A stretch of 64,000 bases of DNA, taken from NCBI GenBank assembly GCA_964270895.1, contig OZ185439.1. One strand, 5' to 3'. This document shows positions 1 to 64,000 of this stretch, one piece after another (the first letter of the stretch is position 1; the number at the start of each line of letters is the position of its first letter). The translations under genes were made by a program, and so were the position numbers. Origin of the DNA: Podarcis filfolensis. Lineage: Eukaryota. The notes under the pieces are model-generated. The model was not told the origin of the DNA. It searched no databases and was given only the letters and a program-made list of their open reading frames with translations.

Positions 1-15120: not shown

Positions 15121-18100
15121 GGGGGAATAGAATGCACTTATAGAAGGAGGGGGGATCGGAATAGAAGGGATTCAGAGAGAGAGAAATCTGCTACAAGGGC
15201 TTATGGCGTCATGGGGTTGAAGAAAAGCATTCTTCACCCGGAGAAATGTACTTTGTTTAGTTATCCTACGTTATTGAACGTTAAAACCATGGAACTGTCC
15301 GACATGAATGAGTTCCTGTACCCACCCTGTGTGATATAGCTAGTGTCAGCATCTTATGTGCCCCATAACACAATACAAAAGACAAGAAGTATATATTTTC
15401 TCCTATTAAGTGTGACATTTTATTTTCCACAGCGACCCTTGTTGCTATGGGTGAAGTATTGCTGCCTGTAGTACTTGTTCATTGCTGGTTAAGTTGGAAT
15501 AAGTAATAGTTGTGGAAGGATACTTGTGCAAACTTTGATACCAAGCCAGTGAGTAGCTATCTAAAGCCGTGGCCAGCCTGTTGTGGATTAATCTCCTTTC
15601 TGGATTGCCTGGAAACAACTTGGCTTGTCATTTGCGACTCTCTTGGTAGGCCTTATAGGGACAGAAACCTCATAGCAATCCGTTATGAAGTGTGTTCCCT
15701 CCCCAGTGTTGATTGAAGGTTTGTCTTTCCCTTACAGAAAACAGTAACCTGACTGTGGATGCTCTGAAACTGCACAATGAACTGCAGTCATCAGGACCCC
15801 TGCCTGCCTCACGGGATGGGGAAGGGAGTCAGCTGTGCATAGAGGAGGATGACAGTGCCAAAACTGCTAAGACCCACAGATCTTCAGCCACCTTCCTGAG
15901 TGGACTGAGTGACTGCACCAGCCTCACCTTCGGTAAAGTGCAACGTTTCTGGGAGTCCAACTCTGCTGCTCACAAGGAGGTATTTGAATGCCAACTCCTA
16001 GGAAGTCACAAGGGCAGTGAAAGGGGGGGCATAGAATATTGGGGGAAAGCACACAGAGGAAAAAGTCAGTTTTTGACTGTAAGAGGAGATGGAGTGGAAG
16101 AGAGGCCAGAAGAGAAGAAAGTGGGTAAACAATACATTAGAAGGAACGGAGAAAAGTGGACACCAAGCAACCAAAGTGATAGACTAAAAGAAGTAACAGC
16201 AGTCAACTGACAGTGTGTCACTAAAGCAGCAGTTATGTTGTTAGCTCATTGTTAACTGTCCTAAAGCTACAATATTAATAAGTAATACAGTGGTACCTCG
16301 GGTTATAGACGCTTCAGGTTACAGACTCCGCTAACCCAGAAATAGTACCTCAGGTTAAGAACTTTGCTTCAGGATGAGAACAGAAATTGTGCGGCGGCGG
16401 AAGGCCCAATTATCTAAAGTGGTACCTCAGGTTAAGAACAGCCCTCCGGAACGAATTAAGTTCTTAACCTGAGGTACCACTGTAATCATATTCATAAGAG
16501 TTGCCAGTCTTCCTCTCTCCGTTCGTAACTGAGAACTGTGTGCACTATATTTGTTATTCAGGATTGAACAGTTTGTAGTTGATGGCTGTCTAGTAAAAAT
16601 GTAAGAGATGGATCCTCAGAGGCACATTATGAATCCACTGGCTTCTTGCTACATATTGGGGGCACTTTGATTCCTTCATTGTTCTGAGGGAAATGGAGAA
16701 AGAATTGCTATGCCGTTTTGGAGATTTAAAGCAGAACTTGAATTCATACTTAGATTGCAAGAATGAGAAAAGTGGGCATTGTGCCTCTGTCTCCAGATTG
16801 AAGGAGCAAGTGAAATGAATGTCAATCTACCGCTCTTCTCCCTGGATCTCTAGTTCAGACACAACCCTCCTACTCTCATGTCAGCTCAAGAGCCCAGCAC
16901 AGGGGTTATAGATAGCTGGTCTGCTCTTCCAGCTATTTGCTTATCTGTGTTGAAGTCATGCTGACCAATAATCAGTGGTGGAGTTTTCAGTCTCTCCAGG
17001 AAGCATTCATAGGGATGGACAACAATACTTACATGTAGGCGTTGGGGTGGCATGTTATGAGGGAATGTTAAATTAATTAGGTGGGCTTTAATCTGAACTC
17101 TCACATTTGGATTCTTTGTTAGATATGTGCGGTATTGGCTGCTGTCACCGAGGTGATCCGAGCACAGGGTGGCGTAGAGAGCGAGACAGAGTATTTTGGT
17201 GCATTGGTAAGTACCAGTACTGTGAAATGAGGCAGGCAGGAGCTACCTGGAGGTTTCAGGTCACTGATATGTACAGTTGAGTGTGGTTACCAACAACTGC
17301 TGTGATCGCAGTACCCATCAATAATCCCAATAAACAAACAGACTTGACCGTCTTAGGGCAAATAGCAGACAGGAAGTAATGGCAAGACCTTGCAAATAAT
17401 GGCAAGACCTTGTAGCATTTGCATGAACAGTTTGTCTTGCTTCCCTTCATGCTTTTTACTTATTTATTTTATTACTACGTTTACATCTTGCCCTTCAAGG
17501 AAAATTTCCAGGGAAGCTTACATAAAATTCAGTAAGCACAACCAACACCAATCCCACTGGATGAAACAATTCCAAACACCAGTCGGAGTGATGGTGGTGA
17601 GATAAGGCTCCACTTGATATGCCCTCAGCCTAGGGAACAGGGAAATAAACCACTAAGAAAATTGCAAAATTCTGCATCCATAGCCCACCCATGGTAGCAA
17701 CTGCAGAGGGAGCCAATGAACTCATGATAACAATTGAGCCCCACAACACAGCCCTCGTCTATATTTCTGACACTCATATACTGGTTGTGGCGTGCTATGA
17801 TTGGGTGCTCCTTGCAGCATATCCTGCATTTTATCATAACAATATGGGAGGTGGGGGAAGATTGTCACATGAGCCAGCATATGTCCAGGTTGTTGTTGCC
17901 ATTATTATTATTAAAATTTGGATACTGCCCTTCATCTGAAGATCTCAGGGTGGTTCATAGCGTAAAAATACAGAATAAAACCACAAAGTACATAATAGAA
18001 ACAGCATAAGAGCAAAAACAAACCAATAACCTAAAGGTGCTCCGTTAGACTTCAAGATGCAATCCCAGGGAGTCCAACATCCTTTCTGATTACCTCCTGC

Positions 18101-21100
18101 ACCATACTATGTCTCCTTAGATGACTACTCTGGAAGCTGTGGAATCTCCAGAGTCCCTGGCTGCTGTTGCTTACCTGCTGAATCTGGTGTTGAAGAGGTG
18201 AGTTCTAAGAACATGAGAAAAGTACTTCTGGACCAGACCAGTGGCCCACATCAGGATGCTTTAGAAAACGATTAGAAGAACTGAGGATGCAAGCATAACC
18301 TTCAATGCTATCTTGACTATTTCCCGGACAAAGACTGATCTGGATGTAGCTATTGAATGTGTTGGGCCCTGTTGTGAATCCATTTACACTCTTGACCTCT
18401 TTTTTCTTTTATTTTGGCAATGAGTCCCCAAGATAAATATCCTTCCTCTTTGTGTTGCTGTTTCTGTTTAATTGATTGACACATTCATATGATGTGTTAC
18501 TGAAATAAAAGTCCCCTAGCAATTTTTTGCACCTGTCCTTTTAAACTGTCCTTAATGCTAAAAAATCCTGAATCTATTAGACATTCATTTTCTGGTATCT
18601 TTTATGCAGTCCTGATCACTCAAGCACTTCTTTGTACATTTACCACTTCACTATATCTCTGTTTAGATAAGATGACCCGAATTGCCCACCATGATCCAAG
18701 TATGGATGTTGTTGCTCTTACACTTGACAATGGATAACTGTGCAAATGATGAAGTGCAAGAGCTGGTCTGGGCCTTTGGTGACTCTCTTGTCTTTTGAAA
18801 CAGAGTGGATGATTCATGTACTGGGAGATTAGAAGTATAAGGTGCTACCAAACTAAGCCTAGCTGCAAGAGAGTAAAGTTCCTTGGAAGCAAAGGGTAGT
18901 GGAATATAGTCATACCTTGGATCTTGAACACCTTGGCTCCCAAACAAATTGGCTCCTGAATGATTGAAACCCGGAAGTGAGTGTTCTGGTTTTCAAACAT
19001 TCTTTTCAAACATTCAAACATTCCGTGGCTTCCGATTGGCTGCAGGAGCTTCCTGCAGCCAATCAGAAGCCGCACTTTGGTTTCCGAACATTTTGGAAGT
19101 TGAACAGACTTCTGTAATGGATTCTGTTCGACTTCCAAGGTATGACTGTACTTGCTATTGTTTCTGCCTCACATTGATGCCTCCTTGTATCTCTTAACTC
19201 CCAAATAGGGTACCAGGTCCTGTGCTGATCAAGAAGTTCTCTGATACATCAAAGGCCTTTATGGGGATCTTAGGCTCCCAAGCCTGTGGAGACTCCACCT
19301 CGGCCCTGCGCTGGGTAAGTGTTTCAGGAGAGGACTAACTGTGGGGCAGGAGGGACATCTGGATATTGGGTGTGGACAGCTGTTGTGATTAATGGAATCC
19401 TTTATGTAGTGTGATGTGCACTTGTGATTGTATTGTGAAATCCCTTTGAGATGCTTCATGGGAAATAATGCAGAAATGAAATATAAATAAATAAAAAATG
19501 CATGTCCAGGAGTCAGGGGCCATTCTGCATAGCTTCTTGGTTTATTGCTTCTCACAACCACTCCCACAAGCAAGGTGTGTGGAGCAGTGCTGGGTTGAAT
19601 GAATCCTGTTAATAGGCTCAAAGATAAAAGGCGTAGGTAGTGTTGTCAGATGCATCAGAAATTTTAAACTGAACCCCTGGCTTAAGGGCTCACTAGTGTA
19701 TATGCAAGGGTGTTTCTTGGCATAGTGATAGCACTCTATATGTCCATCCTTAATCTGTCTGCTTCAGGTGCTCTCCTGCCTAGCTACATTGCTGCGAAGA
19801 CAGAACCTGGTAGCTTGGAATTACCCTGTGACGATGCAAGTTTTTCATGGCATTCTCAGCTTTACTGTCCATGTCAAGCCCAAGGTGAGTTCACATCACC
19901 TACCCTGCTCAGCACAAACCAGTCAGTTTCACTGCACTTGGCAGCATGCACCCCAGCGCTGCCACAGTAACTTTCGCTTTTGTTTCGTCTGTTAAATGTA
20001 TGTCCCACTTTTCCATGTGGAATGCCCATGGGGGCTAACAATAAAGTGTAATAAGAGATGTAGCTCATTTCCAGTATGTAACTGCTTGGAGTTGGGCATG
20101 AAGTAAACAGCCCAGCTCACCACCCTCTCTCCCTCCCCTTTCCTCGGTTGCAGGTTCGCAAGGCTGCTCAGCATGGCGTTTGCTCCATCCTGAGAGGTAG
20201 CGAATTCCTCTTTGGGGATGGGGCTCCCTCGCATCACCCAGCTGCATCTTCTGCTGCCAAGTTCTGCGTGCAAGAGATTGAGAAAGCTGGAGGTACTGGA
20301 GACGGGAGATTCATAAGTTGTGTTTTATTAACATTTGCAAGCTGCTCTGGGACAGATCTCCCTGAAGGGTGGGCTGTGAGTTTTATAATAATAAACTGTG
20401 TTGGAGAAGGTAGCAGTGCTAGACCTCTTTGGTTTTCCAGGTGCCAAAGAGGCCACAACCACTCTTCATGTACTCACTCTGCTGCGTGACTTGCTGCCCT
20501 GCCTGCCTGCCCCATCTGTCAAATCTTGCTGCGAGACCCTCCTTCGAGTTATGACCCTCAGCCATGTGGTGAGCTCTCTTCTGTTGGTTATCAGTGGCTC
20601 TGTGGCGCTGCCTTTGCTCTGGGGATGTCACACCGCCCAGTGGGGAGAGCCAACATGCTTCAGTAAGAATGAAAGCATGAATAGTCTTTGTTTGTTACCA
20701 ATGGGGGCTTGGTATGAATTACCGATGTACCTAAAGTCCCTCTTGAGGATGGGAAATAATTGCCCTGTCACTTTAGGAGGGACACTTCATTACCATATTT
20801 GGCACACTGGCTTTTGTGGGGGAGCCAGTGTAGCTGGTGCTTCTAAAAGAACTTATTTTTACACATCTTCTCTCCACCCCCCCCCCCCAGCTAGTGACAG
20901 CATGTGCTATGAAAGCTTTCCACAGCCTTTTCGTTGCCCAGCCGCCCCCATCCTGCCTGCCAGCTGAACTCAATGCCCAGATCATCATGGTGAGTACTGT
21001 AAGAGTCAGACTAGATGAGTGGGAGGTGCATAACCAGCCCTGGGGGCTCAAATATTTAGTTATTCCTTTTGGTACATATATATCCTACTTTTCAAGGCAA

Positions 21101-24100
21101 AAACCCTTCTCAAAGCAATTCACGAGCTAGTATTAATACAACTTTAAAACAATGCAGATTCAGTAAACAACCAATAACGCTATCTATTCTGCTTTACCAG
21201 GCCCTATATGACTATTTACCCAGTGAAAATGACCTGCAGCCTCTGCTGGCCTGGCTATCTGTCATGGAGCGGGCACATGTCAATCTGGCAAAGTAAGGAG
21301 GAGAGTAGTGGGGAAGATGGATGGGTGGTGTTGGGTCTACTCCCCAGCTGGTCCATAACAAAAGGTCTCTCCATTCTCTAGGCTGCAGTGGGATCTGTGC
21401 TGGGCTCACCTTTCCCGCCTCTTCAGTGCGGCAATGAACTGCTTCCTTTCTCCTCACACACAGGTGGCGGCGGCTGCTGCTCAAACCCTAAAGGTACTGT
21501 CCTATCTTTACTCCCACGTGTACCATGTAGGGCTGTCAAGAATTGCGTGCTGCCGAAATAAAGATTTGTTTGGCATTTCAGTGAAAGTAAGCAGCCCCAC
21601 TCTCCCCAAAAGTCCTCTTTGTGAATAGACACCTACAGAGAACTTTTGCATTGCCAGCTTCAGTTCAACCCTATGATGTAACAGGATACTTGGACCTACA
21701 GCCATCTTGCTGCAAGCACTGATTGGCACTCACCGAAAGCCTGCTTAAAGCAGGCATCGGCTGTGCTGGTGGGGAACTCCTTAGCACAGTCCATCACTGC
21801 AAGCTTGCTGTATAGCCAGTCAGCAAGGAATAACTGGAGCACTTTAATGCTCCTGATTGTTTGGCATCTATGTCACCATGTGGGTAAGAGGGCATGGTTT
21901 GAGGAAAACTGCCTTGTGGCCCAATTGGGACACATGATGGACTTTGCCCACCCCTGCTGTAAGGAGAGTGGGCTAGTGCTAAAGCTCTGTGTGTGTTTGT
22001 CTCTTGTTGTAGGTCTTGCTCAATGAATGCGTGGCCCCCCACATGGCAGAGCTGGGGCTGGTTTCCTCTGCCACCCCCTCTGGACCGGCTGCTCACGTCT
22101 GCAAGATGTTCAGGTAGCAGAAGTGGCCCAGTGGGTTGAGGGAAAGAGGTCAAAATCCTGGTTTTGAAAGGCTGCGTGTTGAATAGCTATTTGCTTTTCT
22201 CCTTGCAGGGCAGTGGAAGAGGGCTTGACATACCGGTTCCATGCGGCATGGGCCTCCGTGTTGCAGGTTCTGAAGACTTTCTTTGAAGTGTGTGGGCATC
22301 AGTGCCATCTCGCCATGTGTAAGGTAAAGGAGTTTCTGTGGTGACTGAGCCCTGTTCCACAAGAGACAAGAAGGGATCCCCATGGCAAAAGAACAGTTGG
22401 ACACTGAGGCCTTGCAAACTTCTGAGATGCATTGTTGCTAAACTTTTCTAGAGCTCTTAGGATCGTGAGCTGGAGTTTCGTGGATGCATAAATGTGTGTT
22501 ATACAGTGGATATAAAGAAGTCAGTGATAGGAGTCATCATAAGAGGCTAGGCTGTTTTATAACACATGCTTACTTGTGTGATGCTCTCTTTCGTTTTCCT
22601 TTTTCTGCAGTGCTTACAGTCCTTAGCTGACCTGCGTGGTTCCCCACACTTTCCTCACACTGTGCTTCTCGACCAGACTCTAGGGGCTGCAGTGACCGCT
22701 ATGGGCCCCGAGGTTGTTCTGCAGGCTGTACCCCTAGATATTGATGGCACAGAGTGAGTATAATCTCTGCCTTTCTGGGTTTCTGATGTTTCTATCCCTT
22801 CCCATAAGACAAGCCCAGCTGGATCAAGCCATCTAGTTCAACATCCTATTCTCACAGTGGCCATAGGCAGATTCAAATCGGATTTCACTACCACCTGAAT
22901 GGGATAGAAATGTGACTGTCTGAATGGGCATCTGCATCAGGGTTCATATGAAAAGAAAAGTTGGGATCTCATATTCTTCCCATAATTAGGAACACTGTTG
23001 CATGTTGCAAACTCTTGTTTAGAAGGGGTTAGCAAAATCACATTTGAATCTGCCTTTGCCATTTAGTTAGATGCTCCAAGAACATAAATTCTTGGACAGG
23101 ACTGTAGGCTGAGCTGGGTGTTTACTACTTGGGGCTTTCACACCTCCACTATCTTACGGCATTGTTGTAGCTGAAAGTACTCCCAAAGGAACATCGGCAC
23201 CAAAATCCAACATAACCCACATATATTGCTTCCCCAATCCTCTTAATTTTGTCATTTGTTCTCTCTTCTGCTTCCTCCACAAGGGAGACACTGGATTTCC
23301 CCCGTAGCTGGCTCCTTCCTGTACTCCGAGACAGTATCCGAGATGCACCCCTTGCCTTCTTCTCCAGTTACTTCCTGCCACTGGCTGCCACTCTAAAACA
23401 CAGAGGTAACTGACAGTGTAGATGGGCAAGACCATGAGCACGTACCAGCAGACCTGAGTGTTGGACCTTAAAAGAGCACGACAACAGCTCCATCTCTAGG
23501 GTTTAAGATTGCAGTAGAGCTGTGGTACATTCCGCCTGGAGAATCCATCAGAAAATCTACCATACCAGACATCCCAAAACAAAATCCAGCTTCTAATGAG
23601 ATTTCCCCTACCCTTCAGCAAGTACCAGATTTGGGGTATTTGGGAATACAGAATGAAAAAAAATACAGATGTTAAAGCTCCACATTTGAAGTCTCCGTCT
23701 TGGGATTTAGTTATAGTCTATTGTTGCATACCAGTACTGTTTGCATTCAGCAAGCAGAAATTCTTTTTTAAAAAAATAATTTTTATTGGTTTACAACAAA
23801 AACACATAATAATTTCACATCCAATTTTTCGCAAATTATTTCTTTTCTGGACTTCCTTCAGCTTTTCCGTAAATCATCCATAGTCATTATTTAAATTACG
23901 CATTCCGTAGGTTTGTATTGTCATTGTTTAAACCTTTCTTTTTCTATTCCCTTTAAACAATACTTTTCGAATTTCACAGTGCTTCTTTAAATCCCTCTAG
24001 CGTTATTTGTCCCTCACTTATACTTTCCAGATATTCCACAAATTTTCCCCAGTCCTCGATGAACTTTTGGTCTCTTAAATATCTAATCTTCCCAGTCAAT

Positions 24101-25675
24101 TTATGCAACTCAGCATAGTCTAACAGCTTCATTCTCCATTCTTCCATCGTCGGTATTTCCTGTTGTTTCCATTTCTGGGCCAGTAACACTCTTGCAGCTG
24201 TCACTGCATATTGGAAAAATTTACAGTCCTTTCTCTTTATCTCATTTCCTAATATTCCTAACAGAAAGGCCTCTGGTTTCTTTATAAATGTATATTTTAA
24301 TATCTTCTTCAATTCATTACATATCCTTTCCCAGAAGCCTTTCACTTTCTTACATTCCCACCACATATGGTAAAAAGAACCTTCTTTATCTTTACATTTC
24401 CAACACCTATTACATGTCTTATACATTTTCGCTAATTTTACCGGTGTTATGTACCATCTGTAAAACATTTTCATAACATTTTCTTTTAACACCATACATG
24501 CTGTAAATTTTTAATTTTCTTTCCATAATCTTTCCCAATCCTCAAATTGTATGTTGTAACCAAAATCTCTGGCCCAATGTATCATTACCGACTTAACTTA
24601 TTCACCCTTCAAATTCCATTCTAGCAACAACTTATACATTTTGGATAAAATTTTAAAGTCGTTATTTATTATTTCTATCTGAAATTTTGAATCCTTGTCT
24701 GCATAACCACATTCTTTGATATCTTTCCTAAACATTTCATTTATTTGAAAATAATGCAACCAGTCATATACATGTTCTTTAACCTGTTCATATGGTTTCA
24801 TTTTCCATTTTCCTCCTCCTTTAAATAACAATTGGCCATATGTAATCCAATTACCTCTCATATTAATTCAGCAAGCAGAAATTCATCCTTTGGGTCTGCA
24901 CCAATTGTGGCTTTGGATACGGGTTAGATCTGCACAAATATATGGGTCATCTGTTGTATGGAGTGCATCATGACAGCAGTTGCCTGTTAATTTCATGAGA
25001 TTTTATATAATGTGCAAACTCCAGGTGTCCTACAGGCAGAGTGCATTGATTTTCCCCTTAGGTTAACTTCTTCATATATACTAAGCTACAGTCACAGACC
25101 TCTCTCTCTTACCTTTCTCCAGCCACAGAGCTTGACGAGGCTAAACGGAACTTAGAAGCCAAGATCTACGATACACTGCAGTGGCAGGTGAGGCAGCACC
25201 CCAACAGTTTTGCTTTGCGTGTTTTCTGCATCTAGGTCTGGCACCCTGTGCCTAAAAGGTTTGGAGAGTAACTGTGGTTTGTAACAATGCTCCTTTCTCT
25301 GTCTTTCAGATCTGGACCCTTCTGCCTGGTTTCTGCAGCCAGCCTACCGATGTGGTATCCTCCTTCAAAGGACTGGCACGTACTTTGGGCATGGCCATCA
25401 GCGATCGCCCTGATCTGCGGCTCGTTGTGTGCCAAGCTTTGCGCAGGCTAATTAACAAAGGCTGTCAAACAGGTAAGATCTGTCCGTGGAAGTGACCCTT
25501 GCTCAGTTTACTCTAGCTAAGTCACTGTGGCTGGAGCTGTTTCTGTGCTAGTTCTGCTTCTTGCTGAGGATGCAAGAGGGGAGAAAGAAGGGTAGAGTGC
25601 CTGGCAGGAGTCTTCTGCCGATTCCAACATTTTGAAGCATGCTTTACCAGCAGCATCTTTCTTTCTTTCTTTCCT

Positions 25676-25714
<39 letters not shown>

Positions 25715-28700
25715 CTCCATTCTCTATATTTGCTTCTCTTTGCAGAGGCCGAGCGTGCTGAAGTTGGGCGTTTTGCAAAGAACTTCCTGCCCATTCTATT
25801 CAATGCCTATAGCCAGGAGGGTGGTGCCAGCGAAAGCCCTGTACAGCGGCGTTCTGTGTTGGACACTATAAGGGCCTACTTGACTGTGACGGAGCCAGGG
25901 GTGAGCAAAGCTCTGTGAACAAGACCAGACTTCTGAGATCATCACTACTTGCTTTGTCATTCCACCTTTCCTCTAGAAAGTGGGAAGCCAGCAGGGTTAC
26001 TAGTTTCCAAATTCTCAGGACTTGGTTTTCAGGGCTTATTTTAAACTTTTTTTAATATTGTGTTTTAATTGTTGTAACCTGCCCTGGGACCTTGGAATGA
26101 AGGGTGAGTAATAGATTGTAATAGCAATATCAATCACCTCATGTGGGCCAGCTCTATAAGTGAACAACGTTGCTAGNNNNNNNNNNNNNNNNNNNNNNNN
26201 NNNNNNNNNNNNNNNNNNNNNNNNNNNNNNNNNNNNNNNNNNNNNNNNNNNNNNNNNNNNNNNNNNNNNNNNNNNNNNNNNNNNNNNNNNNNNNNNNNNN
26301 NNNNTGACTGGGGTGCCCCAGCCACTCTGGACAGCTTCCAACAAATTATAAAACCACAGTAAAACATCAATCCTTAAAAACTTCCCTATACTGGGCTGCT
26401 TTCAAATGTCTTCTAAAAGTCAAATAGTTGTTTATTTCCTTGATATCTGATGAGAGGGTATTCTACAGGGCTGGCACCACTACCAAGAAGGCCCTCTGCT
26501 GGTTCCCTGCAACTTCACTTCTTGCAGGGAGGGAACTGCCAGAAGGCCCTTGAAGCTGGACCTCAGACAAGGGCCATTCTCCTTATTTTAGCCTCTTAAT
26601 ATAATTGATATATTTTTGTAGTGATAAAACAGGATGGATGGATGGGCAACAGTCTATACACATAAAATACATTTTCTTTTTCTGTTGTAAATCCCACATA
26701 TTAATATAAAAGCAGATGGGTGGATGTGCAGAACACTGACTATCAGCTCAAAATGAAAAGCCCTTTGCTAGAAAGGCTTCTCATCTGCCGCTTTGGAATG
26801 TTCACTCTTCAAGGTCATAGCAGAGAACTGAAAGACTGCAGTGTTTGCTAGTATGGCTTCCAAAAGCACAAATCAAAATATTGTTTAACCCTGAAGTGTT
26901 CACGCAGGAGGTTTTATAGTTGAGTTCTCTTAGGCCTTGTCAGATCCAATATGGTTGCACTTCTTCTTGCTTCAGACCAACTGGATACAAGCTGGTCACA
27001 TCTCTAAGGTCTGCCAGTGCTAGGAGAGAGAGGGGGGCAGGTGTCTGTAGCTGGGTGGATCTCAAACATGGGGGGGAGGCCTTTCCCCATTAGGGCTAGG
27101 AGAATGGGGCTCTGACTGCTGACACCTACAAAAACTGAGGCTGCTCAGTTCAGTGGTTTTTGTTGGGGCAGGGTGCTACTGTTATTGATACTGATTTTTT
27201 TTGTATCCTTTTAAAGATTTTATAATAGCATTTATGTGGAAATTGTTCAATTTGTGTACTTTTTGATGTTTTATTTATTGTTTATGACTGCGTTTGGTTA
27301 TGTTTGTAATTATGTGTTTCCCCATGCTATGAGCTGCCTTGCGCATGTTTTGAACTATGGAAAGACAGCATACAAATATAACAATGTATGTGTGGTGCAA
27401 AAGGAAAGCTCTGGGGATGACACTCTCTTTATCTCTATTGCAGATGGTGCATGCTTTCCTAGAGAAAGCTAGTGAAAAACTGACCAGCTCTGATAGTTCA
27501 GAGTTCACTAGGTAAGGACACTCCAGAGTTTGGATCCGTCTTTTTCCATACAGTGGAGAAGAGTATCCTCAGATGGGTTACCCACTTTTCTGTTACATAA
27601 AGGTAAAAAGGGACCCCTGACCATTAGGTCCAGTCGTGGCCGACTCTGGGTTTGCGGTGCTCATCTCACTTTATTGGCCAAGGGAGCCAGCATACAGCTT
27701 TCCGGTCATGTGGCCAGCATGACTAAGCCGCTTCTGGCGAACCAGAGCAGCGCACGGAAACACCGTTTACCTTCCCGCCGGAGCGGTACCTATTTATCTA
27801 CTTGCACTTTGACGTGCTTTTGAACTGCTAGGTTGGCAGGAGCAGGGACTGAACAACGGGAGCTCACTCCGTTGCGGGGATTCGAACTGCCGACCTTCTG
27901 ATCAGCAAATCCTAGGCTCTGTGGTTTATCCCACAGCGCCAGTCGAGTCCTTTTCTGTTACACAGGCCTATGTAAATCAGTATTGTTTTCATCTTTCTGT
28001 GGAGTAAGCCCCTCTCTGTCCCACTCCTCTTTAAGCTCCAGAGCACCTCATTGGAGGCCTGATTTTTTCCTTTGTTCCTCCCAGGTGCTCCCCTCTCCCT
28101 GCAAGTCAGAGAAGGCAGAGAGAGTGGGATGCACTTGGCCCTAGTAATTGTGGAATCTGGTAGGTTTGCATTAATAAGTAGTTGGCTTTGTACTATTCCC
28201 AGGGAGAAGCAGAGTCCTAAAGATTAGCTTTTGTGTTCACGCTTGCTAACTGTGCCTTCCCTGTTGCAGGCTTTCTGTGTTGGACCTTGTTGTAGCCATG
28301 GCCCCTTACGCAGATGAGCCATCTCTGCATGATCTCTATAGCACCATCCAGTCCTCCTTACAGGTGAGCTGCCTTTCAGTTGGCTGTTGGAGTGTATGCT
28401 GTGGCACATTGCAAGCTCCAGGCCTGCTAGCTTTGACCACCATGATCCCTGCTCTTCCTGAGAGTGCTATATTGACATCCTTAAAATCAGTTTAGCTATT
28501 ACATTTAGGGAGACAGTGTCTCAATCTGTTCAGAAGGAGGCTGCAGAGTTGTTTGACCTTATCCTTTTTACTTGGCTTCTGCTCCCCAAAGTTGTGTGGA
28601 AGCAGTAAGGCATGTTTGTCTATGATCCATTGCTATCCTGGTCAGGCATAATCTGTCTGCTTTGGGCAACCCTATGGTCCTTGTTTCATGTTGAGTGCCT

Positions 28701-31700
28701 ATCCTCTTGCATCTTCTTGGCCACAGGGGTAACTTCCTAGGTGTTATCCCAGCTGTGTGGGAGCTGCTTATCCTTGAACATTTTCTGTGTAGCAAAGAGA
28801 ATGTTCAGATGATCCAACTGATGCTGATTCTGTGCGAAAGACTCACGTAATTGACCCTCACATTCCATACGCTTGTGACATTTAAACAGTCTCTCAACCA
28901 CATGGAAACCTCTGGCAGATATTCAGCTCCTATGCAACTAAAATATCTAAAAGGAACTAGACGGTCCTCAGGTCCCTTCCAACTTTGTAATTCTATGATT
29001 CTATAGATGTGGCTTCTACCTGGTTTCTGGAATACTCTTCCCCCCACTTCCATATTGTGCAGGCTAAGAGCCTCTGTTCTTGTGTGCACACTGTTTGTTT
29101 TTGCTAACTAATTTGTCTGGTATAATCATCCTAGAACAAAGACCACAGGATACAGAAGAAGGCATACCGGGTGCTAGAGGAAATATGTGCCTCTGACAGG
29201 CCTGCCTGTCAGAACTTTGTTAGAAGCCATCTGGAGGAGCTACAGAGTGCCCTACTAGGCTCTTTGCCCAGTGCCACTTCACCTGCCAAGAGGGTAAGGA
29301 AGGTGTCTGGGGAGAAGACACTTGTTGCTTTCCTCCCTGTAGTGGGTAGGGTGCTGAAGCACGGGAGGTGATAGAAATAAGAGATTGCTGTGCCTGCCTG
29401 TCTCTAACTCCACACTCCCATTCTTTGTTCCCAGCCCCGTTTGAAGTGCCTCTTCCATGTTGTCAAGCAGCTCGCAGTGGAGCATGAGGATTTCGTTACT
29501 GCCCTGGTGCCAGAGGTGAGCAGAAAAGGCAGTGGCAGGCAGGGTGCTGAAGGAATGGGGAAAGTAGGTGGGCATTTGTGTCCGCAGAAGATGGGGAGAA
29601 ATAGTACTTCTGGGGCTAGAGGTGGGAGCATGCATGGAACTAAATCTTCATCTCCAAACAGAGCCAAGTTATGGTACAAGTTCCGCTATATTCTGAATTC
29701 CCACATCTTTCTGGCCCATAAATGGAATTTTCTCCTCTCCTGCCTGCTGCAAGCAAACTCAAGCCCTTTGGCAAGTGTAGCTATGCAGCATGGAAATCCT
29801 CTCTCATTCCTTGCTTGCCTTGTTTCTTTTGCATTACAAACATCTTGTTCTCATGCTGTGAATAAGCTGTTGTAATTCAGAATTAGGAATTTTGCTTCTC
29901 CTACCTTGCGATGAGGGAATAAATATATTCTCCCATCTGTGGAGGACGATACCCTGTAGTGGGTTGTTGCTCCCACTTACTCCAACAGGCAGGGCTTATG
30001 CAGTTTTGCCTTAGTCCCTGACAGTTGGAAGTTACTGCCAGTTTCTGACCTGCCCTCTCTGCAGTGCTCCATCTTCAGGTTCACCTGATTTGCTCTCTTT
30101 TTTAAAAGCAACGAACTAGAAATGTTTTCTCTCTCCTTGAATCTGGATTAGATAGCGACTGCCTTTGTGAAATCGTCAGAACAAGAAGTTCCCTACTGCT
30201 GAAAGTGTTTTGTCTGTTGTCACACGTTAAAAAAAAATAGGTCAACTTGATGGCTGTAGTTTTTGTGCTTGGGAAAGTCTTAGATTGGCTGGAGCTCTGG
30301 TAATACATTTTAGATCAATGGCTTATTTTTCAGTTCTCTCTAAAAACGGATGCTGATAATACAGTGATGCTGAAAACTGTGGGGCAGAGTTGGGTGATGG
30401 GGTGATGACAGGTACCTTTGTATTTAGGTCATACTCTGCACCAAGGAGGTGTCGGTGGGTGCGCGCAAGAACGCTTACAACTTACTTGTAGAGATTGGTC
30501 ATGCTTTCCTGCGCTTTGGCCCGACACCAAACGGTGAGTCCTGGTTTGGCCACATTGGGCTGTTACCAAAAAGAGATGGACTTTTTTGCCCTGTGCCCCC
30601 TATCTTTCTGTCAAATGCTGTGTTGGCTCCTATGTACACCCCTTCTATTTTTGACCACCTTACATCGCTTTCCATCTCTGCTTCATTTATTCCAGTAATT
30701 TTAGTCAACTCTCCTCTTATCACTGGTCCATATAACCTCTTCTGAATTTTGCCAAATTTTGCATTTAATTGCTGAATTGAGACCTGGATGAACTTTGTGC
30801 AAACTGAAAATCTGTACATATTGATTTTTGTGTGTGTAATTCTGTTTAGCAAAGGGCAATCTATGCAGGGTACTGAAGTCTAACCACCTGACTACTAGAA
30901 ATCCTCCTTAATTCTCTCCTGTTTCAGAGATCTCATCAGGCAATGCCTACACATTTTTCAGATTATCCTTGAATCACAAGTACTAGAATTTTAAATTTGG
31001 CATCTGATATTAAATTCCACACTAATTAAAGAAATGCAGGATTCACTTAGCCCAGATTCACTGAGGCTTTGAATATCCCAGTCTTCCACCCTTGCACTGT
31101 ATAAAGCAGAACATATTTAACATTTCAGATCGGTTCCTGCTTTCAGAAGAAGGGTTTTCAGTAGCCAGAACATGGGGGCTTTTCTGTCCTTCCTAATTCA
31201 GTGTATTATAACTGTTGCCTGTTCCCTTCCCAATATTGCCTATCTACTATTGATATCTGTACTCTTGTCTTTTTGGTCTCTGATATTCCAGCTTACTCAG
31301 AGACCTGGATGTTAGCATTGTCTCCATAGTGCCTGGGTTCCGCTTTTGAAAACCTTTCATTCACATTGGGTTTTCTGCAACATTGTAGCCATTTTCTGGG
31401 GGAGCCACTTCAGCCCCAATGCCACCTGTGAGGTATAGTTGGTATCTTACTTTTAGCAGTTTCAGTGCAATAACCCCCAGCATTTATTCCCTCTAGATGG
31501 AATGCAGCGTTATCTCCTCCTGGTTTATGCGGGCTTGACCGGTTCAGTCACCATGATCAGTTGCACGGTGCTCGCTCTTGCCCGTTTGCTCTTTGAGTTC
31601 AAAGGTGAGAGATCTGAATGCCAAAAACTTGCTGGATAATGCTTATAGCCTCAGTAGTTTAGTACAGAATTCTCTTGCGGTTGGCAGGCACCAAAAGTTG

Positions 31701-34700
31701 GGAGGCACCAAACAGAGTTTGGAGACTATTTGAACTGAGCTTATTGCATGGATGCTAATGAATATGTCTAAGGGTAACATGAATGGTTGTATTCACTATC
31801 CTGAGCAGAGAGCTTTGTGCCCTTGGGGTTCCAAGCACCACACCAGTTGTAAGCACTGTAAGGCCTGTGCTGGGTTGCTGGTCAGTAGAAAACCTGCTGA
31901 AAGTAATCTGAGCCCTGTGTTGTCTGGCGCTCAAAAGAATCTGAAGAATTGAAGTATGTCTAAGATTAGCTTTACTCTGCTGCAGAACACGTTGGGTCAG
32001 ATGCCCTGGAGCAGCTCATGCAGCATGTCTGCCTCATGGTAGGCTCACGGACACGGGATGTCGTCAAGTCAGCTTTGGGCTTCCTCAAGGTCGCACTCTT
32101 GCTCCTGGACACGGCACTGTTGAGTCGGCACTTGGAGACCATGGTGAGAAGAGGGAATACACTAGGGCAACCTGTAGGAAGGAAGGTTCTGGGAATAAGA
32201 GTAGCTTAGTTTGCGTAACTTAAAGGGAGTGACGCAGAAAGGTGCCTGAATTGTTGGAACCTATTTCTGCCCGTTGTCTTGTCTAGTTCCTGACTCAAGA
32301 GTTCATGGGTATATATTGGAATTAATGATCCACTCTTTCCCCAGCTTTGGTGAGGTGTTGTCCCACTTATCGTGCTGTTGGGAAGCAGTAGAAGCCCGGG
32401 GAGAGGGGCAGGTTTGCACACATGCATGAGAGAGAGAACCAAGGGAATTTATTTCATGCAAGGTGTGGTTGGGGGGCCATCAGAATTCTAAAGCTTGTGC
32501 TCTGCTTACAGTTAGAAGCCATAGGAGGATTGACAGACGACATGAGACGCCATTTCCGCATGAAGCTACGAAACCTCCTCTCCAAAATGATCCGCAAATT
32601 TGGGTAAGTTCTGGGATTAGAGGGAGGACCGGGGAGATCCTGTGTTGTGATGCTCAGGAAAAGTTCTAAGATCTATATCACATTGCTCAAACACTGCTCA
32701 TTCCAAAGCACTTGCTTCCTAGATGTGCTTGTCTTGAACTGTGCCATCTTGGATACAGCTTCATGCACACAAAACCTTGAGAGTGATGACCAAGCACTTG
32801 ATAGTAGTCCAGATGTTGCTGGACTCCAACTGACATTAGCTCTAACCAATATGGCCAAAGGTCTGGGATTAACTGGAATTTTAGTTCCAACAGTTGGAAG
32901 GCGACAGATTAAGCACTGGTCTAATGTCTGTCTAACTTCTATGACTGATAGTGGGGGATACGTGAGAGACTGATTTCTGTGACACTGGTCTTCCATCTTT
33001 ACTTCCCAGGTTTGAGCCATTGCAGGCTTTGCTTCCTGAGTCGTATCGCAAGGTGCTGTTGAATATCCGCAAGGCTGAGGCAAGGAACCGCAAGCGGCAA
33101 GCTGTGAAACGGGCAGCAGCCAGTTCTGTAGAAGAAGGAGGACCATCACAGCGTCCCATGGGGGAGAGGTATTGATGTAGTGCTGGTCTTTTGTCTTCAT
33201 GTCATGCCATTGTTGAACCTAAAAGCTACAGTTTTTTAAGGCTAGAGCAGGAGGGATGTCTGCCATGGCAAGTGCGTTAGAAGGTGAAGTGTTCTTTATG
33301 TTCCTCTGCACCCTCAGTAAGTACTACTTGCATTGCCTCTTGCCTTCTTGTTTACAGTATGGAGGAGGTCCTGGCAGACTCGGACTCTGATCTTGAAGAT
33401 GACATCAAGCAGCACAAAGGAAAAGAAACCAGGAAAGTGCTACGGCAACAAAGCCAGGCCTGGCTTAAGGAGGGAGAAGGCGATGAGCCCCTCAACTTCT
33501 TGGACCCTAATGTGGCCCAAAGGGTTCTGGGTAAGGAGCAGTTTGACAGTGGCACAATCTGCCTTTTCAGTTTGGGGAAAGTGGGAGATCATTTATGCTG
33601 AGATAAAGGGGTTGTCCTATCTCCTTGTAAGTCTTTTGTGATCTTCTTTTATGCAGCTACCAAACCAGGCACGGGCCAGGCTGCTAAAATCAGCCATGAC
33701 TTCAAGGTATCAGCTGATGGCCGTCTCATTATATGTGAAGAGGAGGAAGAAGAAGAAGGGGCTAAAGGTACTGGTGGATAGTCTAATGTATTCAGCTGAA
33801 AACTGGCCATCAGTGGTCTACAAACTATGACTGGGCTTGGTATCCAAGCAGTAGTTTATGTTAACCAGCTGTGAAGTCCAGTTCCACTATGATAGTATCA
33901 ATATTGTATATGTTTATGATCCCGATACTGTTTGATGGAATTGTTTGAAGTTGGATAACTTGGGCTTTATGTAGGCTGGTAAACATGTGATTTATTTGTT
34001 TTACTTTCAACATGTGATTCACTCCAGGGCTTTTGACACTTTTAGTCCTTTCAAATTAAGACTGTTCACTGTCTTCACATAAAATTATAATGTGCTTAAA
34101 TATGTATTTACTTCAAACTATTTTTATACTGCCCTTCCATTAAAATAATTAAATAATTATAATGTAATAATATAATAATTTACTGGAAACATAAAGCAGT
34201 CCAATAAAACATACAATACAATGTAGGTGCCACCACAGAGAAAGCACTCTTCCATGTAATCACAAATGGAGTTAGTGCCATAGGATGCAATGCAATTCAG
34301 CAGCGCCTCCTCCAAATATCTTAGGGAACATCTAAAATATGTTGCTCAGGGCTTACCAGCTGTTAAATGTTAACCCAACTTACATTGTTTCCTGGTAATA
34401 AAAAACAGCAACCAAAATGTGTGTGGATTATTACAAAAATGAAGCACTAGCAGTTTTTCAAAGAGTGTTCTGGTGTGCTTGTGGCATGATTGCAGTCCTG
34501 TCCATACTCTTCTGGGAGTAAGCTCCTTTGAACACTTTGGTGTTTGCTTCTGATTAAAGTTTTATCATTTCAATGTGTAAAAACATATTGAACAGCTGAA
34601 ATGCATACTTTTAACTATAAATGCAAAAGATTTTACAAAGATGTTTTATGTATTCTCACGCTGATTTTTGTTCTCTGTTACAGGAGTGGATGAAGAGATG

Positions 34701-36989
34701 GCAGATCTTATGCAGGAAGTCGGGATCCGAAGTGTAAGTACTGAGACATGGGCAGGAGGGGGGGAAATAGGAATTTCAAGCATTTTCTTTAAAGGCCCAC
34801 ACAGTTGCCAAGGTGAATTGCTTGCTGAAATCAAAGGGGAACTGAGCTTGACTGTCAAATACAGTTCTTGTTACCAAGCAGATAATGCAGGAAAGGGAGA
34901 AGGCCTTGGAGACCCTAGTGAGAAGCCTGATTCATGTAGCAAGTGCTGATGCTTGGAAACTCTGTTGCAGAAAAAGGCTCAAAAGCGCAGATTCCGAGAA
35001 GAAGCAGAGGATGAGGAACTGGGCACTGATGCAAAACCACAGTATAAGGGTAAGTGCTTTTTTCTGGGCTGGTGGTGTGGACTTAGCTGCCTTATCACAT
35101 TGGATACATATCCCTGTAATAGGGAAGGGAAAGAGAATGAGATGCTACTGCTTAAGGTTATTTATATACCACCATCTCAGAAAATTTCAGGATGGTATAC
35201 AATGAAATGTTTACATAAAACACCATTAAAAAGAGTACAAAATAATCATTTCAATCAGCTGTATAGGCCTGCTGGCATATGAGAGATGCCTGAAAGTCAA
35301 AAGCAAGGATACCTGCCAAATCTCTGCTGGAAGAGTGTTCCACACCATGGCCAGTTGAACCTCTGAAACAGGGGATAATGTGTTGTGCTTATGCTACAAA
35401 ACCACTCAGTGCTATGTCTTGCTCCCAGTTAAACCTTAACACAGATAGCCCATCCACAGTATGCTTTCTTGTGCTGCTGAAGCACAATGTGGTCGGGGAA
35501 GTGTTTCAAACAGGCTGGCTGCACTTCAAGCATTGTTGGCTACAAGAAGCCTACAATCCAGTGGCGGACTGGGCAGAAACCTTTTTGTACAGCTGAGAGA
35601 AGCCTAGAAACTATTCCATTATTGTTTGTTTTTCACAGCTGGAGGTGTTGGAATCCATCGGCCTATTGGCAAGAATGCAGCACCTAGTCAAGCATACAAG
35701 GCAAAGGTAAGATTGTGATGTGAATAGTTAGGACCTGGCATTGCCATAACTCCCAGAAGTTGATTATTTGTATAGAGCCACTTTTTCCACATCATAGGAA
35801 GCCTTGTTTATTAGACTTACCAAGCAACTCAAGTACAGATTCATAGTATCAAATTATGTTAAAAGATGTCTTGGTACAAACATTGAAGATTTCTTGTCTC
35901 CTACCAGGAAATTTCCTTGACTTACTTATGGCAGTCTTCTACAGAGCACAGCATTCTATTAACTCCCACCATAAACACAGGACTGCAGGCTGGCTCTCTT
36001 TTAAAGACGAATCTCTGTATCTCTAAGCTAGATCCGGTTTTAAATAATTGATCTGAATGTGAGGCATTGATAGACGTTGTGAGAGCTGATGTGAAGGCCC
36101 ATTTTGGCGGAAGTCTGCATTTTTCCATGTCTTGCTTCCAGTCACTAAGCACTGATTCTCTTCTGTTTCTACAGAAAGGCAAAGGTGATATCAAGAAGGG
36201 CCGCCTGGATCCTTATGCCTACATCCCACTGAACAGAGCCAAACTTAACAGAAGGTATGATATGGGGATGCTGTGGGAAGAGCATAGGAAGCTGCTTATA
36301 CTAGGCCATACCGCTCATTCATATAGCTGACTATTACCACAATGACCAATCACAGCTCTTCAGGGAGGTCTTTGCCATCACTTGCTACCTGGTTGGAGAT
36401 GTCAAGCACTGAATCTGGCACCTTCTGCAAGCAGATCATGTCCTCTATCATTTGGATTGATCCCTAGCCAGGAGGAAAGTGGAAGGTGGAGGCATTCGGT
36501 TGTGCAGGTTACGGGTTGCATCCATTGTTAGTTCTGCTTGGGGTGGACACATTGAAATTAATGGCCTTGACTAACTTCGGCCTTAATTTCAATAGGTCTA
36601 CTAAGAGTAGAATTTAACTTGATGCAACTCAGTGTCACTGTTCAGGATTTCCCTCTATCTGTAAAATGCTGCCATGGAGTTGTGTGTGCTTGAAACCAGC
36701 TATGTTCTCTTATCTCAAGCACTCTGCTGGATATTCTTCAGATTTGAAGCTTCCTTTTTCACTGGTATCCCAGACCTGCTTTTGCTGCAGAAGCAGGGCA
36801 CCTAAAGCCTCCATGGGAGAATTACACATGTACCTGCTGTGCTTGTGGCAGTACTCATTCTAATCTCTTCTCTCTCTTTCTGGCAGGAAAAACGCAAAAC
36901 TTCAGGGACAGTATAAGGGCCTGATGAAGGGGGCCCAACGTGGTGCCCAGGCAGGCAAGAGGCATCGTAAGAAGCAGCCCCATGTCTGA
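14961..36989 (+). CDS. RRP12: RRP12-like protein (ribosomal RNA processing 12 homolog), 34 exons, 1295 aa
   Basis: Exons 14961-15099, 15738-15979, 17123-17206, 18121-18197, 19209-19314, 19768-19884, 20154-20292, 20441-20568, 20891-20989, 21201-21292, 21382-21493, 22013-22113, 22209-22323, 22611-22753, 23284-23405, 25123-25187, 25310-25472, 25746-25900, 27444-27511, 28270-28363, 29135-29293, 29435-29515, 30428-30533, 31497-31604, 31986-32143, 32512-32603, 33010-33168, 33358-33530, 33657-33767, 34684-34733, 34971-35049, 35639-35706, 36175-36254, 36887-36989 (TGA). Total 3888 nt, open and phase-consistent. [28 protein letters not shown]...[11 protein letters not shown]...[13 protein letters not shown]...[17 protein letters not shown] matches remembered vertebrate RRP12. 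Confidence 0.97.
16288..16482. mobile_element. Tc1/mariner (Tigger-like) MITE, 195 bp, same family as 10676-10901 in opposite orientation
   Basis: TIRs CAGTGGTACCTC / GAGGTACCACTG with TA on both sides; its 5' part is the reverse complement of the 3' part of the 10676 copy. Confidence 0.92.
18907..19148. mobile_element. Tc1/mariner MITE with central palindrome
   Basis: TA-tagtcataccttgg...ccaaggtatgactg-TA; internal 20-bp arms at 19028-19047 and 19051-19070 with one mismatch. Confidence 0.85.
23764..24865 (-). mobile_element. 5'-truncated L1-clade LINE (3' end of ORF2, zf-RVT-like region) in RRP12 intron 15
   Basis: [45 protein letters not shown] (Cys/His motif); a single in-frame TAA at 24600-24598; poly(A) signal and tail at the left end; 19-bp TSD ATTCAGCAAGCAGAAATTC at 23745-23763 and 24866-24884. 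Confidence 0.92.
25657..25715. repeat. (CTTT)n microsatellite in the polypyrimidine region of RRP12 intron 17
   Basis: Read directly. Confidence 0.9.
26177..26304. other. Assembly gap (128 N) in RRP12 intron 18, flanked by LINE-like fragments
   Basis: Run of N. Exons 18 and 19 join in frame, so no coding exon is missing. Confidence 0.99.
27598..27949 (-). mobile_element. Full-length Sauria SINE, antisense in RRP12 intron 19
   Basis: Reverse complement of the 4468 copy; 13-bp TSD CTTTTCTGTTACA at 27585-27597 and 27950-27962. Confidence 0.92.
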
Positions 36990-37319
36990 AGAAGACAGGT
37001 CCCCTTGAAACTCTCTGGGGTGCAGTTCCTGTCAAGGCAACCTGACTCTGGATCTGGTTGCTGCCACCTCACAACCTGAGCTGCTCTTTGGAAGTGGAAT
37101 GAGATCACTAATTCCACAAGTTGCAGTGTATACTTTACTCAGCCAAAAAACGGTGAAGATGTGTATTCTAGCCCAGACTCCCTTCTACTATTTATGGAGC
37201 TATGCAGTAGGGCTCTTCTCACCAGATGCTACTGCCATGGGGTTTTTTTGCACAACTATGTGTGCTTCATCTAGCCTTGAACTTTGTGCAAGAGAGAGAA
37301 GTGTGATGAACTTCTGAGC

Positions 37320-37325
37320 AATAAA
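37320..37325 (+). terminator. RRP12 polyadenylation signal
   Basis: AATAAA 330 nt after the stop codon. Confidence 0.65.
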
Positions 37326-37853
37326 TGTAACCAATGGAAGTTGGTTGTGTAAAAGCTGCTGTCCCCATCTGTCTACTTTTTCTGGCTTGAAAAATGCCAG
37401 AACTAGCAACATAGTTGTGCTTTTGGGAACTATGCTAAACTTTCTAGGAAGTTTAACATTTCTCTGCATTTCAGGATTTATTCTATGAGGAAAGTGACTG
37501 GTTGGTATTTGTGAAAATTAGAAAATAGTAGTATTATAGTCAGAGGCAGAAAGCTATGAGAAATTCTGAACCAAATTCCATGTGCCCATTTTATATGTTC
37601 TCTTGCTACATACATCCCAGTCAAGGAGTGTACCAGTCAGAACACATGCACAGGGACAGAGCCAATGAATCCACAATGAGGAGAATGCCCACCCCACGCA
37701 CATGCAAAATCATGCCATAGTTCCTGTAATCAGTCCCAGTTGCTCAAGCAGCAACAACACCCCCCCTTCACACAGTGAGTTTGAATCCCCCCCCCACGCT
37801 GCTCACAATTAATTAACAAAGCACAGAGCATCCTTAACTTCCTTCATTGATTA

Positions 37854-38062
37854 GGTAAAGGTAAGGTAAAGGACCCCTGAACGGTTGAGTCCAGTCGAAT
37901 TAGACACTCATCTCTTTTGGGACAAGAGAGCCAGCGTTTGTCCGCAGACAGCTTTTCCGGGTCATGTGGCCAGCATGACCACAGCGGTACCTATTTACCT
38001 ACTCAAGCTGGTATGCTTTCGAACTGCTGGATTGGCAGCAGCAGGGACAAAGCAACAGGAGC
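37854..38062 (-). mobile_element. Truncated, internally deleted Sauria SINE
   Basis: (GGTAAA)n tail, then gacccctgaacggttgagtccagtc...ccgggtcatgtggccagcatgac...ctttcgaactgct, colinear with the other copies but with deletions. Confidence 0.8.
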
Positions 38063-39259
38063 CATTATCTCCTTATCTACAAGCTATCAATACAAGCTGG
38101 GGGTGGGCCGTGAGTACACTGGCAAGGCAGATGTCAGGGAAAAAAACCTCAGCAAAAGTTTGCATGGCAGTTCATGAGTCACTAACCAGAGCAATAATCA
38201 CCCAACCCTTTCTTATTTCAAAGGTTGACAAGATCTACAAAAGCCATAATGCACCAAACTATTTTTTGATGCATGTGAGTCAGGGATGGGGTTGCCATTT
38301 AATATCTAGTTTGCAACATTTCATCTGAGACAATACAGAGCCAGGCAGATTTGGTGTGAGGGCTGAGGAGAGAATTCCTGCTTTTGTAGATGCTTGTAAT
38401 TGATGCTTTAATTGAGATCTCTGTATTGCAGGGGGTTGAACTAGATGATTCTCTGGGTCCCTTCCAACTCTATAATTCTATGATTTTATGAAGACTTAAT
38501 CCTAAAAGCTATACTATAAAGATAAAACTACTAATTCTGGAATAGTTCCAGTGGCATTACAGAAAGAAGCACATCAGTTTACACTATTTTAATTCTAATA
38601 TTTGGGTAGAAGATGAGTCTTCAGTAGGCCTTGACTAGCAGCACATAGTAATTTTTTGCCATTTAACAGTTACATCTTATGCAAATGCATTCAACAAACA
38701 CAAATTTTCCCCTCCGCAGGCATTTGAAATCAAATTAATTTGTGCTATTTTGTTATTTTTTCAAATACACTGCTAGCTGATGTGGAGTTGTAAATACCTT
38801 GGGGGTGGGAAACCTCTGCCTTTTTATAGTGCAAGTAACAATAGGTTTGCACTGCACAGAGTTTTAAAGTATGTTCAGCTTTTGGGGGAAAGACCGTAAC
38901 TGGTAGAATACAAATTTGTTGAACTGGTCCCTGTAGCTGTGCTTTCTCGGCTGATTTCTGTGTCTCGACTTACTAGGGAAGGCGCAAGAGCAGTCCTGGC
39001 CTGCTTATTTTAATGGTTAGTTGGCAACCTTATTAGGACACCTACCAACTTGGAAGGGCAGAGAGCTCACACACAAGTGGACCTTTTGCCACACCAGCTC
39101 TGCATCTCCCTGCCATGGCGACAAGAAATATACGAGGGCGCAGGAAATATACGAGGGACGGGGAGAGAGCTGTCGCTTCTAAGGGCTGCAAGCGCTTCCT
39201 TTCGCCTACTAGGTCACAGCGTAACACCGTAGCTGTCAAGGCGGCGTTGGAAATGTCGC

Positions 39260-39620
39260 CGATAAGACTACAATCCCCATAAAGCTTAAAGCTCCATTCT
39301 GGGTTTGCTCTCCCCGCCCTCTTGTCTTTGTGGGGTATTTCTCCTCCCCTCTCCTCGGTTTTCAACGGCGCTTCCAGGCCTGATGGTCGTTAGGCGTTTG
39401 CCGTGTTCGAACAAGCCAATGGCTGCGCGGCCACGAGGCGGCGGCGGGTGGGACTATTTTGCAAACAGCCAATAGGCTTTTGCAGTTGAAGCGACCAATC
39501 GGAAGGCAAGGCGGCAGATATGAGATGGCGGCGGAGTCGGCTCTGAGGGGGAGAGGAGGAGAGAAACGAGTGGGCAGGTAGGTCGGTTGGTGTGTCCGCC
39601 GGGCGGGCCGAGGTAGCGTG
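39260..39620 (+). promoter_or_regulatory. ARHGAP19 CpG-island promoter with a ZNF143/THAP11-type motif and three CCAAT boxes
   Basis: ACTACAATCCCCATAAAGC at 39267-39285; CCAAT at 39416-39420, 39469-39473 and 39495-39499; ATG at 39525. Confidence 0.75.
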
Positions 39621-42600
39621 GCCAGAAGGCTTTGAGAAGCTGAAGTGGGTCAGCTGAGGGCGGGGTTGAGACAGAAACAAGGCATAGGGTATACGAGCCT
39701 TTCGCTGTGGTGCCTCAATCATTTGTGTGGCCTTGGGACGTGAGGCCTGTGGTCCTGCCTCTAGGGCAAGCTGTTTCATAGAGCGGAGGTGCAATGCTCT
39801 GAAGCCCATCCCGTCTGCTCTTGCTCTTTGCCCAGGGGCTGAGGAGAGCGAAGGAGGCGGATCTCCCTTCTCCCTCTAGACGCGCCTGGGCGAGGAGGAA
39901 GTCTGGGGTGGAGCAGAGACGGGAGTGAGTAAGGGGCGACATGGCAGAAGAATCTGATAACATTACGCGTGGCATAACAGATAGAGGAAGGTTTTCTCCC
40001 TCTCTCATAACACTAGGACGAGTGGCATCCAATACAGCTGAATGCTGGAAGACATAGGACAGATGAAAGACGAGGTCATAATTGGTCAAATTATGGAACT
40101 CGCCCTGCCAGGAGGCAGTGATTGACACTAACCTGGACGGCTCGAAAAGAGGATTAGACAAATTCATGGAGGAGAGAGCTGTCAATGACTGCCAGCCATG
40201 ATGTGGCTGTGCAATACCTCCACAGTTGGAGGCAGCAGTGGTTCCAAATAGCAGTTGCTGGAAACTTCAGGAGGGAAGAGTAGGCTCACAGGTTTCCCAC
40301 TGTGAGAACAGGTTGCTGGACTAGATCCAGCGGGCTTGTCTTATGTTCTTATGAAGGGAAATCCTAGTGATTCGGGACTGGGAAAGGTTTTGGGGTGGTT
40401 GTTGGGTGGGATGAAGGAGAGATACAGAGGATGTCAATGTTCCAATTTAGTTGACATGTGGTTCTTCTAGATATTTATTTTATTTATTGCATTTATATAC
40501 AGTACCAGTTTTTTCTCCAAGGAGCTCAGGGTGATGTACATGGTTCTTCCCCTTCCTCATTTTATCCTCAAAAGAAGCCCATAAGTAGGTTAGTGCTGAG
40601 AGACAGTGACTGGACAATGTCACCCAGAGAGCTTAATGGCCGAGTGAGGAATTGAACCCTTAGTTTCCTAGGTTCTAGTCTGGCACTAGCCACTAGGCCA
40701 CACTGTCTTTCCATGTGCCAGTGTGCACACCTAAAGTACAAAGTGTGGTTTTCTGCCCTAATATCATAGGAATAGTGTTCATACAGAGCTAATGTGGTGT
40801 ACTGGTTAGTGTAGGACTAGAATCTGGGAGACCAGGCTTCATATCTCTGCTTGACTCACTGGGTGACTGTGGGCCAGTCAACCTCTCTCAGCACTAATCT
40901 ACTCAGGCTTGTTGTGAGGATAAAATGGGGAGAGGAAGAAGTATGTATGCCATCTTTAGCTCCTTGCAGAAAATGTGGGATGCAAATATATCAAGAAATA
41001 AATGCAATGTGTTAACAGGTTAATAATACAACCGTTGCTACTTCAACCATTATTGGAACGATACATTTTAATACTATGCAAGAAACAAGTCAGAATAAAA
41101 TTTCTTTTTTAAAATACATTTTATTAATTTTCCAGAAGACATTTTCAAAACAATTGGTTCCCCACTCCCCCAGAATAGAATACTAATGTGTCAAATTTTC
41201 CCATAAATCTATATGCATAATTGGTGGGTGTCAGTCATCAGGGCATTTATTTGAATATTTTATAATGGGATGCCATATTGCAACAAAATATTGGTTGTAT
41301 CATTCAGGTCGTGTATTCTCTTAGTTAGTTTCTCAGATAAAGCAAGTGTCCACATATTCTGTTTCCATTGTGTGGTGTGTAGATGATCAAGTCCTTTGCA
41401 GTTTTTTTTATAGTTTCTTTTTGCTATGAGTAGTTGCGCCACTACTAGAAGAAAGGTGGTAAGTTCCATGTGTAATAAAATAAAAATTTCTATTCTAGAA
41501 ACATCCTCCTTGCTTTGTGAGCTTTTGATTTTTTTTTTCAGGGCTTCAGCATGTTTATTCTTCGCATCCTGTAGGTTAAATGGCTTCTTTGCTCAAGCTT
41601 GCTGGAGTCTGCTGTAGAGTTAATAGTTTATTTTCTGCTGTATTTTTCAGGGAGCACCAGTTCTTTTTTTTAGGAACTGCAGTGGAGCAATTCTGTTTGA
41701 TCTTACAGTGTAATCTTCAAAGTCATCCATTAGCTTAGGCCTTTGATACAGACAGCATGACTACGGCTCTGTTTGTAAGAAATGCCAAAATGAATGCTTA
41801 GTATTCATTTCTCCACAACAGGCATGTTTTATTAAGCAGTTGGTTCTTCCATAGTTTATTTTCTGACCACCTTTCACTGTTAAAAGGCCTTTCTTCGCAA
41901 TCACTTTTAATCCCTTTATTCCTTGAAATATAGTGCTGCAAGGCTCTGATATTGATCCTCTGGAAGTTGTAGATTACAGGAGGAAAGTTTTCTTAACACT
42001 TATTTTATGGCATAACCTTAAAGGGCTGCAATCCTTCAGATGCATGAAGCGTTATCCTGAATTGCAGGTATATGTACACATAGTTGGTGAGGATTAAAAT
42101 CAGAGGAAAATGAAATGCAAAAAGTATGAACAATAATAATTATTAGCTTCTCATTCTCCAAACAGTAGTTGATGATAGCACAAACATCCTAGCACTGATA
42201 TACCATGGTTCAAACCACAGATTACAATTTGTCAATATTTTATATGTTAAGCAGACACTGTTCTGTGCTTAATCAATTCTTATCAATATTTTCCCCCTGG
42301 GCCAATTGCTCCTTGCAATATCTTTTATTGTTAAATTAACTGTTCTACTTATTAATATCCCTCTGTACCTGCCGTGACTGAACAATCATCTTCTACTGTG
42401 GCCTTACCTCGAATGCTTGTGGGTGTTCTTCACCTTATTTATATTTATATGTATTTTATAGCCTACTCCACCCTGTAATCCCATGTTGAATTACATACAA
42501 GTAACATGCCTTGCCATATATTGAAGCATATCAAAGCAAGCAGCATCAGTAACAACACTGCAGTGGAATGCATATTCTTAATTAATCCTGTACCCCCAAA

Positions 42601-45600
42601 GACCTATGCAAAGAAGTGTGTCTTGACCCACTGACAATGTAGTTACAATAATACAGCCAGATGCATCTTAGAGGAAAAGCATGGCACAAGCTGGGGGCCA
42701 CATCAAAGAAGGCCCTCCCACACTCTGTCATGGCCCAAACCACCTGTAGGATCTACACTGCAGACCTTAACACCCAGGCGAGTCAGTACGTATTAGAGCT
42801 GCTCTTCAGATACTTCAGCTCCACTTAAGCATAGGGTCCTAAGCACCAAGTTAAAAGTTCTGGAAGCTGTCAGAGGCTCAGCCTTGTGCATGACTGAAAA
42901 AATATTATATGCTACTATAAGAAGCCTAGATGTTGCTTCAGTTAAAGTGATCACATAATTCCATTAGTCTGTCTTTCTATTGAGCCCAGCTCCCCTTTGT
43001 TTTGCTATGGCACTAGATCAAAGTCCTTGAGGATTTTATTCCATTCACAAAAGTCTTCTCATTCATGTCATTGTCACTCATCCTTCCCCGCCCCAACCCC
43101 TTCATGAGCAAAACATTGCCCTTGCTAATTTGGTTTTTCTTCAGCCTTGGTAACAAAAACCAAATAATCTTTTCTTCCTTCTCCTGGACACCCGCTTTCT
43201 AATTGGACACAAATAATAGAGGGGTAAAGCAGCAACACTGAAGGTTATTGCACTGATGATTGCAATACTATTGTGATAAAAGCGGAGAATCCAAGCTGCA
43301 AAGCAAACAAGATTGCTCCCCCTGCCCACATCAGTAACTGCTCTTTTCTAATATTATGCAAACTGGGGGAGTGGGCTGTACACATCCTCCTCCTCCTTTA
43401 ACATGGCTGCAGTACAGGGCTTTTTCTATTGTGCATGACTGGGCTGTCTGAGAAGGGTTCTGATTGTATGTGCTGTCTCACATTTCCATTTCATTAGCGT
43501 TAATAATAGGCAGGCATATTTTTGTGCGGGGGAGTGTTGCTGATAAAGTGACCTTTCAAAACTACAAAGCCCAGTAAAATGTAGCACGGAATAAGGGGGT
43601 TTAGAGCTGTTTCCAACTGTGAGGTCTCTAATCATAAAATTGGGTTGGATTTTAGTTGTCAGGGCAAGACAATAAATGGACTGCAAGCCCATTTCTTTGT
43701 TACAGTATGCCCCAAATGCATGGGGGATTAAAGAATTAAAACAAGGAAAAAGCTGTACTCAAAAGATCCTTCAGGCTGGTTTCAGATGAGAAAAAGGCAA
43801 CAAGAAGAGATGGGATGTAACCTCTAATTATTTATGGTATTGTTTTCTTTTGATTGTTAGGTTTTTGAGCGTACCTAAAATAAAATTTAAAAATAAATTG
43901 GGTGGGGGAGACAACAAATGATGGAGGCAGGCTGCCCCGTGATCTTATGCAATGTAGTTACACACTGGGGAATGAAAAACATGAAAAGGGGAGATTTTAA
44001 AAAGATTTCTTTTTATTAATTATTTTGTTATTTTACTTGTAGCCAGCCTTTCACCAGCCCTTCTAACCAGGGCAGGTTAGAAAAATATCACAACTAAAAG
44101 AGTACAATTGTATTAAAACCTCAAAAAATATAACCACAAAATTCATCAGTAATGCAATTGACAAAACAACAGCCCAGGATAGTAATTGAAGAGGAGGGAG
44201 GATATCCACTCAACCAAAGGTCTGCATAAAGAAAAGTAGAAATGTGGTAAGTCTAGATGGAGATGATGCATGAAAGGTTTCTAGTAACTGGGAATGGTGA
44301 AGTCAATGGAAGAAGTAAAAAATTTTGGGGTTAAGTGCTAAGGTTGCAAGCTTTTGGAAGTCTCCAGCAGTGAGTGACATCACATCCACCAGGTAGGGTA
44401 CGTAGGGCACAGCCATGAAGGCACTAAGGCAAAGACAAGAATTTTATGCAGAAGATGTGGAAGGAAAGTCAGTAGAGATGAGAGTTTATATATTGTGTGA
44501 ATACGCGCGCACACACACCATGCATATACACATAATATACTGGACATGAATGAGGGGAATGTACCAGCATGAGTCCAAGAGCTATTTTCAACTGCGATGT
44601 CTAAACTATTGTGAGGGTTTGCTTAAAATTGAAGAAATCTTAAAAGTAATTGTTTAAAATCATGGGCAGAGTCTGTCAATGAATATGACAAGGACACTTT
44701 TCTCCATTCAGTGTTCAAGTCTGATGCAGGTGACATGCCTAGCGTTCCATCTGTCACTTTCTGTGGGGTATGAAAAGTGGAGAAGAAGTTGGTTAGCCTG
44801 AGTTCTCCTTTGGCTCCATATCAAGGTTGATGCATTTGTGCCAAGAGGGCTAATAAATGAGTCTTTGTGTTGTTTAGTGTGCATGGAATTTGCATAGGCT
44901 GTGCTGGAGCAGGCAGATCTGTTTCTGAAAACAAGGAGCAAGTTCTTCTCGCTGTGTCTCTGCTTCCCAATGCCTCATCAGAAGCTTTCTGCACTTGTGT
45001 AAGCAATCTGACTTTCTGTGTTTATTAAGTAATAGGGGCTATCAGATTTTCTAGAAGTTTAGATTTGAAACCCCACAAATAGGTATTGCATGAATGACAG
45101 TCAAATTTAGTTCAGTGAATTTTCTTGAATGTCTAGATCATGACTGGGACACTGGGGAGGGGAGGGTGAATAACTGGCATAGCTATTCTGTGGAATGATC
45201 AGTTTTCTTGGGTGAAGACACTAACTACCGCATTAAGCAAGTAGAGAGAAGTTGGATCTAATTAGATTACAATGTATTCTGGACAAAACGTACTTAGTGG
45301 TGGAGCTGGCCTGGGCTGACATGTATAAGACAGCAGAATGTGCTGCAAGTGGGAGGTCAATTGACAATCATTCCCAGCTGCTTGAGCTGATCTGCTCCAT
45401 CTTGTCCTCGGCTTGTTAAGCACGTCAAACTGCAGGGAAGTCTACCGAGCAGCACTGGAATCAGTCTGCACTTGGCAGCCAACTCACCAAGTGGTTGGAG
45501 AAAGCAGTACTTCTCCATGCTTTGCTGCTTTTGGAGTGATTTTGCCAACTTAATTGCTCCAATTATTCAGAACCTACTGTCCAGTTACAACTCACCCCTA

Positions 45601-48600
45601 GGCTGGCACTGCAGCAGGGTATTACGTACAGGGGGTGGCTTTCAGGTAATCTTCGTAAAAATATCCCACTGCATCACGGCATTCAAGTGCATAAGAGATA
45701 ATTTGGTTAAATTCATGTGACAGCCTTTCTTCCTGTGTGTCTTTAAATGTTTGACTTGCAACAAATTTTTCATAATATTTCACCTCTAAGAAAACAGATA
45801 ATTATATTTGTTGAGTCCAGCTGAACCCCCTCATAAAACAGGAATTTGCTCTCTTTGCATAGAGAGAAACCTGGCACAGAATGTCCCATCTCAGAAGATG
45901 ATGCAATCTCTACCTCAAATCTGTTCTAGATTATTTTCATACATGCTTAGTAATTTGGAATGTGAGTTAAATTGTTGGTCTTTTTGTTAAATATTTTGAT
46001 TAGTATCTCAATACCAAACTTTGGCCAGTTATAAGGTCTTGCCCTCTGTAGGGTCTGATGTGTAATATGACAGGTGAGTGCATCACTCAAACAGTTAGAG
46101 ACCATGCTGAAGGACTATCTGCAGGTTGTACTTGATTGATTGCTAAATGACGTGCTATCTGGTCAGCCCCACCTGACTTGATTTATACATGTTGTGCTGG
46201 TATTTACAGCAAGGATAAGAAGCCTCAGGCCCCGGGGACCAAATGTGGCCCTCCAAGCCTCTCTATTCAGCTCTCAGGATGGCCAAAGCCCATCACCAGC
46301 CCTGCATCCTCAAGTGCTTTTATCTGGGTTGAATCTATTCTTAATTATTGTAACATCACTTTATTGCCTTGCTGCAGAGCTTTGTGTGTGTGTGTTTTAG
46401 AGACTTTTACGTGGTGGATGTACCTTATTGTCTAAAAAGTCACATACCTGCCTCTGGCTCTACCCTCCACTGGTATGTGGCTCCCAGGAAGACTGTCCAT
46501 GAGGGAATGCTGTCCTTGGGCTGAAATAGGTTCCCTACCCCAGATCTGCAGGTGGCTCCTGCGTAGCTGAGTATTTTAGTTTGTGTTCAGGTATGTCTCC
46601 CAAAGTAATGTATCTTTGTTTCTCTCCCTAGTGATGCCATTTGCAGTTTAGTTATCTGCAATGACTCCTCCCTTCAACGGCATCAGATCATCTTCAATCC
46701 AGACTTCTTTGTGGAAAAGCTGCGACATGAGAAACCTGAGGCATTCACAGAGCTTGTGGTCAGTAACATCACCCGGCTGATTGACCTGCCTGGAGCAGAG
46801 CTAGCCCAGCTGATGGGACAGGAGGACCCTCAGTTGCCTGGCACATCCTCAGGGTTTTTCCGTTCCCTGATGTCTCTGAAACGCAAAGGTGAGCCTGATG
46901 TGTTGGCTAAGATTTTCCCCTTAATTTTTTGATGTTAAGCCTTGGTATCCTGGGTACAGCCTCTGCTAAGTGTCCCACATATGTGGCAACAACTCCAAAA
47001 TTTTTCTGGTCCAAGTACAGTGCTGACCAGCCCCTTATCAAAAGAAAATAAGAAGGGCAGTACAGGCAATTCTCATTTTACATGGGGGTTCAGTTCTGGA
47101 CCCCTGCATGTGTTGGCGTAGCGTGCGTAAGCCCATTCTACTCCCACTCTGTTCCACCCCCGTTCTTCCTCTTTTCAGGAAATCTTTATGATGCTTCAGG
47201 GCTACTTCTGGGTTTGGCGCTGTGTGCGTGATCATGCGTCATTCGGACAGAGCCAGTGTGGTATAATGGTTAAGAGCGGTAGTCTCGTAATCTGGGGAAC
47301 CGGGTTTGTGTCTCCGCTCCTCCACATGCAGCTGCTGGGTGACCTTGGGCCAGTCACACTTCTTTGAAGTCTCTCAGCCCCACTCACCTCACAGAGTGTT
47401 TGTTGTGGGGGAGGAAGGGAAAGGAGAATGTTAGCCACTTTGAGACTCCTTAAAGGGAGTGAAAGGCGGGATATCAAATCCAAACTCTTCTTCTTCTTCT
47501 TCTTCTTCTGCTATTTTTTTTTTTTTTTTTATAATATATTTATTGAAGTTTTCAAATAAAGCATATATTAGATAAGCACCACTTATCATTGTCCATTTAA
47601 CATCTCTCAATTGTTACATGGGACTCCCCCACACCTCCCGCATACACTTACATCATTATTAAATTAATTTCAAACAAATTATCATTTAACTCATCTTAAT
47701 TAATAATCTTAATTTGGTTTGACATATAATTCAGCCTTAAGTCTAATTTAATGGTAGACAATTGTCTGCACTGGCATCCAATTCAGCACTCAGCCAAATT
47801 ACAATATTTTTGTAAATAAATCTTAAATTTCCTCCAGTCTTCTTCCATCCTTTCTTCTCCCTGGTCTCGAATTCTGCCGGTCATCTCGGCTAATTGCATA
47901 TAGTCCATCAGTTGCATCTGCCATTCTTCCACAGTGGGTAGCTCCTGAGTTTTCCAATTCTTGGCAATTAATATTCTTGCTGCTGTTGTTGCGTACAAAA
48001 AGAATGTTCTGTCCTTTTTTAACACACTCTGGCCGACAATACCCAGGAGAAAGGCCTCTGATTTCTTAGTAAAGGTGTATTTAAACACCTTTTTTAATTC
48101 ATTATATATCTTCTCCCAAAAGGCCTTCACTCTAGGGCAGGTCCACCAGAGGTGAAAAAATGTTCCTTCATTTTCCTTACATTTCCAACATTTGCTATCA
48201 GACGAATGGTATATTTTAGCCAGTTTAACAGGGGTCATGTACCATCTATACATCATTTTCATCACATTTTCCTTCAACGCATTACATGCAGTGAAGTTCA
48301 GCCCAGAGGTCCACAACCTTTCCCAATCTTCAAACATAATATTATACCCAATATCCTGCGCCCATTTTATCATTGTTGATTTTACCATTTCGTCATGTGT
48401 GTTCCATTTCAGCAGCAAGTTATACATTCTTGAAAGTACCTTAGTCTTAGGTTCTAACAGTTCAGTTTCTAACTTTGACTTTTCCACTTGGAATCCTAGC
48501 TTTTTGTCATTTTTAAACACTTCTTTAATCTGAGCATAGTGTAACCAGTCTCGCACTTTGTCTCTCATCTTTTCTAAACTCTGCAATTTCCAGTTGTCAC

Positions 48601-50120
48601 CATCCTTTTCTATTATCTCCCAATATTTTGGCCAGTTGGCCTCCATATTGGCTCTTTTCCGAGCCTTAGCCTCCAGGGGTGACAGCCACCTCGGAGTTTT
48701 ATTCTCCAGTAAGTCTTTATATTTTGTCCAGACATTAAAAACTGATTTTCTGACAATATGGTTCTTGAAGGCCTTATTTATCTTAGCTTTATCATACCAT
48801 AAATATGCATGCCATCCAAACGCATTATTAAAACCTTCCAAATCCAAGACATCCGTATCTTCAAGAAGTAACCAATCTTTTAACCAGCAACCTTCTTCTG
48901 CTAAATCGGTCATTGCCTGTAAGACAATGACAATGTTAATTTAAATACTTGATTTACACAAGGGGTGGGAAACCTGTGGCCCTAAGATGCTGCTGGACTC
49001 AAAGTCGCATCAGTCCCAGGCAGCATGGCCAGTGATGATCAGGGATGATGGGAATTGTAGTCATCAATATTTGGAAGGCCACAGGTTCTCCACCCATAGT
49101 TTTCTTTATCATCCCTTTCAATTCCATTCTTATGGAGGACAAAGCTCTTGTTTTGGCAGCCATAATGGTGCCACCCATGCTAGAAGGTAGTATATGCATC
49201 TTTATTTTTTTTTAAGCAGGTTAAAAAAAAAGTCCCGAAACAGAAAGGGAAAAACTGCATGGGTGTGTGCTTCTATGGAGGGTGGGAAGAGGAGGTGGAA
49301 AGCAGCAGAGAGTGAGGAGGGTGTGGTGTGCAAAGATGCCGGCCCACAACATGAGATCCACTTTTGGGGGTAGTTTACTACATACAGCTGCAATAGTAAC
49401 GGACTGTGCCTCTTGTTTCATCTGGAATAGGAGAGCTGGGGAGAGACCTTAGCTTGGTGACAGAGCATGCGCTTTGCATTTGGAAGGTTCCACATATAAT
49501 CCCTGGCTTCTACAGTTAAAACTAATGTGCAAAATGTTTGCCTGAGATCCTACACATCTGCTGCCAGCCAGACAAATAGTCTACTCTGATCTAGATGAGC
49601 AAATAGTCTGAACAGTGTAGTCTATGCCTTATATCTTACCTAGAAAAGCAATCACTAGTTCAGCTGTCAACTGGTGTACCTTCTTCCTCCCATTGTGCTG
49701 CCTACACTTTTGGGTGTGCCAGGTTTGGATGAATGTTGTGCTCCCACCCATACTTGTAAAACATTTATGTTTAATTCTTTGGTCAGCTGGTCATTCTGTG
49801 CTACTAGCAGGCAAGAGGATTCCTATAGCTAAACTCTCCTGCTTCAGCTGGCTCTCAGTCTCGGTTCCCTTTGAAGATACCCTTATTTGTATCTCCTCTT
49901 CAAAGTCTTAACTGGACCTATGTAGCTGCTAAGAGCAATGTTCCTATGGTGTTGCTTAGAGATGCTGAACAAGGAAACAGTCACTTAAGCTGGGAGAAAA
50001 ATCTGGTAGACAACCAGCCTTGGACTCTCAACCTGCATTTCTACTTGTTTATTTTCTGGCAAATTTATTTTGCTGGAAGACGATCAGAGTGGATGGGGCA
50101 ACCCAATCAGATGGGTGGCA

Positions 50121-50165
<45 letters not shown>

Positions 50166-53100
50166 TAATTACTATTCATCTTCATCATCATCTAGGGATA
50201 TATTCCTTCCAAACTGAATTAAAATATACAGCCCTTATTTCCCACTGCAATATAACTTACAAAGGTTTCCATCTTGCCCTGGCAACAAAATAATTAACGT
50301 CACATTTAAAGGATGAAATGTGAGATTGCTTGAACAATCCTTTACCTGCCTAAATATGACTACAAATATCAGCCCAAATATCTAAGATGTAGTTTTTATA
50401 CAGATGTTCTATGCCCTAGGAATATTGGGGTGGGAGGGAGTAGGCTTAATGAATGAAAGAATGAAGAACCTTTGGGTTGGGGGGATGGAAACATGCAGGG
50501 TGATGTATAACGCTGGAGAGAAGAGGGATGAATTTGGAGGAGATTACTGGAAGGTGAATGATAAAGATTTGGGTGGAAGAAGGATTTTAGATATGAGCAA
50601 TAATTTTGCATGGTGTGTAACTGGATGTGTGCACATGGCATGTGGCCCTTGAAGGGGTGTCCAGCCCTCAATGCCAAATAAAGTTAGCCACCCTGTTCTG
50701 GGGTATTTCCCTGTAGTGGGGAGGGGATCCTTGGATAGCTTGTCCCTCCCACTTGCTCCACTGGGCAGAATTATTCAAATGAGATAGCTCGTACCTTCCA
50801 GTGGGACGGTGACCCCTCCAGTTCCTTCCTGTCTAGCTCCTTGTGCAGGAAGAATGTCATGGGACTGGCAAATTGATTCCCTTTGTGGCCATGTATCAAA
50901 ATTCATTTTTACTTTAATGCCAGTCACATATTGGAAGTTACCATGTTTTTCTATTCCCCTTTAAAGCTGCTAAATGTATATGGCAGTGTTCTGCTAATGC
51001 TTCCTCCCACTCCTCCTCCGCCATGTGCTCCCCACACTCTCCCCAGAACTGCTCCAGAGAATTGAGGGAAGACATTGAACAGAATTTGGGGCATGTGAGG
51101 AGAGAAGAGAAACATCAGCCTACTGGTATCTAAATGGAGTTCCATGTGCTAAGGCTGTGTACCTAAGAATTCCAGATGATGGAGACAAATAGGGAAGACC
51201 ATCATTGCTATGAAATGTTCAATTAGGCCTGCTGGAAACAGAATGCTTGTCAAGATGGACTTCGGGTTTGCTCCAGGAAGTTAGTTTTTATATATTGCCT
51301 ATCCTTCTGTGGAATCTGTTCCTTTGGGTCATTTTGAAACAGATCCAAGTTTAGAAAACCTGTATCTGTTTTACAGCATACTTTCCTTTCCAGATCACAG
51401 TAAGCGTTTTTTGTTTGCTTTTTTTAAAACCTGAGGAGATGAGGAGTTGCATTTGCAAGAGAAAGGGTCGAAGTGAACACACAGTGAACTGGGGCTTTTT
51501 AATTCTGCCTTTTCAGTATAGTATGGAAATATTTGCACATTTCTGGGACTCATAACAATTGATGATGTTGGCTACTCATTATCTCCTCCTTTTCATCTCT
51601 AGAGAAAGGGGTGGTTTTTGGAGCTCCACTGACTGAAGAAGGTATTGCTCAAATATCTCAACTGATAGAATATCTGCATAAGAGTAAGTGGTTTGTGGTT
51701 TCCTTTCTGTCTTTGTTTAGTCAAGGATAGTGGACTGGTCTGGGGGCACAGATTTAACTCACTTCTGAGCTGAGGAAGTCCTAGGAGCTATGTGATTCTA
51801 GACACTAACCTTTTCCTGCCACCCCCCACCCATATTAAATGTTTAGTGATTTTTTTGTACTAGACCTCTGTAGGATATTCAGATAATGTTGCAGGAAGAA
51901 AAGGAAAGTATAAAAGGTTAAGAAGCTTTGTCAATATACTAGAAGAGGACAACATTTTATCTAACATATTCTTGATACCCCTTTTGTCTTTCTTCTCATG
52001 GTGCAGATCTGCGGGTGGAAGGCTTGTTCCGAGTGCCAGGAAACAGTACCAGGCAGCAGAACCTGAAAGAAGCCTTGAACAGTGGGACAGAAATTGACTT
52101 GGATTCAGGGGAGTTTCACTCTAATGATGTGGCCACTCTGCTGAAGATGTTCTTGGGAGAATTACCAGAGCCTTTGTTGACCCATAAACATTTCCATGCA
52201 CACCTCAAAATTTCAGGTGAGTCAGCCTTGGAGGGAAGTGTGTTAACATCAATAATTTGGGGTTTGCCTTGTTCAGTGATAAAGCTGTTGGGTTAGGATC
52301 AGAGAAAGGCCTACTTTCTCTGCCCATGTCATAATAGAAATATATAAGCATGAAATCTTTGGGATTTCTGATTTATGCTGAGGAAAAGAAGAGTGCAAAG
52401 GAGTGTGATGGCAAGTTGGGAATGGGCAGTTGATAAAATAGTGTATAGTTTCCTGAAATGTGTGTGCAGCTGAAGTTTCTTGAGATGTTTTCCTGTTAAT
52501 AGATCTGATGCTGTTGGATGACAAGGGCAACAAGACCAACATACCCGATAAGCAGCGTCAGATTGAAGCACTGCAGCTCCTCTTCTTGATCCTGCCAGCC
52601 CCCAATCGCAGCCTGCTCAAATTGCTGTTGGATCTGCTTTATCAGACAGCCAAAAAGCAGGACAAGAACAAGATGTCAGCTCATAACCTGGCTCTTATGT
52701 TTTCACCTCACATTTTGTGGCCTCGAAATGTAAGTGGTGTTAGATTTTTAGGCAGCAGTATAAAAAACCAGGCTGGGAAGGAGTTCATCTGTCCTATCCC
52801 AGCTTGGCTGCTGTGTCCTGACTTCTGAAAATAAACCTACCTCTACCAGGGAGCTTGCATCTTACCTACACTCTCCTAACGATTCCACTTTGGTGTTTCC
52901 CACTATTGCCAGGTGACTGCCAGTGACCTACAGGAAAACATTCCCAAGCTAAATAACGGGATGGCTTTTATGATCAAGCACTCGCAGAAGCTCTTCAAGG
53001 TAGGTGCTTCAAAAGGAAGGGACAATCTCTATCTCTCTTTCAGTATCTGCTTAGCAAATGTCTCAGGCTGTCCCCTCCTGGGGGAAAATATGTTCTGTGC

Positions 53101-56100
53101 ACAGTCCTGACACTGTCAAGCCTGACATCTTTTTATGTATTACTTCCTTGGAGGTGCTGTGTACTGTGCCTCCTCCCTTTGCTGGGTAGATCACAAGTGG
53201 CACTGATATGTGAAAACAAGGCCTCCTATTCTAAATGGCAGGATATCCTGCACATGTGAGTGTCCTTGTAGTTACCGTGCCAAACTCTGCCTTAACCAGA
53301 CAGTGCCCCTTTCCTGATCAGTTACTATCATGGTCTCTGAGGCTGCTCTTTGGGTCCTCATCTGTCCCTCTTTGCCATTTAGCTTAATAAATATCCCTAT
53401 TAATGGCTAAAATCTCTAGAAAACTAGGCAGGTTCACATTTAATTGTCAAAAAGTGAGACTCCTAAAGCATCTGGTAGCATACAACATATCTGAGATGAT
53501 AAAGGACTGAATGTTTGCCCTGGGTGACCCTCCTACCTATAAAGGAAGCACGCTTCAGAAGATTTTGCATGGATTACATTCAAAGTTGAAGTTGCTGGTT
53601 TGGTGGGGTGAGTGCCTGGAGCAACCGCTATAGGATGGAACCTCAGAGTTAGGGAGACTTCAGCTTAATTGTGTCTGACTCCTTCTGTTTCACTCTCCTT
53701 CCAAGGCTCCCTCATATATCCGGGAATGTGCAAGGCTGCATTACTTGGACTCCAGAACACATGCCTCAAAGGTAAGAGCAGTCCATGGCATTGGTCATGA
53801 AAGGGAGCACCCAACATGGGCACCAGCAGGTCAGCAAACTCATGACTAAAACAGTCTTGTTCATGAGAATTTCCAATAAGGGATTCTTCGGGGGAAATCT
53901 ATTCCTTAGGAAGGCAGAAAAGATGTAATTAGACCCCAGTTTTGCCACTTGGACTGCTACATATCCCCTCTAATAAAATATGTTCTAGTTAAGCTAAAAT
54001 TCTAGAGAACGGAACAAATTCTCATTTAACTGTCAAAAACAGGACAACATTTAGTATAGCATATGCATATTTTGGGGAGAGAGGAAAAGATCGGGCCCTC
54101 AGCTGTTCACCCAGATCTGACTTTGCTACTGGATATGAAGCTCAGACTACCTTTATTAGTGTGATGAAAGGCAAGATAGCTATCATTGGGAGTGGGGTGC
54201 TGATGGTCTTTATAGGACAAAACAGCCTGAAGTGCAAAGTGTTCTTTTGAATTTTTGCAGGATGACTTGGACTTGCCTGTGCCCCGGAATTTCAAAGACT
54301 TCCAGCTTCTGAAATTCAAGAAGCGAGGACTGGTGGATCCCTCTGCCCACCAAGAAGACACACAGCAACATACAGAAGAAGCACTGAAAGAGCTCTTCCA
54401 CCATGTTCATAATATGCCAGACTCTGCCAAGAAAAAGAAGCTCATTCAACAGGTAGAAGGGAGACTTTACTAATTGTCTGGAGCAAAGCGGCATAAATGG
54501 GAACCAGGATCAATCTTTAGGACAGATGGGCAATGCTGCAGAACTAATCATGCTATAAAGTGTGTGTTCTAGTTTCAGAAGCACCCTGAAGCTCTCACTC
54601 CTCAGGCAGGTGTACCCACACCCCGGACCCAGAAGCGGGCTCGCACTCGTTCCTTCAGTGGCTTAATCAAGGTATGGCTCTTTCTACCATTAACAATAAC
54701 TTCGGCTGCAGTGGTGCTGCTCAAGTTACCGTATTTTTCGCCCTATAGGACGCACCATCCCATAAGGCGCACCTAGTTTTTTTGGGGGGGGGAAATAAAG
54801 GGAAACAAATTATTTCCCCCCCAGGCGCGGGGCTGGGGCGGGGGAGGCCCGAGCTTCCCCCGACCCCAGCCCCCAAACAGGCAGCTCTCTGCAAGCCGTG
54901 GGAGCCCAGCGCTGGCTCCCGCAGCTTGCTGAGAGGTCCGCAAAGCCTGGACGCGCTGAGCTCAGTGCGCGCAGGCTTCGGCATGCAGGCAACTCTCCGC
55001 AAGCAGCGGGAGCGCTCCCGCTGCTTGCAGAGAGGTCCACGAAGCCTGGAGAGCGAGAGGGGTCGGTGCACACCGACCCCTCTCACTCTCCAGGCTTCAG
55101 CGAAAGGCTGCATTCGCCCCATAGGACGCACACACATTTCCCCTTCATTTTTGGAGGGGAAAAAGTGCATCCTATAGGGCGAGAAATACGGTACTTCTCG
55201 CTGGTGTATGCATTGGGCATATTGTCTGCTGTCCAGATGCATAAGTTTTCTGATGGTATGGGGTGTACATATTCAGGCTTCCATAAATAAGCCCTATTCT
55301 GTTCTGTTGCCTTTTTCTTTTCGTTCCCCAGTCACAATCCCAGTGTTTTTCTTTTCTTCATACAGCGTAAGGTGCTGGGGAGTCAAGGGTCTTTGGATAA
55401 AAAAGGGAAGGATGCAGTTTTGGAATCAGCGGGCATGAAAGAGCAGAAGCACGGCAGCAAGGAGAATGTAAGCATGGTAAGGCCAGCTGGAAGAACAATC
55501 ACTGTGCACTCATAATGGGGTTGGTTCATGAAGGGGGTTGCTGCTAGCTATTGCCTGCAGTTCATATCTGTCTGCACTGATGTGGCGCCCTAAATTATCC
55601 TGAGCACAACAGGAAGTCTGCATCACTCACATGACTAAGTGATGGGGCCAGGAATATGCCACTGCTATGTGACTGGAATGGCTACTAAATGCAGTACCTG
55701 CTCAGCCCTGGACATGAGTGGGGAATGGAGGGAAGACACACCAGCCATGACCCCAACTTCCTTGGAAACACTGCTATTGTCCACCAGTTTCAGAATGTGG
55801 TAGAAATGATACCTCCCATGCTGCCCAGAAACAAAGGGAGCCAAACCACACTGGCTGGCTTGTGAGTGGAGCCATGCTAGCTACCACCATACTTCCTCAA
55901 TACACCGCATCCCAACATGTGAGCACGGCTCCTAAGAGGCCCCAGGCAGCCTTGTAGGAAGGGATCCAGCACCTCAAATACCCCACCCCACATAGTTGCA
56001 CACCAGCCTCAGATCCCTGGCAGCTCATAGAACCACCCCCCAACCACCCTGTGCCTGATGGCTTCTGCCTTCTGGGTAGCATCCCATCCCTCACTGACTG

Positions 56101-57084
56101 CCTCATATCCCCTGGCAGCAACACTCAGCCCCCTGGTGCATTCCCAGTGACCCATCTGTGGAGCCAAAGGAAACAGGAAGTGGGGGAACCCAAGTCACAT
56201 CCAACCTCCCTACCCACCCTCCTTCCAAGAGTTGCATCCTAAAGCCACTTAAACCTGATTCAACACTTATGGAACATTGATTTTTTTTATTGAATGGCAC
56301 CTGATAGAGTGGATCTGAAAAGATAAAGAGGCATGTACATGGTTACTGACCAATCATCCCAGCAGAGTTTTTGTGCTGAGTGGCCCAACCCTACAGAGGA
56401 GCAACTGGAAGGGAAATTTTCTGTGCCATGTTTGGTATAAAGATGTACTGTTGATGTTGGCATGGATGTGTATTGAAGGGGTACGGGATCCAGCATAAGT
56501 GCTGCTTGTCTCTGTTGCCCATAGCTGTGACGCTTTCCAGATACGTATGTCACTGGCTGAGTGTTCTGCCAGCATATCTGTTGTGGCAGTGACACATGTG
56601 GCATTCTTCCAGTGCAGCAGGGTTTCCACTGAATCCTGTAACCCCTGACCCAGTGTAGGAGTGAGCCCTAAGCCCATCTGCCCTGCTGCTCTTAGGTAGT
56701 TGAACTCTTTCTTTCCCAGTGTAACAAAAGGCTGTTTCTTTCCTTTCCAAATCTGGGGAATTGAACTTGATGCCTCTGCTCCTATTGGCTGGTGGCCATT
56801 TTTGCATTTGGATGCTCCTTCCTTCTGAATTAAGGCTCCATATTTTTTTCTGGAGCAGCTTAATTTCCAGAAGTTTGGCAGACACGTGTGTGACATGGCA
56901 GGCTAGTAAATCTATGCAGCATGAGTAAGATCATGTTAGAAGTTGACTTGAATTTAGGCAGGCCAGTTGCTGGCAACTGAACCATCCTATCTTAGAGAGT
57001 GACAGCAAGGTTCAGAGGTTAGAGTTTTCTCATCTTCCCTAGTTACAGAAACCTGCTTCCTCTACAGCCATCAATGTGATTTGA
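39525..57084 (+). CDS. ARHGAP19: Rho GTPase-activating protein 19 (ARHGAP19); as assembled the frame ends at an in-frame TGA inside exon 11 (471 or 474 aa)
   Basis: Exons 39525-39577, 46632-46888, 51603-51683, 52007-52216, 52503-52729, 52913-52999, 53706-53771, 54261-54452, 54573-54671, 55366-55467 (or -55476), then 57043-57084 (TGA). SDAICSLVICNDSS...FNPDFFVEKLRHEKPE...LRVEGLFRVPGNSTRQQ (RhoGAP arginine finger)...KRARTRSFSGLIKRKVLG matches remembered ARHGAP19. Exons 1-10 are secure; the 3' end is less so. Confidence 0.93.
40090..40338 (+). mobile_element. CR1 LINE 3' end (approximate limits)
   Basis: ggacggctcgaaaagaggattagacaaattcatggaggagag...gttgctggactagatccagc...cttatgttcttatg, typical of CR1 3' termini. 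Confidence 0.7.
40480..40705 (-). mobile_element. MIR-like tRNA SINE
   Basis: Reverse complement reads cagtgtggcctagtggctag...gggttcaattcctcactcggcc...ctgggtgac...cagtcactgtctctcagc...gaggataaaatg. Confidence 0.7.
40785..40995 (+). mobile_element. MIR-like tRNA SINE
   Basis: tgtggtgtactggttagtg...ctgggagaccagg...ctgggtgactgtgggccagtcaacctctctcagc...gttgtgaggataaaatgggg. Confidence 0.7.
41105..41480 (-). mobile_element. Old L1-clade 3' fragment
   Basis: T-run plus TTTATT at the left end; ORF TTFLLVVAQLLIAKRNYKK...QWKQNMWTLALSEKLT resembles the C-termini of the two longer L1 copies. Confidence 0.55.
47247..47510 (+). mobile_element. tRNA-derived SINE with (TTC)n tail
   Basis: gagccagtgtggtataatggttaagagc...ctgggtgaccttgggccagtcaca...gaaaggcgggatatcaaatccaaact(ctt)n. 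Confidence 0.8.
47514..48891 (-). mobile_element. Young 5'-truncated L1-clade LINE (open ORF2 3' part, about 370 codons) in ARHGAP19 intron 2
   Basis: Uninterrupted frame to the stop at 47783 including KCWKCKENEGTFFHLWWTC; poly(A) tail (T-run 47514-47530) and AATAAA; 12-bp TSD CTTCTTCTGCTA at 47502-47513 and 48892-48903. Confidence 0.94.
48959..49097. mobile_element. hAT-like MITE
   Basis: Imperfect TIRs caaggggtgggaaacctgtggcc / ggccacaggttctccacccatag; internal gatgggaattgtagtc. Confidence 0.7.
49440..49635 (+). mobile_element. Degraded tRNA-derived SINE
   Basis: ttagcttggtgacagagcatgcgctttgcatttggaaggttcc...aatccctggc...ctgctgccagccagaca. Relatives at about 36330-36470 (-) and 60660-60790 (+). 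Confidence 0.5.
50120..50172. repeat. (ATT)n microsatellite
   Basis: Read directly. Confidence 0.95.
54729..55191. mobile_element. GC-rich TcMar (Tc2/pogo-like) MITE, 463 bp
   Basis: TIRs CCGTATTTTTCGCCCTATAGGA / TCCTATAGGGCGAGAAATACGG with TA on both sides; internal duplicated units and a 30-bp perfect palindrome. Confidence 0.92.
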
Positions 57085-57129
57085 GCACGTCTTAGGTCCC
57101 CTGAGGACAGGAAAGGGGAGTTCAATTCT
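57043..57129 (+). CDS. ARHGAP19: ARHGAP19 exon 11 (29 codons, internal TGA at codon 14)
   Basis: Pyrimidine tract plus AG at 57041-57042; LQKPASSTAINVI*ARLRSPEDRKGEFNS; donor GTATGT at 57130; phase 0 at both ends. Confidence 0.72.
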
Positions 57130-57775
57130 GTATGTATACATTACCATGTATAAGCAGCAGCAGCTTGCAATCTCATGTTCTCCTTTTTGGTATGAAGCCT
57201 ATGGACTTACCGAACTGCCTTTTGGAAGAATAGAATCATAGAATTGTAGAGGGGGAAGGAATCCCAAGGGTCATCTGGTCCAGCTCCATGCAATGCAGGC
57301 ATCCTGCCCACAGCCACCCCTGGGTGGGCCTGAACCATCAACCTCTGGTTAACATCCAGACACATTGACCCATTGCACCACAGAGGCTGCAAAGATTCTT
57401 TTTAAGTGTGTGATGTGTGTCTATAGCTTGATGCCTAAACTCATTGCCAAGAATTAACCAAGAAGCTGCTGTCAGGATGGTTAACTTTTATCTGACAGAT
57501 AAAACTAGTGAATAGATTTAAAGTGTTAATGTTAGTCCTCAAACTGCCTTGAGTAGGCTGTTTCTGTTGACAGCATCCGTGAATGAAAGGAAGATGTGCA
57601 GGGAAGCAACCAAGCTAGAAGAGTGCATTAAAATGGTCCTTAGCCTTAAATCTGGTCTTCTCAACAGGAAGTAGAGGTGTAATGTGGTGAAATGTGTCTG
57701 TGGCTTCCTATCCTTTCCTAATGCTTGCAAGCACAGCTCAGTACAAATGTACTAATTATTCTCCTTCTGGTGCAG

Positions 57776-57832
57776 GACTCCCGTAAATATACTCGATTCC
57801 ATGGTTCCTCGACAAAGGAGTCTTCCATTTGA
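57776..57832 (+). CDS. ARHGAP19: ARHGAP19 terminal exon 12 coding part (DSRKYTRFHGSSTKESSI*), only translated if the exon-11 TGA is bypassed or wrong
   Basis: Strong acceptor ...ttctccttctggtgcag at 57775, phase-0 open frame to TGA, followed by a long UTR-like stretch with AATAAA at 59043-59048 and ATTAAA at 60063-60068. Confidence 0.6.
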   Translation, partial: DSRKYTRFHGSSTKESSI

Positions 57833-58489
57833 AGATCCACTCAATGGTCGGTCTCTCTTTATATCAGTATATATCTACACACAGCAAAGACTTGCAGCTC
57901 TGTGGATAATGCCTGCTACTCCCAAGCTGTGAGTCAAGACTCGCTTATCCCTCTAACCTCACTTATTGGAGCCTGGCCTACAACTGTGTGTCTGCCAGAA
58001 TAACAGACTCTTCCATTGAACATGAGGAAACCACTATTCAACCACTTGTCTAGCCTGAGAATGGACTGGACAGTATCTGCAGTATAGCCTCTCTTTGGAG
58101 AGGTTGCTTTGTATGTCTTGTTCTCTCAGCTGTCCATCTTTCTAACAGTTCTTTGGGACTTGGCTTACACTGTCCTGTTTTGTGGCTGGTGTTTGTTTGT
58201 TTGTTTTTTGATTTTGGCTTTTAGTGTGTACGCACACTGTTTCTTTTACCCCTGCAATTCCCATTAGCATCCACAGTAGAGTCAAGCTTTCAGATCCCCT
58301 TGGCAGCTAGGCTCATTTCGGCCTCTCTTTGTATGGAAGTCTCTCTGTTGTGGTTACTGATGGGATTTGAGAAGTAGCTGTGCTCTTAGCTGCCTCTCCC
58401 AGATTGCAGGGATCTCCCTCAGGCCTGTGGCTCATCTGTCACAAATCCCAGCGTCGGACATATCCGAACTTAGACATCTTAAACCAGGG

Positions 58490-61400
58490 ATGCGGGGAGC
58501 CTGTGGCACTCCAGATGTTGTTGGATTCAGTCTCCAGTTAGCCCAGCCAGCATGTCCTATTCTTGGGGATGATTGGGAGTTGTAATCCAGCAATATCCCT
58601 CATTTAAGAGCAGCGGTAGCAGGAAAGAATTTCTGCAAACTGCCCCTTTAAAAAAATAGAGCCCAAGGGCTCCTTGCCTGAATTCTAGCATGTCTGGTGA
58701 ATCACCTGCAATGTGATTACATCTTTCTCCCCTCAAAAGGCCGCCAGTTCTGTTGCCACAGACACTTGCCTTCCGCCTGCTACGATTATTCTTCCATCAG
58801 CGCTGATTGCCAAGACAGCGTTTTGGCTGAGGCTCTGCCTGATGGAGTCTGTTTCACTGCCCCCTACCTGTCACATTCCCATTGTCTGTGGCCCAGGCTC
58901 TGATGTACGTTGCTCAGGCAGGACAGGGGGCTGACAGTTTAATGACTAACAATCTGCTGAAAATGTACTGAAAGAGAGGAACTTGCAAATACAGAAGGCT
59001 AACTGACTTGCTCCCTGGGAAGGAGGAGAGGCTGTCAAGATGAATAAAAGAAATGTTCCTGTTTCCTTCCAACAATGAGAAGAGGGCAGGTGGGAGGGTA
59101 GTGCAATGCTATAGCAATACTGCTATTTGCAGCTCTGTATTTGCTAAGCTTTCCCTTCACCTAAAGGAACAAGTGTCTGTCTGGGTCAGGGGTGGTGAAC
59201 CTGTGGCCCTCCAAGTTGTGTTGGACAAAACACCTATTAAAACTCCCACCTATTACCAGTACACAGTCATCAGCCCCAGCTAATGTGGCTGAGTTGAACA
59301 ACATCTGGAGGGCCACTTACTATTCCTGATAACTGGCTTCTGCCTTAGTCTCAGATAGATTTGGCTCAAAGGCTTTTGCAAAGGCACTGTATATTTGAAT
59401 TTCCTAAATATGTGAGGATTGAGCTTCTTTTTATTATTCTAAAAAGACTGTCGTAAATCTGTGTCAGGGACCCTGTCAAATGGTCTTCTGATGTGTAGAG
59501 ATGTATACACCCCTGTTAAAGCAGGTATGGGGAACCTGTGGCCTTCCAGGTGGTGTTCAACTCAACCTCTTGTCACCCACAACAAGTAGCCATATGGTCT
59601 GGAGCTGATAAAGAGTTTGGGGTCCGACCACACCTGGAGACTCACAGGTTAGCTGCTTCTATGTTCCTCATCTCCCCAACCTCGAAGCTGGTATGTAGCT
59701 TCAGCCAAAGAAGTAGAAAACTGCTAACACTTGGGAGGTCATAGGCAAGACTGAAAAGTGCCCAAAAAAATGTCAGGGGAAGCAATCATAGTGGGCAAAA
59801 CCTGTTTCGGTTACTCTAGATCTTAAGCTTGGGTCATTCAAATCTTAGCGGTATTGTAAGTGAAAGCAGGACTGCCCCCATTGTTGTGTCAGTGCTGCTT
59901 GTGCAGGTTCTCTGACTGCCCCCATTGTTTTTCATGTTTTACTGTTCTCTTAACTTATCCTTATGTGGACAACCTTTACTTATTTATGCAATGTAGTGAT
60001 GTAAGTAAAATAATATGTTGTTTCTTGTGGTGTATTGCCCTCTGTTAATGTGAAAATCCTACATTAAATACTGGTGGTTATTGGTGCCTTTTTAACAGAC
60101 TCTTGGCTAATTTTATTTTTTATGCAGAATGGAGATCGGATTTAAGAGACGGAGAGTCTGTGACCATAAATATAATGACTTTAAAAGTGTGTGCTTCTGG
60201 AGCTGGGCTTGACCAGGGGACTCCTGTGCCTGTTCCCTTCCAACTATCAACAACCCACTTCTTTTTCCTCTTGCTCTTTCCCATGATTCTATATTCTTCC
60301 CATTACTGGCCCATCATTCCACAATGGTAAAGAAAGTGGGCATCACACTAGTCCTCATAGACATTGTAAAACGGAAGGTCCTCCATTCTGTTAATGGAGG
60401 ACAACTCTCATCTGCTGTAGCCAGCACAGCCAGTGGTCAGGGCTGATGGGCATGGTGGTCCACTAACAGCTAGAGGGTCACTGGTTCCCCATCCTCTGTA
60501 GAAGGGCTTCTGAAAAGACATTTGGGAAAAGAGGGAGCCTGTATTAGATGATCACTATGGAAAGAAGGTTCTTCCCATGGACTGAGTTAATGGAGTAGAG
60601 AACCAAGACAACAATGCAGTCAGAATCCACCCCACTTCTCCACAAGGCTTAATTAGAGGGGAAGGCATAGTTAGGCTTCCTGCTGGCATTGACCCCTGTT
60701 GAAAACCCCTGGAGAGCCACTGCCAGTCAGCCTAGACAATGCTGGACTAGCTGCACCATTTCTCTGGCTCAAGGCAGCTCTACATCCAAGTTATTTCAGA
60801 ACAAAGTGATGGGGAAAAGGCTATACCTTGCAATCATCCAGCAAGCTACCAATAACTACCTTCTGCCAACCCATGCAGGCAATGCTACTTCTGAAGCATT
60901 AACATTGCTAAAACCCAGAGAAGTTATTTGTTGCCATGTGCTGACAGTCAAAACTGAGGGAATCAGAGAGATCCTGAACTCAAACTACTTCCCTGGAGAC
61001 TGACCTTGGGAAAGGTCTCAAAGCTAATTTTCCTGGAAAATGAAATTTTGTGACAGTTTGAAAAGTCACGGCAACAGTGATGATAGGATGTGAAACCTGG
61101 TTGCCTTCCCATGCATGCAAGTGTCTGTCTATAACTGGTGGAAGGACCTGATCCTTGTCTGCCAATTCCCTTTCTCCGATATTAAAATCTAAGCAAACAG
61201 TACTTTATTCTTGGTAAAGAGAGGAAAAAACTTCTGCTACAGAGCCACAAGAGGGAGCTATTTGCTCATCCATGCCTTGTGATTTCCTGTCTACACACCT
61301 TAGCATGATCAGCTGGTAGGTGAAAGGGATTGTGACATGAGAGGTGATGGAGCAAAGGATTGCTATTCTCATTCTTGGTTTGGCCAGTTTTCTCTGTTTT

Positions 61401-63590
61401 AGCAGATGGGGCCCTGTGATTTATTTTCTCCATTGCCTTCACTTGATGCAAACTGCTCCAGATTCCTTAAGCCAAGCAAAATGGGGCCCACACACCAACC
61501 CGATGACATGCTGTAATGCAGTTCCTAATGCAGATGAAACGCAACAGCCCTGTAGCAGTTATTAATGACTCCCATCCCAAGACCACCTTCTAGCTAGCCA
61601 TAAATACAGAGAAGACAACTCCTTGGCATCTCTATCAATAAAGCAGGACAGGACTATTATGCCTCCCTCTCTTGTCGGGCCAGGGAAAGGGTTTGGTGGG
61701 CTCCATGCAAAGGAAAATCAAATGGAGTTGAAGAGAAGCAATGCGATGCCCAGTGTACTTCCTTTTGAATCCTTCCTGCCCCCTTCCGGGAGCCAAGGCA
61801 ATCAGGAAAAACCCTTGGGAACCAAGTCCTCTCCAAAGAGGCATGAGTTTATTGCAGTAAAACTGCAGTGTTTGACACTATGGAGAAATATGCCAGACAT
61901 ACTTGGCAACAGCAAGTGGAAAGTTAGCCTAATAAGCAGTAAATTATCCTACCCTTTCCCTGAGGAGGGATAATGAATTTCTCCAAGTAAAGGAACAGAG
62001 AGGGAGAGAGAGGAAGAAAGTGTAACAGTGAGTACAAACAGGGTCTCTGGCTTAGAGATTCTACATGGAACAGTAACCAAATTCCCACAAATTTGTCACA
62101 TGTGTGTGGAATTTGATCCATTTTGTGTAAACGATGGCTAGAATGCGGTGGGGGAATAGCTGGCACATTCTGCAGCATCTGTTAGGAAAGCTATTATAAT
62201 AAGAGTCTCTGAGGGTTCCAGGACAATAACCATCTCAAGTCCACGTACCTGCAGTTGAAGCCAGTTTCCTGAGCCACCCAAGTGGTGGGATCTTTCCTTT
62301 TGCCCGTAGGAAATAAACTAAGAATCAAGATTACAAATAAATACTTTCTCTGGGCTGGGAGACTGCTACAGTCAATTACCCAAACAACCGTGAAGGCCCT
62401 TGGTAGGACCGAATAACAAATCCCAGAAGCTACGACCAAAATAGGCTTCCGTTGTAACCAGTAATGTGCTGCATTATGGAACTCTGGATGGCTTTAAAGG
62501 CTGGAATAAAGCCATATTGGAAGGGGGAGGTGTTGTGTGTCCTCTAACTTGAAAATATCAGAACTAAAGGTGGCGGAAATCCACGTATTTAGCAGTTACT
62601 ATGAATGCTTTTAACCTACCTTTCGAGGGCATATGTAAATTCCACCTCCACACTTGCACATGTTGGCCACCATGTCGAATCGGCAACCAATGGCTGGAAT
62701 TGAGACATATTTTGAAAAATGTACTCTCTTTCAGAACCCAGCAGGACACGAGCAAATCCCCTAGTGGTTAGAGACCACTGGAAAGGAGGCAAGATGGGTC
62801 TCACTTGGAAGGGAGTTCCAAATTCTAGGGCCGCCCAGAGCCTTTCTGCTATTTATTACCTACTTTTCTTCCTCTACATTTCTCATGGGTACGCAATATA
62901 CCTTATAGCCATAAAGCAAAGTGGTTCATGCGCAATATACCTTATAGCCATAAAGCAAAGTGGTTCATGCGGTAGCTAAAACATGTTTGCTAGTGTGAAC
63001 GTGAACTGTGGAAGCTGCACATTCTGAGCTGGAAGTCTAGTTTATATCTGAGCTCAGGGTGATGAGAGAAATTATCCTGCAGGTCCAGCACTCATTTTGT
63101 GTTTTAGCCACATGTTCCAAGGCTCAGCCTAGGACTGGAAAAAAGACTCCAGAACTGATCCCTGTCTCAGGTAAGTCCTACTTTTTCTAGCCCCTTTTAT
63201 TTGGTCTTCCTTCTCACACATACCATGCTGCTCACAAGTGCTCAGGGATGCTTTTCCCTGACATCTTCTGGTTCTCTGTGTTAGTAGCTGTAAGTCAAAG
63301 TTGTTGGAGATAACCTTTTACACAAAGAGCTCATGATAGGGGGCCTTGCAAATAAACAGAGGACTTTGAGCCACACCTTTCATTGCATTTTCTCAGTCGT
63401 TGTTTCATCAGGAAAGAGACTTTCAGAGTAGATCTTGGATGCTATGGCTAAAATTCCATCTCCGTATCTTTTTATGGCAGGGGTGGTTCTCATGTTGTTG
63501 GACTACAGCTCCCATGATTCTTGATCATTGCCTCTGCTGGTGGGGGCTGATGGGAGTCATAGTCCAACAACACCTGGAGGGCTGCCCCTG
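58490..63590. mobile_element. Cluster of degraded hAT-like MITE copies (about 58495-58590, 59185-59320, 59521-59660, 60415-60500, 63480-63590)
   Basis: Shared ends (ggaacctgtggccctcc / ctggagggcc) and the internal ggactaca...gatgggag motif. Confidence 0.6.
62892..62971. repeat. Perfect 39-bp tandem duplication
   Basis: CGCAATATACCTTATAGCCATAAAGCAAAGTGGTTCATG at 62892-62930 and 62931-62969. Confidence 0.95.
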
Positions 63591-64000
63591 CTTTATAGAG
63601 AACGTTGTGTGCAATAATTTTGCCAGCCTCAAGAGGGTGCTGGTGTGACAAGACAAAAAATGAATAGCGGTAATGATTGTTGAAATTACTTTCCTAATGG
63701 CATATAATGTAGAACCTGATGTATTCCATTAAGGCAGCAATCAAATTATAGTCATGTAATGACACATCTCAAACTTCTATAAAGAGACTTTGTAGGAAAG
63801 GAATGGTGGGAAGAGATTTCTATAATAAATTATGAAGAGAACTAAAATTTGTGAAAATTTTAATTGTGCCTCCGCCAGGAACATGAGAGAGGAATAATGT
63901 ACTGCCCTAGTTGAATATGAAAGCAAGGTTCTGCTTCTGTCGTAAAAAGCAACTGATTTCACTGGTTTCACTAAGGGGTAAATATGTGGATAGTGACTGG

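Follow-up and report, generated by a model that had tools for sequence, protein, structure and literature searches.

The in-frame TGA in ARHGAP19 of Podarcis filfolensis very probably lies in the relic of an exon that is skipped in frame in this genus

In the 64,000-nt stretch of Podarcis filfolensis DNA analysed here (contig OZ185439.1 of assembly GCA_964270895.1, referred to below as the window), a TGA stands in frame inside what a preliminary description, made from the letters alone, had read as the penultimate exon of ARHGAP19. The locus thus raises the question whether a conserved gene ends prematurely in this lizard or whether the stop codon is never read. That the gene is ARHGAP19 was borne out, as the ARHGAP19 protein of P. 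raffonei (P0298) maps to the window by tblastn and the ARHGAP19 orthologs of vertebrates match it; the coding exons other than the segment in question lie on the + strand at 39525-57829 (see Table 1 for the features around the stop). The TGA is indeed in frame, the translation of 57043-57129 being LQKPASSTAINVI*ARLRSPEDRKGEFNS, and this frame matches that of the upstream exon, where two GT donors lie in tandem, one at 55468 and one at 55477, each of them in phase 0. After the TGA the frame stays free of stops for 15 codons, for which the chance expectation is about (61/64)^15 = 0.5, so that the open run is unremarkable. We consider it very probable that the segment is a relic of ARHGAP19 exon 11 (in human numbering), that it was inactivated in Podarcis by two shared lesions and is skipped in frame, and that the TGA is consequently not translated.

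Table 1. Positions in the window of the ARHGAP19 features surrounding the in-frame TGA.
Feature	Position	Strand	Evidence
ARHGAP19 exon 10 (human numbering), RKVLGSQ...SKENVSM	55366-55476	+	Sequence; tblastn with P0298; RNA joint 55476>57776
Relic of ancestral exon 11, 75 nt, phase 0-0	57043-57117	+	DNA and protein alignments; RNA depth
In-frame TGA replacing a conserved Arg codon, CGA	57082-57084	+	Sequence; alignment of Podarcis and outgroups; X15 DNA contig
Destroyed ancestral 5' splice site	57115-57121	+	DNA alignment; identical lesion in all 3 Podarcis sequences
GTATGT, a conserved intronic GT, cryptic at best	57130-57135	+	Rhineura alignment; used by no RNA joint
Last coding exon, DSRKYTRFHGSSTKESSI followed by the stop	57776-57832	+	Sequence; RNA; tblastn; joined directly to 55476 in RNA
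3' UTR, at least to 58600	57833-58600	+	RNA contig (X1, record 7), 57775-58600, depth 289

Orthologs were collected by a HMMER search with the RhoGAP exon and by word-based protein searches, which together returned ARHGAP19 from many vertebrates; Podarcis was the sole lacertid genus among the protein-search results. In all squamates outside Podarcis the tail of the protein is like that of Rhineura, where ...SKENVNM is followed by LQRPASSPTINVIRARLKSLEHGKE and then by DSCKHTVFHGTSTKESSI, and the relic is orthologous to LQRPASSPTINVIRARLKSLEHGKE. This exon-11 segment, which we take to be part of a disordered C-terminal tail, is present in 12 out of 12 non-Podarcis tetrapods in the protein alignment, and every one of those sampled has the conserved pattern SP...R-x-R/K-L-K...RKE. 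The exon 11 of tetrapods and the relic are alike in position, phase and the motif SP...RLK...KE; in the other tetrapods the exon enters the mRNA and is translated, whereas in Podarcis it is dead. The stretch 57043-57129 would thus appear to be coding because it is homologous to an exon that died recently. The stop had been placed opposite a Pro, which applies to primate ARHGAP19 (P0206) and mammals; in the squamates, turtle, alligator and salamander aligned, the residue at this position is a conserved Arg.

The RefSeq models of the two other wall lizards have the same structure as the one proposed here. All five ARHGAP19 isoforms, three of P. muralis (isoforms X1-X3; XP_028586369-71) and two of P. 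raffonei (isoforms X1-X2; XP_053245449-50), read ...SKENVSM directly followed by DSRKYTRFHGSSTKESSI and lack exon 11, although the relic, its TGA and the deleted donor are left unmarked in these models. The window protein differs at a few residues from those of both species and, therefore, belongs to a third, closely related one. Two annotated isoforms from elsewhere, of Anolis (isoform X3, P0274) and Rhinatrema (isoform X2, P0246), omit exon 10 instead (...SFSGLIK joined to LQR...), and several lineages appear to make alternative use of the symmetric exons of the C-terminal tail of ARHGAP19. The Podarcis RefSeq proteins contain one further peculiarity, an additional coding exon (about 53 codons, AAKCIWQCSANASS...EEKHQPT) at about 50966-51124 (+) between the SLKRK and EKGVVFG exons. 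All five isoforms of the two species contain it, and the window preserves it undamaged; no other squamate protein examined has it. In Rhineura, the similarity is weak and confined to the 3' edge of this exon and the following intron. It may be a new, Podarcis- or lacertid-specific exon just upstream of the RhoGAP domain.

Alignment of the window with the corresponding loci (exon and flanks) of P. muralis (L001), P. raffonei (L003), Rhineura (L002), Eublepharis (L004) and Tiliqua (L005) revealed two lesions, both of which are common to the three Podarcis sequences (the P. filfolensis window, P. muralis and P. raffonei) and occur in none of the three outgroups. At the position of the stop, all three Podarcis sequences have TGA and Rhineura, Eublepharis and Tiliqua have CGA (Arg), a change that falls at a CpG. 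At the ancestral donor the outgroups read AAAGAG/GTGAGC (Rhineura), AAAGAG/GCAAGT (Eublepharis) and AAAGAG/GTATGT (Tiliqua), where the slash marks the exon end. The Podarcis sequences read AAAGGGG--AGTTC: a 2-nt deletion takes the T of the GT and the final codon GAG has become GGG (A>G), as is evident when GAG/GTGAGC of Rhineura is set against GGG/G--AGT of the window. The acceptor of the relic, with a polypyrimidine tract and an AG at 57041-57042, is intact. As an aside, the exon-11 donor of Eublepharis (GAG/GCAAGT, at about 22091 of its locus) appears to belong to a GC-AG intron.

The preliminary description had instead credited the segment with a good donor, the GTATGT that begins at 57130. 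The alignment does not support this, since the ancestral exon ended at 57117 and its own donor has been deleted. The GTATGT lies 12 nt beyond the dead donor, in phase 0; its counterpart in Rhineura is intronic, 14 nt downstream of the real donor, and, judged by matches to the consensus MAG/GTRAGT, it agrees at 5 out of 9 positions, none of them among the 3 exonic ones.

Might the TGA be an error of the assembly or consensus, or a variant found only in the reference individual? To this we attach practically no probability. Three species, each with an independent assembly, carry the TGA, and it is unchanged in a DNA contig of organism C (X15) that spans 56929-58523. The latter deviates from the window only at 57063, at 57088 and in having 11 nt inserted behind 57654, and it therefore represents the same species on another haplotype. 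The occurrence of the TGA in the three assemblies and on this second haplotype rules out both an error and a private polymorphism. The nonsense change had also been described as recent, lineage-specific or polymorphic, with CGA>TGA among the guessed types. It is lineage-specific and of that type; it is neither recent nor polymorphic, since at least three Podarcis species share it. The 11-nt insertion itself (GTCTTCTCAAC) is a tandem duplication of the adjacent letters and an intronic indel polymorphism, which occurs in the X15 contig and in the RNA contig of organism A and is absent from the window and from organism D.

RNA and DNA reads were examined over 55300-58600. With a difference of about 1-2% from the window, organisms A and B are relatives and do not belong to its own species; compared with the letters of P. 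muralis and P. raffonei, those of organisms A and D match each in about half of the cases, and these organisms are further Podarcis-like taxa. The DNA data of organism D (X17) have zero coverage of 55300-57221. In organism A, an RNA contig (X1) with a depth of 248 contains the joint 55476>57776, with GT..AG ends, and the second X1 contig, from which the 3' UTR in Table 1 derives, carries 101 further letters upstream of 57775. In organism B, where about 12% of the run gave 20 raw RNA reads at the locus (X23), 2 reads span the same joint and 3 further reads break off at 57775, where their loose letters are similar to the last ones of exon 10. The donor used in RNA is the GTAAGG at 55477 (phase 0) and not the one at 55468. 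The X1 depth is 0-1.6 over 57043-57129 versus 105-145 over exon 10 and 274-289 over the last exon, and joints into 57043 or out of 57129 are listed in neither X1 nor X23. The segment is, consequently, not the working penultimate exon that it had been thought to be, since both the RNA of two related Podarcis organisms and the RefSeq models of two species skip it. That it is skipped in the species of the window as well we infer from the shared lesions and from these relatives.

The RNA data also bear on the idea that a minor isoform includes the relic by way of the cryptic GT at 57130, yielding a protein without the ESSI tail, either as noise or in a regulatory role. We think this improbable. 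The intact acceptor and the short distance of the cryptic GT from the dead donor would allow for such an isoform, the raw reads are few, and RNA contigs drop rare variants and show presence, not absence. However, no read or contig speaks in its favour, the depth over the relic does not exceed 1.6 in X1, and the sole X1 contig reaching the relic (57115-57315, depth 2.5) extends into the intron as pre-mRNA would.

More far-reaching was the original proposal that 57043-57129 is spliced to the last exon via the GTATGT, so that the TGA removes about 34 C-terminal residues from the protein while the mRNA escapes nonsense-mediated decay (NMD). A stop less than 50-55 nt upstream of the last exon junction escapes NMD, and the distance of 45 nt given for this stop suits that rule; the arithmetic stands (57129 minus 57084), but the figure has a meaning only if the unused GT at 57130 were a donor. 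In its favour are a genuine, in-frame TGA, an intact acceptor and a GT in phase 0; we nevertheless regard the proposal as very improbable. In the dominant contig and in the raw reads 55476 is followed by 57776, and no joint involves 57043 or 57129; the donor of the ancestral exon has been lost by deletion and, in Rhineura, its supposed substitute is an unused intronic GT; every RefSeq model omits the segment; and the last exon is still constrained, as discussed below. The stable mRNA encoding a shortened protein that was envisaged is thus at odds with the data, since the segment is absent from the mature mRNA of the relatives and the conserved tail is retained. Compared with known NMD-escaping stops, the 45-nt geometry would fit only with the cryptic donor; the relic lies outside the mature mRNA, and the rule is not engaged.

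Recoding of the UGA, as selenocysteine or by programmed readthrough, has a negligible probability. Its attraction lies in the open frame beyond the stop and in the conserved tail. Against it, the segment is not in the mRNA of the relatives, the orthologs have an Arg codon (CGA) at this position and not Cys or Sec, and the context is UGA-GCA and not UGA-CUAG. The earlier statement that there is no convincing SECIS holds, as SECIS families account for 0 of the 16 Rfam matches with E<=1 in 55000-64000. For the main transcript, recoding is refuted by the Arg of the orthologs, the position of the segment outside the mRNA and the lack of a SECIS among these matches.

A few other features in and near the gene deserve mention. 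In intron 11, a tRNA-like Rfam match (32.8 bits) occurs at 57315-57387 (-), and the depth of the DNA contigs spikes to 3000-4500 at 57187-57408 and near 58500 (58408-58600); these two stretches look like copies of a tRNA-derived SINE. Upstream of exon 10, long stop-free stretches are found on both strands of 54724-55290, with several weak miRNA-like hairpin matches to Rfam at 55035-55190, far below gathering scores; this part of the intron looks like a palindromic or inverted repeat.

The divergence of the segment was compared with that of its surroundings. Among the three Podarcis sequences the relic diverges by 2.3-4.6%, which amounts to 2-4 substitutions, versus 2.0-3.4% for the flanking introns; exon 10 diverges by 0.9-1.8%. 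The last coding exon has no differences in its 57 nt and is, therefore, still constrained as coding sequence. Three of the four changes in the relic between the window and P. muralis are non-synonymous, in a codon reading of the alignment with just these four sites. The divergence of the relic, with its 2-4 substitutions, is consistent with neutral drift. Relative to Rhineura the divergences are similar, i.e., 17.8% for the relic, 16.2% for exon 10 and 19.3% for the last exon, which would fit a loss of the exon that is recent relative to the split of lacertids and amphisbaenians.

How the exon came to be lost can be envisaged as follows. The 2-nt deletion removed the GT of the 5' splice site, which would leave exon 11 no longer definable, and the spliceosome would then join exon 10, from the donor at 55477, to the last exon, at the acceptor before 57776; the loss of the donor is thus the presumed cause of the skipping. 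The reading frame would be kept because the exon measures 75 nt and all junctions are in phase 0, and the protein would lose 25 internal residues and retain the conserved C-terminal 18, ending in ESSI. The TGA would never be read because the segment is intronic with respect to the mature mRNA, and the relic would by now drift at about the rate of an intron. With regard to which lesion is the older, the sequences show no intermediate: those of Podarcis all carry the pair, and the outgroups carry neither. If the donor was lost first, the nonsense change would have been neutral once the exon was skipped, and this is the simpler order because CGA>TGA is a fast CpG transition. Less likely, although not far-fetched, is the reverse order, in which the nonsense change came first and the deletion of the donor was then favoured, as leaving out the poisoned exon in frame brought back the conserved PDZ-like tail. 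If true, this order would make the Podarcis gene nature's equivalent of therapeutic exon skipping.

Exon loss by splice-site mutation is a well-known process, in which a symmetric exon is skipped in frame, accumulates disabling changes and diverges as fast as an intron. The Podarcis segment is the ortholog of a translated exon, carries lesions of both splice site and frame, and its flanking exons are joined directly in the RNA of relatives; it differs in nothing essential from other lineage-specific exon losses that leave a pseudoexon. The outcome is also the same as in nonsense-associated altered splicing and in therapeutic exon skipping (DMD), where a symmetric exon that bears a nonsense change is omitted and the downstream frame is kept, although in Podarcis the deleted donor alone would explain the skipping. 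No paper treating both ARHGAP19 and Podarcis was found in the literature. Inactivation of exon 11 is an ordinary lineage-specific exon loss that is already reflected in the public gene models, and one more case of such loss in a gene for which, in the literature on ARHGAP19 and Podarcis, none was described.

The class I PDZ-binding motif has the form S/T-x-hydrophobic-COOH. From coelacanth to birds, the ARHGAP19 proteins of non-mammals have the C-terminus E/S-S/T-S-I/L (ESSI, ETSI, SSSL; at 57821-57829 (+) in the window), which fits a putative motif of this class, as judged from the residues. Mammalian ARHGAP19 ends in ...KKGFL, without a PDZ-type motif. In the literature on ARHGAP19 and 'PDZ-binding', no title concerned an ARHGAP19 motif. 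The human exon-11 segment, SPAVTMTPTRLKWSEGKKEG, contains the CDK1 site Thr476, which according to PMC12646654 (citing Marceaux et al., 2018) is essential for cell division. In the protein alignment, the Thr-Pro of this mammalian site is Ile-Arg in squamates and, therefore, the CDK1 site is not general.

If the segment is indeed an intronic relic, as we consider very probable, an apparent premature stop in a conserved gene is accounted for, and a truncated protein, escape from NMD and recoding are all unneeded. The public Podarcis gene models would then be right to omit the segment. An exon that is kept across tetrapods, and that holds a mitotic CDK1 site in mammals, would be dispensable in wall lizards, where the last 18 residues of the protein are fully conserved. 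This suggests that in non-mammals it is the extreme C-terminus, and not the exon-11 segment, that forms the constrained part of the ARHGAP19 tail. Mammals show the opposite situation: there the exon-11 segment is kept and the ESSI-type end is missing.
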